IMG/VR virus record: IMGVR_UViG_3300009151_003928
Location: 1 to 64,000 of that record
Origin: a virus
Direction: 5' to 3' (one strand)
DNA: 64,000 nt
Shown piece by piece: positions 1 to 64,000 of the stretch (positions are counted from its first letter, which is position 1; every line of letters starts with the position of its first letter). The notes under the pieces are model-generated. The model was not told the DNA's origin, made no database searches, and was given only the letters and a program-made list of their open reading frames with translations. The translations under genes and the position numbers were made by a program.

Positions 1-1
1 A

Positions 2-277
2 AAGAAGGCAATGTCATCAACTCATGCAGTTGATGTCCTACAACATGCCAGGCGTGAGTTCTCTCAATTGACACAACCCACACATACACCGGGTATGGCA
101 GAAAACTTTGCTGATGGTAAAAACCCCGGACGCAAAGGACTTGCCAAACGTAGTGGTGTTAATACCAAAGCCAGTGTTAGTAGTCTAAGAAAGACTGCTA
201 AGAACAGCTCAGGCGAAAAGCAACGTATGGCGCATTGGCTGGCCAACATGAAAGCCGGCCGCGCCAAAAAGAAATAA
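2..277 (+). CDS. 3' end of a 5'-truncated phage protein with a basic C-terminal module (ENFADGKNPGRKG...HWLANMKAGR)
   Basis: Frame is open from position 2, so the true start is probably outside the window; Lys/Arg-rich tail. Confidence 0.6.
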   Translation, partial: KKAMSSTHAVDVLQHARREFSQLTQPTHTPGMAENFADGKNPGRKGLAKRSGVNTKASVSSLRKTAKNSSGEKQRMAHWLANMKAGRAKKK

Positions 278-280
278 GAA

Positions 281-378
281 CACACTACCTTAGGAACGCT
301 TTGCGTTACATAGTGTTGCCCGGCTGCTGGGCTGGATATTATGGGAGTCGTGCCCCGGAATGGTATCCTAAAGTGAGC
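281..378 (+). ncRNA. Candidate structured RNA (multi-hairpin intergenic element)
   Basis: Helices ACACTA(282-287)/TAGTGT(311-316) enclosing AACGC/GCGTT; GCCCGG(318-323)/CTGGGC(327-332); GGATATTAT(334-342)/ATGGTATCC(360-368) topped by GGG/CCC; GC-richer than the flanking intergenic DNA. Confidence 0.55.
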
Positions 379-396
379 AATAATTCCAAATTCCTC

Positions 397-425
397 TTGC
401 AATATCAAAATAAGTAGTGTATAAT
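397..425 (+). promoter_or_regulatory. sigma70-type promoter
   Basis: TTGCAA(397-402)-17 nt-TATAAT(420-425), followed by an AGGAG SD before ATG 450. Confidence 0.7.
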
Positions 426-449
426 AAATCAATTAACAAGGAGATTTAA

Positions 450-710
450 ATGTCAGCACGTATGTTTAGCGGCGAACAAAAAGCCAAACTCACACAAATC
501 ATCAACGAGGGTATGACCGTACTTCAAGAAATTGAAGATCTTAATGCTGGCCTTAATGATACTGTTAAAGCCATTGCAGAAGAAATGGAAATTAAACCGG
601 CTATCCTAAAGAAAGCAATCAAGATTGCACAAAAGTCTAGATTAACCGACACCAATGCCGATCATGAGGAATTGAATACAATTCTAGAAACAGTAGGCAA
701 AACGCTTTGA
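450..710 (+). CDS. dsDNA-binding protein, T4 DsbA / GapR(DUF2312)-like
   Basis: 86-aa helical protein with the pattern ...EIEDLNAGLNDTVKAIAEEMEIKPAILKKAIKIA...; lies upstream of the DNA polymerase. Confidence 0.6.
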   Translation: MSARMFSGEQKAKLTQIINEGMTVLQEIEDLNAGLNDTVKAIAEEMEIKPAILKKAIKIAQKSRLTDTNADHEELNTILETVGKTL

Positions 711-1015
711 TTAATATGCTGGAAGGGTGGTTTAATACCACCTGGCATTTTGCTAAAAAGGATTATCAAGAGTGGCCGTTAAGGTTTACTCTTGAAATGG
801 TAGCATGGGCCGTAAGCATTGTCTGTAGTCTTGGCATGATGCTTACTGTACCTAACCCACCATTAATTTGGCTGTACCCAGCTTGGATAACAGGCTGTGT
901 GATCTATTGTTGGGCGGCGTGGACTAGAGGTTCGTTTGGAATGATGGCAAATTATTTGCTATTGAGCACAATTGATCTAATTGCTCTTATCCGCATGATA
1001 AGTAAAGTAGTATAA
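707..1015 (+). CDS. Small integral membrane protein
   Basis: About 3 hydrophobic segments; TTGA overlap with the upstream stop. Confidence 0.65.
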   Translation: MINMLEGWFNTTWHFAKKDYQEWPLRFTLEMVAWAVSIVCSLGMMLTVPNPPLIWLYPAWITGCVIYCWAAWTRGSFGMMANYLLLSTIDLIALIRMISKVV

Positions 1016-1081
1016 TAAGCCTCGCCCGCTTTAAGGGCATGTAGAGTAAGTGTAAGCTCAAAATTACGCACAGGAGAGTAA
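1011..1081 (+). promoter_or_regulatory. Promoter -10 element and structured 5' leader of the DNA polymerase gene
   Basis: TATAAT 1011-1016; hairpin GCCC(1024-27)/GGGC(1035-38); possible H-type pseudoknot GAGT(1044-47)/GCTC(1056-59) plus GTGTAA(1050-55)/TTACGC(1064-69), next to SD AGGAG 1072-76. Confidence 0.45.
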
Positions 1082-3742
1082 ATGTCATATATTGACGCAT
1101 TGTTTGATCGAGACAAAGATCGTATTCACGTTGTAGAACGTGTTAACGGCGAACGTACTTATAAAGAGTACCCAGCTAATTATGTATTTTATTATGACGA
1201 CCCTCGCGGTAAGTTCCGCACTATCTATGACACACCCGTGTCACGATTTGCTACACGCAACGGAAAAGAATTTCACAAAGAACAGCGCATTAACTCTGGT
1301 AAGCGACTGTGGGAAAGTGATATCAATCCCATCTTCCGTTGTTTAGAAGAAAACTACCTAGGTGCTCAATCGCCTAAACTACAAACAGCCTTTTTTGACA
1401 TTGAGGTGGACTTTGATCCACTGCGAGGCTACTCAAAACCCGAAGATCCATTTAACCCAATAACATCTATCTCAGTGTACTTAGACTGGATGGATAAAAT
1501 GGTCACGATGGTGGTTCCACCTAAGAGTTATAGTTGGGAAACCGCACAAGAAATTTGTGATAAGTTTGATAATTGTTTCTTGTTTGAACGAGAAGAGGAT
1601 ATGCTTAATACATTCCTTGACTTGATTCAAGATGCGGACATCTTAAGCGGTTGGAACTCGGAAGGGTTCGATATTCCTTATACCACTATGCGTATTACTC
1701 GTGTGCTATCCAAGGATGATACACGACGTCTATGCCTATGGGGACAAATGCCTAAACAGCGTATGTTTGAACGCTTTGGTGCTGAACAACTTACATTTGA
1801 CTTAATTGGTCGTGTACACCTAGACTATATGCAACTGTATCGTAAGTACACATATGAAGAACGTCACAGTTATTCATTGGATGCAATTGGCGAATACGAA
1901 GAAGTAGGAAGTAAGTTGGCCTATGAAGGTACACTGGATCAACTCTACAACAAAGATTTTGAAAAGTTTATTGACTACAATAGACAAGATACCCTATTAT
2001 TGGCTAAGTTAGATAAGAAGTTACGATTCTTAGACTTAGCAAATGAACTTGCTCACGACAATACTGTATTGTTACAAACCACAATGGGTGCGGTTGCTGT
2101 AACAGAGCAAGCAATTATCAACGAAGCCCACGCCCGTGGGATGGTTGTGCCTAATAGGAGAAGTCGAGATGATCAAGGAAATACGCAAGCCGCAGGTGCC
2201 TATGTTGCTTATCCCAAAAAAGGAATTCACGAATACGTCGGTGCAATCGACATCAATTCGCTCTATCCCTCGGCTATTAGAGCCCTCAACATGGGACCGG
2301 AAACAATCATCGGACAACTCCGACCAGTAATGACAGACCACTACATCAAAGAAAAGATGGATAGTGGTAGTAGTTTTGCTGATGCGTGGGAAAACATGTT
2401 TGGTACTTTAGAGTACAATGCAGTAATGACTGGAGAAATAGGCACTGAAATAACTGTAGATTGGGAAAATGGATCCAGTGACGTAATGAGTGCCGCAGAT
2501 GTATGGCGCCTAATATTTGATAGTAGACAGCCGTGGACATTGAGTGCTAATGGCACTATTTTTAAACATGACACAAAGGGCATTATTCCTGGGTTGTTAG
2601 AAAGATGGTATGCTGAACGAAAAGAAATGCAAGCTAAAAAGAAAACCGCAACATCTCCTGAAGATACGGCGTTTTGGGACAAAAGGCAACTCGTTAAGAA
2701 AATTAACCTCAATTCGCTTTACGGTGCGATCCTTAACCCAGGCTGTAGGTTCTTCGATCAACGCATTGGCCAATCGACTACGCTTACGGGCCGTATTATC
2801 GCCAAGCACATGGACGCACATGTCAATGAAGCAATCACAGGTACGTACGATCACGTTGGGCAAAGCATCATTTACGGGGACACGGACTCGGTCTATTTCT
2901 CAGCCTGGCCGCAAATCAAAGAGGAAGTAGCTCGAGGCAATATGGAATGGTCTCGTGAAACGTGTGTACAGTTATACGATACTATTGCTGAATCAGTTAA
3001 TGAATCATTTCCTGCGTTTATGGAACGTGCTTGTCATTGCCCACGCGAGATGGGTGCGTTAATTAAAGGTGGACGAGAACTTGTTGCTAGTAAAGGTCTC
3101 TTTATTAAAAAGAAACGCTACGGCATTTTAATCTTTGACATGGAAGGTATTCGTGTAGATACACACGGCAAGCCAGGCAAGATGAAAGCTATGGGACTTG
3201 ACCTTAAGCGGTCCGACACTCCTAAGGTTGTACAAAACTTCCTAAGCGAATTGCTGATGGACGTATTAACCGGTGCAGAAAAGGAAGCAGTTATTGCCAA
3301 GGTCAAAGACTTTAAATTATTGTTTGCTACTCGACCAGCGTGGGAGAAAGGTACACCTAAACGTGTAAACAACTTAACCAAGTATGCGGCAGAAGAAGCA
3401 CGTCTAGGCAAAGCTAATATGCCGGGCCATGTACGTGCGGCCATGAACTGGAATAATCTTAAACGTATGCACGGTGATAACTATTCTACTACTATTGTAG
3501 ATGGTATGAAAACTGTTGTATGTAAACTTAAAGACAATCCAGTGGGTTATACTAGTGTAGGGTATCCGACTGACGAGACTCATATACCTACGTGGTTTAA
3601 AGAGTTGCCATTTGATGATAGTACAATGGAGTCAACTATTGTAGATCAAAAAGTAGAAAACTTACTAGGTGTGCTAGAGTGGAAGATTGCTGAAAGTACA
3701 GATATTAAAACAACATTTGATGATCTATTTACATTTGAGTAA
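1082..3742 (+). CDS. B-family DNA polymerase (T4 gp43-like) with 3'-5' exonuclease
   Basis: ExoI FDIEVD, ExoII WNSEGFD, motif A DINSLYPS, motif B KINLNSLYG, motif C YGDTDS. Confidence 0.97.
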   Translation: MSYIDALFDRDKDRIHVVERVNGERTYKEYPANYVFYYDDPRGKFRTIYDTPVSRFATRNGKEFHKEQRINSGKRLWESDINPIFRCLEENYLGAQSPKLQTAFFDIEVDFDPLRGYSKPEDPFNPITSISVYLDWMDKMVTMVVPPKSYSWETAQEICDKFDNCFLFEREEDMLNTFLDLIQDADILSGWNSEGFDIPYTTMRITRVLSKDDTRRLCLWGQMPKQRMFERFGAEQLTFDLIGRVHLDYMQLYRKYTYEERHSYSLDAIGEYEEVGSKLAYEGTLDQLYNKDFEKFIDYNRQDTLLLAKLDKKLRFLDLANELAHDNTVLLQTTMGAVAVTEQAIINEAHARGMVVPNRRSRDDQGNTQAAGAYVAYPKKGIHEYVGAIDINSLYPSAIRALNMGPETIIGQLRPVMTDHYIKEKMDSGSSFADAWENMFGTLEYNAVMTGEIGTEITVDWENGSSDVMSAADVWRLIFDSRQPWTLSANGTIFKHDTKGIIPGLLERWYAERKEMQAKKKTATSPEDTAFWDKRQLVKKINLNSLYGAILNPGCRFFDQRIGQSTTLTGRIIAKHMDAHVNEAITGTYDHVGQSIIYGDTDSVYFSAWPQIKEEVARGNMEWSRETCVQLYDTIAESVNESFPAFMERACHCPREMGALIKGGRELVASKGLFIKKKRYGILIFDMEGIRVDTHGKPGKMKAMGLDLKRSDTPKVVQNFLSELLMDVLTGAEKEAVIAKVKDFKLLFATRPAWEKGTPKRVNNLTKYAAEEARLGKANMPGHVRAAMNWNNLKRMHGDNYSTTIVDGMKTVVCKLKDNPVGYTSVGYPTDETHIPTWFKELPFDDSTMESTIVDQKVENLLGVLEWKIAESTDIKTTFDDLFTFE

Positions 3743-3744
3743 TC

Positions 3745-4695
3745 ATGAAAAAACTAACTCAACTAGTACACCTCCGTGAACAATTGACGCAGTCATATGA
3801 CCCTGCGCCAACAGCAAATGAACTTATACATTTAACTGACCGTATCGATTCTATTATGGCAGAGGATGTAAGTAAAGACCATCGAGACATACTAGAAAAT
3901 TTCCTGTGCGATTTTGATGAATTGCATATTAAATTACAAGAAAACAAAAATAAGTTTAATGCTATCATTGATCGGATTAATCAAGAAATAGGAGCAGAAG
4001 GCACCAAGTTCTTTAGTGACAACTATGGTTTAGAGCTACGTGTAGAAGCAGAAGCTACTAGTATTATTCGTAATGTTCGAGTAATGGAATTATCTGAATC
4101 CCTCCAGGCTGAAATTCTAAACAGAGTACAACTGTACGGCGATTGGCATTACCCAGCATTGGAAATTGGCTGTAGAGATGGCGAGTGGACTAGACACTTG
4201 GTAGCCAATGATCCGTTGTACATAGTCGATCACTATAAAGAATTTCTTGATTCTGCTCAGTCAAGATTTACACCAGAATATCAAAATCGTATTAGACCTT
4301 ACTTGATACAGGACCAGGACCTGAGTGCATTGCCACAAGGACAAATGGGATTTGTATTTTGCTGGAACTATTTAAACTATCGCAGTTTAGATACTGTAAA
4401 AGAATACCTGAAGTCAGTCAAAGATTTACTACGTCCAGGTGGCACATTTATGTTCAGTTACAACAACGGAGACATACCGGAATGTGCTGGATACGCCGAC
4501 GGACATTGGATGAGTTATATTCCAAAATCTATGCTGTTGCCCTTGTGCGAAAGCATTGGTTACGATGTTATCTTGGCCCGAGACATTCGAGGTGAAGGCA
4601 CATCAATCAGTTGGGTCGAAATACGCAAGCCCGGCGAACTTGAAACAGTAAAAGCTCATCAGGTAATGGGCGAAATACGTCAAATAATTATTTGA
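3745..4695 (+). CDS. Class I SAM-dependent methyltransferase-domain protein with N-terminal coiled coil
   Basis: ALEIGCRDG (motif I-like), YIVD, LLRPGGTFMF. Confidence 0.7.
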   Translation: MKKLTQLVHLREQLTQSYDPAPTANELIHLTDRIDSIMAEDVSKDHRDILENFLCDFDELHIKLQENKNKFNAIIDRINQEIGAEGTKFFSDNYGLELRVEAEATSIIRNVRVMELSESLQAEILNRVQLYGDWHYPALEIGCRDGEWTRHLVANDPLYIVDHYKEFLDSAQSRFTPEYQNRIRPYLIQDQDLSALPQGQMGFVFCWNYLNYRSLDTVKEYLKSVKDLLRPGGTFMFSYNNGDIPECAGYADGHWMSYIPKSMLLPLCESIGYDVILARDIRGEGTSISWVEIRKPGELETVKAHQVMGEIRQIII

Positions 4696-4720
4696 CTTTG
4701 TCTAAATAAACCTATACACT
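4692..4720 (+). promoter_or_regulatory. sigma70-type promoter with an embedded late-type CTAAATA
   Basis: TTGACT(4692-97)-17-TACACT(4715-20); CTAAATA at 4702-4708. Confidence 0.55.
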
Positions 4721-4741
4721 ACTACTATTACGGAGAAAACT

Positions 4742-5476
4742 ATGTTTGATTATTTAAAAGATATTGTGCAACACACTTATGGCCTAGGCGTTATTTCAAT
4801 GCTAAAGGTTACTGGTACTAAAGAAGGTACTACTATTAACGCATTTGACCAGGCAACTAAAACGGTTATCCTAAATGCAGACTTTAAAGCGCCAGTTGCT
4901 GGCTTTGAAGGTGTTTTTGGAATGCCTAACTTGGATAGACTAAACACTATTCTTAATATTCCTGAATACAAAGAAGGTGCAAAGATTACTGTTCAAACAC
5001 AAAAAGATTCAGAAGGTACGGATGTACCGGCTAGTATCCAGTTTGAAAACAAAGGTGGCGACTTTAAAAATAACTATCGCTTTATGACAACCTCTGTTAT
5101 TAACGATCAACTCAAGAACGTTAACATGAAGCCAGTCAAGTGGGGAGTTGAAGTTGTTCCAACTGCACTTAGTATCCAGAAATTAAAGTTTCAAGCAATG
5201 GCACACTCTGATGCTACTACATTCAGTAGTAAAACAGAAAATGGAGAACTAAAGTTTTTCTTCGGTGACAACAGTTCACACGCAGGATCATTTACATTTG
5301 CAACAACTACCGGCAGTTTGAGCAAGCAGTTGAATTGGCCGGTCGCAGTTGTTAATAGTATTCTCAGCTTACCAGGTGACAAGACATTTAAGATCAGTGA
5401 CGACGGTGTTGCTGAAATCATTGTTGATTCTGGACTTGCTGTATATCATTACAAGTTGCCAGCACAAACAAAATGA
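4742..5476 (+). CDS. Probable DNA polymerase sliding clamp (gp45/PCNA-like)
   Basis: 244 aa, alternating beta-strand pattern, FGMPNLDRLNTIL segment, C-terminal YHYKLPA; located near the polymerase. Confidence 0.55.
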   Translation: MFDYLKDIVQHTYGLGVISMLKVTGTKEGTTINAFDQATKTVILNADFKAPVAGFEGVFGMPNLDRLNTILNIPEYKEGAKITVQTQKDSEGTDVPASIQFENKGGDFKNNYRFMTTSVINDQLKNVNMKPVKWGVEVVPTALSIQKLKFQAMAHSDATTFSSKTENGELKFFFGDNSSHAGSFTFATTTGSLSKQLNWPVAVVNSILSLPGDKTFKISDDGVAEIIVDSGLAVYHYKLPAQTK

Positions 5477-6096
5477 TAATTGATGCTGGCATTTTAAACG
5501 AATGGCAATACAAAGGTCATTGTTATGGCGAATGTATGAGCCATTGGGGTAGTGCATACATGTATGTTCATATCCCAAAGAATGCCAGCTCGTGGACTAA
5601 ACCCAATCTTAAAGATTTTGGGTGGGAGTTTTATAATTATCACGCAGACCAGTTAGACAAACACGCATTGGTTGTGTTGCGTGATCCGGTAGAACGTTGG
5701 GTAAGTGGTATAGCAGAATACTTTACTCTATATCACAACAATTTTAACACATGGACGTCTGATGTGTTTGATTTGGTATTTGATAGAATAACATTTGACG
5801 ATCATACAGAACGTCAAGTAAAATTCTTACATGGGCTAGACACAGATAACTGTACGTTTTTTGATTTTGATAATTATCGTTTAAATTTTAGTGTGTGGAT
5901 CAAAGAAAACTACGGCGATAACAAATACGATCGTTATGAATTCCAACACGTGAGCGAACACAGTCCAGAACGAAAACGGTTCAAAGAAATTTTCAATCGT
6001 GAGTTACAAAATTCTAAATACCTAGAACAAATTAAAAACCATTATGCAAAAGACTACGAATTAATTAACTCAATAAAATACTATGGCTCAAGATAA
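5473..6096 (+). CDS. Sulfotransferase (Sulfotransfer_2-like)
   Basis: 5'-PSB-like YVHIPKNASSW and 3'-PB-like VLRDPVERWVSG; C-terminal Y..DY. Confidence 0.75.
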   Translation: MIIDAGILNEWQYKGHCYGECMSHWGSAYMYVHIPKNASSWTKPNLKDFGWEFYNYHADQLDKHALVVLRDPVERWVSGIAEYFTLYHNNFNTWTSDVFDLVFDRITFDDHTERQVKFLHGLDTDNCTFFDFDNYRLNFSVWIKENYGDNKYDRYEFQHVSEHSPERKRFKEIFNRELQNSKYLEQIKNHYAKDYELINSIKYYGSR

Positions 6097-7699
6097 CTTA
6101 ACTGCTAAACAAAACGACTATGCTGTGTTCCTTCCAGCTATTAGTGGTTTCTATGCCACCTTTGTGGGCAAGCAACGCAATGAAGCTTATGTAGACCCTG
6201 CACGTTTTCCGCAGGGCCTAACAGATATGGAGCAAATGAATTGGTTAAATCCCATCAAGGCATTGTTCCCATATAAGTGGTCACTTTACTCCGGTGGCCA
6301 CGCAAACCTCGATCTGAACAAACAAGATTGGAGCGAGGATATGGTACGCAATCGTGATCCCAACACACTAATGCTAGGCGACTCTGGAGGATTCCAGATT
6401 GCCAAAGGATTATGGGAAGGCGATTGGAAAGCCGGCTCAGGTTGCCCGAAGGCCCAGAAAAAACGTGAACAAGTTTTGGCTTGGCTGGACGGCATCGCTG
6501 ACTATGGTATGACCCTTGATATTCCAACCTGGGTTGCACTGGATAAAGAAGCAGGTAAAAAGTGCGGTATTGGCAGTCATCAGGAAGCTGTTGATGCTAC
6601 CAAATACAACAACGATTACTTTATGGCCAACCGCAAAGGCATCAAGAACGGCGGCGTCAAGATTCTCAATGTGTTACAAGGTGCCAACCACCCCGATGCC
6701 GAAGAATGGTATCAAACAATGAAACACTATTGTGATCCTGCACAACACCCCGACACCCACTTTAATGGTTGGGCCATGGGAGGCCAGAACATGTGTGATG
6801 TAGATTTAATTTTACGCAGATTGGTAATATTGCGTCACGATAACTTGCTACAAGAAGGTGTGCATGATTGGATGCACTTCTTGGGCACAAGCAAACTAGA
6901 ATGGGCAGTACTACTTACAGTAATTCAACGTGCGGTGAGAAAATATGTTAATCCAAAATTCACAATTAGTTTCGACTGCGCCAGCCCTTTTCTGGCCACA
7001 GCTAACGGGCAAGTTTACTTTGAAAACGTATTCCCAAATAATGGAAAATGGAGTTACCGTATGGCTCCATCGGCTGACAATAAAAAGTACGCCCTTGACA
7101 CTCGCAAGTGGAGTGACGGAGTCGTTGCAGATGGAGTCTACCCGAGATGGGAAGATAGTCCTCTTAGCAATTTGTTACAGATGAAAGACATTTGTATCTA
7201 TAAGCCGGGAGTAGTTAAAGCAGGAGTAACCATTGATGAAACTAATTTTCAAGAACCGGGATCATATGACGTATTACCTGATGTTAATAAGAACGGCAAA
7301 TGGGGTAAGACGTCGTGGGATAGTTTTAGTTACGCTCTGTTAATGGGTCATAATGTATGGATGCATTTGACAGCAGTACAAGAAGCTAACCGACGCTTTG
7401 ATATTGGTGAACATCCTGCCATGATGCGTAGTAGCGGACCTGGCGGCGAATACTTTGAACACTTGGTTGAGCGAATTTTTGCAGAACCAGACAAAGACAA
7501 GGCATTGAAAATAGTCGATGATTATAGTACTTACTGGACTGAAATTATCGGTACACGTGGCTTTAAAGGTAAAAAAGCTATCAATGGTACCGCGTATTTT
7601 AATTTATTGTTTGAAGAAGAAGGCAGTTCAACCAGCGAAGAAATTGCGCCCGAAGAAGAATTTGATCAATCAAAACTAGATGCATTGGAGAATGAATGA
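6083..7699 (+). CDS. dpdA: Guanine transglycosylase (TGT fold), DpdA-like 7-deazaguanine DNA transglycosylase
   Basis: TGT signature LGDSGGFQ, TLDIP, VLQG, GWAMGG, HFLG, SFDCASP; folE, queD and queE are in the same window. Confidence 0.8.
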   Translation: MAQDNLTAKQNDYAVFLPAISGFYATFVGKQRNEAYVDPARFPQGLTDMEQMNWLNPIKALFPYKWSLYSGGHANLDLNKQDWSEDMVRNRDPNTLMLGDSGGFQIAKGLWEGDWKAGSGCPKAQKKREQVLAWLDGIADYGMTLDIPTWVALDKEAGKKCGIGSHQEAVDATKYNNDYFMANRKGIKNGGVKILNVLQGANHPDAEEWYQTMKHYCDPAQHPDTHFNGWAMGGQNMCDVDLILRRLVILRHDNLLQEGVHDWMHFLGTSKLEWAVLLTVIQRAVRKYVNPKFTISFDCASPFLATANGQVYFENVFPNNGKWSYRMAPSADNKKYALDTRKWSDGVVADGVYPRWEDSPLSNLLQMKDICIYKPGVVKAGVTIDETNFQEPGSYDVLPDVNKNGKWGKTSWDSFSYALLMGHNVWMHLTAVQEANRRFDIGEHPAMMRSSGPGGEYFEHLVERIFAEPDKDKALKIVDDYSTYWTEIIGTRGFKGKKAINGTAYFNLLFEEEGSSTSEEIAPEEEFDQSKLDALENE

Positions 7700-7896
7700 C
7701 CATTACTGCACGTATTAAACACCTAGAAGAACAACATAAAGTGTTGGATAAAAAAATTGACGGCTTGGAAAGTACTGGTGCTTTTCAAGACGAACTATTA
7801 AACAAATTGAAAAAACAGCGGTTGCATATCCGAGACGATATTGTTAAACTTAAAGCAACCGTTGCATTTGAACAAAGTAAAAAAGATAAATTATGA
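7696..7896 (+). CDS. DUF465/YdcH-like coiled-coil protein
   Basis: LEEQHKVLDKKI...LKKQRLHIRDDI pattern. Confidence 0.7.
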   Translation: MTITARIKHLEEQHKVLDKKIDGLESTGAFQDELLNKLKKQRLHIRDDIVKLKATVAFEQSKKDKL

Positions 7897-8408
7897 ACAG
7901 AGCAGGACATGAACAAGTAGACTTTTTTATAGGTCGAGAAGTAGAACACAGCCCAGCGTTTGGACACAAAACTCTATTTGTAGTTGGAATAAATGATGCC
8001 AGTGTTATTGTTAATCTAGTCAAGAACAATAATTGCACACACGTTTATTTTGGTGCAGATCAAAGTTTTCCCAATCCAGACGTCAATGACGGCCCTACAT
8101 GGCGTGAGTGGGAAGGAATGATCTTGGAGTGTTTACAAAGCGGATTGTTATGTACACTTGATTTAGATGTTAGCTCTGTTGAAGGTCTAGCCGAAAGTGG
8201 TCTAATCGAGTACAACAACTTTATTCCCATGATCAGTGTCAAGTTACCGTACATACAATTACTTGGGTACAATGCTACAATTAAACTAGACGACAAGGAT
8301 TTTGCTAAAACAAATCCCGGAGTTTGGTGTCATAGCCTGCATGATTTAAAGGACCGTAAGGTATTTACGGATTGGTCTAAGTACACGCAAGACGAAGTAA
8401 TAAAATGA
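7893..8408 (+). CDS. Hypothetical phage protein
   Basis: 171-aa ORF with ATGA coupling on both sides. Confidence 0.75.
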   Translation: MNRAGHEQVDFFIGREVEHSPAFGHKTLFVVGINDASVIVNLVKNNNCTHVYFGADQSFPNPDVNDGPTWREWEGMILECLQSGLLCTLDLDVSSVEGLAESGLIEYNNFIPMISVKLPYIQLLGYNATIKLDDKDFAKTNPGVWCHSLHDLKDRKVFTDWSKYTQDEVIK

Positions 8409-9499
8409 TCAAGTGTCCGCTTCCGTGGACAGGAATTGCTGTTGAACCAGATGGTGCTGTCAAGAACTGTGCTATCAGTCAACGGCCCATTGGTAACTTG
8501 CAATACAGTACCATCGAATCAATTCTAGATAACAATATCAATCAAGGCATACGTGATAGTTTGTCAAACAGTCAGTGGCCAAAACCCTGCGCTCAATGTG
8601 AACGTGTTGAACAACTGGATCCGTTGTTTAGTAATCGTGCATATCAACTTGAGTTGCATCGAGATGCCAATATTGATTATATCGGATTGCATAGTTTAAC
8701 ACAATTGGATTTGCGATGGTCTAACACCTGTAACTATGCTTGTGTGTACTGTAGTCCAGCATTAAGCAGTCAATGGGCAAGCGAACTAGGTGTAAAAGTC
8801 AATGCCGGGCGTGATAATTTTACAAAATTAAAAGATTATACATTTAGTCGCCTAAACAATCTTAAAGAAGTTTACCTAGCCGGCGGAGAGCCGTTGCTTA
8901 TTAAAGAAAACCTAGAGCTATTAGAAGAACTACATCGAGTCAATCCAGATTGCCTGATACGTATCACAACCAATGCAAGTACATTAACCAACAAGATCTA
9001 CAACAAGATTCGAGAGTTTAAGAATGTCAAATGGGAAGTAAGTGTAGAGGCCATGGGCACAGAGTTTGAATACATACGCTATCCAGGGGTTTGGTCTGAA
9101 TTCAACAGTAACCTACACCAACTAATAAACGAATGGGAAAATGTAGGAATCACCATGAATTACTTTTTGCTTAACGCAAATACCATTATCAAAACTGGTT
9201 TGTACCTGAACAATATGGGAATTGATTTGAATCGTATTGCAATCCATCCAATTACTGGACCAAAGTTTTTAGATGCCCGAAACATAAAAGATTTAGATCG
9301 TGTGACCAATTATCTAAATACCTATACTGAACAACAGACAACTTTTGGTAAAAGCATAGATAATTGTGCAAAATTTCTTGCCAAACCGTTTGACAAAGAT
9401 ATAGAGAATGTAGTATACTCATTGAACAATATAGATAAACGTAGAAATTTAAATTTTACCACAACCTTTCCCACCCTTACTAAACTTTTAGATAATTAA
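8405..9499 (+). CDS. Radical SAM protein with N-terminal twitch/SPASM-like Cys cluster
   Basis: CNYACVYC, AGGEPL; N-terminal CPLPW...DGAVKNC...CAQC. Confidence 0.9.
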   Translation: MIKCPLPWTGIAVEPDGAVKNCAISQRPIGNLQYSTIESILDNNINQGIRDSLSNSQWPKPCAQCERVEQLDPLFSNRAYQLELHRDANIDYIGLHSLTQLDLRWSNTCNYACVYCSPALSSQWASELGVKVNAGRDNFTKLKDYTFSRLNNLKEVYLAGGEPLLIKENLELLEELHRVNPDCLIRITTNASTLTNKIYNKIREFKNVKWEVSVEAMGTEFEYIRYPGVWSEFNSNLHQLINEWENVGITMNYFLLNANTIIKTGLYLNNMGIDLNRIAIHPITGPKFLDARNIKDLDRVTNYLNTYTEQQTTFGKSIDNCAKFLAKPFDKDIENVVYSLNNIDKRRNLNFTTTFPTLTKLLDN

Positions 9500-9500
9500 T

Positions 9501-9965
9501 ATGAATCAAGAGCAACGAGAACAAGTAGAAAGAATTAAAGATGCGGCACAACGACAAATTTGGGTCACATTTCAAAAGGAAGGCATTCATTGCTATCCAG
9601 CCGCGGCAACTGATCCTAACTTGGCAACGGGTGACGAATATGATGTTAGTTTTCTTGGTACTCCTCACCGTCATATCTTTCATTTCAGGGTGTCAATCGA
9701 TGTGTTCCATAATGACAGAGACATCGAGTTCATCCAGTTCAAACGCTGGCTTGAAAACTTATACTCTGGGACCGGTCCCTTTAATGAAAATCGAGTTCTA
9801 GAATTAAACTATAAGAGTTGCGAAATGATCGCAGACGACTTGTACATACAAATTGCCGCACGTTATCCCAATCGTGCTGTAACCATTGAAGTATCCGAGG
9901 ACGGTGAAAACGGATGCGTCATTAATTACAACCTTACCCGTCCAACACAATCAATCGTAATTTAA
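9501..9965 (+). CDS. dpdL: T-fold QueD paralog, DpdL-like (putative 7-carboxy-7-deazaguanine decarboxylase)
   Basis: LGTPHRHIF matches LxxxHRHxF; PTPS-like C-terminus SCEMIA...IEVSEDGENG; lacks the QueD CxxxHGH motif. Confidence 0.65.
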   Translation: MNQEQREQVERIKDAAQRQIWVTFQKEGIHCYPAAATDPNLATGDEYDVSFLGTPHRHIFHFRVSIDVFHNDRDIEFIQFKRWLENLYSGTGPFNENRVLELNYKSCEMIADDLYIQIAARYPNRAVTIEVSEDGENGCVINYNLTRPTQSIVI

Positions 9966-9975
9966 AGGAAATATC

Positions 9976-10248
9976 ATGGCCAAACCAGAATGGCTCGCTA
10001 AGTATCTTCGCATGAAACCCGAAGTAACTACAATTTTTGAAGACCTAGAAGTCTACGAACAGTTCTGCAAAGACTACGGTTACCCGTACGACGAGAAGCA
10101 CTTGTATAACGAACGTACTCCGTATGGTGAGTATATCAAGATGACTAAGGGTCGTGAACCATGGGATCAATGGCGTACTCCCAAGCGTGAACGCAAGGAC
10201 TTTAAGCCACGTGATACCAATTGGAAACCAAGGCAGTGGCAACAATGA
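9976..10248 (+). CDS. Hypothetical phage protein
   Basis: ORF with SD AAGGA. Confidence 0.7.
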   Translation: MAKPEWLAKYLRMKPEVTTIFEDLEVYEQFCKDYGYPYDEKHLYNERTPYGEYIKMTKGREPWDQWRTPKRERKDFKPRDTNWKPRQWQQ

Positions 10249-10586
10249 AACTAGCACCGCAACAACCAGCTGAAGGTATTTTAAAACACGGCGATTGGGG
10301 AGATAGCAAGATGTACAATGTACCATGTACTTGTTGTGGTAGCGACTGCGAGCATACTGTATGGGTAGAAGCAGAGGATACCGGAGTTACTGTTACTACC
10401 TACACCAAGCAAAAGTCCAATTGGTGGTCGTTGAATCGCTTCCAACTTGTTTGGACTCTGCTCACTCGAGGTTATGTTGAGTACGAGGCCAGTATTGTTA
10501 TGACCAAACAGCAGGCCCTTAACTATGCAACAGTATTAAACTCTGCTATTAAGGATGTGGAAGAATTTAAAAAGAAAAATGTATAA
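10245..10586 (+). CDS. Hypothetical protein with CxCC..C..H metal-binding motif
   Basis: ATG 10245 is coupled to the upstream stop; PCTCCGSDCEH. Confidence 0.65.
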   Translation: MKLAPQQPAEGILKHGDWGDSKMYNVPCTCCGSDCEHTVWVEAEDTGVTVTTYTKQKSNWWSLNRFQLVWTLLTRGYVEYEASIVMTKQQALNYATVLNSAIKDVEEFKKKNV

Positions 10587-10728
10587 ACTAAGATATTATA
10601 TGTCAGGCGGTACGCTAGTGTCTAAATACTTTAAGACGCTACACGATGCTACTGTATTTTCTATATATCAAATAGTGGCTGGCAATATATATTCACTTGA
10701 CAAGGTAAAAAATGACAAACCCGTTTAG
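10579..10728 (+). CDS. Small hypothetical protein (49 aa, MYKLRYYMSGG...)
   Basis: Fills the gap between neighbours with overlaps; below the ORF-track cutoff. Confidence 0.45.
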   Translation: MYKLRYYMSGGTLVSKYFKTLHDATVFSIYQIVAGNIYSLDKVKNDKPV

Positions 10729-11083
10729 AGATCAAGAAAAATTTATGAAGTCGTGTGATCAAAGTACTGACTCATATAACAAGTCACAATTTAAATTATA
10801 TACAGATTTGATCGAAGAAGAAGTTAATGAATTGTTTTGTGCAGTACGTGACAATGATGATGTAGAACAATTAGATGCACTAGTTGATATTTTAGTTGTT
10901 ACTATTGGTGCTATTCATAGCGCCGGGTGGGATGCCGAGGGTGCGTGGAAAGAAGTTATGATGACCAATTTTGCTAAAATTGATCGAGAAACCGGCAAGG
11001 TTCGTAAGCGTGAAGATGGCAAGGTATTAAAGCCTACTGGTTGGGAACCACCCGATCTAAGACCGTTTTTAAAGAAAGATTAA
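10712..11083 (+). CDS. All-alpha NTP pyrophosphohydrolase (MazG/PRA-PH-like)
   Basis: LIEEEVNEL...LDALVDILVV...NFAK...REDGKVLKPTGW. Confidence 0.85.
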   Translation: MTNPFRDQEKFMKSCDQSTDSYNKSQFKLYTDLIEEEVNELFCAVRDNDDVEQLDALVDILVVTIGAIHSAGWDAEGAWKEVMMTNFAKIDRETGKVRKREDGKVLKPTGWEPPDLRPFLKKD

Positions 11084-11084
11084 C

Positions 11085-12275
11085 ATGAGAAAATTATGGT
11101 ACATGGGCCTAGAGCCCTACAAAGCAAGATATACACTACAGTTGCAAGACTGGAACGAAGCAGTCTTTGAACGCCGTGGTATTGACTACGAACTGGTCAC
11201 TGGCGAAACACTCAGCAACGATCAAGCTATTGTTACAGGGCAAGTGCTAGATGCACATGGACGTACTTACTTTGGTATGAGTCAGCTGATGAATCTTGTA
11301 CGCAAGATGAAACAAGGAGAAGTTACAAATGAAGATGTTATCTACTTTGAAGACATGTTTCAACCCGGTATTGAGAGCTTGCCTTATATTATGGATCAAA
11401 TCGATCCTGCTCATCGTCCTCGCATTGCCGTTCGTTGTCTTGCTCAAAGTATTGATCCCGATGACTTTGTACATGTCTGGGGTATGCAAAAGTGGATGGG
11501 CTTGTATGAAAAGATGGTTGACTCATTTGCGGATATCACACTAGCTAGTAATGAAGAAATGGCCATGCATATGAAGATTGCTGGTTGGGAAAGTCCAATT
11601 TATAACATTAGCGGACTAGCATTTGGTAAAGCAGAAGTTCGTGATCGTGTACCCGGTGAACTAAAGCCATTTCAGGATCGTAAACGTCGTGTGGGCTTTG
11701 CCGCACGGTGGGATCAAGAAAAGCAACCCGACTTCTACATGGACTTGATTGAAGCATGGCACGTCAAGCATAAAGATAATTTTCCAATGAATCAAGTTGA
11801 GTTTTGCATTTTTAGTGGTGCTAAACTTAAATCAAATAATGATAGTTACATGGCTCGTACTAGAGATATGCAAGAGCGTGGGCTATTAACAATTTATGAG
11901 GATTTATCTAAAAATGAATACTATAATTTACTTAACGATACTCGTGTGTTATTTAATTGTGCTTTACAAGATTGGGTATCTAACACGGTATCAGAAGCCG
12001 ATACTCTTGGTTGTAATGTGCTATATCCTGCTTATAGGTCTTTCCCTGAGACCTTTGCCAACGATGCTAGTAGGTTATATGTACCTTGGTCAATTGACGA
12101 CGCTATGATTAAACTATGGGGCTTATTGCAAGCACCAAATGCAAATATGGGTAAAATTAGTAACTGGACAGACGGTACTATAGATAGAATTGTAGACATC
12201 CTTGAAGGCAAGGGTGAGCAATGGAAGCGTATGGATACGGATTATCGTAAACATACACATGAATCAAAATATTAA
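11085..12275 (+). CDS. GT-B fold glycosyltransferase
   Basis: FAARWDQEKQPDF, EYYNLL, NTVSEA, YRSFPE resemble a GT4-type C-terminal domain. Confidence 0.7.
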   Translation: MRKLWYMGLEPYKARYTLQLQDWNEAVFERRGIDYELVTGETLSNDQAIVTGQVLDAHGRTYFGMSQLMNLVRKMKQGEVTNEDVIYFEDMFQPGIESLPYIMDQIDPAHRPRIAVRCLAQSIDPDDFVHVWGMQKWMGLYEKMVDSFADITLASNEEMAMHMKIAGWESPIYNISGLAFGKAEVRDRVPGELKPFQDRKRRVGFAARWDQEKQPDFYMDLIEAWHVKHKDNFPMNQVEFCIFSGAKLKSNNDSYMARTRDMQERGLLTIYEDLSKNEYYNLLNDTRVLFNCALQDWVSNTVSEADTLGCNVLYPAYRSFPETFANDASRLYVPWSIDDAMIKLWGLLQAPNANMGKISNWTDGTIDRIVDILEGKGEQWKRMDTDYRKHTHESKY

Positions 12276-12287
12276 AAAGGAATTAAA

Positions 12288-12476
12288 ATGTCAGCACATA
12301 CGGAAATTAAAACAGCACTAGAAGCATACGAAGCAGAACACGCAAAATTTGAAGGTGGTAATAGTGCCGCAGGAACTCGTGCTCGCAAAGCATTAGCAGA
12401 ACTAGGTAAAGCAGTTAAGGCTCGCCGTAACGAAATTACTGAAACTAAGAACGCTCGTAAAGAAGCAAAGGCTTAA
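12288..12476 (+). CDS. Histone H1-like (Hc1-type) small basic protein
   Basis: FEGGNSAAGTRARKALAEL...RRNEI motif. Confidence 0.75.
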   Translation: MSAHTEIKTALEAYEAEHAKFEGGNSAAGTRARKALAELGKAVKARRNEITETKNARKEAKA

Positions 12477-12483
12477 TTTATTA

Positions 12484-12729
12484 ATGGAATACATTCTTTT
12501 ACTGGTTGCTGGAGTATTGTCCTTTATTGCAGGACGTACTTCAGCACCTCTAAGAGAAGTTGAAGTACCAGATTTATCTGAAAAAGAACGGCAACAATGT
12601 CAATACATATCAACGCTAAATCAAACATTATTGTCGGAAGTTCAACAATACCGAAACATGGAAAAGAATCTCAGGGAGGAGATATGGCAACTAAAGCAGA
12701 AACTAAAGAAATTACAGCCGAAGATCTAG
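12484..12729 (+). CDS. Membrane-anchored coiled-coil hypothetical protein
   Basis: N-terminal hydrophobic helix, C-terminal heptads. Confidence 0.55.
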   Translation: MEYILLLVAGVLSFIAGRTSAPLREVEVPDLSEKERQQCQYISTLNQTLLSEVQQYRNMEKNLREEIWQLKQKLKKLQPKI

Positions 12730-13883
12730 TAGCTGTACTTAAATTTACACCACGCACATACAAGATTAGTATGTGGGGTTATGGTGGCGAAAAGGTTATG
12801 GGTACCGTAGACCGTGAAGTATGGGATTACTGTATGGATAACCAAGTTGACCTTTCTGAAATTGCATGGAGCGACGAAGATACTGTTCAAGATGAAATGG
12901 ATCTTGACATTGATATGTTGCCGTTTCCGCCAGGTAGTTGGTATGAATGTGATGATATGGCACATACCAGCGGTGTTAGCCGTAGTGCTGGTACACTACA
13001 GATTGAAGATGAAAACGGTAAAGTGGTATTTGAAAAGAGATTAGAAGATTGCGATGGTGGCAGTGAAGATAGTCCAGTGTGGAGTTGCAACGACGAAGCC
13101 TGGATCGGTAGCAAGCCAGACGGTACTGTAGTGTTTATCGGTAGCAGTAATGAAAAAGGTACATTCTTCGAAGGCGAAATAGAACTCCGTGAGCCATTTG
13201 ACATTGAAAAGTTAGAACTGCATTACGATGAAATTGACGGTGAAGAACTGGTCAATGGTGTTGTGTATGATGGCGAAGACATTGATAATTTTGGTGGTAG
13301 TACAGATGGCAAGAGCAGTGACTTTGGAATGTATCTTGTAAAAGATAGCAATTCGTGGGACACTTATAGCCCAGAAGAAAAAGACTGGGGTCATCCTGAA
13401 TATGGTACCAGTCCTAGTACTTGGGAAAAGTCTGAGACATTTAAGTTTAAGAAAGTTAAACCCACTATTGTTGGCTACTACAGTTGCACGTGGCGACACT
13501 TTGGTACAACTTACGGTTCAGCATACTGGGATGGCACACAATTTGGTGAGTGGGAATACGGACAGTTTAAACCAATCACCGGAGAGATTGTTACTTGGTC
13601 AGGTTATAATTGGGACACCGGTTCGTGGGTTAATCAACCGCCGGAACCAGCGGATGCACAATGTGATAAGAAAACTTGTGGCTGGACAGGCATGCGTGAT
13701 CAAATGCGTGAAGATGATGACTACAATAGCCATTGTCCCGAATGCGATGGTACAGAGTTTACCTGGATTGATTACGATCCAGACTCTGCAAAGGGTCGTG
13801 CTAACCGTAAGAAGTATTGTAAACCGTGGGATCCAGTGGAGTCTTTAGAAAAGATTATCAAAGAGTTCCCTGTAACAGAATAA
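12684..13883 (+). CDS. Acidic Trp-rich hypothetical protein with C-terminal Zn-ribbon-like motif
   Basis: Start reassigned to ATG 12684 (SD GGAGGA); CDKKTC...CPEC. Confidence 0.7.
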   Translation: MATKAETKEITAEDLVAVLKFTPRTYKISMWGYGGEKVMGTVDREVWDYCMDNQVDLSEIAWSDEDTVQDEMDLDIDMLPFPPGSWYECDDMAHTSGVSRSAGTLQIEDENGKVVFEKRLEDCDGGSEDSPVWSCNDEAWIGSKPDGTVVFIGSSNEKGTFFEGEIELREPFDIEKLELHYDEIDGEELVNGVVYDGEDIDNFGGSTDGKSSDFGMYLVKDSNSWDTYSPEEKDWGHPEYGTSPSTWEKSETFKFKKVKPTIVGYYSCTWRHFGTTYGSAYWDGTQFGEWEYGQFKPITGEIVTWSGYNWDTGSWVNQPPEPADAQCDKKTCGWTGMRDQMREDDDYNSHCPECDGTEFTWIDYDPDSAKGRANRKKYCKPWDPVESLEKIIKEFPVTE

Positions 13884-13905
13884 ATTTAATTCAAGGAGAC
13901 ATAAA

Positions 13906-14601
13906 ATGTTTGGTTCAAATTATATGAGTAACGGTATTTTAAATTATCGTTCAGCAGAAGAAATCAATAGTGCCATGGGTCGTGTTTACGGACATATGAG
14001 TCTAGCAGTTGTAGTATCAATGATGATTAGTTACTTGGTAGGTACCAGTCCAGAGTTGTTGCAATTCTTTTTCACTGGTGTACTAAAGTGGATTGTAATC
14101 TTTGCACCACTTGCGGCAATATTTGGTGTTGGTTATGTATTGGGCAATAATCCCAGCAAAGGTGTAGCACAGTTATGCCTACATGGCTTTGCGGCATTGA
14201 TGGGCCTGAGCTTTGCCACTATCTTTGCTGTGTTTGCCATGGGGTCAATTGTGTCATCGTTTATGGGTGCGGCTATCTTGTTTGGTGTCATGAGCGGATA
14301 TGGTTACTTTACCAAACAAAGCCTAGATAGCATGGGCAAGTTTATGATTGTTGGCCTAATTGCTATTGTTATTGCCAGCATCGTTAATATCTTTATCGGC
14401 TCAACTGTGATGCAAATGGTTATTAGTGCCCTAGCTATCGTTATCTTTTTGGGATTGACTGCGTATGACACACAAAAGATTCGTGAAGAACTCAGTGTGG
14501 ATACTAGCCCTGCCGCAGAAGTTAGCGGTGCATTGACTTTATATATGGATTTTATTAATTTGTTTTTGAACTTACTACAACTTTTTGGAGATAGGAAATA
14601 A
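13906..14601 (+). CDS. Bax inhibitor-1/YccA family membrane protein
   Basis: About 7 TM segments; TAYDTQKI and ALTLYMDFINLFLNLL signatures. Confidence 0.93.
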   Translation: MFGSNYMSNGILNYRSAEEINSAMGRVYGHMSLAVVVSMMISYLVGTSPELLQFFFTGVLKWIVIFAPLAAIFGVGYVLGNNPSKGVAQLCLHGFAALMGLSFATIFAVFAMGSIVSSFMGAAILFGVMSGYGYFTKQSLDSMGKFMIVGLIAIVIASIVNIFIGSTVMQMVISALAIVIFLGLTAYDTQKIREELSVDTSPAAEVSGALTLYMDFINLFLNLLQLFGDRK

Positions 14602-14603
14602 TT

Positions 14604-15137
14604 ATGACTTGGAATGTACCCAACGTGAATTTTGCCTTTAGACAAGGCGATCTAGCACCAGCAGAGGGAGGTTGCCCGATTGGTGGCGAGTTTGTATTTA
14701 AAACCACAGCAGACTTGTTTGCCAACAAGCGTGTGATCTTATTCAGCTTGCCAGGAGCATTTACTCCTACCTGCTCAACGTATCAATTACCTGGCTTTGA
14801 AGAACAGTTTGCTGATTTTCAAGCACAAGGCATTGATGAAATTTATTGCGTTAGCGTCAATGATGCCTTTGTCATGAACGAATGGGCTCGCCATCTTAAC
14901 ATTAAGAATGTTCGAGTTATCCCGGACGGCACAGGACACTTTACTCGATTGATGGGTATGTTGGTCAACAAAGACGCAATTGGCTTCGGCTATCGTAGTC
15001 ATCGTTATGCGGCCATTGTCAACGACTGTGTAATAGAAAAACTGTTTGAAGAACCCGGTCGTGAAGATAACTTTGCCAGTGATCCGTACGGAGAATCAAG
15101 TCCTGAAAATGTAATGAGATACCTGAATAAAATCTAA
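14604..15137 (+). CDS. Peroxiredoxin (Prx5/redoxin type)
   Basis: LPGAFTPTCS, SVNDAFVM, RSHRYA. Confidence 0.93.
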   Translation: MTWNVPNVNFAFRQGDLAPAEGGCPIGGEFVFKTTADLFANKRVILFSLPGAFTPTCSTYQLPGFEEQFADFQAQGIDEIYCVSVNDAFVMNEWARHLNIKNVRVIPDGTGHFTRLMGMLVNKDAIGFGYRSHRYAAIVNDCVIEKLFEEPGREDNFASDPYGESSPENVMRYLNKI

Positions 15138-15350
15138 ATGACAACATTTACTACCGAAGATAGAGTGAACTCAATACCGCAATGCGGTTGTGGTAAGACA
15201 CTACATCCTCCATACTGTGATGGTAGTCATGGGCGCAATGAACAACAGTACCAAGAATGGCGAGATAAAATAGAATTAGAAAATTATCGCAAAGAAGCCA
15301 TGGGTTTATGGTTTGATGGGGGTAGCTGTACAGGCGGCAAACCAGAGTGA
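15138..15350 (+). CDS. CDGSH iron-sulfur domain protein
   Basis: CGCGKTLHPPYCDGSH. Confidence 0.88.
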   Translation: MTTFTTEDRVNSIPQCGCGKTLHPPYCDGSHGRNEQQYQEWRDKIELENYRKEAMGLWFDGGSCTGGKPE

Positions 15351-15443
15351 GTTTAAATCTAAAAATTGCTTGCTTAATAGGTGGATTCTATGCTATACTG
15401 TTATTAATATCGTGGATAGTGCATGAAGCAACTAAAAAATATA

Positions 15444-16427
15444 ATGAATAAAGTTATTGTAACAGGTGGATGCGGCTACATTGGTAGCCATGTCGCACGA
15501 GCTTTCAAACAAAACGGTGACGAAGTTCTTGTCATTGATCGTGTATTGCGATTACATACTCTAAAGGATGTTGATGGATATCACATTGGCGACTTTGCAG
15601 ACGATGCTAGTCTTGCGGCAATTTATAACTATAATCCTGATATTATTGTGCATTGTGCTGGCACTAGTCTTGTTGGTCCTAGCATGGAAGATCCTGGCGA
15701 ATATTACGACAACAATATTAGCAAGACTATAAAGATGCTAAACTTTGTAAAAGGTTTTGGTAAGAAACCTGTTATCATGTTTAGTTCAAGTGCTAGTGTA
15801 TATGGCGAACCGGACTGCTTGCCTATCAAAGAATATGATGATATCAAGCCTATTAGTCCCTACGGCAATACCAAGGCAATGACAGAAACTATACTACAAG
15901 ATTTCTGGGGTGCGTATGCGTTGCCTAGTATGACATTTAGATATTTTAATGCGGCAGGTGCTGAACCCAATGATTTTGATCTTGGGCAAGAACCAGAAGC
16001 TACTCATATTGTTGCTCGTGTATTAGAGGCCGCTATAGCAGGTCGTGCTGTTACTATCAATGGTTGCGATTTTGACACTGAAGATGGTACGTGTATTCGT
16101 GACTACATTCATGTATGGGATATTGCAAGAGCACACGTTATGGGTGCAGAGTACATGCTAGGCAAGGATGCTATACACCACATAGGGCGCCATGTTTTTA
16201 ATCTAGGAACTAACAAGGGTGTAAGCAATAAGGAAATAGTAGATTACGTGGTTAAAAAATACGGTATTCCGTTTGTTAATTATGGACCAAAACGGCTAGG
16301 TGATCCTGCAGAGCTTATAGCAGATGCAGGAGAGGCAAATGAAAAATTAAAATGGACACCCGAGTATAGCACGATAAATACTATTATAGATTCTGCATAC
16401 AAATGGTATTGCAGTCAAAGAAAATGA
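15444..16427 (+). CDS. galE: UDP-glucose 4-epimerase
   Basis: TGGCGYIGSH, SSSASVYG, YGNTK, RYFNAAGA, DGTCIRDYIHV; alternative start at 15423. Confidence 0.9.
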   Translation: MNKVIVTGGCGYIGSHVARAFKQNGDEVLVIDRVLRLHTLKDVDGYHIGDFADDASLAAIYNYNPDIIVHCAGTSLVGPSMEDPGEYYDNNISKTIKMLNFVKGFGKKPVIMFSSSASVYGEPDCLPIKEYDDIKPISPYGNTKAMTETILQDFWGAYALPSMTFRYFNAAGAEPNDFDLGQEPEATHIVARVLEAAIAGRAVTINGCDFDTEDGTCIRDYIHVWDIARAHVMGAEYMLGKDAIHHIGRHVFNLGTNKGVSNKEIVDYVVKKYGIPFVNYGPKRLGDPAELIADAGEANEKLKWTPEYSTINTIIDSAYKWYCSQRK

Positions 16428-16753
16428 TAATCGATATTCTACCACCGGATACACATCTGGTTACTCTTGAAGAAACCCTTAATAAGGTGGGTTGGCCAGA
16501 TCCGGTTAAACTCACCACGCTTAAAAAGAACAAACTTACAATCGTAGATCTGACACAAGAACCACACGATGCCGAGTATGTAGAATGGCTTCACGAATGT
16601 CTATTAGAATGTCATTTAAAATTTATATTACTAAGTCCAAATCCAGAAGATCATTTAGTCAACGACCGTACTGTGTTTTATGCACCAGATCAATCAGACT
16701 ATAATGAAAAGTATCTCCCAGATCTTAAACGATGTATAGATACGCTGAGCTAG
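16424..16753 (+). CDS. Hypothetical protein
   Basis: ATGA coupling to galE. Confidence 0.55.
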   Translation: MIIDILPPDTHLVTLEETLNKVGWPDPVKLTTLKKNKLTIVDLTQEPHDAEYVEWLHECLLECHLKFILLSPNPEDHLVNDRTVFYAPDQSDYNEKYLPDLKRCIDTLS

Positions 16754-17760
16754 TACACTGGATGAGCAATCAGGACAATATGAAAATATTGCCTGCACAA
16801 GTAGATATTGATTTAACCAACGTTTGTAATCAAGACTGCTATTACTGCAACTCAGCAGACTTCAGAGCAGAAAAACCCGTACAAAAGAAATACACCGAGT
16901 ATATTGCCTTACTAGATAAATTATCTAGTTGGAGAGCGCATACTCCAAACAGCTACGGCACAACACATACTATTACGTACCCCGGTGGAGGAGAACCTAC
17001 TGTGTTAGTAAACTACGAACAAGTAATTGAACATACAATAGACTTAGGATTCCTGACCAGCATTACTACAAATGGTAGTAATTTAGATAGACTACTAGAC
17101 ACCGTACACGTAGACAAACTACGTAAAATTGCCTGGATTGGTATTGACATTGATGCTGGCACAGAAACATTGTACGAAGAAATACGTCGTAGTTTAACTG
17201 CTAAAAGTTTGTTTACTAAAGTCAAAGACAATGCACGTGGATTAATTGAGGCAGGAGTTAATGTAGATTTTAAAGCATTAATTAATCCTTTAAACGATAC
17301 TCCCGAAGCAATGAATGATTTATTTAAGTTAGTTGCGGAACTAGGTGGACGTATGCTTTACTTCCGCCCTGTTATACTCGACAATCAAGCATACCCCATC
17401 ACCGAACAGACTATTGCTCGGCTAGAAAAGTGTAGCCAAGAGTACAAGTTACCGTATTGGGCCAATCAAAACAAAACATTGCCACGTAACTATAAGAAAT
17501 GCCACCAGATGTTTCACTTTCCTGTGTTCTGCGCCGATGGAAAGATCTATATTTGTTGCGAAGGCAAAGGCAATCCGCAATTTGAATTAACCAATTGGGA
17601 TCAAGGTGATTTCCGAGATCAGTGGCTTAACGAACGCCACTATGATATATACAATAAAACTCGTGTAGAATTTTGTGCTCCATGTCGTCCTAATATTAGT
17701 AATATTAATATACAAAATATATTAAATAACCCTAAACAAATAGAAACATTATACCTATGA
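16732..17760 (+). CDS. Radical SAM protein with C-terminal SPASM/twitch domain
   Basis: CNQDCYYC, GGGEPT; C-terminal C...ADGKIYICC...CAPC. Confidence 0.9.
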   Translation: MYRYAELVHWMSNQDNMKILPAQVDIDLTNVCNQDCYYCNSADFRAEKPVQKKYTEYIALLDKLSSWRAHTPNSYGTTHTITYPGGGEPTVLVNYEQVIEHTIDLGFLTSITTNGSNLDRLLDTVHVDKLRKIAWIGIDIDAGTETLYEEIRRSLTAKSLFTKVKDNARGLIEAGVNVDFKALINPLNDTPEAMNDLFKLVAELGGRMLYFRPVILDNQAYPITEQTIARLEKCSQEYKLPYWANQNKTLPRNYKKCHQMFHFPVFCADGKIYICCEGKGNPQFELTNWDQGDFRDQWLNERHYDIYNKTRVEFCAPCRPNISNINIQNILNNPKQIETLYL

Positions 17761-18119
17761 ACATTACATTTCCTATTATTGAATTAATTGATCGCTTGGC
17801 CATTGCTGATGTTAAATTTAAACGTACCAAAGGTGCAAATGACGAAGAACTCACTTGGTATATGAATCAAGCACTACCTTACGATTTAACAGAAGTAGAA
17901 GATTTATATACAAATCTTGTTGCTATACATAATCAGATATGGGATTTAGAATCGGAATTAAAAACAGGACGTGAAGCCGAACTGCCTCTAGAAGAAATTG
18001 GACGTAGGGCTATTTCTATACGTGATTGGAACAACCAACGCATTCGTGTTAAGAACGCTATTGCCGAACGGTTAGAATGTCCTGTGAGAGAAATTAAACA
18101 AGATCATTTGAGTGCTTAA
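17757..18119 (+). CDS. Helical hypothetical protein (DUF6165-like)
   Basis: ELIDRLAIADVK...IWDLE...NNQRIRVKNAI...EIK pattern. Confidence 0.6.
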   Translation: MNITFPIIELIDRLAIADVKFKRTKGANDEELTWYMNQALPYDLTEVEDLYTNLVAIHNQIWDLESELKTGREAELPLEEIGRRAISIRDWNNQRIRVKNAIAERLECPVREIKQDHLSA

Positions 18120-19195
18120 AATTTAGAATCTAACCAAGTACGAGATACTTTGCCACTTGGACTAACTGGAATTGAATCAACACACTCTAATACCATCGGT
18201 TTACATTGCGGACCTAGGCCGATTAAGTAACGTCGTATTTCTTCAGGGTCACAGGTACCCACGTACAAACATTTAACAGCATCATTTCCAAATATTACGC
18301 AATCTGCTAACCCGGGAATATGATTTAGCAACTGTGTTTCCAAACTGATAGGGTTTAGTTTTTTACCTTTAACATTAATTTGATCACGATGTCGTCCAAG
18401 TAATTTATAGTATCCAGCTTCGTCTTGTTCTGCTAAATCTCCAGTATTATACCAATCATCAGTGAACACAGTTGATCCTTTAATATACAACTGCCCGTCT
18501 ACTATATCAGCTTCTATACCATCAGGTAACCCAATGGTTCCCATTCTACGTTGTCCATTCAATGGATTAGTAAAACAGTGGCTAAGTGCTTCTGTCATTC
18601 CAAACGCTTCAATGATCGGAACATTAAATTTATGTTTCAGTTCTGTAAATAGCGTATCAGGTAAGGCCGCACTGGCACCACGTATAAAACGTAAATGATC
18701 AAATTTAAGTTGGCTGACCACTCTGAGTACATCGGGTACAGCAGTAATAAACGTAGGAGAATGCTTAGCCATTGTGCGAATATCTTTTACAGGAACATAG
18801 GTAGTTTCGCAACCAGCAAATTGGGTGGCCCAGTAAAAGCCTTGGCCATGGGCATGCCATAAACTCATTATGCTTACATAACGATCGTTAGCAGTTATGT
18901 TATATGTGCTACAAATCTTTTGAGCCAGTATATCTATTTGTGATTGGCTAAAACTACAAAATTTACTATCGCCTGTAGTTCCAGAAGTGTACCAAAGCAC
19001 ACGTTCATTTGGATAGTCTCCGCCATTGCGTAGTTGGTCGCCGTCTTTGGTTATTAGTAAACTATAATCTGATTTGGCCAATAGGTATTCGTTTCGGCTA
19101 ACAGCCGCATCGGGGTTAATAACCATAATGCTGTAGTTGGTCAGTTGAGGAATATAATCTTGTGGGTTAGTTACACACAGCACAGCACGTTTCAT
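18116..19195 (-). CDS. AMP-dependent synthetase/ligase (acyl-adenylate forming), compact
   Basis: YTSGTTGDSK, EAFGMTE, WYNTGDL, GRHRDQINVKG, SGKV. Confidence 0.9.
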   Translation of the reverse strand: MKRAVLCVTNPQDYIPQLTNYSIMVINPDAAVSRNEYLLAKSDYSLLITKDGDQLRNGGDYPNERVLWYTSGTTGDSKFCSFSQSQIDILAQKICSTYNITANDRYVSIMSLWHAHGQGFYWATQFAGCETTYVPVKDIRTMAKHSPTFITAVPDVLRVVSQLKFDHLRFIRGASAALPDTLFTELKHKFNVPIIEAFGMTEALSHCFTNPLNGQRRMGTIGLPDGIEADIVDGQLYIKGSTVFTDDWYNTGDLAEQDEAGYYKLLGRHRDQINVKGKKLNPISLETQLLNHIPGLADCVIFGNDAVKCLYVGTCDPEEIRRYLIGLGPQCKPMVLECVDSIPVSPSGKVSRTWLDSKF

Positions 19196-19211
19196 TTTGA
19201 GTACCAAGTAG

Positions 19212-19240
19212 TTGATTTTATTCTGTATTTATAGTATAAT
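19212..19240. promoter_or_regulatory. Bidirectional promoter: sigma70-type on +, T4-late-type TATAAATA on -
   Basis: + strand TTGATT(19212-17)-17-TATAAT(19235-40); - strand TATAAATA is the complement of TATTTATA 19226-19233. Confidence 0.6.
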
Positions 19241-19245
19241 ATTAC

Positions 19246-19872
19246 ATGACAGACGATTTTGCCTTATATAAACAAAGCCTCAACAACTGGATGGACTATG
19301 GTGTAATGTACCATGGTCGAGTTGATCCAATCTGGAGTAAACTCGACTTTGATTGGATTAAAACTTACTCAATTGAAGAGTTTGATCACAATGATGTGTG
19401 GGACAGTCCAGCAAGTCAATTTAAATTATGGCAAGAAGACCTGTATCGGTCTTGGGGACACAAGAAAGAAAATACAGAGCATTACATGGCATTCGACCCT
19501 GTAATTGATTTTGATGCCAGACTAATATTTAAAGAAATTGGGTGCCATAAGACTTTTCACAATTTTAATTTTATGCGGATTCCTGCAGGAATGATTATTC
19601 CCTGGCATTGTGATACGTATGCGTACTTTGTAAATAAATTTAATATAGCACCAGAACAAGTCACCCACGTTAAACGTGCCATTGTATTCATGGAAGACTG
19701 GTCGTTTGGGCAAACAGCACAATTTGGTCGTAGTGCGTTAAGTCACTGGCAAGCCGGTGACGTGTATTCTTGGGAACATGCGGCATGGCACGGTGTAGCA
19801 AACTTTGGCAACAAACCTATAACAGTAATGCAGGTAACTTATTATGACACAACCAACACTGACAAATCTTAA
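19246..19872 (+). CDS. 2OG-Fe(II)/cupin-type oxygenase
   Basis: PWHCD (HxD) and distal WHGVAN. Confidence 0.75.
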   Translation: MTDDFALYKQSLNNWMDYGVMYHGRVDPIWSKLDFDWIKTYSIEEFDHNDVWDSPASQFKLWQEDLYRSWGHKKENTEHYMAFDPVIDFDARLIFKEIGCHKTFHNFNFMRIPAGMIIPWHCDTYAYFVNKFNIAPEQVTHVKRAIVFMEDWSFGQTAQFGRSALSHWQAGDVYSWEHAAWHGVANFGNKPITVMQVTYYDTTNTDKS

Positions 19873-20749
19873 AACACTACCATATGGTGGCGCACAATAT
19901 GTAATCAATGCAGATCGTGAAAAGTTTATACACGATAGTATTATTAAAGCCGCAAATGATCGTTGTTTATGGGACACTGACCTACAGCGTACATTCTTGG
20001 ATGAATATTATTCTTGGATACAAAACACAACTCTAAATACTATTACAGGTATTGACAATTTTAAAGTTAAGGCATTTACGCAAGGTGCTACAGAAGCATT
20101 TGATAAATTTTATTTGAAAAATTCCAATGGTAGACTGCGCTATTTTAAAGGTGAGTATATGTATCATCAAGTTGCAGGACGTCAATATTTTAATGAAAAA
20201 TCTAAATTCATCGAAGATGAAGAATTAACCGCCAATGATGTAGTAGTTATTAGTTTGCCCTTTAGTGACACAGGCAACGAACATCCTAGAATGAAAGAAG
20301 TATTAGAGGAATGTACTCGATTAAACATACCTGTGCTAGTTGACTATGCGTACTTAGGTATCTGCAGGGATATTACATTTGATTTAACATATCCGTGCAT
20401 TACCGATGTTACCTTTAGTTTGAGTAAAACATTCCCTGTGCCACATTTGCGTATTGGTATGCGCTTAACTCGTCAAGACGATGATGATGCATTAATGGTT
20501 ATGAACAAAACTGGTTACACAAATCGATTAGCAATACAAGTTGGATTAGATTTAATTCGAACATGGTCTGTAGACTTTATACCAACACACTATAAGCTAG
20601 CACAGGAACAGCTATGTCAAGAATTAGAAGTGGAAGCAAGTAATACAGTTATATTTGGTATAGACTCTAATAACAAATTCCCAGAATACAATAGAGGTGG
20701 ACAAACTAATCGGTTATGTTTTGCTAAAATCCTTGACACTAAGATCTAA
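19844..20749 (+). CDS. PLP-dependent fold-I enzyme (aminotransferase/decarboxylase-like)
   Basis: QGATEAF, VLVDYAY, FSLSKTF...LRIG. Confidence 0.75.
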   Translation: MTQPTLTNLKTLPYGGAQYVINADREKFIHDSIIKAANDRCLWDTDLQRTFLDEYYSWIQNTTLNTITGIDNFKVKAFTQGATEAFDKFYLKNSNGRLRYFKGEYMYHQVAGRQYFNEKSKFIEDEELTANDVVVISLPFSDTGNEHPRMKEVLEECTRLNIPVLVDYAYLGICRDITFDLTYPCITDVTFSLSKTFPVPHLRIGMRLTRQDDDDALMVMNKTGYTNRLAIQVGLDLIRTWSVDFIPTHYKLAQEQLCQELEVEASNTVIFGIDSNNKFPEYNRGGQTNRLCFAKILDTKI

Positions 20750-20761
20750 ATACTATACAAT
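20733..20761 (+). promoter_or_regulatory. sigma70-type promoter of folE with an embedded CTAAATA
   Basis: TTGACA(20733-38)-17-TACAAT(20756-61); CTAAATA 20746-52. Confidence 0.7.
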
Positions 20762-20782
20762 AACACAATACTCGGAGAAGAA

Positions 20783-21559
20783 ATGTCTGATAATAAACTA
20801 GTAGAAGAAGCACCGTATCATCCCGGATACGAAGATGCCGCAATGGCAATGAGCGACAAAGGTTACGAAGAAGGTTACCTAGGTGATGCTATTCGCTTCA
20901 ACATGAAGCGTGATAAGAAACGTTTCTGGGCCGGTGACAACATTAGCGATTACTTACACGAAGGTGATAAGGAAATTTTAATCAACGAAGCCACAGAAGC
21001 TTTTGAAACAGTTTTAGATCGTCTGCTTATCGATCGAGAAAATGATCCTAACTCAAAAGGCACAGCTAAACGATTGGCTAAGATGTATTTTAACGAAATT
21101 ATGGGAGGTCGATATGATCCGGCACCTAGCGCAACAGCTTTTCCAAATGATTCAGCGGATAGATACGAAGGTATGTTGGTTGTTCGTAGCGAACTGCGTT
21201 CTATGTGTAGTCATCATCACCAGCCTGTGTCTGGTGTTGCTTACATCGGAATCATCGCCGCAAATAAACTTATTGGCTTGTCTAAATATACTAGGATCGC
21301 TCAGTGGTGTGCTCGTCGTGGCACACTTCAAGAAGAATTATGTAACGACATCGCAAGAGAAATAATGCGGGCTACTGAGTCAGAGAACGTGGGTGTGTAT
21401 ATACAGGCCACTCACGGATGCTGTGAGAATCGAGGCATTATGGCACACTCGAGTTTAACACAAACAACAGTATTAAAAGGTGCTTTTAACACAGACCCAG
21501 GAACTAAAAAAGAGTTCATGGACAATATCAAACTACAACAGGACTTTGCCCCAAGATGA
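20783..21559 (+). CDS. folE: GTP cyclohydrolase I
   Basis: SMCSHHHQP, IGLSKYTR, LQEE, ATHGCCENRG. Confidence 0.95.
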   Translation: MSDNKLVEEAPYHPGYEDAAMAMSDKGYEEGYLGDAIRFNMKRDKKRFWAGDNISDYLHEGDKEILINEATEAFETVLDRLLIDRENDPNSKGTAKRLAKMYFNEIMGGRYDPAPSATAFPNDSADRYEGMLVVRSELRSMCSHHHQPVSGVAYIGIIAANKLIGLSKYTRIAQWCARRGTLQEELCNDIAREIMRATESENVGVYIQATHGCCENRGIMAHSSLTQTTVLKGAFNTDPGTKKEFMDNIKLQQDFAPR

Positions 21560-21831
21560 ACTGGCTTAAAAGAAAACTAAGACGCTGGATACAAGAAGAA
21601 GATTGCTATGCTATAGCATCTCCAGTATCAAATACAATTGGTTCTAATTCTATTGACATGGAAGGTTTAGCTTTCCATGTTATGCCTGCACGAGGTGGTA
21701 CAGTAGTACAAATTCGACAATACGATCGTAAATCAGATCGTAGCAACAATGTAACACATGTTATCCCCGACGGTGAGGATATTGCCGAACGCATTGGACA
21801 TATTGTTAGTATGGAACTATTACGAGCATGA
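21556..21831 (+). CDS. Hypothetical protein
   Basis: ATGA-coupled ORF. Confidence 0.65.
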   Translation: MNWLKRKLRRWIQEEDCYAIASPVSNTIGSNSIDMEGLAFHVMPARGGTVVQIRQYDRKSDRSNNVTHVIPDGEDIAERIGHIVSMELLRA

Positions 21832-22184
21832 TTAAAGGTATTAACTCATCAGGGCCGTACATAAATGTCAGTAACGGAATGCCAGGTAGCCCTTACATTA
21901 GTCCAAGAGATAACAATCCTGCTATTGGTATGGTTCGTATGAACGGGCAAAGCCTCGAAGCATTTGATGGTAGCGGCTGGATATCAATTGCAAACACTTA
22001 TGCTGACGTTAGTCTAAATGGTGCGGCAATTACAGCTCTAGAATGGTGCCAAAAGAAAATGGCCGAAGAATCACGTATCAAAGAACTTGCCGCAAAGAAC
22101 GTCACAGTAGCAGATGCCCTTGCTCGATTTGAGCAAGCACAAGAGCAACTCCGAATAGTGTTGACCCTTACAGACCAAGTATAA
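21828..22184 (+). CDS. Hypothetical protein
   Basis: ATGA-coupled ORF. Confidence 0.65.
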   Translation: MIKGINSSGPYINVSNGMPGSPYISPRDNNPAIGMVRMNGQSLEAFDGSGWISIANTYADVSLNGAAITALEWCQKKMAEESRIKELAAKNVTVADALARFEQAQEQLRIVLTLTDQV

Positions 22185-22186
22185 AA

Positions 22187-22232
22187 CTGTTGCTTTTCTG
22201 CAACAGACCATAAAATCCCATTAATGTATAAT
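22187..22232 (+). promoter_or_regulatory. Promoter with palindromic box overlapping a CAGAC -35 element
   Basis: CTGTTGC-N6-GCAACAG(22187-22206), CAGACC-17-TATAAT(22227-32); the same design recurs at 36225 and 37932. Confidence 0.65.
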
Positions 22233-22264
22233 ACTAGTATCTTTAATGATTCTAGGTATTCAAC

Positions 22265-24652
22265 ATGAAACGTAAACTGCTATACACACTGATGTTTGGC
22301 ACCGTAATTGTGCTAACTGCCTGCGGAGGCGGAGGCGGAGGCGGAGGCGGAAGTCCATCGTACGTTCAGCCTAGCACAAATGCTTCAATACAAACTGTTG
22401 CGAAATCAGTTAATCCTTTATCTGGCGCCGCCGGTTTTATATATTCCACTGTGAATATGTACAATGCCGATTTAACCGGAAATGGCACTGATAATATTGT
22501 TGTAGCCGGATCAAGCACAACTAATACCAGTAGCGTCATGAAAGTGTTTGGTTGGTCTGGTACCAACTTAGTTGATCAAACTGCACAATGGTTTATCCCA
22601 GGCGATAATATTATTAGTCCTGGTGCGGCTAAACTGTCTTTTGGTAACTTTAACGGCAACGGACGGCAAAGTATGTTTGTTGATCCAGGCACTGACAGTA
22701 ATGGTGCTCCGGCAACTTCGGTATCTGTTTTTGTCAACAACGGCAGTCGGTTTACCAAATATAGTATTGCACTATCACACTCACTGGATAGTATGGACAG
22801 TACTACCTTTACCTATAACGGCGTTGACAATGTCTTGGCCCTAGGCTATCCATACTCACAGGCCATTATGGGAAGTACCACTAATGACTTTAGAGCTTAC
22901 GCTGTCAGTAACTTGTCAGGTAGTGCTATTGCTAGTGGTAATTTCTTAGGCACAGGTGATCCAAGTTTTGTAGTAGGACAATTTGGATCATCAATTACCT
23001 TGGGTGCGACTCCTAATGCATTAGTTGGATTCAGTCAAGACGCCGGAACCGGTGCAGTTACTACACCGTTTATTCGCAACTTGCCGGTTCCGCTATTTAA
23101 TACAGCACCGTACTTTGCACAAACTGGCGGCAGTAATACCATCCGTGTTGTTAAATACGACTTTGACGGCTCAGGCGCAGACAGCGTGTTTATTACTGCT
23201 ATGCCAAACAACTGGCAACTAAGCCCATATCAATCTAGTATACAATTCCTCAAAAACAACGGAGCTGGTATATTTACAGACGTAACACCGGCCACAGTAT
23301 CCGGATATGATATGACCAAGGCCGCAAGTACAAATCCAATTATTGCCGACATTTATAATACCGGTTTACCTGCAATTATATTACCAGCAACAAATGGTAC
23401 ACAGGTACTTGCACAAGTCAGTCGTGGACAGTATGTAGCAAGTATGGCCAATACTATTACCACTTTCCAAAACAATGTTAATAGTTTGGTGGGTAGTAGC
23501 CTAGATACCCAAGGCGGAACTACTACTTTTGTTAAAGGGCCAAACAATGCCTTTTATTTATTAGATATGGTTCCACTAAATATGCCAGATGGTTCTAGTC
23601 AGAAGGGTTTTTATTTAACACCACTTAGCACCAGTACGGTTGCTACTAATGCTCAAAGCGCCATTAATCTTGCTCGTACCGTATGGCCTTGGTTAAATGA
23701 CGTTCAGCTTAATGCAATGATTCGAGCAACAGGCACAAATTTTGCCGGCATAACTGTCATTGACGAACAAGCATTATTTTCTCCCACTGGACCATTGGGT
23801 ATATTTAATCGTCCTATCTCGGGTTATATTGCTGGTCTACAAACAGATGGTGCAGATTCACAATTAATTACCACTGATAGATTAGGTCGTACCTTTACCG
23901 CTAGCCTTGCTCCATTACATGCAAATGGGTGGACTAATTCATTTAACATGAACGGTGAGCACATTGACCAACATGAATTGTCTGGCCACACTGAATATTT
24001 AATTGCTGGTAATGTTAACAATGTTGGACCATTGCGTGTTGGTAGTGAAACTCGCAACATGTACAATACTGTTGGCAACGATCCCGGTGTTGGGCCTACA
24101 CTAAATCAAATTAAAAATTATACAATCGGTATTCCTCGAATATGGGAAAAAGGAAATTGGTCAGCGGGCGCACAGTACACTACACTTAGTTATAATCCTT
24201 GGTTGGCATTCGGCGGCAGTTGGGGTATGGTCACCCAGACTGGCAACTTAGACCATACTATCAGATATAACAATAAAGGCTTTACTGCTGTAGCCGGCGG
24301 CACGTATACTACTACAAATATCACACCAGGGTTGATTACCAAGGTAAATGATATCTATGGTGTGTGGGGCGAAACTGGATATAAATGGGCAAACGACCTA
24401 GGTATCTATGCTGGTGTTAAACCTATTGCAATACGAGGAAATGTTGAAGCAAAGTTACCAACTAGTGTTGACACCGGGGGTAATTTAGTGTATACTGGTA
24501 AAACATTAGCACTTCAGAATCAGACTACAGGATATTTAAGAGCACTTTGGACTACTAACATTGATAAGAAAACTATGTATCGTATCAGTGGAACTGTAAT
24601 GAGCAACGGGCAATCACGTATAATGAACGAATTGAGGTATTTCTTTGATTAA
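22265..24652 (+). CDS. Large predicted lipoprotein (poly-Gly linker, FG-GAP/VCBS-like repeats, beta-rich C-terminus)
   Basis: Signal peptide with lipobox LTAC followed by G9; ADLTGNGTDNIVV, GNFNGNG, DFDGSGAD repeats; amphipathic strands at the C-terminus. Confidence 0.7.
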   Translation: MKRKLLYTLMFGTVIVLTACGGGGGGGGGSPSYVQPSTNASIQTVAKSVNPLSGAAGFIYSTVNMYNADLTGNGTDNIVVAGSSTTNTSSVMKVFGWSGTNLVDQTAQWFIPGDNIISPGAAKLSFGNFNGNGRQSMFVDPGTDSNGAPATSVSVFVNNGSRFTKYSIALSHSLDSMDSTTFTYNGVDNVLALGYPYSQAIMGSTTNDFRAYAVSNLSGSAIASGNFLGTGDPSFVVGQFGSSITLGATPNALVGFSQDAGTGAVTTPFIRNLPVPLFNTAPYFAQTGGSNTIRVVKYDFDGSGADSVFITAMPNNWQLSPYQSSIQFLKNNGAGIFTDVTPATVSGYDMTKAASTNPIIADIYNTGLPAIILPATNGTQVLAQVSRGQYVASMANTITTFQNNVNSLVGSSLDTQGGTTTFVKGPNNAFYLLDMVPLNMPDGSSQKGFYLTPLSTSTVATNAQSAINLARTVWPWLNDVQLNAMIRATGTNFAGITVIDEQALFSPTGPLGIFNRPISGYIAGLQTDGADSQLITTDRLGRTFTASLAPLHANGWTNSFNMNGEHIDQHELSGHTEYLIAGNVNNVGPLRVGSETRNMYNTVGNDPGVGPTLNQIKNYTIGIPRIWEKGNWSAGAQYTTLSYNPWLAFGGSWGMVTQTGNLDHTIRYNNKGFTAVAGGTYTTTNITPGLITKVNDIYGVWGETGYKWANDLGIYAGVKPIAIRGNVEAKLPTSVDTGGNLVYTGKTLALQNQTTGYLRALWTTNIDKKTMYRISGTVMSNGQSRIMNELRYFFD
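22323..22351 (+). repeat. Hexanucleotide tandem repeat (GCGGAG) x ~5 encoding poly-Gly
   Basis: gcggaggcggaggcggaggcggaggcgga. Confidence 0.9.
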
Positions 24653-25106
24653 TAAACTACTTAACTGGCTAGACAAGATTGGACGTAAACGTATTATTAT
24701 GGATCGTATAAACGACGAACCATACCTAGAACGTTACTATGTATTCCTTAAGGATCGCGAACGTTTTCCCTTTAATGTGTTCTTACACAAGTTTCTCAAA
24801 AGCGATCCAGATGATGTGCATGATCATCCCTGGAACTATGCCACACTTATTCTCAAGGGCGGCTATTGGGAATGGATTCCGCAATTCAATCACGAAGGTA
24901 AAATGACCTGTGAAGTGGCAAAATGGCGTGGGATGGGACACTTTCGTATTTGTGATGCAACCAGTTATCATCGTATAGAAATAGATCCGGGGGTTGATAC
25001 ATGGACGCTGTTTATGCCCATGTGGAAAAGAAAAGATTGGGGTTTTTGGACTCGCAAGGGTTGGGTACAACACGAAGCATATTTACAATCAAGGGCAACA
25101 AAATGA
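24645..25106 (+). CDS. Cupin-like phage protein
   Basis: HDHPW...ILKGGYWE...YHRIE. Confidence 0.6.
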   Translation: MINKLLNWLDKIGRKRIIMDRINDEPYLERYYVFLKDRERFPFNVFLHKFLKSDPDDVHDHPWNYATLILKGGYWEWIPQFNHEGKMTCEVAKWRGMGHFRICDATSYHRIEIDPGVDTWTLFMPMWKRKDWGFWTRKGWVQHEAYLQSRATK

Positions 25107-25188
25107 AATTAAGCGAAATTATTACTATGGGTATTTTTGCAATTATCTTGGTTGCATTTATTATATATCAACATGGGCATTTTATAAA

Positions 25189-25515
25189 ATGATACAACTT
25201 CCGCCCGGTTGTTGTGTGGCATATGAAATTCGTTTTACTGTGGGAGAACTTACAGATGAAATTGGTGAATGGTTTAATATGATTGGTGGGACTGCTACTA
25301 AGAAACAGTATTGGGATCATCGAGGTCGCGAACAATTTACAGTTCATGTACAATACGGTAAAGCAAAACCTAGTCACAGATTAGCAAATGGCGAAGTTCA
25401 TAATATTATAAGATTCGATGGCACAGATGCTAGTACTGCAAGCATGTTCTTGCTCAAGTTCATGGATCAAATCGTTTCACACAATTTAAAGGAAGCAGAA
25501 CATTATGTCTATTAG
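25189..25515 (+). CDS. Hypothetical protein
   Basis: Start reassigned to ATG 25189; preceded by a small membrane ORF at 25103-25192. Confidence 0.6.
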   Translation: MIQLPPGCCVAYEIRFTVGELTDEIGEWFNMIGGTATKKQYWDHRGREQFTVHVQYGKAKPSHRLANGEVHNIIRFDGTDASTASMFLLKFMDQIVSHNLKEAEHYVY

Positions 25516-26068
25516 AAAAATATACTACAAAGAATCAACCGTCAGGGGTTGGGTACACGAAATTGTTCGTGGCATGTCTGCAGACCAATGGCGACCAGAC
25601 TACATTGTGGGACTCACCCGCGGCGGCCTAGTTCCTGCTACCATGCTAAGTCATTATTTAGATGTGCGTATGGAAACTCTTAAAGTAAGTTTGCGTGATG
25701 ATAGCGAAATGGGCCCAGAAAGTAACTTGTGGATGGCCGAGGATGCGTTTGGATATGTAAGCACCGATGTTGTTCCTAGGCCGGCCAATTCCATTGCATC
25801 AGATCCTGCTACACGCAAGAACATTCTTATCGTTGATGATATTAACGATTCAGGTGCCACGCTCAACTGGATCAAGCAGGATTGGCAAAGCGGGTGTTTG
25901 CCCAACGATTCTGGATGGGACAACATCTGGGGTTATAACGTTCGTGTTGCTGTGTTAATTAATAACGAAGCAAGCGATTTTAAAGACGTAGACTATGTGG
26001 GGTTAACCATTAACAAAATGGAAGAACCTGTTTGGTGCGTATTTCCTTGGGAGGAGTGGTGGCATTAA
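25505..26068 (+). CDS. Type I phosphoribosyltransferase (purine PRT-like)
   Basis: IVGLTRGGLVPA and PRPP loop ILIVDDINDSGATL; C-terminal VFPWE. Confidence 0.9.
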   Translation: MSIRKIYYKESTVRGWVHEIVRGMSADQWRPDYIVGLTRGGLVPATMLSHYLDVRMETLKVSLRDDSEMGPESNLWMAEDAFGYVSTDVVPRPANSIASDPATRKNILIVDDINDSGATLNWIKQDWQSGCLPNDSGWDNIWGYNVRVAVLINNEASDFKDVDYVGLTINKMEEPVWCVFPWEEWWH

Positions 26069-26421
26069 AAGATTTTTACCTAGACGAAACACTAGAATGG
26101 CATATAACCACACACCGAGAGTGGAATAGTTACTTGTCTAAAGAAACGGTCACCGACGAAGACCTGGTTGAAGTAATCAAAGGGCACGGTGGTTGTAGTA
26201 TAACCGGCAGTGACGACGGTCCGGAGTTCAAAGCCCTACGTAACCAATTGGAAGAAATGGGTTACATCAAATGTGAACGCAATTGGTGGAATGGTGATCG
26301 TGTGATAAGGACATTTCGATTAAATGGATTACGTTTTAAAAAAGACACACAATTTTCATCTGGGGCGGCGTTAAAGTTTCATATGGATTTTTTAAGAAAA
26401 CATCCGGAGTACGCAGAATGA
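26059..26421 (+). CDS. Hypothetical protein
   Basis: GTG start after SD GGAGG. Confidence 0.6.
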   Translation: MALKDFYLDETLEWHITTHREWNSYLSKETVTDEDLVEVIKGHGGCSITGSDDGPEFKALRNQLEEMGYIKCERNWWNGDRVIRTFRLNGLRFKKDTQFSSGAALKFHMDFLRKHPEYAE

Positions 26422-26573
26422 TACTTGTTGGAACATGGGTTGTTGTAGGATTCTTTAGTGCCATCGGGTGGTACGGTGCTAACTATTATGTTATTACTCC
26501 ATATTTGCCTGAACCGGTGTTTAAAGAAAAACGAGTAGAAGAAACAAAACCAAAACAGGATGATGCTAAATAG
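26418..26573 (+). CDS. Small membrane protein (51 aa)
   Basis: MILVGTWVVVGFFSAIGWYG...; ATGA-coupled; not in the ORF track. Confidence 0.55.
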   Translation: MILVGTWVVVGFFSAIGWYGANYYVITPYLPEPVFKEKRVEETKPKQDDAK

Positions 26574-26588
26574 TATTATCCCACAAAC

Positions 26589-26652
26589 AGCGGCCTTCGG
26601 CGTTCATCCCGCTTTACAAACTCTGCCGCCTATGCTATAATTAACATAGGAG
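26589..26652 (+). ncRNA. Candidate preQ1-I-like riboswitch (H-type pseudoknot plus RBS hairpin) upstream of queD
   Basis: P1 AGCGG(26589-93)/CCGCT(26609-13); loop ends in CATC; A-rich tail TTACAAACT; P2 CGGCG(26598-602)/TGCCG(26624-28); hairpin CCTATG(26629-34)/CATAGG(26645-50) covers part of SD AGGAG. Confidence 0.55.
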
Positions 26653-26659
26653 ATCAAGC

Positions 26660-27160
26660 ATGAATCAAGCAATACAATACAAGTACACAAGTACAAAAGA
26701 ATACCATAACGCATTTCCCTGCGCTTATCGTCAATGGCGTGCCGATAGTCATTGTAACCTAAATCACGGGTATGCATTTAGTATGAAGTTCTATTTTGGA
26801 ACTGATACACTAGATGTGCGTAACTGGGCGGCCGATTACGGTGGGCTTAAAGAACTTAAGGCCATCTTGGAAAGTCAATTTGACCACACTACCTTGGTAG
26901 CACAAGATGATCCAGAACTTGAATTCTACAAAGAAATGGAACGTCGTAAGTTGGCCAAACTAACTATACTGCCAGCATTGGGTTGTGAAGCACTTGCTGA
27001 TCAACTGTACAAATTTATCAATGGTGTTTACATTCCAGATAACTGGGGACCGGGCGAAGCTAGTCGACTTTGGTGTTATCGTGTGGAAGTTCGTGAAACA
27101 CAAAGCAACATGGCTTTCCGTGAAGGCCATCGTGAATGGAATGAAGATCTATTTGCTTAA
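26660..27160 (+). CDS. queD: 6-carboxy-5,6,7,8-tetrahydropterin synthase
   Basis: HCNLNHGY, DYGGLKELK..L...FDHTTL, GCEALA, VEVRET. Confidence 0.85.
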   Translation: MNQAIQYKYTSTKEYHNAFPCAYRQWRADSHCNLNHGYAFSMKFYFGTDTLDVRNWAADYGGLKELKAILESQFDHTTLVAQDDPELEFYKEMERRKLAKLTILPALGCEALADQLYKFINGVYIPDNWGPGEASRLWCYRVEVRETQSNMAFREGHREWNEDLFA

Positions 27161-27317
27161 AGTATGGAGACTTTGGGCAAAAGCCCTAGGTGAAAAAACA
27201 GGTAATACGGATGCAGAAGCAGACCGTATTGCTTGCATTCGTAGTGTAATTGTGTTAATATACATTGTTACAAACTTTTTTATAATTGCGGGCGTATTAC
27301 GACATTGGAATGACTGA
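27141..27317 (+). CDS. Small membrane protein
   Basis: WRLWAKALGEK...ADRIA followed by a hydrophobic helix. Confidence 0.55.
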   Translation: MKIYLLKVWRLWAKALGEKTGNTDAEADRIACIRSVIVLIYIVTNFFIIAGVLRHWND

Positions 27318-27579
27318 TAAAATAAATGAAATTCTAGATATCCTCCAGGAGGAGTGTGCCGAAGTAATTGTTGCCATTAGCAAGATTCGCCGATTTGGAA
27401 TTGACAACACATATAAAGATGGCGGAACACAACGTGAGCACTTGGTTCAAGAGCTTGGTGATGTTACACTACTAATTGAATTGCTTCAAGCACACGGTGT
27501 TTACACCGAACAAGAACTAATCAACGCACAACGCCGAAAGGCAGTAAAATTAACTAAATGGTCAAAGATATATGAGTAA
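27310..27579 (+). CDS. MazG-like nucleotide pyrophosphohydrolase
   Basis: LQEECAEVIVAISK...LVQELGDV. Confidence 0.8.
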   Translation: MTDKINEILDILQEECAEVIVAISKIRRFGIDNTYKDGGTQREHLVQELGDVTLLIELLQAHGVYTEQELINAQRRKAVKLTKWSKIYE

Positions 27580-28453
27580 AATCAAAATAGCAGAATTATT
27601 TTATAGCATACAAGGCGAAGGCCGTTACATGGGTGTACCAAGTGTTTTCTTGCGTACATTTGGATGTAATTTTAAATGTGCTGGCTTTGGTATGCCACGT
27701 GGCGAATCTAGCCACGAGGCTACTGATATTGCGGCCACACACAAAATGATTGAGTCTTTTCAAAAGTATGAAGACTTGCCCTTAGTTAGTACAGGCTGTG
27801 ACAGCTATGCTAGTTGGCATCCAGACTTTAAAGACCTGAGTCCAATGCTTGAAAGCAACGCTATTGTTAATCGAATTATGGAAATACTTCCACATAAACG
27901 TTGGGAAGAAGAACATTTGGTTATTACAGGTGGTGAACCATTACTAGGGTGGCAACGTGCTTATGAAGATTTGTTAGAACATCCAAGTATGTGGCGGTTG
28001 CGTGAAATTACATTTGAAACAAACGGAACTCAACGATTGTCCGATGACTTTAAAAAGTATTTGTTTAAATGGTTAAAAGATGAACACAAAGAGTCCGTTG
28101 GTGCTACTAGTCCGCGAGTGATTACATTTAGTGTAAGTGCTAAACTACCATGTTCAGGCGAATCGTGGGATGAAGCAATTCTACCCAAGGTTGTTTGCGA
28201 ATACGAATGGTATGGTACAGCATATCTTAAATTTGTTATTGCTAACGAAGCAGATTTTAAAGATGCTGAGTGTGCCATTGCGGCTTATCGCAAAGAAGGA
28301 TTTAAAGGACATGTTTACTTAATGCCAGTAGGTGGTGTGGAAAGTGTGTACGCAATGAACAATAAGAATGTAGCATTGTTGGCTATGAAAAACGGACTAC
28401 GCTATAGCGATCGATTACAAGTTCCATTATTTAAAAATGAGTGGGGTACTTAA
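27572..28453 (+). CDS. queE: 7-carboxy-7-deazaguanine synthase (radical SAM)
   Basis: ELFYSIQGEG..G.PSVFLRTFGCNFKC...GCDS, VITGGEP, FETNGT, RYSDRLQ. Confidence 0.92.
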   Translation: MSKIKIAELFYSIQGEGRYMGVPSVFLRTFGCNFKCAGFGMPRGESSHEATDIAATHKMIESFQKYEDLPLVSTGCDSYASWHPDFKDLSPMLESNAIVNRIMEILPHKRWEEEHLVITGGEPLLGWQRAYEDLLEHPSMWRLREITFETNGTQRLSDDFKKYLFKWLKDEHKESVGATSPRVITFSVSAKLPCSGESWDEAILPKVVCEYEWYGTAYLKFVIANEADFKDAECAIAAYRKEGFKGHVYLMPVGGVESVYAMNNKNVALLAMKNGLRYSDRLQVPLFKNEWGT

Positions 28454-28681
28454 TTGCCAATACCTGGCATGGACTGGAAATCTGAAGCATTCCGAGCTCG
28501 ATCTATTTGGCGGCTGAGATTTGTATGGAAGCCACGACGTAGTGCTATAACTGGTCGCTGGTTATGGCTACGCTATGCGTATGAAGGGACAGCAATGTAC
28601 ACTGGACCGGGTGAAGCTGTATTTGAGTTCAGGTACCACGAGCCTGCGGAACATATTATTTGGCAATTAAAAGGAAATTAA
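28454..28681 (+). CDS. Hypothetical protein
   Basis: Short ORF directly after queE. Confidence 0.5.
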   Translation: MPIPGMDWKSEAFRARSIWRLRFVWKPRRSAITGRWLWLRYAYEGTAMYTGPGEAVFEFRYHEPAEHIIWQLKGN

Positions 28682-28767
28682 AATGACACAAGATCAAGTA
28701 TTATTAGCAGTAGGTGTATGGTTGAGCTTGATGGTACTAGCACAACATTGGATTTAAGGAAAATATT

Positions 28768-29175
28768 ATGGGAATGTTTGATCGATTAAAAGGCATTATA
28801 AAGAAACCCGAAGTAAAGGAAGAAGCTCCCAAGGCCGAACCAAAGACTAAGAAAAAGTCTGCTAAGGATATTGCTACAGAAAACGGGGAGCCGTGGGTTA
28901 GTGTATTAAGCGTAGAGCTTGATCCAGAGAATATTGGCAATGGTGCGTTTGAATTAGACTGGAATGATAAGTTTATTGCTAATCTAGTACGTGCCGGGTA
29001 TCAGCAAAAGAAGGACGACACAGATGCAGACATGGTAGACCGTTGGTTTGCCGATGTATGCAAAAATGTTATTGCAGAAAATTACGAACAGTGGGAAGCC
29101 AATCAACCAATTGATGCTAGACCAAGAGAAATCAATCGCAGAGACATTGGCGATGGTAGAACGGAAGTAAGTTAA
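28768..29175 (+). CDS. Hypothetical phage protein
   Basis: ORF with SD; GEPWV...FELDWND. Confidence 0.7.
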   Translation: MGMFDRLKGIIKKPEVKEEAPKAEPKTKKKSAKDIATENGEPWVSVLSVELDPENIGNGAFELDWNDKFIANLVRAGYQQKKDDTDADMVDRWFADVCKNVIAENYEQWEANQPIDARPREINRRDIGDGRTEVS

Positions 29176-29378
29176 TGACTGCATTAAAAACAAAACAAAA
29201 AGAACAAGCAGAATCAGATGCCGCAATAGCTGAATTTCTTGCCAAAGGCGGAGTAATACAAAAACTTGATTATAACGCAACAGGTTGGGTAGAAGGTCAG
29301 ACCCAAATCTATGGTATGCCGCGTAGAGGAGCAGGAAGACCCAAAACACCAGAGGTCCCGGTAGATTCAACAGAATGA
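29175..29378 (+). CDS. Small hypothetical protein (IAEFLAKGGVIQK motif)
   Basis: TAATG coupling. Confidence 0.6.
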   Translation: MTALKTKQKEQAESDAAIAEFLAKGGVIQKLDYNATGWVEGQTQIYGMPRRGAGRPKTPEVPVDSTE

Positions 29379-30121
29379 TAGTATATGTAAATGGCGACAG
29401 TCACAGCGCCGGCGCAGAAGCGTTAAATCTACACGCATTTGCCGAAGACGATGGTCTATACTACGGACTAGGTCGTAAACCCCACCCCGAAAATCTTAAA
29501 GTTAGCTATGGATGTAATATAGCAAACGAGTTACACGCTATTCTTGAGTGTGATGCTGAAAGTGCTAGTAGCAACGACCGCATACTTAGAACTACATGGG
29601 ATAGGATACAAGGTGTACAAGGGCTACCAACCAATCCTCCAAATTTAGTTATAATTGGTTGGAGTACATGGGAACGTGAAGAATGGACACACAACGGAGT
29701 AACCTATCAAGTTACTGCTAGTGGTACAGATGATGTTCCAGATGAACTTAAAACTCGTTATAAGGAATGGGTCATTGATCAACACAATTCATCGGTTGTT
29801 AACAAAAAATTAGTCAATATCCACGAGCGCATAGCCAACTTACATATTTCATTACTAGATAAAAAGATACCACATATATTTTTTAATACGTTTACATCGT
29901 TTAGTAATATTCGAAATCTTAGACATTTGGGTGCCGAAGAAATAGATTGGGACGGATGCTACATAGGACCGTACGATGAAGATCTTACTTATTATAATTG
30001 GTTAAAAGCCCAAGGATTCCAAACTGCAACTCCTACTAGCTACCATTTTCGGGCAGATGCCCATCTTGCTTGGTCTGAATACTTGCTCCAAAATTATGTC
30101 CAAAAGATATTGACAAGTTAA
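29375..30121 (+). CDS. SGNH/GDSL-like hydrolase or acyltransferase
   Basis: NGDSHSAG, SNDRILR, IGWSTWEREE, C-terminal YHF...AH. Confidence 0.7.
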   Translation: MIVYVNGDSHSAGAEALNLHAFAEDDGLYYGLGRKPHPENLKVSYGCNIANELHAILECDAESASSNDRILRTTWDRIQGVQGLPTNPPNLVIIGWSTWEREEWTHNGVTYQVTASGTDDVPDELKTRYKEWVIDQHNSSVVNKKLVNIHERIANLHISLLDKKIPHIFFNTFTSFSNIRNLRHLGAEEIDWDGCYIGPYDEDLTYYNWLKAQGFQTATPTSYHFRADAHLAWSEYLLQNYVQKILTS

Positions 30122-30138
30122 TCATTAAATGCTATTAT
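30110..30138 (+). promoter_or_regulatory. sigma70-type promoter, likely producing a leaderless RNase H mRNA
   Basis: TTGACA(30110-15)-17-TATTAT(30133-38); ATG only 6 nt downstream and no SD. Confidence 0.6.
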
Positions 30139-30144
30139 AACTAC

Positions 30145-31137
30145 ATGAGATATCTACTTGTTGACACCGCAAATACCTTTTTTCGTGCTAGACACGCCGC
30201 CCACCGCCAAGCCGATACCTGGGATAGGTTAGGATTTTCCATTCATGTAACGCTAAATAGTGTTAGTAAGGCCTTTAGAGACCAAAAAGCTGACCACGTT
30301 ATTTTCTGTTTGGAAGGTCGCTCGTGGCGCAAAGACTTTTACGCACCATATAAAGCCAATCGTGCTGTAGCTCGTGCGGCACTCACAGAAAAAGAACAAG
30401 AAGAAGATCAATTATTTTGGGAATCGTTCGATAACCTAAAAGACTTTCTTGCAAATAAAACCAATTGTACAGTTTTGCAACACGGCAATTTAGAAGCAGA
30501 TGATTTAATTGCTGGATGGATACAGAGCCACCCAGACGATCATCACACTATTGTATCTAGCGATACTGATTTTTATCAGTTACTTGCAGACAATGTAAAT
30601 CAATATAACGGGATCGCAGATGAGCTCCATACTATTACGGGTATTTTCGACAAAAAAGGTAAAGCAGTCATCGATAAAAAAACTAAGGCGGCAAAAGTTA
30701 TTCCGGACCCTAAGTGGATTTTATTTGAAAAATGTATGCGGGGAGACCCCACAGACAATGTCTTTTCAGCTTACCCGGGAGTTCGGAAAAAAGGAACTAA
30801 AAGTAAAGTTGGTCTTGAAGAGGCCTTCGCGGACAGAGAGGCGAAAGGCTTTGCGTGGAACAATCTCATGCTCCAACGTTGGACAGACCATAACGAGTCT
30901 GAGCACAGAGTATTAGACGATTATAATCGTAATGTAACACTAGTGGATTTGTCTGCACAACCAGATGATATTAAGCAACAAATAGCAGAAACTATTGCGG
31001 AAGGCGCAAAGCCACTTAGTCGCCCAATGGTAGGCGCACAGTTCTTAAAGTTTTGTGGCAAGTATGATTTAATTAAAATGTCAGAGCAGTCTGACAGTTA
31101 TGTGCGTTTTCTAGAAAAACCTTACCCGGAGAAATAA
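30145..31137 (+). CDS. rnh: T4 RNase H-like 5'-3' exonuclease (FEN family)
   Basis: LLVD, SWRK...YKANR, LEADDLI, SSDTDFYQL, GDPTDNV. Confidence 0.92.
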   Translation: MRYLLVDTANTFFRARHAAHRQADTWDRLGFSIHVTLNSVSKAFRDQKADHVIFCLEGRSWRKDFYAPYKANRAVARAALTEKEQEEDQLFWESFDNLKDFLANKTNCTVLQHGNLEADDLIAGWIQSHPDDHHTIVSSDTDFYQLLADNVNQYNGIADELHTITGIFDKKGKAVIDKKTKAAKVIPDPKWILFEKCMRGDPTDNVFSAYPGVRKKGTKSKVGLEEAFADREAKGFAWNNLMLQRWTDHNESEHRVLDDYNRNVTLVDLSAQPDDIKQQIAETIAEGAKPLSRPMVGAQFLKFCGKYDLIKMSEQSDSYVRFLEKPYPEK

Positions 31138-31138
31138 T

Positions 31139-31306
31139 ATGGATAGTATTGTACGTTGGTATCAACAAAATTACACAGAAATCACTTGGTTCATTATCGG
31201 TTGGCTATCATTGGATATGATACACGAATTTAGTCGTGGCAACTACGAAGGCATGGCCATTGACGCAATTCTTATTATTCTTAACTATTTTCTAAATAAA
31301 AAATGA
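31139..31306 (+). CDS. Small membrane protein (55 aa)
   Basis: MDSIVRWYQQNYTEITWFIIGW...; fills a gap; not in the ORF track. Confidence 0.55.
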   Translation: MDSIVRWYQQNYTEITWFIIGWLSLDMIHEFSRGNYEGMAIDAILIILNYFLNKK

Positions 31307-31494
31307 CATTTAAAGAAATACTCGTTGGTATTATTTTTCTCATCGCAGTGATATTTGCAATGACTGGGTCATGGGACGATAAAAATTTACGTAAGGTTGC
31401 TTACGATTGTAGCCTATCGGAAATTAGTCCTGACTATCCCATTCAAGTAAAAGAAGCATGTCGCAAAATGAGAGCCGAGAGGAGTACTAGATGA
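31303..31494 (+). CDS. Small membrane-anchored protein
   Basis: N-terminal TM helix; YDCSLSEISPDYP..VKEACR. Confidence 0.6.
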   Translation: MTFKEILVGIIFLIAVIFAMTGSWDDKNLRKVAYDCSLSEISPDYPIQVKEACRKMRAERSTR

Positions 31495-31850
31495 ATACTG
31501 TAATTATTTTACTTGCACTATTTGGTATAAAACATTTTATAGCCGACTTTGTGCTACAGTTTGATTATATGCTTGGACAAAAAGGCACGTATGGTGCTGA
31601 GGGCGGTAGAGATCATGCTGGCATACATGGAGCATTAACTGCCTTGCTTCTATTGCCGTTTGTAAATCCAATGTCAGCACTAATGTTTGGTCTGCTTGAT
31701 ATGATTTTACATTATCACATCGACTGGGCTAAAACAAATTTAAGTCGTGGGTTGTCCACGTCAGACCGTAGGTTCTGGATATGGCTAGGAGCAGATCAAT
31801 GTTTGCACCACCTTACCTACATTTTAATTATAGGAATAATTGTATTATGA
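31491..31850 (+). CDS. DUF3307-like membrane protein
   Basis: KHFIADFVLQ...H..IH...HYHIDW...DQCLH. Confidence 0.75.
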   Translation: MNTVIILLALFGIKHFIADFVLQFDYMLGQKGTYGAEGGRDHAGIHGALTALLLLPFVNPMSALMFGLLDMILHYHIDWAKTNLSRGLSTSDRRFWIWLGADQCLHHLTYILIIGIIVL

Positions 31851-32329
31851 CTGAAGAACTAATTGCGAAACCAATTGTAAAGAACAAGATGTGGATTGTT
31901 GAGCTGTACGGCAACAAGGTAGGAAACATCATGGCCATTGAAGAAGGCGGATTTGTTTATGTACACGATAATAAACGTGAACAATTTCCTTCCATTAAGA
32001 TGATCAGTGCCAAATATAATATCTCGTTTGTTAAGGCAGAAAAGCCCGTTAAAGAAAAACTTGATGTTTATGATGTATATGGCTTTCCTGCCGCAAGTAG
32101 ACCGCATAATGAAGTATTAGACGTTCAACGTTATTTGCCTATCTATACTAAAGGTGCCAAATCCAAAAGTTTCTTTTGTGCAGGTCACTATATAATTAAA
32201 TTTAGTAGCACATGGGTTCGTGCCCACTGTCCTAAACTGATTACACTAAATCGTTATGAATATCAAGGTCCGTTTAAAACACAAGAACGTATGCAAGAAG
32301 CCATGAAGGAAGCAAATGGACAGCACTAG
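31847..32329 (+). CDS. Hypothetical phage protein
   Basis: Start reassigned to ATG 31847. Confidence 0.7.
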   Translation: MTEELIAKPIVKNKMWIVELYGNKVGNIMAIEEGGFVYVHDNKREQFPSIKMISAKYNISFVKAEKPVKEKLDVYDVYGFPAASRPHNEVLDVQRYLPIYTKGAKSKSFFCAGHYIIKFSSTWVRAHCPKLITLNRYEYQGPFKTQERMQEAMKEANGQH

Positions 32330-32537
32330 TCTACCCTTACACGTTAAAAAGTTTAACGAAAAGGTTAGAGCCATGAATCAAAGTAATGGCAAATTGCTTA
32401 CACTAAATGCCGAAGAAGCTCGCAGTTTACACGCCGAAATTTATGATTTGATGGCCACAATAGCCGAATTATCAAAGGTCAGTGTTACTGCCCCAGGAAT
32501 TACAAGTGTTAGTATGGATGGTGGAGGTTTTAAATAA
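32316..32537 (+). CDS. Hypothetical phage protein (C-terminal MDGGGF)
   Basis: ORF with SD. Confidence 0.65.
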   Translation: MDSTSLPLHVKKFNEKVRAMNQSNGKLLTLNAEEARSLHAEIYDLMATIAELSKVSVTAPGITSVSMDGGGFK

Positions 32538-32588
32538 TGTGCGTATATATTGAGATAAATAATTAGTACATCAAGGATAGCTAAAAAA

Positions 32589-32876
32589 ATGTCAAGACCT
32601 AAACCAACCGTATTGTTGGACCATGTTAATAAAAGTACCTATAAGAGTGAGCAAGTTTTAGCCTCTGAGGGCATCTGGGCGGTCTTCTATGATAACCATC
32701 CTATTAACCTTAAGACCGCAAACGTACTCATTGCATACCCCGGTCCAAAATATAAAAAAGTAAGTTTTTCTAATAGCGGTCATGCTATCAACCTCTGCAA
32801 GAAACTAAACGTCTTGTTCAAGACTGACAAGTTCTCTGTTGTCTTGCTTAAAGCCGGTGACAAAATCTTCCCCTGA
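32589..32876 (+). CDS. Hypothetical phage protein
   Basis: Preceded by a GATAAATA late-type element at about 32554-32561. Confidence 0.7.
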   Translation: MSRPKPTVLLDHVNKSTYKSEQVLASEGIWAVFYDNHPINLKTANVLIAYPGPKYKKVSFSNSGHAINLCKKLNVLFKTDKFSVVLLKAGDKIFP

Positions 32877-33243
32877 TAAACGGTATACACAAAATCAGCT
32901 TACTAAAGTATTTGTAAAGCTGGGCGATATACCTAGCGCCACTACAAGTGAAATGCAGATGCGTTGGTGGAAGAATCCAACTGATCCACATAGCCTTAGG
33001 CTTAGCCTTCAAGGCTTACAGCTTGTTAAGGCTGTACTTAAAATGCAAAGTTACGAATTTGAACTTGCAGAAGAACTTACAAATCTCAACTTACTGCAAT
33101 TAGAACGGTATCTTAAAGGTCCGTACTACTTGCTTAAACGTCAAAAAATAATTGTATTCGAAGAGGAGGAGGCATTGATGCTCACACTTCACGGAAACAA
33201 CTTAAAAAGTTATTTAGAAAATTTAGAAAGCAATCATGATTAA
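32839..33243 (+). CDS. Hypothetical phage protein
   Basis: ORF; start position uncertain. Confidence 0.6.
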   Translation: MSCLKPVTKSSPDKRYTQNQLTKVFVKLGDIPSATTSEMQMRWWKNPTDPHSLRLSLQGLQLVKAVLKMQSYEFELAEELTNLNLLQLERYLKGPYYLLKRQKIIVFEEEEALMLTLHGNNLKSYLENLESNHD

Positions 33244-33384
33244 TGTATGTGTAGTCGGCGGAGGATTTGGACTTGGCAGACACGTTCTTTAAGACTAAAA
33301 ATCAAGTTGGACAGGCTCGTGCTAAACTAATGCCTAACCAAGTTGAATGGCTCAAGCAAATTGGCGCCGACTTAACCAAAATCA

Positions 33385-33413
33385 TTGACAGTTCTGTGAT
33401 ATGATGTTACATT
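33385..33413 (+). promoter_or_regulatory. sigma70-type promoter of the ParB/HNH cassette
   Basis: TTGACA(33385-90)-17-TACATT(33408-13) with a TGn extension. Confidence 0.6.
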
Positions 33414-33472
33414 ATTAACTGTAGCAAGTTTAACCAATCCCGTATTGTTCGGGTAATGAAGGAGAAAGTAAA

Positions 33473-34528
33473 ATGGCCCAAAAACGCCTTGTCCGTAAAT
33501 TCACGGAAGTTGTAGCAGAAGTAGAATCACAGCTCAAAGCACACTACGAAGTCACAGATAAAGATCTAGCGACTTGGAGAGCTAGAGCAAAAGCTCTAGT
33601 ACACACATTCCCACATAGTACCATGATTACCATAGAAGATCTTTGGATCGACTATGAAGTTCAGCGTGACGTTATTCACAAGCACGTGATCAATATTATG
33701 AAGAAATGGGATCCACGCATTTGCAGTCCAGGATCGGCCTGCCGTATCAAGGGCAGTAACATCTATCTTTATGATGCACAACATCGTACACTTGCCGCGG
33801 CCATCCTTGGCTACACAGAAATTCCCTGCGCCGTAGTAGAAACAGACGATCCAAACTTTGCGTCGTATGCATTTGAAATGCTAAACGATACCGGTGTTAA
33901 AAGATTAAACCCAGGCGACTTGCATCGCAATGCCTTGGTTCGCTACAAGAACGGTAGCCGTGATATCAAGAACGTTCGTGCCAGAATAATGCAGGATCAG
34001 TTCGATACGTTAGAAATTGACTTGCAAGACAAAGGTTCACGTGCCAGTGATAACTTACGTGGTGATCACGATTACTTCTTTAGTCACTTCAAGTATGCAC
34101 AAAAGGGCATTGAACTAGATGAGTCTGGCAAAATTCTGAATCAGATTCTCAGTGCTGTTAAAACAGTATTCCCGATGCAGGAAGAAATTGATCAAGGTTG
34201 TTATATCGGCCTAGTAGAACTACAACGCCTAGTGGGTACCAATCCCACACAATACAATCTGTCCAACGACTGGATGATCCAAGTATTGACCACTGCTAGA
34301 AAGTCATTCAAAAGCTCGGGACTGGTACATTCTAAATCTAAAACACAATGGGAATACAGTCACCCAGGTGCAGGATGGAATGCTCCGCTTGCAATGAGTA
34401 ACTTCCTGCGTGAGTTGCATATACGCAATGGCGGTAGCCTGAATTTACCATTCCACGGTGATGCCAGCAAGACCGGAATTGAGGATGGTAATGTTGCACC
34501 AGGACTATTTCCACAGGAGACAGTCTAA
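33473..34528 (+). CDS. ParB/Srx-superfamily protein (DGQHR-type)
   Basis: IDYEVQRD...WDP...YLYDAQHRTLAA...IPC..V...FEMLN. Confidence 0.7.
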   Translation: MAQKRLVRKFTEVVAEVESQLKAHYEVTDKDLATWRARAKALVHTFPHSTMITIEDLWIDYEVQRDVIHKHVINIMKKWDPRICSPGSACRIKGSNIYLYDAQHRTLAAAILGYTEIPCAVVETDDPNFASYAFEMLNDTGVKRLNPGDLHRNALVRYKNGSRDIKNVRARIMQDQFDTLEIDLQDKGSRASDNLRGDHDYFFSHFKYAQKGIELDESGKILNQILSAVKTVFPMQEEIDQGCYIGLVELQRLVGTNPTQYNLSNDWMIQVLTTARKSFKSSGLVHSKSKTQWEYSHPGAGWNAPLAMSNFLRELHIRNGGSLNLPFHGDASKTGIEDGNVAPGLFPQETV

Positions 34529-34944
34529 TGGCTAATATTACATTAGTAACAAAACTAGCACCCAAGTGTTCATTGCCTGGGTGCAATAACCAAGTATCGT
34601 ATCATAAACAATATCCTAAACTCGATGGTACTGTGGGATTTAAATGGAAAACCATGTGTGAAGAACATCGTGGTTCTAAAAAATACGAAGTAGATAACTT
34701 CAAGTTGAGCAACGGTTGTGCTAACCGCAATGGATCGGAGTATGAATTTCCTTGTGGTTCAACTATAACTTATGCAGGACAGATTGACATCAATCACAAG
34801 GATGGTAATCGTCAAAATACTGATCCAGCAAATGTTGAATGTCTTTGCCGTAATTGCCATTCTCGTGTCACACACGAAAAGAAACATCATTTAAATCGTT
34901 ACAACACAGAAATACCTTTGCCAGATGGGTTTGATTATGCTTAA
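34528..34944 (+). CDS. HNH endonuclease with N-terminal Zn-finger-like motif
   Basis: DINHKDGNRQNTDPANVECLCRNCH. Confidence 0.85.
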   Translation: MANITLVTKLAPKCSLPGCNNQVSYHKQYPKLDGTVGFKWKTMCEEHRGSKKYEVDNFKLSNGCANRNGSEYEFPCGSTITYAGQIDINHKDGNRQNTDPANVECLCRNCHSRVTHEKKHHLNRYNTEIPLPDGFDYA

Positions 34945-35494
34945 AGAATCATTGGAAAAATTTATAGTACCCAATTACGGCAAGACACGTCGTACACCTG
35001 AAACTTATCAGACCGTGGCCTCTTACTGTACTCGACGTATTGGTCAACTAGTTCAAGATTATCATGCTGTGGAAAATGATCAACAGCTATTGCGAGAAAT
35101 ACGCAATGATATTGATTACTATCTACGCAGATATCACGAGTACTGTATTGAACAACGTGATGGCATGGAAGCACACTATCACGAAGTAGATGCTGATGAA
35201 GAATGGGATTTTGAGCATTTGATCCCGGCCAAGATTTTGCGAGATTTATTGCTGGGCAATGTTATCTCAATTTCCCAAGCTCTAAACCCACCTACAGTAA
35301 AATTAAGCCGTGCAAAACACATGGCTTTAAAAGATGCAGGTTGGGCAAGCAAAACACCCAGCATCTGGTTGCCGTTTACGCGATATTCAAACGTGTTTAC
35401 TGCCATGTATCAAACTCACGATGGTACTGTGATTGATCCGGCCACATGGACCTTGGAAAATCACTTCGAGTACTTTAAGCATTTGGTGTTGTAA
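34937..35494 (+). CDS. Putative His-Me finger nuclease-like protein (EHxxP)
   Basis: DFEHLIP motif, downstream H..L and PF.RY. Confidence 0.5.
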   Translation: MLKESLEKFIVPNYGKTRRTPETYQTVASYCTRRIGQLVQDYHAVENDQQLLREIRNDIDYYLRRYHEYCIEQRDGMEAHYHEVDADEEWDFEHLIPAKILRDLLLGNVISISQALNPPTVKLSRAKHMALKDAGWASKTPSIWLPFTRYSNVFTAMYQTHDGTVIDPATWTLENHFEYFKHLVL

Positions 35495-35511
35495 AAACGC
35501 CACACTCAAAC

Positions 35512-35545
35512 CCCCGCTAAAACCCCGCTAAAAACGGGGTTTTTT
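35512..35545 (+). terminator. Rho-independent, probably bidirectional terminator with duplicated left arm
   Basis: AAAACCCCG(35519-27)/CGGGGTTTT(35535-43) followed by TT; CCCCGCTAAAA occurs twice. Confidence 0.8.
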
Positions 35546-35561
35546 GCTGGCAAAATTTTGG

Positions 35562-35590
35562 TTGTGCCATAAATCCATTAAATGTATAAT
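35562..35590 (+). promoter_or_regulatory. sigma70-type promoter
   Basis: TTGTGC-17-TATAAT(35585-90); spacer resembles those of the 22187 and 37932 promoters (cc.t...t...ttaa.tg). Confidence 0.6.
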
Positions 35591-35622
35591 AGTTGTATTG
35601 AAGTTAATAAACAGGAGCTAAA

Positions 35623-35886
35623 ATGTTGAAATTTGCAAATATCGCTAAAGTTGGTGACACTATCCGTGCATATGATTTCAAACCCATGACAGGTCGCGAA
35701 GACTGTTATGTTGAAGGTGTTGTTAAGAAAGTTGACAACCGTGGTTATGACTGTTTTGTAATTGACGTTACTTACGATTCTTGGAGTGACGCAGAAGATA
35801 AAGGCCGTGTTGGCAAAGAAGTTCTTGTTCCGTTTGAAGTTAGCTTCATGGAATATGACGCTCGTGTTATGAATTTGAGCCGTTAA
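35623..35886 (+). CDS. Hypothetical beta-rich protein
   Basis: SD AGGAG; VGDTIRAYDF...YVEG. Confidence 0.7.
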   Translation: MLKFANIAKVGDTIRAYDFKPMTGREDCYVEGVVKKVDNRGYDCFVIDVTYDSWSDAEDKGRVGKEVLVPFEVSFMEYDARVMNLSR

Positions 35887-36224
35887 TGAATCAAGGTAAT
35901 ACTTTTTTATTGAGCTGGGATCAGCTGGGTCTTGAGGCTGTGGTCAACGTCACAGCAATGGACGCAGAGCGTACCTGGGCCACACTACAAGACAAACCAG
36001 GTCCAAATCTCAACAGTATTGTCAACGGCATTATGCTCAGAGCTCGTTATAACAGTCAGCGCCATTACGAGATTTATACAGTAAATATGGATGACAGTAT
36101 TTCCGAGCAAGATGTGCGTGACATGTTTGAAACCAGCCCTCAAGCAATGGCCGACCTAATTCGTGAGCGCGGCCACAAGATGTACAGTGATCGTGTCGAC
36201 CATTCACAAGTAAAGATTGTTTAA
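35886..36224 (+). CDS. Hypothetical phage protein
   Basis: WD..GLE...LRARYNSQRHYEIY. Confidence 0.7.
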   Translation: MNQGNTFLLSWDQLGLEAVVNVTAMDAERTWATLQDKPGPNLNSIVNGIMLRARYNSQRHYEIYTVNMDDSISEQDVRDMFETSPQAMADLIRERGHKMYSDRVDHSQVKIV

Positions 36225-36269
36225 TGTTGCATAAAAGCGACAGACAGTTAAATTGTTTTAATATACAAT
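36225..36269 (+). promoter_or_regulatory. Promoter with palindromic box and CAGAC -35 element
   Basis: TGTTGC-N6-GCGACA(36225-42), CAGACA-17-TACAAT(36264-69). Confidence 0.6.
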
Positions 36270-36301
36270 GTAGTTTCAGTAGTTAATTTTTTAAGGAGCC
36301 T

Positions 36302-37411
36302 GTGATGAGTACTAGTATTAGTGAGAATAGAACCGTAACGCCAAATGAATGCCGTAGCCGTTTGCTTCGTGCATTTAAAGTCAAACGCCCAGTGTTTATT
36401 TGGGGGCCTCCCGGAGTGGGTAAGTCAGAGCTAGTTGCTAGCCTTGCTACCGAACTTGGTGGTATTTGTATTGACTTGCGGTTGGGACAAATGGAGCCCA
36501 CCGATTTGCGTGGTATCCCGTTTTACAACAAAGAAAATGGCAAGATGGACTGGGCAGAACCAGTGGAGATGCCTAGTGAAGAAATGGCCAAGGAGCATCC
36601 AATCGTTGTCTTGTTCCTGGACGAGATGAACGTGGCGGCACCTGCTGTACAAGCGGCGGCTTATCAGCTAATTTTGAATCGTAGACTTGGTACCTATCAT
36701 CTACCAAAGAACGTAGTACTAGTTGCCGCAGGTAACCGCGAAAGCGACAAGGGTGTAAGTTTCCGTATGCCAATGCCGTTGGCAAACCGGTTTGTTCACT
36801 TGGAAGTACGTGCAGATTATGATTCATGGAACGAGTGGGCTGTTAAGAATCGTGTACACAAAGACGTAGTAGGTTACATCGGTTTTGCTAAACAAGACTT
36901 GATGGACTTTAACCCACGTTCAAGTTCACGTGCCTTTGCTACACCACGTTCGTGGAGCTTTGTATCAGAGTTCTTGTACGACGAAGATGCAACAGACGGC
37001 GAATTGAGCGACTTGATCTCGGGTACCATTGGAGACGGATTGGGCGTTAAGTTTATGGCACACCGCAAGGTTGCAAGCCGTATGCCTAACCCAAGTGATA
37101 TCTTGGCAGGTAAGGTTAAAACCTTGGAAGTTAAAGAAGTGAGTGCTATGTATTCTTTGACTGTATCCATGTGCTATGAACTTCAGGATAACTATGCCAA
37201 ACTTGGCAAAGAAAAGATTGCAATATGGCACGGACAAGCTGATAACTTCTTCCGCTTTATGATGGATAATTTCAGTACTGAGTTGGTTGTTATGGGTGCT
37301 CGTGTTGCGTTGACTACTTATAACTTGCCACTGGTCCCAGGCAAGCTCAAGAACTTTGATGAGTTCCATAAGCGTTATGGCAAGTACATTATCGCGGCAG
37401 GCGGTAAGTAA
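36302..37411 (+). CDS. MoxR-type AAA+ ATPase
   Basis: Walker A GPPGVGKS, Walker B LFLDEMN, AAGNR, LANRF, TPRSW. Confidence 0.92.
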   Translation: MMSTSISENRTVTPNECRSRLLRAFKVKRPVFIWGPPGVGKSELVASLATELGGICIDLRLGQMEPTDLRGIPFYNKENGKMDWAEPVEMPSEEMAKEHPIVVLFLDEMNVAAPAVQAAAYQLILNRRLGTYHLPKNVVLVAAGNRESDKGVSFRMPMPLANRFVHLEVRADYDSWNEWAVKNRVHKDVVGYIGFAKQDLMDFNPRSSSRAFATPRSWSFVSEFLYDEDATDGELSDLISGTIGDGLGVKFMAHRKVASRMPNPSDILAGKVKTLEVKEVSAMYSLTVSMCYELQDNYAKLGKEKIAIWHGQADNFFRFMMDNFSTELVVMGARVALTTYNLPLVPGKLKNFDEFHKRYGKYIIAAGGK

Positions 37412-37466
37412 AAGGTTGCTGTCACAGGCAGGGGGCAGGCGCAAGCCATAAGTCCTCCTTATTCTT

Positions 37467-37658
37467 ATGAACTATGACTTTTGCCCAGAACTAGATAGCC
37501 CAGGAATTTGCGTAATCTTAGACCGTAAATGGTGGATAGATCACAAGGACGCAATTGGTGCTTGGCTAGGTGAAGAAAGAATAGCATTAGGACAAATGAT
37601 GTTATACATTCCCAATCCAGAGGATCGAACTTACTTTATGCTTAGGTGGCCACAATGA
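37467..37658 (+). CDS. Small hypothetical protein (ends FMLRW)
   Basis: ORF. Confidence 0.55.
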   Translation: MNYDFCPELDSPGICVILDRKWWIDHKDAIGAWLGEERIALGQMMLYIPNPEDRTYFMLRWPQ

Positions 37659-37930
37659 TCATTGAAGCAGTCTTATTAGTAGTTGGTGTAGCAAGTGTGG
37701 CAAGTACCGAGATTACTGGTAAAGGCCTAGCCGACCATGCAATTAGCAAGATGGCCGACCAGGATTGTAAGATTGCCAATGTAATACACGGAGAACGTGT
37801 ATGTGATCCCAAAGGCACGGTTACAGTATCTGCTCCGTTAAGTGAGCCACAAATACCTCCAAGGAAAGGTGTAAATACATCTGTAAGCAACATGGAAGAT
37901 ATCTTTGCCCAGCGAAAAGCACTAAAATAA
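37655..37930 (+). CDS. Hypothetical exported or membrane protein
   Basis: Hydrophobic N-terminus; TGKGLADHAIS...DC motif. Confidence 0.55.
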   Translation: MIIEAVLLVVGVASVASTEITGKGLADHAISKMADQDCKIANVIHGERVCDPKGTVTVSAPLSEPQIPPRKGVNTSVSNMEDIFAQRKALK

Positions 37931-37931
37931 C

Positions 37932-37976
37932 CGTTGTAAAAAAGCCACAGACCTATTATTCAATTAAATGTATAAT
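37932..37976 (+). promoter_or_regulatory. Promoter with palindromic box and CAGAC -35 element
   Basis: CGTTGT-N6-GCCACA(37932-49), CAGACC-17-TATAAT(37971-76). Confidence 0.6.
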
Positions 37977-38005
37977 ATTAGTATATTAGAAATTTAGGAG
38001 CCCAA

Positions 38006-39265
38006 ATGTCAGATAATACACTAGCAGAAAAAAGCAAATCTGTTACAGCAACAGATCCCAAAGTTGATGCCGCGGCACGTGAAAAGTTGATCACTGCTCG
38101 TGTTGGACTTTTACTCCGTGCTCCGTTCTTTGGCAACTTGGCAACCCGCATGAATCTGATCAATGCAGATGAGTGGTGCCCCACTGCCGCCACAGACGGA
38201 CGTAGGTTTTATTACAATAGTGTATTCGTCAATTCATTGCCACTCAAACAATTAGAGTTCCTGGTTGGACACGAAGTGCTTCATGCAGTTTATGACCACA
38301 TGGGACGTCGTGGCAATCGCGATCCTAAACTGTGGAACATTGCCGATGACTATTGTGTAAACTGGGACTTGGTAGAACAACGGGTTGGTGATAAGATTCC
38401 AATCGCCCTGTATGATTCTAAGTACAAAGGCATGAGTGCTGAAGAAGTGTATGATGACTTGTACGAAAATGCAGACAAGATCAACATTGACGAGCTAATG
38501 AAACGTCTATTGGACGAGCACTTGGATGGCAACAGCGAAGATGGCGAAGGTGACGGAGATGGCGACAAGCCCGGAAATGGTCGCCCACGTTTGAGCGAAG
38601 CTGAAAAGAAAGAGATCCGTGACGAAATTAAAGAGGCTGTGCTAGCGGCCGCTCAAGCATCGGGCGCAGGTAACTTGCCAGGTGGTGTCAAGCGCATGAT
38701 TAAAGACTTGACCGAGCCAGTTATGGATTGGAGAGAGTTGCTACAGCAACAAATTGAATCTACTATTAAGAGTGACTTTACTTGGGCCCGTCCTAGCCGT
38801 CGTAGCTGGCATATGGATGCTGTCATGCCCGGTATGAAGCCCGGCGAGCAGATTGATGTTGTTATTGGTATTGATACTTCGGGTAGTATTACTGACCAAG
38901 ATCTCAAAGTGTTCTTGAGTGAGATCCAAGGTATTATGGAAGCATACGAAGAGTATCGTATTACTGTTATGGGTTGGGATACCGAAGTCCATAACATTGC
39001 TACATTTACTAGCGATAACTTGGAAGATATTAGTACATTTGAACCAGGTGGTGGTGGTGGTACAGATCCACATTGTGTGTGGAATTACTTGCAAGCCAAC
39101 GATATTGAACCTAAGAAATTGATCATGTTTACAGACTTCTGTTTCTTTGGTTGGAGCCCAGCGGAAGTTGAGCAGTATTGTGATACTGTTTGGATTATTA
39201 AAGGCAACAAATCAGCAGAGCCAGAGTTTGGTGTGTATGCTCACTACGAGGATGCAGGAAAATGA
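38006..39265 (+). CDS. Metallopeptidase-like plus VWA domain protein (DUF2201-type), MoxR partner
   Basis: TAATDG, HEVLH (HExxH), MIDAS DTSGS, GGGGT, FTD. Confidence 0.9.
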   Translation: MSDNTLAEKSKSVTATDPKVDAAAREKLITARVGLLLRAPFFGNLATRMNLINADEWCPTAATDGRRFYYNSVFVNSLPLKQLEFLVGHEVLHAVYDHMGRRGNRDPKLWNIADDYCVNWDLVEQRVGDKIPIALYDSKYKGMSAEEVYDDLYENADKINIDELMKRLLDEHLDGNSEDGEGDGDGDKPGNGRPRLSEAEKKEIRDEIKEAVLAAAQASGAGNLPGGVKRMIKDLTEPVMDWRELLQQQIESTIKSDFTWARPSRRSWHMDAVMPGMKPGEQIDVVIGIDTSGSITDQDLKVFLSEIQGIMEAYEEYRITVMGWDTEVHNIATFTSDNLEDISTFEPGGGGGTDPHCVWNYLQANDIEPKKLIMFTDFCFFGWSPAEVEQYCDTVWIIKGNKSAEPEFGVYAHYEDAGK

Positions 39266-39498
39266 CTTTTACTGTAGCAGAAAGCCCTTGGGTTACCTTA
39301 AGTCAAGGTGATCCAAGTTTTCAACTACAAGGACCGTTTACAGTAGCCAATCGTGCTGGTATAGAAATTACTAGCAAATGTCCTAGAGAGTATGCTACAA
39401 TAATTGCACAGGCTTATGAACGTGGGTGGATTAGCTGTATAGCTACAGTACCACGCACCGATCCAACCTTAATGTGGGAGACTTTGAAAAATGATTAA
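39262..39498 (+). CDS. Hypothetical protein
   Basis: ATGA-coupled ORF. Confidence 0.6.
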   Translation: MTFTVAESPWVTLSQGDPSFQLQGPFTVANRAGIEITSKCPREYATIIAQAYERGWISCIATVPRTDPTLMWETLKND

Positions 39499-39679
39499 AT
39501 TAATTAACATTCTTGAAAATGCTTTTTGGTACCCAGTTGCATTGATGTATCTTTGCTTAATGGGATTTTCCGTGGGACTTATTTTTGGTTTATTGTAGTA
39601 TGATTGATTATATTTTTTGTATAATTATATCAGTATCTTTGTATATTCATTTAGTGCATAGCACTCCACAGGTAATATT

Positions 39680-39910
39680 ATGAACGAACGTTTAAAAGAA
39701 TTAATGCTTGAAGCAGGCTATGCGGCTCCTGAGATTGCAGGTCGTGCCAAGAGATTAGCAGACTTGATTATTAAGGATTGCATCGATATTGTTGGGCCAA
39801 CTCAACATCATGAAGTGTGGGCGCAGAGTTATCTTGGCGGTGTTAATGGGTTAGAATTGCTAGAAGGCAAGATTAAAAATATTAAACAACGTTTTGGAAT
39901 TGAAGAATGA
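39680..39910 (+). CDS. Small phage protein, MNER...FGIEE family
   Basis: Paralog of the next ORF. Confidence 0.65.
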   Translation: MNERLKELMLEAGYAAPEIAGRAKRLADLIIKDCIDIVGPTQHHEVWAQSYLGGVNGLELLEGKIKNIKQRFGIEE

Positions 39911-40143
39911 CCGAACAGATTAGTAAACTTGCTTTACAATGTGGTGCCTGGCATCAGGTATACGGCAATAGAAATTTTATGATCGACGAGCACTTTGATA
40001 TTGCCAAGTTCGCCGAGTTGATTGTTCGGGAATGTTTAGGCATTGTAGACGATGCTGAACGAGGTGGTAGTAATGATATTTGGGACAATGCTGTGAAGTT
40101 CATTAGACGAGATTTACAAGAACATTTCGGAGTTGAAGAATGA
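39907..40143 (+). CDS. Small phage protein, FAELIVREC...HFGVEE family
   Basis: Paralog of the previous ORF. Confidence 0.65.
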   Translation: MTEQISKLALQCGAWHQVYGNRNFMIDEHFDIAKFAELIVRECLGIVDDAERGGSNDIWDNAVKFIRRDLQEHFGVEE

Positions 40144-40213
40144 AGCCAGGATATAAAGAACCGTGGTACGCCAAACGTAGACGTGAAGACCAAGAACGTA
40201 AAGAGAAATCAAA

Positions 40214-40498
40214 ATGAGACAACAAATTTATCTTTCTAAAAGAAACCTACTTACCTTGTTGTCCAAGTTGGAACGTCTTGAGCACGGAGACGAAACAGCC
40301 TGTGCAATAGTCAAGTATGCCAATCCAGCTGATCCTTACTGCAATACTATAAAAGAAGTAATGGTTATTGCAGTCCCTGATGAAAAATTTTATACTAATA
40401 GAGCTCCGGGTGCAATGCATCCATTGGATGAAACAAATATGCAATATCATATTAGTAATACTGATAATCCCATTGACTTTCCTCGGAGTAAACTATGA
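40214..40498 (+). CDS. Hypothetical protein
   Basis: ORF. Confidence 0.6.
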   Translation: MRQQIYLSKRNLLTLLSKLERLEHGDETACAIVKYANPADPYCNTIKEVMVIAVPDEKFYTNRAPGAMHPLDETNMQYHISNTDNPIDFPRSKL

Positions 40499-40710
40499 AA
40501 CTATCAGCCAACGGAGTAGAAGGTCATTTAATTTGGTGTGCTGATGGCCAGTATCGTTTTAGGGTGTATACTGATACCTTTGAATTTACTGATTACGACT
40601 TGCTTCATTATGATTTATGTGTTACAATAACAGATAAGGATGCTACGTTTTATTCAGACGAGCATGGCAATAGATTAGATCACAGTCCCGCAACCCTAGG
40701 AAAAGAATAA
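40495..40710 (+). CDS. Hypothetical protein
   Basis: ATGA-coupled ORF. Confidence 0.6.
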   Translation: MKLSANGVEGHLIWCADGQYRFRVYTDTFEFTDYDLLHYDLCVTITDKDATFYSDEHGNRLDHSPATLGKE

Positions 40711-41072
40711 TGCAATTTAAAAACCCCAAAGACTTAAAGCCAAAAGAAGCACGTGAATTAGCATTAACCTTGCAACAACGTATTCATAGTTTGGAAAATT
40801 GCCTCGATGATCTTATGCGTAGTGTAGAGATTGCACAATATACCAAACAGTACCAAGCAACCGAAGTGTTTGTTCGTGACGCCGAAGAGCTACTTAAAGA
40901 TCGTTTGATATTGCCCGAAATTAAACAGGGTAGTGCTAAAATTACTTTGGTAGAATCATCTGAAGAAAATCTTAACAAAGCATTGGACATTTATAAAAAA
41001 GATCCCAAGATTGCCAAACGCAAACATGGTAAAATTGACGGCATTATAAAAACCGATGCTAAGGTACAATGA
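40710..41072 (+). CDS. Hypothetical coiled-coil protein
   Basis: TAATG-coupled ORF. Confidence 0.6.
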   Translation: MQFKNPKDLKPKEARELALTLQQRIHSLENCLDDLMRSVEIAQYTKQYQATEVFVRDAEELLKDRLILPEIKQGSAKITLVESSEENLNKALDIYKKDPKIAKRKHGKIDGIIKTDAKVQ

Positions 41073-41346
41073 AGTAAATCCCCTGGCGGTGTTCGGGCTC
41101 CGTGAGCTTGAACATTGTCCTCCACATTTTGTCAAAGTGGAGTTCAATCTGCGGGCTGGCGAAAAGGTAATTTCGGATTGGATTTGGACTAATTTAGATG
41201 GTCGCTTTTGGTATAACGATTACTACTACAAAGACGAAAATAACAACGTAGTATTTCAAAAATGTGCGGCTTTTGAAGTACCCGGCGAAGCCAGTATGTT
41301 TGCCCTAATGCTGGATCAAATCAATAAACATAACTTTGATTTTTGA
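41056..41346 (+). CDS. Hypothetical phage protein
   Basis: NPL.VFGLR...PPHF. Confidence 0.65.
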   Translation: MLRYNEVNPLAVFGLRELEHCPPHFVKVEFNLRAGEKVISDWIWTNLDGRFWYNDYYYKDENNNVVFQKCAAFEVPGEASMFALMLDQINKHNFDF

Positions 41347-41410
41347 GCTAAGAAAATATTTTCCGGTTTGAGATCTCATGTAAATATATGCATAGTTTAC
41401 GGAGATTACT

Positions 41411-41650
41411 ATGTCAGACCAGACAACAACAGAAGCACAAGAACCGCAACAGGTTCAATTACAATTATCGGATATTTTAGCGGCGGCTCAGTGCATTCAG
41501 CTTGCTAGTACACGAGGCGCATTCCGTGCCGAAGAATTCACACAAGTAGGTGGTACATACGAGCGTTTAGTTAGCTTCTTGCAAGCTAGCGGTGCTTTAA
41601 ATCCTCCTGCGGGTGAACAGCCAGCTGATGCTACAGCACCAGCGGCATAA
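41411..41650 (+). CDS. Hypothetical phage protein (A..RGAFRAEE...VG..Y..L..FL)
   Basis: SD GGAG; GTAAATA element upstream. Confidence 0.7.
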   Translation: MSDQTTTEAQEPQQVQLQLSDILAAAQCIQLASTRGAFRAEEFTQVGGTYERLVSFLQASGALNPPAGEQPADATAPAA

Positions 41651-41663
41651 CAAGGAAAATAAA

Positions 41664-42380
41664 ATGATTAAACATGTCGGTAAACACAACAACAAAAAGA
41701 TAGTATTGCTTTGGCGTCGTGTACCAAACGAAGCTCATATGGCTCTAGTAGCCTACAGTGATACACTACCACGCATGATCCACGACGATCTAATGAAGTG
41801 CTTAGAAAGTGCAGTTGGACAAAATTCCAAGGAATTGTCGGATGTGTTATTCCGTACAACCATGGGCGATGGCCGTAACTTGTTAGAAGTTATGCACAAA
41901 GAAGGATTCATCAAGAAGGTTCCAACAAGCCAAGTATTGATTACTCCAACTGCTAAAAGCTCAGTTCGTTTAGATGAATTAAATGACATCCTGGACGAAA
42001 TGGACAAAGGCGAAGAAGCAGTAAAGCGTATGCAAGCAATTGATTCCGGTGCTGGTATGAGTGGCAAGAAACGTGGTCGCGAAGGCCGTGAAGTTGGCAT
42101 GCCACCAAACAATACTAGTATGAGTCGTACCAATATTGATGTGGATGCTACTGATTCTGCTGCCGCATACCTCAAAGGTGCGCTAAGTGAAGGTGTGTTA
42201 GGCGATCAAGATATTGCCGCACAACGTTTGGCTCAAGCTGAGCAAATGAAAAATCAAGCCACTCAATTGTTAGCTGAAGCCAAACGATTGACCGAAGAAG
42301 CAAACTCACTAACGCCTGCAAACAATGTCAAAACAACAAGAGCCAAAAAAGCCACGCCAAGTAAAAAGCAAGCGGCTTAA
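41664..42380 (+). CDS. Hypothetical phage protein (MIKHVGK...)
   Basis: Start reassigned to ATG 41664 (SD AAGGA). Confidence 0.75.
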   Translation: MIKHVGKHNNKKIVLLWRRVPNEAHMALVAYSDTLPRMIHDDLMKCLESAVGQNSKELSDVLFRTTMGDGRNLLEVMHKEGFIKKVPTSQVLITPTAKSSVRLDELNDILDEMDKGEEAVKRMQAIDSGAGMSGKKRGREGREVGMPPNNTSMSRTNIDVDATDSAAAYLKGALSEGVLGDQDIAAQRLAQAEQMKNQATQLLAEAKRLTEEANSLTPANNVKTTRAKKATPSKKQAA

Positions 42381-42672
42381 CTTAAATAGTAAAGCCAAAT
42401 GGGAAAAGTTGCTCAAGGAAGTAAACAAAGAGCAAGTTCCCATTGCTGTCATACGTTCAATCACTGTCAATCTTAAAGATGGTACAGCCGTTGACGTCAA
42501 CGTCGCTGAGATGTTAGAAGAAGGTGGCGACCCTGCTGTAATAGAACGTATAATTAACGAAAAGTTACACGCACTCGATGACATCATCAGAGACGTGGAC
42601 TTTCATATCAGTGTAGACAGCGTAGCAAAAGTTGTACAACCCTTTACCGATAAACTCCTGAAAGATTTATGA
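42325..42672 (+). CDS. Hypothetical phage protein
   Basis: ORF overlapping both neighbours. Confidence 0.6.
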   Translation: MSKQQEPKKPRQVKSKRLNLNSKAKWEKLLKEVNKEQVPIAVIRSITVNLKDGTAVDVNVAEMLEEGGDPAVIERIINEKLHALDDIIRDVDFHISVDSVAKVVQPFTDKLLKDL

Positions 42673-43169
42673 TTAATGCCATATTTGCCGTTGACTTTAA
42701 CGGTGGTATGGGTTTCAATGGCACATTGCCTTGGCCCCATAACGCCGAAGACTTGTCATACTTCCAAAAACTTACAACAGGTAATGTAGTTGTAATGGGA
42801 CGTAATACTTGGGAAGATCCCAAGATGCCCAAGCCACTTCCTAATCGCACAGTATATGTTGCCACTAATAAACCGGTAAAATATGCCATGCCGTTTGCGG
42901 GCAATTTCAACGACAAGTTAATCAGCATTGAAAAAGAACACCCAGACAAAAAAGTATTTGTAATTGGTGGTCCAAAATTAATAGAAGAAGCAAAAGATCT
43001 CTATGATAGAGTATATATAACTCATATCAAAGGAGCATATCGCAACGATACCAGAATGTATATAAAAGAATTCCTTACTGGTTACCGACCGGTGTATGCC
43101 ACAGTGAGCCGAGATTTCCAATCAACTTTTATAGTATACGAATCTATTTTTAAACGAGTTAAACCATAA
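42669..43169 (+). CDS. folA: Dihydrofolate reductase
   Basis: GMGFNGTLPW, VVVMGRNTWE, PLPNR, VIGG. Confidence 0.95.
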   Translation: MINAIFAVDFNGGMGFNGTLPWPHNAEDLSYFQKLTTGNVVVMGRNTWEDPKMPKPLPNRTVYVATNKPVKYAMPFAGNFNDKLISIEKEHPDKKVFVIGGPKLIEEAKDLYDRVYITHIKGAYRNDTRMYIKEFLTGYRPVYATVSRDFQSTFIVYESIFKRVKP

Positions 43170-43178
43170 TATGATTGT

Positions 43179-43207
43179 TTGACAATGTTCTAGTTAGTGC
43201 GTATAAT
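43179..43207 (+). promoter_or_regulatory. Perfect-consensus sigma70 promoter of thyA
   Basis: TTGACA(43179-84)-17-TATAAT(43202-07). Confidence 0.8.
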
Positions 43208-43233
43208 AAACTTATATTAAAAGAACTAAATTT

Positions 43234-44145
43234 ATGAAACAATATCTAGAAGCACTACAATATGTATTAGACCACGGACAAGAAGTTGGAGACCGGACTG
43301 GAACAGGTACACTTAGTTGTTTTGGTATGCAACAACGCTACGATCTTACAGAATCATTTCCCGCAGTAACTACTAAAAAACTAGCATGGCGAGCCTGCGT
43401 AGGCGAATTACTCTGGATGCTTGAAGGTTCAGGCGATGAACGTAGGCTAGCAGAGATCACCTACGGTGACCGTACGGGTGCCGTGACTATCTGGACTCCT
43501 AATGCGCTTGCTCCGTATTGGAAACCACATGCACAGTACGAAGGTGACCTAGGTCGTGTATATGGTGTACAATGGCGCCATTGGCGGACCGCCCAACATG
43601 TCAAGTCTGGCAGTATTAAAAATGAATGTGGAAGTTATTTTAGTGTACAAGGCGGAATACAAGAAGTAGAAACAGATCAAATTAAAAAATTAATCGACGG
43701 AATACAACGAGACCCACACGGAAGACGACATATAGTATCTGCATGGAATGCTGGCGAATTAGAACAAATGGCCCTGCCCCCGTGTCATGTCTTGGCTCAG
43801 TTTTATGTAAGTAAAGACCGTCGATTAAGTTGTCAGATGTATCAGAGAAGTTGTGACATGTTTTTAGGAGTTCCCTTTAATATCGCTAGCTACAGCCTGT
43901 TAACGGCCATGATAGCTCAAGTGTGCGGCCTCCAGGTCGGTGAGTTCGTTCATGTACTCGGCGATGCACACATCTACCTAAATCATGTTGAACAGGTAAA
44001 AGAACAATTATCACGTGAACCATTGCCTGCACCAACTCTTTGGCTTAATCCCGATGTAAAAGATATCACTAAGTTTACCATGGCAGATATTCGCTTAGAC
44101 GGATATCAATCACACAACAGTATCAAAGCAGAAATGGCAGTATAA
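43234..44145 (+). CDS. thyA: Thymidylate synthase
   Basis: DRTGTGT, LGRVYGVQWR, MALPPCH, YQRSCDMFLGVPFNIASY, GDAHIY. Confidence 0.97.
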   Translation: MKQYLEALQYVLDHGQEVGDRTGTGTLSCFGMQQRYDLTESFPAVTTKKLAWRACVGELLWMLEGSGDERRLAEITYGDRTGAVTIWTPNALAPYWKPHAQYEGDLGRVYGVQWRHWRTAQHVKSGSIKNECGSYFSVQGGIQEVETDQIKKLIDGIQRDPHGRRHIVSAWNAGELEQMALPPCHVLAQFYVSKDRRLSCQMYQRSCDMFLGVPFNIASYSLLTAMIAQVCGLQVGEFVHVLGDAHIYLNHVEQVKEQLSREPLPAPTLWLNPDVKDITKFTMADIRLDGYQSHNSIKAEMAV

Positions 44146-45116
44146 TGAGATTTTTAGTAACTGGCGGTGCAGGTTTCATTGGGCATAATGTGGTGCGTCA
44201 GCTAGAACAACTGGGACACGAATGCTATACATTAGATTGCGTAACCGATTACGGATTTATACCCAAAGAAGAATTAAGTTATTTACACAAACATCGTAGT
44301 AGTCGTATGCGTAGCAATACACATCATGTAGACTTGCGTAACCATGAAAGAGTTGCCAATTGGTTTGGTAACTTTGCATTTAAAGCCGAAGCTGTTATAC
44401 ATTTAGCAAGTTTTCCAAGACAAAAAGTAGTTAGTGCAAATCCTGTATGGGGCTCCGAAGTAATGGCAACTGGGTTAGTTAATTTACTAGAAATAACCAA
44501 GGCGTATAAAATTCCAAAGTTTGTTTATATCAGTAGTAGCATGGTATACGGAGACTTTGACAATGATGTTACCGAAGATGCGATATGTGTGCCACAAGGG
44601 CAGTATGGTATTATGAAATTAATGGGTGAGAACCTTGTTCGAGATTACACACGTCGTGGCTGTTTTGATCATGTTATTATTCGTCCTAGTGCTGTATACG
44701 GTGAGTACGATGTTGAAGATCGTGTGGTTAGTAAGTTTATGTTATCTGCTATGCGAGGAGAAACTCTTAGGGTAAATGGCGCAAACGAAACGCTGGATTT
44801 TACCTACGTGGAAGATGCCGCACGTGGCATTGTGCAAGCCACTTTAAGTAAAGTGGCTGTTAACGGTACTTACAATATTACCAAGAGTCATAGCACTAGT
44901 TTGTTGCAGGCCGCAAGTTTAGCTATCAAGATTGCCGGGAATGGTCGAGTTGAAGTACGTGACAAAGACGCAGATTTTCCATCACGTGGTGCTTTAGATA
45001 TTACTGCCGCACGTAGAGACTTTGGATTCGATCCACAAGTAGATGTAGAAGAAGGATTTGTAAAATACCATCGCTGGTTTACTGAATCTAAATATTGGCA
45101 AGACAAATTAAAATGA
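44145..45116 (+). CDS. NAD-dependent nucleotide-sugar epimerase/dehydratase
   Basis: TGGAGFIG, SSSMVYG, YGIMK, DFTYVED. Confidence 0.9.
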   Translation: MRFLVTGGAGFIGHNVVRQLEQLGHECYTLDCVTDYGFIPKEELSYLHKHRSSRMRSNTHHVDLRNHERVANWFGNFAFKAEAVIHLASFPRQKVVSANPVWGSEVMATGLVNLLEITKAYKIPKFVYISSSMVYGDFDNDVTEDAICVPQGQYGIMKLMGENLVRDYTRRGCFDHVIIRPSAVYGEYDVEDRVVSKFMLSAMRGETLRVNGANETLDFTYVEDAARGIVQATLSKVAVNGTYNITKSHSTSLLQAASLAIKIAGNGRVEVRDKDADFPSRGALDITAARRDFGFDPQVDVEEGFVKYHRWFTESKYWQDKLK

Positions 45117-45733
45117 AAATAGTAGCCATAACCCCACACCCAGACGATTTAGAAATTGCCTGTGCCGGAACATTAAAAAAGTTTCAGGACCAAGGTGCGG
45201 AAATTATTTCTATTGTTACAGTTAAACCCAGTGCAGAAGTTAATAGCGAACGCGATGAAGATATTGTACTAGAAGAATTAAAAAATAGTTATACACTATC
45301 ACAATTTGAGCTCAGAGTTTTAGATACTGATCTACACGCCAATGGTCGTCCTAATTTAGTATGCAATAATAACACCATGACTGAATTAAGCGAATTAATT
45401 GATTCGTGTGATCTTGCTATTATTCCAAATCCACAGGACTTCCACCAGGATCATAGAACAACATACGAACTAGCTTGGCCGTTACTACAACGTCGTGCTC
45501 GAGAAGTTTGGACAATGGACTCTTGGCCTTATTGTTATCAATATAAAACAAACACGGCTAATATGTATGTAGGCATTGATTGGGAATTTAAAGAAAGCCT
45601 GTTACAATGTTATAGCAGTTATATTACCGAAAATAAACTAAGACAGATTCGAAACTTGTCCAAAGTACATGGCGACAAATCTGGCAACCCGGATGCAGAA
45701 GCATTTACACTACTATACAAATATGTTAGATAA
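45113..45733 (+). CDS. PIG-L/LmbE family deacetylase
   Basis: PHPDDLE, DFHQDH. Confidence 0.88.
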   Translation: MKIVAITPHPDDLEIACAGTLKKFQDQGAEIISIVTVKPSAEVNSERDEDIVLEELKNSYTLSQFELRVLDTDLHANGRPNLVCNNNTMTELSELIDSCDLAIIPNPQDFHQDHRTTYELAWPLLQRRAREVWTMDSWPYCYQYKTNTANMYVGIDWEFKESLLQCYSSYITENKLRQIRNLSKVHGDKSGNPDAEAFTLLYKYVR

Positions 45734-46769
45734 GATTAACCTCTTCCAAACTGAACGGGCATGGACCCAGATTCGGGATGAGGTGTTTGCGTTAACAGAT
45801 CAATACCATCGATTGGGCATTGCCCAAAATGGCGAACCTGCATTATTATTAGAAGCCGAATTGTGCCGCCGGTTTAATAGAAAATACTGTGTAGTGACGG
45901 GTAGCTGTACTGACGCATTAGACCTGGCTCTGCAGGCATTGAAATTGCCTCGAAACTCCAGGATTGCTGTAGGCAATTACACGTTTACTGCCACTGCACA
46001 CGCCATTGCTCGTGCTGGCTACCGTGTAGTTCCTGTTGATGTAACTGATAACTACACCATTGATGTTACCAAACTTGGTGATGTGGATGCTGTTATACCC
46101 ATTGACTTATTTGGTAACATGAGCAACTGGCAAAATCTGGATCGATTGCGTATGCCAGTTATCAACGATGCCGCCCAAAGTTTGGAAAGTAGCGACTGGG
46201 AAAATTGGAGTGTTAGTAAGGGTCTAGTTAGTTGCGTTAGTTTTAGCCCTAGTAAAACTATTTCTAGTTGGGGATCAGGCGGAGCATTATTGACCGACAA
46301 CGAAGATATAGCCACTATGTGTAGGCAATTACGTATTCATGGTAAGGTCCGTAATGACGATCTTGCCATTGGGCCCGGTTTAAATAGTATAATGTCAACT
46401 ATGGAAGTTGCCGCAGTCTTGGTAGGATTTAAATATTCCGAAAAATGGCAGGACCGGAGAACCCGAATCAGTGACCACATTAGAAGTAACTGTAAACTAA
46501 AATCAGCAAACGATTTTAGTTTAAGAAAAAATACTTATCATAAGTTAGTATTCCAGAGCGACAATAGAGACGAGCTAGTATCAAAACTAAATGAACAGGG
46601 CATTGGTGCTACTGTACATTATCGTGTAACAGTCAATGATGAGGCTTTGTATCATACAAAAAAGTCTTTTCCAGTAAGTGATAGATTAAAAGCTGTTAGT
46701 TTTACAGTACCAAACCAACATACATTAACTGATGCTGAAGTAGAACGCATCGTAGAGGCATTAAAATGA
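45723..46769 (+). CDS. DegT/DnrJ/EryC1/StrS sugar aminotransferase
   Basis: SCTDAL, TFTATA, INDAAQSL, SFSPSKT...GSGG. Confidence 0.9.
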   Translation: MLDKINLFQTERAWTQIRDEVFALTDQYHRLGIAQNGEPALLLEAELCRRFNRKYCVVTGSCTDALDLALQALKLPRNSRIAVGNYTFTATAHAIARAGYRVVPVDVTDNYTIDVTKLGDVDAVIPIDLFGNMSNWQNLDRLRMPVINDAAQSLESSDWENWSVSKGLVSCVSFSPSKTISSWGSGGALLTDNEDIATMCRQLRIHGKVRNDDLAIGPGLNSIMSTMEVAAVLVGFKYSEKWQDRRTRISDHIRSNCKLKSANDFSLRKNTYHKLVFQSDNRDELVSKLNEQGIGATVHYRVTVNDEALYHTKKSFPVSDRLKAVSFTVPNQHTLTDAEVERIVEALK

Positions 46770-47734
46770 ATATATTAATTTTAGGTGGACACGGATTCAT
46801 TGGGCACCATGTGGCACGACAAATGTCCGACTTAGGGCACAACGTATCAACCGTCGACATACATCATCAATACGGCGAATATCAGGATTGGGAATATTTT
46901 CCAGTATTGTTACAACGCCTGCACTACATGGGCGCACACAACGGTCTTCAAGGCAATGTTTGTGATCCGGTATTTATGGATAATGCGTTTGCAACTACTA
47001 AACCCGATGTAGTAATTGATCTTGCTACATACCCTAATGCTAAGATGGTTAAAAAGAATGTAGTAGATGCCACAACCAATATGATTGCGGCCACTGCTAT
47101 TGCTCTAGATCTTTGTGTCAAGTACAATGTCAAACGTTTTGTACTAGCAAGTAGTTCGATGGTATATGGCGACTTTGATGCGTTCACAGGTGCACCAAAC
47201 GAAACTGCCGTATGTGATCCGCTGACTTTATATGGTAGTTATAAATTACAATGCGAACGTATGTGTAAAATTTGGAACCACGAACATGGTTTAGAATATG
47301 CATTGTTACGCCCTAGTGCTTTGTATGGCACACGCGATATGGTAGTACGTGTTATTAGTAAAATGACAGTGGCTGCATTAAAGACCGGCAAGATGATTGT
47401 TAACGGTCCGGACAATAAACTAGACTTTAGTTATGTAACAGATGTAGCTAGTGCATTTACTACCGTGGCACTTGATCCAAATTGTGTTAATAGTACGTTT
47501 AATTGTACACGTGGCAATGGTAGAAGAATTATAGAAGCTGCCGAAATGATACAATCAAGAATACCCAGTGAGATTGTAATTCAGCCGCACGATGTGTTTT
47601 ATCCTAATAGAGATACACTCAACAGTAGATTTTTACAAGAGTGTACTAACTGGCGTCCTACTGTAGATATTGAAGAAGGTATTCCCAAGTACTTAGATTG
47701 GTTCTTAGCACAAGACTTCTTAGACCAATTCTAA
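46766..47734 (+). CDS. NAD-dependent nucleotide-sugar epimerase/dehydratase (paralog of 44145)
   Basis: GGHGFIG, SSSMVYGDF, YGSYK, DFSYVTD. Confidence 0.9.
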   Translation: MNILILGGHGFIGHHVARQMSDLGHNVSTVDIHHQYGEYQDWEYFPVLLQRLHYMGAHNGLQGNVCDPVFMDNAFATTKPDVVIDLATYPNAKMVKKNVVDATTNMIAATAIALDLCVKYNVKRFVLASSSMVYGDFDAFTGAPNETAVCDPLTLYGSYKLQCERMCKIWNHEHGLEYALLRPSALYGTRDMVVRVISKMTVAALKTGKMIVNGPDNKLDFSYVTDVASAFTTVALDPNCVNSTFNCTRGNGRRIIEAAEMIQSRIPSEIVIQPHDVFYPNRDTLNSRFLQECTNWRPTVDIEEGIPKYLDWFLAQDFLDQF

Positions 47735-49558
47735 CCAAATTTTTCTGTTGTACTTTTTATAATAGTATTCCTGGCACCAAGCCCAGTCAAAGCTCAACTT
47801 GAGTGCCTCATAATCCCCATCGACACTATCGTGATATTCAACGCCATCTAATGCGCCTTGAATACAATACTCAGCATTTTCACCCTCAGCAACTGTACAC
47901 CAAGTTGTAAGTCTATGTTGAATTTCTAATCCAGCACCTAATACAACTTCACGTTGTAGTTTCATTGTTTCACGGAAAGCACTACGCCAAGTAATCCATG
48001 GATCTGTATTAAAGCGACTTATGCTTGCACAAATAGGAACTACTTCGTGTTCTTTACTTAAGGTAAAGTCTAAACCAGGATCTGTTTCCAGTACTAACTT
48101 TTTATTATATAAGTTAATGTTCATAGCACCGTACTCTAATCCGTTTACAGGATTACGACTGTGGAAGATATAATGTTTGGGCTCTTGAAAATAGTCTGGA
48201 TGGAAATCAAACTTAAAGTCAGGTAATACTTCGGTCTTAGCAAACACCGCATAGAACCAAGGCGTTGTACTTAAACTGGCAGCGGCTTTATAAGCGGCTT
48301 CACGACCAGTAACACCATCACTGCGTTTAGCCCAGGGACAAATACGAGCAAGTGCTAACCAGTTATCTTCTGCCATTGGCTCACCGTTGCTGATAAAAAC
48401 TACATCTGAGTATCGATATCGCGGGCTTATTATACGATGTCCTTTTGTGTCAAGGTACGGATAGTCGTATACTTGTGTAACTAAATCTTCTTTTATATCT
48501 CTTGGTATTAATGCAGATGATCCGTCTTCAGTAACACGATGGACGATGCGATCTTTCTTGGTCCATAAGCAAGGAAAGTCTGCAAACATCAAATCCTTTT
48601 GGTTTGTAAACATTGCATAGGGAGTTTTAAATTCGTAGTTTTTAATTTCGGTTACTAAATCATCAGTATCATAAACATGCACAGGTGTATCAAAACGGGT
48701 AAGCACTTGATCTTCACAATAATTAATAACATTAAACCAATCTAGCAACTCTAAGTCAACCATTTGCTGTGTAAAACTAGGAACATGTATATAGAATGTA
48801 TCGCCACGTTTTTGATTGCCGCTTGGAAAGCAATGTATCATTTCACGTTGTGCATCACTGGGGTGCCAAGTAAAGTCAAATCGTGTGTAGTCGCAGATAC
48901 TACTAATAATCCAGACATATTCTGTTGTGGCCAATTTCATGATACGTTTGAATACGTTAAGATGGCTGTCTACGTAGCGTGTACTTTTAATATCAGGATA
49001 GTCACACTTTAATACATCGTATTGATGACGATTAATTGTAGTATTCATAAAGTCCATGTAGAATATTTGTGTAGCACCTGCCCGGATGCGTTGATCTGTC
49101 ATGTACTTGACACCGGCACTACCAGGATAAACAGGTCCGCCTTCACGTTGCCATTGTGTAGGGAAATGATATTCATAGTCGGGCTCTGTACGATCTGGAT
49201 GCCAACTATAATCAAACTCACTATCGTCTATGTTATCAGGTACAGTCCATAAACTCTTGTTAGGCTTGCGCCAGACTTGTTGGCCTGTATGAAAGTGCCA
49301 TTCCTCAAGATGCTGTGTGCGTTTATTAGCTAGATATACTTCGCCGTTACGTTGATGTTGACTTGGCCAAACATGTAAATGATTTATTTCCCAAGGAACA
49401 GGTGTATAATCAAAATCAAATCCGGTGTAGTCATTACCCCCATAAATATACCAGTAGTGACTAGTCTTACTTTTAGTAGCGGCATCTTCCAATGAAGTCG
49501 CAGGTTGTTCAAAAGCAAACAAGCCCGGTTTATCGCCAAAGTAAAAAACATCAAACAT
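47720..49558 (-). CDS. Repeat-containing glycosyltransferase-like (GT-A-like) protein
   Basis: Four FDF.(W/F/Y).P...H.(F/W) repeats; C-terminal DVVFISNGE...A..NW...VTG...AYKAAA..STTPWFYAV, WRSAFRE. Confidence 0.5.
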   Translation of the reverse strand: MFDVFYFGDKPGLFAFEQPATSLEDAATKSKTSHYWYIYGGNDYTGFDFDYTPVPWEINHLHVWPSQHQRNGEVYLANKRTQHLEEWHFHTGQQVWRKPNKSLWTVPDNIDDSEFDYSWHPDRTEPDYEYHFPTQWQREGGPVYPGSAGVKYMTDQRIRAGATQIFYMDFMNTTINRHQYDVLKCDYPDIKSTRYVDSHLNVFKRIMKLATTEYVWIISSICDYTRFDFTWHPSDAQREMIHCFPSGNQKRGDTFYIHVPSFTQQMVDLELLDWFNVINYCEDQVLTRFDTPVHVYDTDDLVTEIKNYEFKTPYAMFTNQKDLMFADFPCLWTKKDRIVHRVTEDGSSALIPRDIKEDLVTQVYDYPYLDTKGHRIISPRYRYSDVVFISNGEPMAEDNWLALARICPWAKRSDGVTGREAAYKAAASLSTTPWFYAVFAKTEVLPDFKFDFHPDYFQEPKHYIFHSRNPVNGLEYGAMNINLYNKKLVLETDPGLDFTLSKEHEVVPICASISRFNTDPWITWRSAFRETMKLQREVVLGAGLEIQHRLTTWCTVAEGENAEYCIQGALDGVEYHDSVDGDYEALKLSFDWAWCQEYYYKKYNRKIWLELV

Positions 49559-50822
49559 GTATAACCTATCCAATCATTATGAAAATATCTATCAGTACCT
49601 ACGTACTATTATAGCAGATGTGAGGGTCGCTTATCTACATCCTTTTGGATCAACTTCACCAGAAAACATAGAAATGATACGTAATGTTGACAATGAAGTA
49701 GATGATATTGACACCGACGTTGCTAATATGAAATTTGATGATTTCTTGCCTACCGACAAAGACATGTACGATAGGTTTATTAACCATAAATTATTATCTC
49801 GTGTGCCACTGTTCTTATTCTATGATCAAGAACCCTTAGACCTACATTATAATTATCCATTACTCAAATGGCTGACAGAAAATACTCATGCTCCGTGGGT
49901 ATTAGTTAACACCGAAAGAAACAGCTACGACCGAGATCGAATATGTAATGAATTGCCGTTTGCTGAAGTAAACTATTTCTTTCATATTTTTGCGGCAGCA
50001 GATTGGTTCCGAGGACATGAATATTTGCCAGGCATTGTTGCTCCTGCCGATCGTAAATTAAAGAAAACTTACATATCATTTAATCGTATTACAAGCAACA
50101 AACGATTGTATCGTAGTCTATTAGTTAACGAATTATACAAAAACAATTTACTTGAACACGGCTATGTTAGTTACAGTAAAGTATGTCCTGATACCAATGA
50201 TTCATTTGATGTAAGTATTAGGGCAGGCATTCCTGAGTATCCACTCAGTCATGTACTTAAAGAAGAAGTAATTGCTAACATAGAACAATTACCCGAGTTA
50301 CGTATAGACTTTGCCAAGGAAGATTTTATTCCCAATCAAAGTATGCTATTAAGTCCCTTACGTCAACTAATGGAAAGTTTTTTATTCCTAGTAACAGAAA
50401 CTTGCTACTTTCAAAACAAAACGCATTTGACTGAAAAGATATTTAAACCCATTGTACTACGTATGCCATTTATACTTGTGGGCTGTGCCAACAACTTAGA
50501 ATATTTACGTAGCTATGGGTTTAAAACCTTTGGTGATTTCTGGGACGAAAGTTACGATACTATTTTTGATCCAATACAACGACTTGATGCTATTGTAAAG
50601 ATTTTAAAAGATATTAGTAGCATGAGTATTGCGGAACAACAAGACATGTTAGTCAAGATGCAACCTGTATTAGATCATAACTATAACTTGTTCAATGATC
50701 CCAACTTTGTACGTCAAGAATGGGATCATTTAAAAGAACAGCTCAGACTTATGTGTTTGAACTATGAATTTAAACCGCCGTATAAACCAAATCCTAGACT
50801 AGGGCAAGCGATTCCATGCTAA
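49557..50822 (+). CDS. Putative glycosyltransferase-like phage protein
   Basis: SFNR...R, LVTET...LTEKIFKPI...PFILVG...LRSYGFKTF...DESYD, reminiscent of GT10-like TEK motifs. Confidence 0.5.
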   Translation: MYNLSNHYENIYQYLRTIIADVRVAYLHPFGSTSPENIEMIRNVDNEVDDIDTDVANMKFDDFLPTDKDMYDRFINHKLLSRVPLFLFYDQEPLDLHYNYPLLKWLTENTHAPWVLVNTERNSYDRDRICNELPFAEVNYFFHIFAAADWFRGHEYLPGIVAPADRKLKKTYISFNRITSNKRLYRSLLVNELYKNNLLEHGYVSYSKVCPDTNDSFDVSIRAGIPEYPLSHVLKEEVIANIEQLPELRIDFAKEDFIPNQSMLLSPLRQLMESFLFLVTETCYFQNKTHLTEKIFKPIVLRMPFILVGCANNLEYLRSYGFKTFGDFWDESYDTIFDPIQRLDAIVKILKDISSMSIAEQQDMLVKMQPVLDHNYNLFNDPNFVRQEWDHLKEQLRLMCLNYEFKPPYKPNPRLGQAIPC

Positions 50823-50984
50823 TTCATGTATATAGTACAAGATAGTATTGGCAATCATCTGTGCAATAGCAATACTGGTAGCAAGAAAAAATTGCCCAGT
50901 AACCAAGTAACTTATTAAGAATGTACTAGTTGACCCGACCAAGCGCCAGGTCAACGTTTTCCATAATGTGCGATACTTATTCAA
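50799..50984 (-). CDS. DUF2061-like small membrane protein
   Basis: RTLWKTLTWR...YYIHELAW. Confidence 0.75.
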   Translation of the reverse strand: MNKYRTLWKTLTWRLVGSTSTFLISYLVTGQFFLATSIAIAQMIANTILYYIHELAWNRLP

Positions 50985-51768
50985 TTCCTAAACTCTTACG
51001 TATCTTAGTAGCACTAATATCCGTTATCTTTTCATCAAACGTTTCTTCGCCGCTGGTATAACCAACTCCACGACCCCATCCAATATGTACAATGTTAGGT
51101 ACAACTTGTATGTCATACAATCCTTGATATAGCGGATCTAGATCCTGTTTAATAAAGCTCTTGACTTTTTCTACTTCAAACGGATTGCTACCTTGCCAAC
51201 CTTGTACGTCACGCACTTGTATAATAACTTGTCCAGTCCGGGCTAACAGTCTTTCAAATAGCGCACGGTGTCCGTCGTGCCATGGTTGCCAGCGACCTAA
51301 CATCTGTACTGTTTCTTTACGCCAATCAAATACAGGGCGTCTGCGGTTTTCTACAATATGTTCAGCAATAAAGTCTGCCCATTTAACAGCGTTTTGCTCG
51401 TTAACACGGAAGTCGTATACTTCAGGTTCCACAAACATTTTGTTTGTATCAGCATATCGACCTTCGCGGATAGTATCCATCCAAACAGTCCAGTCTGCTT
51501 TGAAGTTATTACGCATTTCTACCAAAGGTGCAACAAAGTCGCAAAGTGCGTAGTCGGTTCCACAAGTGTCTGCTAGGTCGTACATGCGTTTGCTTTGACG
51601 AATACGGCCTGCTTCACTAAAATCCCAATCGTCAAATTGTTTACGAACTTCGTCGGCATTAAACCATGTTACGGTTTTGCCACAGTCTTCTAATAGCTTT
51701 TTTAGTTCTGTTGCTAGATAAGTTTTTCCTGAGCCAGGAAGGCCCATAATTAAAATACGTTGTGTCAT
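50977..51768 (-). CDS. Adenylylsulfate kinase (CysC)-like P-loop kinase fused to an HxGH nucleotidyltransferase
   Basis: GLPGSGKT, NADEVR, DFS..GR; C-terminal GRWQPWHDGH and ISATKIR. Confidence 0.75.
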   Translation of the reverse strand: MTQRILIMGLPGSGKTYLATELKKLLEDCGKTVTWFNADEVRKQFDDWDFSEAGRIRQSKRMYDLADTCGTDYALCDFVAPLVEMRNNFKADWTVWMDTIREGRYADTNKMFVEPEVYDFRVNEQNAVKWADFIAEHIVENRRRPVFDWRKETVQMLGRWQPWHDGHRALFERLLARTGQVIIQVRDVQGWQGSNPFEVEKVKSFIKQDLDPLYQGLYDIQVVPNIVHIGWGRGVGYTSGEETFDEKITDISATKIRKSLGIE

Positions 51769-53240
51769 GAATATACCTTTACGTTATAGAGTTTTTCAAA
51801 GCGATCTGCATCAGCGCGGTCATTGACCATTGGTTCACCTTTAATGTTAAGACTTGTGTTTAATAACATTGGACAACCAGTTAAGACATACCATTTTTCT
51901 AGGAGTTCTCTAATTCCTGAACTATTAGCTGGTACTGTTTGTATACGACTAGTGCCATCATAGTGGACAATAGCAGGAAATAACTTAGGGTGGCGACAGC
52001 GACCCACCACTTGCATATAACTGCTATCAACAAACCCACTAGGCATGTCAAAGTAATCGTTAACGTGCTCTGCCAAAATAATCGGCGCAAATGGTCTAAA
52101 TTCTTGTCTACGTTTAATTTGGTTGACACGGTCTTTTATGTCCGGACCCCGCGGGTCGGCGAGTAGACTTCTGTTTCCAAGGGCCCTTGGTCCAAATTCT
52201 GCTCTTCCAGAGGCCACCCCCACGATCTTATCTCTAAGGAGTCCGTCGAGCGCGGTGTTAACTGGATAAGGACCGGGAATACTGTGTCCGAGAAATGCAT
52301 GGTCAAACTGTATTCTGCCGCCGTGGACAAGAGCGGCCGCACCAAGGCTACTACCAGCATCACCAGGGTTAGGCATGATCCATACTTTTTCAAAATAATC
52401 ACCAAGATTTCTATTAGCTAAACAGTTAAGGGCAACACCGCCCATATATACCAAGTTTGTACTCCACCCAAAGTCTTTTGCGCGGCGCATAACATTATAT
52501 ATCAAATTTTCACAAAAAGCCTGTGCAGAACTGGCAATATCTTCAACATCAAATTTTGAGTTCCACTCGTAGCTGGTACCAGTGTGTAAATTTTCTTTAA
52601 ACTTGATGTTCCACTCGTCTGCTAGTAGTTGCATACTCATTGACGTACTGGCTTTATCAGTCCCATATGCGGCCATACCCATTAAGATGTATTCATCTTC
52701 CATGGGCTTTAGTCCAGCTTGTTGTGTCATTGCTGTATAAAACAATCCTATGCTGTGTGGATACTTCTGCCCCCATAGCCGATGATACTGTGCCCGTCCA
52801 TTGACATAATGAGCACCCCAAATACTAATTGTGTCCCACTCACCAATTGCATCAATAACAACTACAGTAGCTCGATCAAAGGTACTAGTTTGGAATCCAG
52901 CCGCGGCATGACTTAAATGATGATTGTGCGAACTATATTCTGGAAATTTAAAACCGCAAAGTTGTTTTTTTAATATTTGCTGTACAGTAAATTTGTTCCA
53001 TTCTATTCCTTCTCCACTATACCATCTACGTAACTGTTTTGCCCACGGACGTTCATAATATGCAACATGGTATATGGGACTATGTTGCATGACGTCGGTA
53101 AACAATTCACTGGCAAATTCAGCATCGTTTTTAATTTTGCTGTAACGTTCACTATGGCCTGCAAATAGTATCTCTCCGTGAGGGTTTAATACTGTTGCGG
53201 CCGCATCATGAAAGCCAGCCGAGATTCCTAATATATTCAT
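51765..53240 (-). CDS. Carbamoyltransferase (NodU/CmcH family)
   Basis: HDAAA, ERYS..K.D, HHLSHAA, GGVALN, EFGPRALGNRS, RPFAP, LLNTSLN. Confidence 0.95.
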   Translation of the reverse strand: MNILGISAGFHDAAATVLNPHGEILFAGHSERYSKIKNDAEFASELFTDVMQHSPIYHVAYYERPWAKQLRRWYSGEGIEWNKFTVQQILKKQLCGFKFPEYSSHNHHLSHAAAGFQTSTFDRATVVVIDAIGEWDTISIWGAHYVNGRAQYHRLWGQKYPHSIGLFYTAMTQQAGLKPMEDEYILMGMAAYGTDKASTSMSMQLLADEWNIKFKENLHTGTSYEWNSKFDVEDIASSAQAFCENLIYNVMRRAKDFGWSTNLVYMGGVALNCLANRNLGDYFEKVWIMPNPGDAGSSLGAAALVHGGRIQFDHAFLGHSIPGPYPVNTALDGLLRDKIVGVASGRAEFGPRALGNRSLLADPRGPDIKDRVNQIKRRQEFRPFAPIILAEHVNDYFDMPSGFVDSSYMQVVGRCRHPKLFPAIVHYDGTSRIQTVPANSSGIRELLEKWYVLTGCPMLLNTSLNIKGEPMVNDRADADRFEKLYNVKVYS

Positions 53241-53844
53241 AATATTTGTCTGCTACTTTTACGTGACCTTCGTTTAAGAAATGATTGCTTTTGCCCCTAG
53301 GAGATTCAAATGTCCATTCTGCCATGCCATTCATTGGCCACTCTATAAATTGTGTATAATCTATCTTGTCTAATAGATCTTGACTGGTGTCTTTAAGTGT
53401 ACTGTAATAATATTCTGTTTCGCCTTGTGTAGTTGACATTAGATACTTGATGTTTTGTGTTTTTAGATAATTCTGAGTCAGTATTATATCAGTCAGGTAC
53501 CGTCGAAACAAATATTTAGGTTCGTGACTTGCTGTTATCAATCTAGCAAACTCGGGCTGAAACATGTCAATCGGTCGTCCTTGCCAACCGGGCCATACAT
53601 CAAATGTATTGGTTATGGTTCCAAACTCTACTCGCCCTGGACTTGTCCACCCTACTACCACCAAGTCATAATCGGTTGCATGTTCCACAATGTTACGAAC
53701 TATTTGTGTATTGCCGCCGCCAGGCTTGCCCAAGTTAGTTACAGTGGTATCAAGTTTGCCGGCCAACACACAAGGCCATGACTGTGTGCGATCTGCTAGA
53801 TCAGATCCATAGGTAAAGCTGTCGCCTACTGCCAGTATTTTCAT
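53206..53844 (-). CDS. SGNH/GDSL-like protein
   Basis: GDSFTYG, NLGKPGGGN, GWTSPGRVE, NHFLNEGH. Confidence 0.75.
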   Translation of the reverse strand: MKILAVGDSFTYGSDLADRTQSWPCVLAGKLDTTVTNLGKPGGGNTQIVRNIVEHATDYDLVVVGWTSPGRVEFGTITNTFDVWPGWQGRPIDMFQPEFARLITASHEPKYLFRRYLTDIILTQNYLKTQNIKYLMSTTQGETEYYYSTLKDTSQDLLDKIDYTQFIEWPMNGMAEWTFESPRGKSNHFLNEGHVKVADKYYEYIRNLGWLS

Positions 53845-53942
53845 TTGTAAATAAATGGATCACGTTTACGCAATTCTTTTAATTTCTTGCGATAACGTAT
53901 TTCTAATGTAATTCTATTGTATATGTTTCTTAACCAATTCAT
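53841..53942 (-). CDS. 33-aa basic peptide MNWLRNIYNRITLEIRYRKKLKELRKRDPFIYK
   Basis: Translated by hand; ATGA overlap with the downstream SGNH gene; not in the ORF track. Confidence 0.65.
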   Translation of the reverse strand: MNWLRNIYNRITLEIRYRKKLKELRKRDPFIYK

Positions 53943-54690
53943 TGAATTTATCTTTCATTATTTTGGAAGCATCCAGATGTGCTTGCTCAAGTGGATGTGT
54001 TGTGCCTACTGGGTATTTATTCTCTAACGCCCACTGGTAAAAACCTCTTTGGGTTTTGGTTTGGTTTGAGCCTTTACCTTCAGGAAACCAAAACCATTTT
54101 AAATAGTCAATTTGGTTTAGCAAACTTGATAGTACCGAATCGGCGTTGTCCACTGTATGGTTATTAAATAGGCAATTATCTGCACAAGTAAACATAAATG
54201 GTATGCCCTTAACTGTTAGATAATTTTGTAGATAAACAATTTCTTTAAGACTACTGTATATTTCCCAGTACTCAGTTGACCCTACGTGTTTATAAAAGGA
54301 ATCTGCAAAATCAGCAACTCCAGTTTGCTTTGCACGTTCAATAGTTTGTTTTTGTGCAGTAAGTATTTCTGCATTATCTGTAACAAATTCTTCTTTAATA
54401 GAATCAATATCAGATTTAATAGTCCAAACATTAATACTGTACCACGGGCTTTTCTTTTGTTGAGTATTGTAGGCAAATCTAAACTCGTATCGTCCCGGGA
54501 ATGTCCAACTAACAATTACACCAGTTACACCGCCTTGTTCACAACGTTCTATAGTAGTACGAGCAATAGCGTCATTTCCGTAACCTGGCCATGCGACACA
54601 TTCATCTGCACCCAATAAGGCTGTAAATGTGTTAGCAGGACTTTTTAGTTCACTTCCAAATACAAAACTATCTCCGGCTGCTATAATCAT
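53914..54690 (-). CDS. SGNH/GDSL-like protein
   Basis: GDSFVFG, PGYGNDAIAR, SWTFPGRYE, THPLEQAH. Confidence 0.75.
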   Translation of the reverse strand: MIIAAGDSFVFGSELKSPANTFTALLGADECVAWPGYGNDAIARTTIERCEQGGVTGVIVSWTFPGRYEFRFAYNTQQKKSPWYSINVWTIKSDIDSIKEEFVTDNAEILTAQKQTIERAKQTGVADFADSFYKHVGSTEYWEIYSSLKEIVYLQNYLTVKGIPFMFTCADNCLFNNHTVDNADSVLSSLLNQIDYLKWFWFPEGKGSNQTKTQRGFYQWALENKYPVGTTHPLEQAHLDASKIMKDKFNELVKKHIQ

Positions 54691-55798
54691 ATCCAGGTTT
54701 CATCATGTTAATTTGTAATTGTTTATAATCAGAGTCTGACCAACAAAAATCATAAGTTTGACTTATGTCTCCCACTTCAATTTTATATATGTCTAAATGG
54801 TTTTTAAGTATTTGCCAAACTACTTCAGGGCTATTATTACCAAATGAACCGTCTAAGTCAATTTGTCCCATTGGCAAGTACCCAAGACTTAATGTAGGAT
54901 CCGTGCAATCTTTATTATTTTTTTCTAGCCAAGCATAAAAGCCATCTAGTTCGTCGGTGTGCCACTGACACTCTTTGCCACCATATACTGTATCTCTGCC
55001 CCATTCTACATCAAACTCGCCACTATAGTATTTTAACTCATTGATAGCTTCGCATACTGTGTCAGTTAAGTTTGGTGCGTGTTCATCTCTATATACTTCA
55101 AATAGTGTTTTTCCTATTTGTGTCCAGTGCATATATACCCCGCCAAACACACGATCATATCCATTGGTAACAAACCCTTGACGATGTTCAAGTGTCAAGT
55201 TATGTCGTTGTGCTTGTAGAAAAGTAGTAATTTGACTAGGACGTATATACTGTGGTGTTGTTGCTTGTTTGCGCTGACTCAAACATAAGTTCTCCATCTC
55301 GTGACAGATGTTGTTTAGTTGACGTATAGCATACTTTGTTTCGTAGTCAGCCAGTTTGTAGTATTCGCTTAATCCCCACACCGTTCCCTGTAAGCGTTCA
55401 AAGTGATTATGCAACGTGTTCATTACACCGTGCTTAATGCCGAGGCCAAGGTTACTTTCATCCCAGCCTATAGGATATTCGTCTCCAAAGCGTACAGTAT
55501 CAGGAGTAAAGTATTCTTCGATTACGTATGGCGTGGGCCAAATACCTTTACGATTAAATAAATTAATTTTATAAACAGCATCATTAAGTTCTTTACATAG
55601 ATAGCCTAAATTACGTGCTGTATACGGAAATCCCATAAAGCAGAAATTCTTTTCTACAAGATTGCCACGCACAAGTAATGCCTTCAATGCGTTAACCCAA
55701 TCTGTGGCCAGCTGAGTATCATTGGGAACTATTGTATAGTCTACTAAGTCATTTTTATCTAACGGATTACGTAATACTACTTTAATTGATTGAGTCAT
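54668..55798 (-). CDS. Hypothetical protein associated with the radical SAM array
   Basis: N.LH.HFE.L.G, LN...H..E and W.Q.GKT..E...D motifs; overlaps both neighbours. Confidence 0.7.
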   Translation of the reverse strand: MTQSIKVVLRNPLDKNDLVDYTIVPNDTQLATDWVNALKALLVRGNLVEKNFCFMGFPYTARNLGYLCKELNDAVYKINLFNRKGIWPTPYVIEEYFTPDTVRFGDEYPIGWDESNLGLGIKHGVMNTLHNHFERLQGTVWGLSEYYKLADYETKYAIRQLNNICHEMENLCLSQRKQATTPQYIRPSQITTFLQAQRHNLTLEHRQGFVTNGYDRVFGGVYMHWTQIGKTLFEVYRDEHAPNLTDTVCEAINELKYYSGEFDVEWGRDTVYGGKECQWHTDELDGFYAWLEKNNKDCTDPTLSLGYLPMGQIDLDGSFGNNSPEVVWQILKNHLDIYKIEVGDISQTYDFCWSDSDYKQLQINMMKPGYDYSSRR

Positions 55799-57074
55799 AC
55801 CATTCCAGTGCGTCCGGTCTTAAAGACATTATGTCTCTAAAAGTATACACGTCTTTTCGAATTTTTTCAAGTTCTTGTATGCGAGCTTTGCCCTTACGTA
55901 ACCCAGCTTGATATTCTGTGGGCCATTGTTCAGCAAAGGTGGGGCGGGTTTTAAGTTGGACCATTATGTCCCGAAGGGCACCGGGTTCTAAGCCGGCTAC
56001 TATTTCGTCTACCCAAGGATGCAATACATCTTTAGGTAGTGCCAACGGAGACATAATTATGTCCGGACTAAAACTAAAAACTACTTTGGCTAGTACGTCT
56101 ACTCCAAGTTCTTTTGCGAGCGTTTGTATCGCTTGTACTTCAAAGAGTCCTGGTGTAGTAAGAGTGAAATCCATACGGATTTGGCGGCGGTGTTGGCTAT
56201 GCGTAATTCCTTCAATGAAGTTCTTAAGCCACTCATCAAAATTAAGACCTGATCGAATATACTCTCCAATTCGGCCCGTGCCGTCGATGCTTGCACAGAT
56301 TTGCCAGTCACGTAGCCCAGATAGTATGTCCCTATACAGATTAATACCACGATAATTAACACGACTAAGATTTGTATTATACCTAGCGTAAACATTTTTT
56401 CCATCTCCAAGTTCTATAATCCGCTTCATGTATCGCCAATGCTGTTCATACATTAACGGCTCGCCTCCCACCCAATACACCTCTTCCACTCGGTGCTCTT
56501 CAACAGCAGTAGCAAACTCTTGCTCTACCTGGGTGTCTTGAAACTTTTCAATTTCTATTTTGACTTCAGGTTTCATCCAATTATTCTTTGGATTGTTCCA
56601 ATCAATCATATTGTTTTGCCGTTGCTCGCTTTCCCAAGCACTGGACAACATATCCCCACACATTCGACATTTGAAGTTACACAGATTACTAAAACGGTAA
56701 TCCCAGCTTACAGGTTTCATCGTGGTATAACCTGTAATGTCTGTACTCGCCATTGCGTCTAAGTACTTATTGCCAAATAGCTGATTAAAATAACTACGGT
56801 AAACATCTGTGTTTAATAGCTTGTCATTACATACTTCGCACTCGGGCAGGGTCTCTCCAGCCATCATGCGTTGACGTACTGACTTCATGTGTTTGCTATT
56901 CCAATGCTCATCTAGAGTAATTGGTATGTACTTGCCCGTGCCTGCTTGGGTGTCTATATATTGCTCAAAGTTTTGTGCATCTTCGCGGCTAGCACAGCAC
57001 ATACGACGTTCAGTCTGCGGACTTAGATACGTGTGTACCCAAGGTGCCATACATAGTGTTGCTGGCTTATTCAT
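55782..57074 (-). CDS. Radical SAM protein, N-terminal twitch-like cluster
   Basis: CMAPW...MCC...CEVC; SNLCNFKCRMC; GGEPL. Confidence 0.92.
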   Translation of the reverse strand: MNKPATLCMAPWVHTYLSPQTERRMCCASREDAQNFEQYIDTQAGTGKYIPITLDEHWNSKHMKSVRQRMMAGETLPECEVCNDKLLNTDVYRSYFNQLFGNKYLDAMASTDITGYTTMKPVSWDYRFSNLCNFKCRMCGDMLSSAWESEQRQNNMIDWNNPKNNWMKPEVKIEIEKFQDTQVEQEFATAVEEHRVEEVYWVGGEPLMYEQHWRYMKRIIELGDGKNVYARYNTNLSRVNYRGINLYRDILSGLRDWQICASIDGTGRIGEYIRSGLNFDEWLKNFIEGITHSQHRRQIRMDFTLTTPGLFEVQAIQTLAKELGVDVLAKVVFSFSPDIIMSPLALPKDVLHPWVDEIVAGLEPGALRDIMVQLKTRPTFAEQWPTEYQAGLRKGKARIQELEKIRKDVYTFRDIMSLRPDALEWYDSIN

Positions 57075-58281
57075 AACCCATTGCCCTGGCTATTTCAAGA
57101 TGAGTATCCATGAAGTTTTGTTTACGGTAAGCATCTGTGCGTTGCATTTCAAATAAGAAACGTTTACCGTCACTGCCTTGACCAAGTTCAATAAACTTGA
57201 TTACATTATCTATTTCTTGTTGATAATGACGACTAGTCCAAAAGGTTGTTTTTAATTTGTTAAGCACTAGTTCTTTAGCAGTAGGGGTCATATGTTGTAT
57301 GTTCATATACTCCGGGCTGTGCATCATGTTAAAGTAAATGCTAGTCCACGGTTTAGTATCTGCCCAGGCGAGCAGTTCATCTAAGTAATAGACATTTTGT
57401 ATATTAATAGTAAAACATAGTTGTGTAGTAATATTAGAAGCAAAATCAGTTCTTGCAAAATGAGTTTTGTCTATGTTTTCATTTACTTCTTCCCACTTTG
57501 CACCAAATCGTTCGTATTCAAATCGCTTGCCTACGTTATCTATACTAAATGCAATATCTACACGACCAAACTGTGCCCATAGTTTTGTGTAAGGCAACGG
57601 GTTTTGTGTACCATTGGTATTGTAATGTATATCAATGTTACGACTATATCCTTTGTCTGCCGCATATTGTAGCAAGTCAAAGTGTTCCTGAATCATCCAG
57701 GGTTCGCCGCCTGTAAATTCAAAGTACTTAATATTTGGTAACAATGATCGCATGTTATCCCAAAATGTAGTTGTTTTACGTGGCCAGGCGCCTTGCTTTA
57801 ACCAAGTATATGCTAAATGCTTTTTCTTATCTTCGCCCGCTGGCAAGTAATTCATTTCTTCTGTGGCCCAACTGCTACTGGACCAAGAGCCGCATATACG
57901 ACATTTAAGATTACAAATATTACCTAATTTTAAATCTACAAACCATAGCTGGTCAGGATTGTTGTTAGACCAATCAACTTCCTTGTATATTTCTTTTAAT
58001 CTTATTTGACTGTTGATACGCTTACTGTCACGGCCAGCATCTTCTTCGTCCCAACAACGTTTACATGTCTTGGGCTTTTTACCAGCACGAAACTGCTCTC
58101 GTAAGTCTTGCATATATTTGCTATGGTACACAACTTCTAAATTTGTTTTGTTCAGGTCGTACTTGGCACCATTCTCATCGACAATTTCTTCGTCAGCAAG
58201 ACAACAAGGGCGTGTAGTGCCCAATGGACTAGTCTCAACACTAATCCAAGGTAACATACAAATTGTATTAGGTAGCGTCAT
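57067..58281 (-). CDS. Radical SAM protein, N-terminal twitch-like cluster
   Basis: CMLPW...PCC...CKRC; GNICNLKCRIC; GGEPW. Confidence 0.92.
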   Translation of the reverse strand: MTLPNTICMLPWISVETSPLGTTRPCCLADEEIVDENGAKYDLNKTNLEVVYHSKYMQDLREQFRAGKKPKTCKRCWDEEDAGRDSKRINSQIRLKEIYKEVDWSNNNPDQLWFVDLKLGNICNLKCRICGSWSSSSWATEEMNYLPAGEDKKKHLAYTWLKQGAWPRKTTTFWDNMRSLLPNIKYFEFTGGEPWMIQEHFDLLQYAADKGYSRNIDIHYNTNGTQNPLPYTKLWAQFGRVDIAFSIDNVGKRFEYERFGAKWEEVNENIDKTHFARTDFASNITTQLCFTINIQNVYYLDELLAWADTKPWTSIYFNMMHSPEYMNIQHMTPTAKELVLNKLKTTFWTSRHYQQEIDNVIKFIELGQGSDGKRFLFEMQRTDAYRKQNFMDTHLEIARAMGYE

Positions 58282-59503
58282 AATTCATTGCTCGTGCTAT
58301 TTCTGGATGTGTTTCTGCAAAATTTTCATTGCGTAATTTGTCTAGTTGTTTCATCTTAATACGGAACGAAGAACCATCTGTACTCATTGCTCTGTTAATA
58401 AAATCAATTATTTTGTTAATCTCTGGTTTATAAATATTGTTAAATTTTCCATTTTTTAATTTTTCTATTACTAGCTGTTTGGCAGTATCGGTCATTTCAC
58501 CAATGCTCATGTAACCAGGGAAATGTACTAGGCCAAAATGTACGTAATCAAATTTGTGCTGATCAAACCAATTGCATAATTCTTCAAGATAGTAGACATT
58601 TTGTATGTTTACTGTTGCGCTTATCTGAAGTTCTATGTGCGGCAAATGTTTTTTTAATGCTTGAAATTTTATTATGTTTGCATTGACCTTGTCCCAATCT
58701 GCTCCGGATCGTTCTAGATTAAATTGTTTGCCAATTGCATCGATACTAAATGCTATTTCAACACGTTTAAAATTTTTCCATAAGTCTTCTGCACCCTCTG
58801 GGAATATGGTACCATTGGTATTATAAAACAAGTGTTGATATTTACTATAGCCATTATCCACGCTATATTGTAATAGATCAAAGTGCTCTTGTATCATAAA
58901 AGGTTCGCCACCAGTAAAATCTAAGAATTTAATCTTGGGTATTATTGTATAAAGTTCTTCCCAGAATCCTTTACTTGTGCGAGGCCACTCGCCTTCAACC
59001 AACCATGTTTTCTGAATGCTATTTTTACGTTGTTCATATGGTATCTGCATTAAACTTTCTTGGGCCCACTTGCTACTGATCATTGGGCCGCAGATACGAC
59101 ATTTAAGATTGCAAATGTTACCCAGTTTTAAATCCAAATATAAAAAATGTACCGGATCTAGCGTAGTAAAATTTAACATTGGCAATATCATATTCATTTT
59201 ATGTAAATGATTAAGACGTTTGCTAGTTTTTCCTACGGCTTCTTCGTTCCAACAGCGCCGACATCCTGCAGGTTTTTTTCCGTCAATGAACTCTTGTCTT
59301 AGATTTTTCATCCAGTCACTGTGATATATTTCCATGATACTATCTGTAGCAAGGTTATACGGAGTACCGTTGGGACGTTTGATAATATCTTCGCTTATAC
59401 AACATGGTCTGGTTGTTCCGGTAGTATTTGCCGCAATACTAGACCAAGGCAACATACAAGTTGTTGGATGTTTATTTAATGCCACAGGTTTGATTGCACT
59501 CAT
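58268..59503 (-). CDS. Radical SAM protein, close paralog of 57067-58281
   Basis: CMLPW...PCC...CRRC; identical DLKLGNICNLKCRICG; start probably at 59503. Confidence 0.92.
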   Translation of the reverse strand: MSAIKPVALNKHPTTCMLPWSSIAANTTGTTRPCCISEDIIKRPNGTPYNLATDSIMEIYHSDWMKNLRQEFIDGKKPAGCRRCWNEEAVGKTSKRLNHLHKMNMILPMLNFTTLDPVHFLYLDLKLGNICNLKCRICGPMISSKWAQESLMQIPYEQRKNSIQKTWLVEGEWPRTSKGFWEELYTIIPKIKFLDFTGGEPFMIQEHFDLLQYSVDNGYSKYQHLFYNTNGTIFPEGAEDLWKNFKRVEIAFSIDAIGKQFNLERSGADWDKVNANIIKFQALKKHLPHIELQISATVNIQNVYYLEELCNWFDQHKFDYVHFGLVHFPGYMSIGEMTDTAKQLVIEKLKNGKFNNIYKPEINKIIDFINRAMSTDGSSFRIKMKQLDKLRNENFAETHPEIARAMNYDAT

Positions 59504-60461
59504 ATATTTTTCCAGTTGGAACAGTTTTGTCCCAGGATTCTTCAATTTTATTAAACCATGCTATTGCATGTTCTAGTCCGTACTCTATTGCGTTATTTTC
59601 CATTATTAAAGGTTTTAACTGTGCGTTACTTGGACGACTATTACTATGTAAAGGATAGTAGCCCAGCCAGCAACAAGGGTACACTTCGCCGTTGCTTGCT
59701 ACATATACTTCTTGCATTTTTTTAGCATAGCAACTAATTTCTCTATTTTCAGTCTCTGACATAACTGCTATAGTAGGATCAGTTTCGTAATATTTGTAAT
59801 TATTGTATAACTCATCAAAATTAGTTGATCCACGATAGTCGCCAATGGTATGACTTAATCTTTTATCTGATGTAAACACTGGCATAGTATTGCGTCCTGC
59901 ATCAACTAAATCAAATCTACTAAATCCTAAGTCTCTACTTAAACGTTCACACTCATTGATTTGATGTTGATTATGATCAAATTTAATCATTGCCCATACT
60001 GCTTCTCCTCCAGCACGAATAAATTTTTGAGCATTGTCTAGTATAAACTCAAAGTCAGTATTTTGTCTATATAGTTGATGTGTATCACCCAATCCATCTA
60101 AACGAAAATATACGATTGGTTTAGACTTTGCCAGTCGTTCCCATATCTTTGGCTTAGCACTAGCATTGGTACTAATTTCCAAACTTAATTTAGGATTAGA
60201 ATGTACAATGTATTCAACAATTTCTACGCCATCTCTAGCTGTAACAAAATCGCCATAGTTGCCATTGATTTTAAAATTATCTAATTGTTGCAGGAACTCC
60301 GCACTGAATACTTCTTTAAATTCCTCTAGTGACATATCTCGCACAGGATACGTGTCAATGATATCTACACCACGGTAATTGCGTAAGCAATCGGGACAAG
60401 CCGCATTACATCTGGAACTAATTTCTAAATGTATGCTACGTAAATCTTTATAGTTAAGCAT
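59472..60461 (-). CDS. Radical SAM protein, C-terminal SPASM/twitch domain
   Basis: SRCNAACPDC; C-terminal C...GEVYPCC...CNQTC. Confidence 0.9.
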   Translation of the reverse strand: MLNYKDLRSIHLEISSRCNAACPDCLRNYRGVDIIDTYPVRDMSLEEFKEVFSAEFLQQLDNFKINGNYGDFVTARDGVEIVEYIVHSNPKLSLEISTNASAKPKIWERLAKSKPIVYFRLDGLGDTHQLYRQNTDFEFILDNAQKFIRAGGEAVWAMIKFDHNQHQINECERLSRDLGFSRFDLVDAGRNTMPVFTSDKRLSHTIGDYRGSTNFDELYNNYKYYETDPTIAVMSETENREISCYAKKMQEVYVASNGEVYPCCWLGYYPLHSNSRPSNAQLKPLIMENNAIEYGLEHAIAWFNKIEESWDKTVPTGKIYECNQTCGIK

Positions 60462-61791
60462 TTAACGCTGAGAACTCCGGGAAGGTAGACCAAAAATTTT
60501 CACTACGTAAATCATCTAATGTTTTAATTTCTTGTACAAAACGTGGCCATAAGTCACTGCGGTCATTTGCAGTTAGGAAGTTTAAAATACTTTGGAATCC
60601 TACTGTAGCACGACGTAGTTTATCCTGTGGGTCTAACCACTTGATATGTTTTTGATATGCTGGAATAATAACGTCTTGCTTGAACCATTCAGGGAAAATA
60701 TCAATGCGATACCACTCAGGACTTTGGCAAATATTAATATTAAAATCCTTAGGTTCAATTAACCCTAGCTCTACCCACTCTCGATGAAAGTCTAGTATAT
60801 GTAGAATATTCATAGCACTAACTGTAGCACTAATGTAAAAGTCTACGTGTGGTACTTCTGTCATCATACGTCGACGATTGTCCACTGCCTGTGCCCAGTC
60901 TGTGCCTTTACGTATTAGTTCGCCACGAGCATAGCTACCGTCGAGGCTGGCTCCTACATTTACTGTTTCAAACTTTTTCCAGTAATCAAATACGTGTTTG
61001 TCTTTGTAGCGCATTTCACTGAAGTTTGTATTGTAGATTAATCTACAATCTGTTTTATCTTGTTCTAGTAACCGGTCTAATAGGAAATAATGTTCCTTCA
61101 TGATCAATGGTTCGCCGCCAGCAAAGTATACTTGTTCCAAGTTAGGAATGTGCGGTTCCATTTGTTTTTGTATAGTTTCTTCGTCGCCGGCCGCATACTC
61201 TACACGTAACATTTCTCGACCTAGTACATCTGGCTTGCGGTTGTATAGTTTGACATGATCGTTATACCAATTGCTACTAAAAATAGGACCGCAGGTGCGA
61301 CAACTAAAATTACATAGGTTACTAAATCTAATATCCCAGTAACGGATTTTAAACTCGGGGTGTGTGCCATCTTCATGTGTTAGATCAACGTCCTTAATAA
61401 AATGTCCTTGGTTTCTGTTTGCTTCGTTACGCATACTAAAGAAACCGTTTTCTTCTTGCTCATAGCACTTGGTACATTCTGTACAAGGCCGGTCTTCAAG
61501 CATGTTCTTACGCATGGTTTTGTAACCATCTTGGTTCCAAACTTCTTCCATTGTGTTTTTGCGTAAGTCGCCAATTGGATGCCAGTAGTCTGCTAAACAG
61601 CAAGGGTATGTGCGCCCGTCGGGAAAGGCATGCATATGAGTCCATGGCAAGATACAAAATGTCTTGCTTTCTGTTAGTCGTTCTACTTGTTTTTCTGTTA
61701 GGTCTTCTGCATCTATGTAGTAAGGCATCTTACTCATATAATCGTAACCTTTTTTATAAAATGCTTTTTGACGTTCTGCTTTATCTGTCAT
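60454..61791 (-). CDS. Radical SAM protein, N-terminal twitch-like cluster
   Basis: CILPW...DGRTYPCC...CTKC; SNLCNFSCRTC; GGEPL. Confidence 0.92.
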   Translation of the reverse strand: MTDKAERQKAFYKKGYDYMSKMPYYIDAEDLTEKQVERLTESKTFCILPWTHMHAFPDGRTYPCCLADYWHPIGDLRKNTMEEVWNQDGYKTMRKNMLEDRPCTECTKCYEQEENGFFSMRNEANRNQGHFIKDVDLTHEDGTHPEFKIRYWDIRFSNLCNFSCRTCGPIFSSNWYNDHVKLYNRKPDVLGREMLRVEYAAGDEETIQKQMEPHIPNLEQVYFAGGEPLIMKEHYFLLDRLLEQDKTDCRLIYNTNFSEMRYKDKHVFDYWKKFETVNVGASLDGSYARGELIRKGTDWAQAVDNRRRMMTEVPHVDFYISATVSAMNILHILDFHREWVELGLIEPKDFNINICQSPEWYRIDIFPEWFKQDVIIPAYQKHIKWLDPQDKLRRATVGFQSILNFLTANDRSDLWPRFVQEIKTLDDLRSENFWSTFPEFSALNA

Positions 61792-63149
61792 ATTGAATTA
61801 TACCATTCGGTTAATGAGGGAAACGCTTGTGTAAAGTTTTTGTTCCGTCGTTGGTCGTATTGTGTATAGAACTGTTTAAAGTCTCGTTGTAAGACTGATT
61901 GTTCTGCGGCACCCATGTGTGGAGTTTTAACTACATCTAAATAATCTATCAGACGTTGTAGTTGATTAAGTTCAAACTGATGTAGTAACGGATTCTTGCT
62001 GTTATTATCAAACCATGCTTGTAGGCGTAGTTTGTATTGGTGGCGTATTTCGTCTGGGAGTACTAACGGACTTTGAAAACTTGGAAAGCGTAATATATTT
62101 AGCGAAAATGTAGGATAGTCTTTTCCGCACAAGTCTTTCCACTCTAAACATTGATCCAGGAACTCAGGTAAACTATCTAAGCATAGTGCATTAACGGTAC
62201 ACATCATATGGAAGCCTTCTATATTACCGCGTTCCAATACTTTATCTACATTACCGGTCCATTTATCCCACACTAGGCCATCGCGAATATATTCACTTTG
62301 AATACCCACTGCTTCATTGCTTGTGTACAAGTGAAAGTGTTTAAGGCTATGTGATGCATCAATTAAACGATCTATTAAGTCATCCTTTGCACCAAGGTTA
62401 CTATTCATAGCAAACCGCATGTCTGGATTAACTCGATTATCGTTGTTCTTGAACCATTCTAATAGCTTCCACGTGTCTCCCGACATAAGTGGCTCACCGC
62501 CGGTTAATCTTAGCTCCAGTAACGATCTATGAAGGTCAGATTCCCACCACTTAAAGAACGCCTCAACATAAGGATTATACTCACCAAACTTGTAAAGCTG
62601 ACTACTACCATGGCTATGAGTAAAATGATTCCTGCCGTCTGAAGTGAGGCCGGTAAAAGGTCCATTGGTGTCAATATCTTTAACCCAAGTGCTACTGAAA
62701 GCAGGGTTACAGTAACTACACCCAAAATTGCATGTGCGATCAAAAGCAATTTCAAGCGTTCGTAAATCCACATCACTGCTGGCTGGCTGAGCATACGCTG
62801 TCTCCAATTCTTTGTCTGTATATATAACTGTCTTATAAACGCGATCACTAATGTTATCACGTCCTATATCTTCTATCTTCCAGCAGTACTCGCATCCGCT
62901 GGGTCTTTCTCCCTTTTGCATCTGCTCACGTTCCATTTTCTTTTTTTGCGTATTATGTAACGCCTTTGGATTATGTGCAAGATCTTCAACATCAATGGCA
63001 TGTGGCAACGGGTGATGACAACTTGTAGTTTGTCCACTACCTAACCATATCGTGGCATTGTACCATTTGGCTCCGCAGAATGACTCCGACTTAATGTCGA
63101 TTACCCTGCGTTTATATTCTATATCTGTTTCGTTTTTAATTCTGGGCAT
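61788..63149 (-). CDS. Radical SAM protein, N-terminal Cys/His cluster
   Basis: FCGAKW...SCHHP...CEYC; RTCNFGCSYC; TGGEPL; start at 63149 or 63164. Confidence 0.92.
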   Translation of the reverse strand: MPRIKNETDIEYKRRVIDIKSESFCGAKWYNATIWLGSGQTTSCHHPLPHAIDVEDLAHNPKALHNTQKKKMEREQMQKGERPSGCEYCWKIEDIGRDNISDRVYKTVIYTDKELETAYAQPASSDVDLRTLEIAFDRTCNFGCSYCNPAFSSTWVKDIDTNGPFTGLTSDGRNHFTHSHGSSQLYKFGEYNPYVEAFFKWWESDLHRSLLELRLTGGEPLMSGDTWKLLEWFKNNDNRVNPDMRFAMNSNLGAKDDLIDRLIDASHSLKHFHLYTSNEAVGIQSEYIRDGLVWDKWTGNVDKVLERGNIEGFHMMCTVNALCLDSLPEFLDQCLEWKDLCGKDYPTFSLNILRFPSFQSPLVLPDEIRHQYKLRLQAWFDNNSKNPLLHQFELNQLQRLIDYLDVVKTPHMGAAEQSVLQRDFKQFYTQYDQRRNKNFTQAFPSLTEWYNSI

Positions 63150-63999
63150 AGTATCGGCATTCATCCCAAAACTCTTTCATCTGCGGAAAGGTTTCTAGGA
63201 AATTAGTATTGCGACGTTTATCATGTTCATTGAAGAATCTGTAAAAGTCTGCACGTTGCAGTTTAACATAGTCTGGATCTAAATTGCAACCTTCTTTCAT
63301 CCAATCTATGTCTCGACGCATACGCTGTACTTCGTAATCTTTAAATCCATGAAACGGATCATCTGCTGTTTCTAAATTAAGTTCCATCCAGTCAGCTACA
63401 CGTTCTAAATGTTTAGAATATACTGGCGGCAGTATTTGTAAACTTTGCCATTTAGGCTGACGTAACAAGGGAGTATCAAACCAAACACGTTGATAGGTTG
63501 TGCTGTGTTGGCGACGCAAATCTAATATCCACTCGAGTTGTTGTTGTAGGCCTAGTACACTTAAATTATTCATTGTGATAATAAATGTAAGACTATTACG
63601 ATAAGGTATCTCAGTTAAGAAACGCTGTACATTGTGTGCTACTCTTTTGTAATTTAGTCCATTGCGAATATATTCTGCATGGTCTGGTTTCCCGCTATCT
63701 AAACTTACATACTGCATGAAGTGTTCAATTTGTGTATTACATAGATTCTTTACATAGCCCATGTATTTTTCAAATAATGAATCTTCTACACTAAAGTTAC
63801 TAGTAACATCTAAATGCAGTTCAGGATTAGGTAATGCCAACACGTAGTCAAATACTCGATATGTATTTTTATCCATAAGTGGCTCGCCACCAGTCATGCG
63901 GAAATGTTTTAGTTTTGGATAAAGGGTTGGAAACCATTCCCAAAATGCATCGACGTAAGGATTAGGTTGGGAATGTGGTATAGGCCTATTGCGCCCAGT
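63136..63999 (-). CDS. Radical SAM protein, 5'-truncated at the window edge (paralog of 61788)
   Basis: Frame is open to the edge: ...NPYVDAFWEWFPTLYPKLKHFRMTGGEPL; C-terminal DKRRNTNFLETFP. Confidence 0.88.
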   Translation of the reverse strand, partial: TGRNRPIPHSQPNPYVDAFWEWFPTLYPKLKHFRMTGGEPLMDKNTYRVFDYVLALPNPELHLDVTSNFSVEDSLFEKYMGYVKNLCNTQIEHFMQYVSLDSGKPDHAEYIRNGLNYKRVAHNVQRFLTEIPYRNSLTFIITMNNLSVLGLQQQLEWILDLRRQHSTTYQRVWFDTPLLRQPKWQSLQILPPVYSKHLERVADWMELNLETADDPFHGFKDYEVQRMRRDIDWMKEGCNLDPDYVKLQRADFYRFFNEHDKRRNTNFLETFPQMKEFWDECRYYAQN

Positions 64000-64000
64000 A

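Follow-up and report, generated by a model that had tools for sequence, protein, structure and literature searches.

A covarying pseudoknot in the queD leader of uncultured lake phages, a candidate RNA switch resembling the preQ1-I fold

The queD locus and its pathway genes

The 86-nt gap (26574-26659) upstream of the ATG of a queD-like gene holds a pseudoknot and a hairpin over the Shine-Dalgarno (SD) sequence, and the question that this locus raises is whether the leader acts as a switch on queD and, if so, what it would sense and in which direction it would act. The gene and its leader come from an uncultured lake phage represented by a 76-kb viral contig (IMG/VR record IMGVR_UViG_3300009151_003928) with an estimated completeness of 22%; the window, that is, the whole stretch of DNA analysed here, comprises the first 64,000 nt of this record. 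A first-pass annotation of the letters had proposed a preQ1-I-like riboswitch by which the phage would feedback-regulate its own deazaguanine supply. The genes around the element are as follows.

20996-21529, plus strand: GTP cyclohydrolase I gene (FolE)
25505-26068, plus strand: purine phosphoribosyltransferase-like gene (xanthine or hypoxanthine-guanine PRTase-like), upstream of queD
between the PRTase-like gene and queD, plus strand: two small ORFs
26660-27160, plus strand: queD-like gene (166 aa, PTPS fold), the first gene 3' of the element
27286-27579, plus strand: MazG-like pyrophosphohydrolase gene, downstream of queD
27572-28453, plus strand: QueE-like radical SAM gene

The product of the queD-like gene matched the Pfam PTPS family (1.6e-12) and the PHROG QueD-like family (5e-35), and it matched the NCBIfam QueD model below the family cut-off only. 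Neither QueC nor a TGT-family protein had a match in the source record, so that the absence of a visible QueC, remarked on in the first-pass annotation, held for the whole record. Among five large relatives (200-353 kb, three of them 95-100% complete), no TGT was matched by Pfam, and the QueC model gave weak partial matches only, in two of the five. As no QueC or TGT could be recognised, the pathway formed by the recognised phage enzymes would end at CDG. The large relatives (the records of L049, L053, L028, L008, and L067) appear to carry the FolE-QueD-QueE set without QueC or DpdA, and the PRTase-like and MazG-like genes of the window could serve a nucleotide-level route to a modified guanine. 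A megablast search with 3 kb of the locus against GenBank phages returned no match; the nearest QueD of a cultured phage, that of Acidovorax phage ACP17, is 55% identical, which is too distant for a comparison of leaders.

A covarying pseudoknot linked to QueD-type genes

The element has the topology of an H-type pseudoknot, with the following parts.

26589-26593, plus strand: 5' strand of P1, AGCGG, paired with 26609-26613
26594-26598, plus strand: L1, CCUUC, opening with a conserved N-C-U
26599-26602, plus strand: 5' strand of P2, GGCG, paired with CGCC at 26627-26630
26603-26608, plus strand: L2, UUCAUC, whose final base is the invariant C before the 3' strand of P1
26609-26613, plus strand: 3' strand of P1, CCGCU
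26614-26626, plus strand: L3, UUACAAAC followed by a conserved UCUGC
26627-26630, plus strand: 3' strand of P2, CGCC, the proposed switching sequence, whose final two C are at the same time the first bases of the SD hairpin

P1 thus encloses a 15-nt loop, CCTTCGGCGTTCATC (26594-26608), and the A-rich tail TTACAAACT begins at 26614. These parts of the first-pass description, together with its SD hairpin and its CTAAATA motif, were all present in the sequence, and its P2 was right in kind, as a covarying P2 exists, but was placed 3 nt away from the register supported by the relatives. The register CGGCG/TGCCG (26598-26602/26624-26628) was rejected, because it was paired in only 52.5% of cases with a covariation score of 0.19, versus 82.4% and 0.57 for the register 3 nt downstream.

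Relatives were collected in two ways. With the QueD protein as query, viral contigs gave at least 598 matching stretches; the leader was common to most of the best 80 of these (84-94% protein identity), and the element was present at 68 of the 80 loci, in one copy each. A scan of viral contigs with a 19-nt core pattern, independent of the gene, gave at least 120 stretches. Among the 80 pattern matches listed, 78 directly preceded a QueD-type gene, and the QueD proteins concerned were 35-90% identical to that of the window; one of the remaining two had a 243-aa ORF before queD, and the other was a chance match. The conserved element is thus linked exclusively to QueD-type genes.

A covariance model built from an alignment of 122 elements found a single copy in the window (66.3 bits), which is also the only one in the 76-kb record, and one copy per related locus. 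A second match in the window (63420-63446, minus strand, 9.4 bits) covered the tail only and was taken as chance. At one locus, an extra degenerate copy (L090:6-54, 34.9 bits; P1 ACCAG/CUGGU, UCUGC replaced by UUCGC) lies before a 309-aa SAM-methyltransferase-like ORF (L090:68-997), which lies just upstream of a normal copy and queD. In two other relatives, a further gene separates the element from queD: a 113-aa cupin gene in one (L137:6412-6750, minus strand) and, in the other, a gene for a 243-aa protein with no Pfam match (L150:4432-5163).

The exact pattern was also scanned for in one genome each of 185,579 prokaryote species, and of the five matches obtained, one was confirmed by the covariance model (62.7 bits); the other four lacked P1 and were rejected. 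The confirmed match lies on a 5.9-kb contig (CAIJZG010000025.1) of a 'Bacteroidetes' MAG, which is probably a mis-binned phage fragment and provides no evidence as to the host. Over 26594-26647, contig depth reached 660 and 353 in two lake DNA runs, compared with a baseline of 12-15 (approximately 25- to 55-fold), indicating that many phages co-occurring in one lake sample share only the leader core with the window at 88% identity or more.

Folding of single sequences gave no support to the structure: the 91-nt leader had an RNAfold z-score of +0.17 and the 42-nt core one of -0.72, with pieces of the window ranging from +0.17 to -0.84. As these values are no better than those of shuffled sequences, the support rests on comparative evidence. 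We aligned 122 distinct homologous elements with MAFFT without reference to structure. Across these 122 distinct leaders, P1 and P2 together were 91.7% paired, versus 36-50% for controls with slid partners, the P1 part of this figure being by construction, as the rows had been picked by a script requiring a paired P1. The covariation score of both helices was 0.37, versus 0.04-0.11 with slid partners, and it was reached by none of 500 shuffles, although shuffle controls overstate significance, as the relatives share descent.

An unbiased test of P1 was possible with the pattern-derived set, since the 19-nt core pattern held only the 3' strand of this helix. All five pairs were kept in 116 of 119 such instances, with compensating changes at three pairs and variants such as UGCGG/CCGCA, ACCGG/CCGGU, and AUCGG/CCGAU; AGAGG/CCUCU and AGUGG/CCACU were found elsewhere. 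In support of that, RNAalifold recovered P1 independently. P2 alone (26599-26602/26627-26630 register; 82.4% paired, score 0.57) showed compensating changes at four of five pairs, its variants including GGCG/CGCC, GGUG/CACC, GGCA/UGCC, GACA/UGUC, GGCU/AGCC, GGGC/GUCC, GACGC/GUGUC, GGCAU/AUGCC, and ACGAC/GUCGU. Its 22 G-U or U-G cells in the alignment are a strand-specific RNA signature, as such pairs would be A-C on the other strand. When loops and tails were exchanged between sequences, the duplex became weaker, its energy going from -5.6 to -4.6 +/- 0.12 kcal/mol. Clearly, both helices covary in homologous queD leaders, which was the comparison that the first-pass annotation had proposed as a check, and the comparison of sequences strongly supports a real structured RNA in the queD leader.

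The unpaired bases were conserved as well. L1, 4-9 nt in length, opened with UCU, CCU, or ACU in every one of 124 distinct elements, and the UCA and last C of L2 were invariant or near-invariant in the alignment of 122. The last two loop bases before the 3' strand of P1 were UC in 104, CC in 14, and AC in 6 of the 124 elements. L3 read W-U-A-Y-A-A-A-Y followed by UCUGC in 122 of 124, a figure that is partly by construction, because the patterns fixed parts of the core. Altogether, approximately 17 unpaired positions were invariant or nearly so (N-C-U after P1, U-C-A-Y-C before the 3' strand of P1, and W-U-A-Y-A-A-A-Y-U-C-U-G-C between P1 and P2), and their conservation is aptamer-like. A partner for UCUGC was sought by eye in the 5' strand of P1, L1, L2, and the SD, and nothing covarying was found there.

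Access to the ribosome-binding site and transcripts of the leader

Downstream of the pseudoknot, the 3' strand of P2 runs into a second helix.

26629-26650, plus strand: SD-sequestering hairpin CCUAUG/CAUAGG (26629-26634/26645-26650) with a 10-nt loop, covering the AGG of the SD
26648-26652, plus strand: SD sequence AGGAG, 7 nt before the ATG (26660)

The centroid fold of this hairpin has an energy of -6.9 kcal/mol. Three leader architectures, which we call classes A, B, and C, share the aptamer, and the window belongs to class A (81 distinct leaders). In class A, the hairpin CCUAUG/CAUAGG takes its first two bases from the 3' strand of P2 (the two final C), so that the overlap is 2 nt; its arms paired completely in 111 of 113 leaders, and one variant, CCUAUA/UAUAGG, was compensated. 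The other two classes have a helix across the start codon instead, UGUCGUC/GAUGGCA in class B and UGCCAUUG/CAAUGGCA in class C. Thus, the 3' strand of P2 is part of the 5' strand of a helix hiding the ribosome-binding site (RBS) in all three classes, and the two pairings are mutually exclusive. The RBS-hiding helices are nearly always fully paired and vary little, so that covariation within them is nearly absent. A transcription terminator was rejected, as none of the helices is followed by a U-tract and a scan found no terminator on the plus strand here.

In a partition-function model without the knot, the 3' strand of P2 was paired with a probability of 0.61 in the window and 0.69-0.80 in the classes, and blocking it cost 4-7 kcal/mol. 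The modelled accessibility of the RBS in the free fold and with the 3' strand of P2 blocked was as follows.

Class A: 0.42 in the free fold, 0.51 with the strand blocked
Class B: 0.16 in the free fold, 0.56 with the strand blocked
Class C: 0.42 in the free fold, 0.64 with the strand blocked
Window: 0.34 in the free fold, 0.48 with the strand blocked

As P2 competes with the RBS-hiding helix, folding of the knot should uncover the RBS. Because its 3' strand would double as the 5' strand of a helix that covers the SD in the window and the start codon in the two sister architectures, a ligand stabilising the knot would free the RBS and turn the translation of queD on; the downstream queE-like gene may be affected too. 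In the model, the case for this ON wiring appears convincing for classes B and C. It is modest for class A, in which only 2 nt are shared and blocking the strand adds little accessibility (0.34 to 0.48 for the window itself), which speaks against a switch in this class. The predicted direction is opposite to the feedback (OFF) logic of the first-pass annotation and, if the model is right, contradicts simple end-product repression.

Candidate promoter features lie in or near the leader.

26566-26572, plus strand: CTAAATA box, 16 nt before P1
26574-26579, plus strand: -10-like TATTAT after the CTAAATA box, the two together being a putative promoter and candidate start region for element-containing transcripts
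26613-26641, plus strand: predicted internal sigma-70 promoter, TTTACA (26613-26618) and TATAAT separated by 17 nt, with TG at 26633-26634

A TAARTA box was found 4-16 nt upstream of P1 in 65 of the 81 distinct class A leaders, despite differing upstream genes; it might be a promoter element specific to phages, similar to the T4 late -10 box. Leaders of classes B and C have a different -10 box, TAYAWT (often TGTATAAT), with its end 6-8 nt before P1, a position from which the RNA would start at the aptamer. The internal promoter has 11 of 12 matches and an extended -10 (TGcTATAAT, 26633-26641), and it overlies L3, P2, and the SD hairpin, its -10 being the loop of the hairpin. Loops of class A hairpins retain TAnnnT. 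Position 4 of L3 tracks the presence of this promoter: 79 of 81 class A leaders have C there, which makes up the ACA of the -35, and 34 of 42 leaders of classes B and C, which are without the internal promoter, have U.

Transcripts from the internal promoter would start near 26648, lack the aptamer, and may escape the switch, so that queD of the window may be expressed constitutively early on and, from longer transcripts, under regulation. A start downstream of P1 had been named in the first-pass annotation as an observation that would speak against a riboswitch. The predicted internal promoter would provide such a start, but the covariation implies that longer, element-containing transcripts must be under selection. 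In a lake metatranscriptome, four contigs span the element of relatives, and three of them run 38-173 nt upstream of P1; they may derive from DNA and are a weak hint of element-containing transcripts, and, being assembled contigs, they reveal neither start, strand, nor level, while stretches that they leave uncovered carry no information.

Interpretation of the element and comparison with known systems

Taken together, these results indicate that the queD leader is probably, although by no means certainly, an RNA switch that acts in cis and has an H-type pseudoknot at its core, most likely a riboswitch aptamer with a new consensus that resembles the preQ1-I fold. As expected of a riboswitch, a conserved and covarying leader aptamer was tied to one gene class, and its pairing excluded that of another helix, with an overlap of 2 nt in class A. 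It counts against this explanation that biosynthetic genes are not usually under ON switches.

The strongest competitor, which we nevertheless regard as unlikely, is a translational operator in which a phage or host protein binds the knot and no small molecule is involved. Pseudoknots in phage leaders are known to serve protein autoregulation, the conserved unpaired bases could be protein contacts, and the structure with its competing helix would fit any trans-acting factor that stabilises the knot. However, the QueD proteins next to the element differ by up to 60-65%, which speaks against QueD itself as the binding protein, no companion gene for a regulator was seen to be conserved (this was not a systematic search), and the compact size and loop conservation resemble those of small aptamers.

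It is less likely again that the element acts without any ligand, as a structure that, by constitutive or kinetic folding, keeps the RBS open, protects the 5' end, or works as a thermometer. The energies of the P2 duplex (approximately -7 kcal/mol) and of the hairpin (-6.9 to -8.2 kcal/mol) are similar, so that the order of folding or the temperature could decide between them, and the small effect on the RBS in class A would fit as well. Yet it would be hard to explain why an RBS-hiding helix is kept in three architectures just to be defeated constitutively, and the approximately 17 conserved unpaired bases exceed the needs of a simple stability element.

Similarly doubtful, and to a slightly greater degree, is the reading as a regular preQ1-I riboswitch, with preQ1 as its ligand and feedback repression of queD as the outcome. 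In its favour, the H-type topology with a short 5-bp P1, an invariant C before the 3' strand of P1 (preceded by U in 104 of 124 elements), and an A-rich tail agreed with the first-pass comparison; moreover, L3 ends in AAAC-U, matching the A-C-U of preQ1-I, P2 (here 4-7 bp) forms between the loop and the 3' tail, and the element lies in the leader of a gene of the queuosine/7-deazaguanine pathway, with translational control as the candidate mechanism. In preQ1-I, the specificity C precedes the 3' strand of P1, and the base before it is U in type I and A in types II and III (PMC11625349); it is in type I that UC stands at this place and the C pairs with the ligand (type I structure: PMC8752633).

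However, covariance models did not place the element in this family. With Rfam 15, no family matched in the whole window at gathering thresholds, none, including PreQ1 (RF00522), matched on 401 nt or on the 96-nt leader at E up to 10, and none matched the element in 14 relatives. A dedicated search with RF00522 found nothing at the leader in the record or in the five large relatives, its best scores elsewhere being 11 bits at unrelated places in the record and 13-17 bits away from the leader in the relatives, against a gathering score of 39 bits; the control from B. subtilis scored above the cut-off. The membership considered in the first-pass annotation was therefore not borne out, and the element is preQ1-I-like in topology without being a demonstrable member of RF00522. 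Its parts differ as well: L1 consists of N-C-U plus 1-6 nt rather than of UU (types I and III) or a short stretch of 2-3 nt, and L3 has 13 nt with the extra conserved UCUGC. In preQ1-I, the A-rich L3 runs straight into a 3' strand of P2 that holds the first bases of the SD, whereas here UCUGC comes between the A-rich part and P2, and the 3' strand of P2 contains no SD bases, the SD lying at least 18 nt downstream (18 nt from CGCC at 26627-26630 in the window); the platform is instead a separate helix competing with P2, whose wiring points to ON. Finally, with no QueC or TGT found, the phage enzymes would stop at CDG.

Conservation at the level of DNA only, as a promoter and operator with an incidental RNA structure, is highly improbable, for although the 11/12 extended -10 promoter overlaps L3, P2, and a hairpin whose loop keeps TAnnnT, and position 4 of L3 tracks the promoter, classes B and C keep P1, P2, and the loops without an internal promoter, and compensating changes together with G-U pairs are the mark of RNA from one strand.

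If the leader is a riboswitch aptamer, the invariant C next to P1 would fit a ligand with a guanine-like (2-amino-4-oxo) face: a 7-deazaguanine (CDG, preQ0, or preQ1), guanine, or a pterin, the pterin candidates being intermediates of the FolE-QueD-QueE route. Under the ON wiring, a precursor such as the substrate of QueD would be as plausible as a product. That the ligand could be other than preQ1, as the first-pass annotation had suggested, is plausible given that no QueC or TGT was found in the record, and that large, partly near-complete relatives had no TGT match and at most weak partial QueC hits. It is possible, and we propose it tentatively, that the element represents a virus-only riboswitch class, present in hundreds of uncultured large lake phages, which senses a precursor or intermediate of the FolE-QueD-QueE route and switches queD on. 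Dihydroneopterin triphosphate, CPH4, or CDG might then be the ligand, and the control would be feed-forward, in a pathway without QueC or a recognisable DpdA.

Should a metabolite bind, the element would define a new riboswitch consensus, so far confined to phages, of which, to our knowledge, few cases exist. The ligand would also show what FolE, QueD, and QueE make without a recognisable QueC or DNA transglycosylase, a question in phage 7-deazaguanine biology. As the aptamer is approximately 45 nt long and has more than 120 natural variants, the question is directly testable in vitro. We found no description of a riboswitch in a phage queD leader in the literature searched, which is not proof of absence.

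Among known systems, several small aptamers that fold as H-type pseudoknots, namely SAM-II, SAM-V, and guanidine-III, are like the element in size and topology. They differ from it in their consensus sequences and in their unrelated gene contexts, and cmscan gave no match to them at E up to 10. A phage precedent for a leader pseudoknot is the T4 gene 32 mRNA, in which an H-type pseudoknot near the 5' end serves the translational autoregulation of gp32. There, the protein binds cooperatively, and neither a competing RBS helix that shares a strand with the knot nor a link to a metabolic pathway is known.

The closest fold is that of preQ1-I, whose types I-III are reviewed in PMC11625349. In comparison, the core of the element is longer (42-48 nt versus approximately 34 nt), and it was found only in viral contigs. 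As the preQ1 switches described in that review repress, the element would, if the ON wiring is true, be an activating relative of a fold whose described members all do the opposite. With respect to the wiring, the nearest counterpart is the add adenine riboswitch (mentioned in PMC10018353), which is built on a three-way junction instead of a pseudoknot and has another gene class and another ligand, but which, as an ON-type translational switch, works in the way proposed here for the queD leader: the folded aptamer removes one strand of an RBS-sequestering helix.
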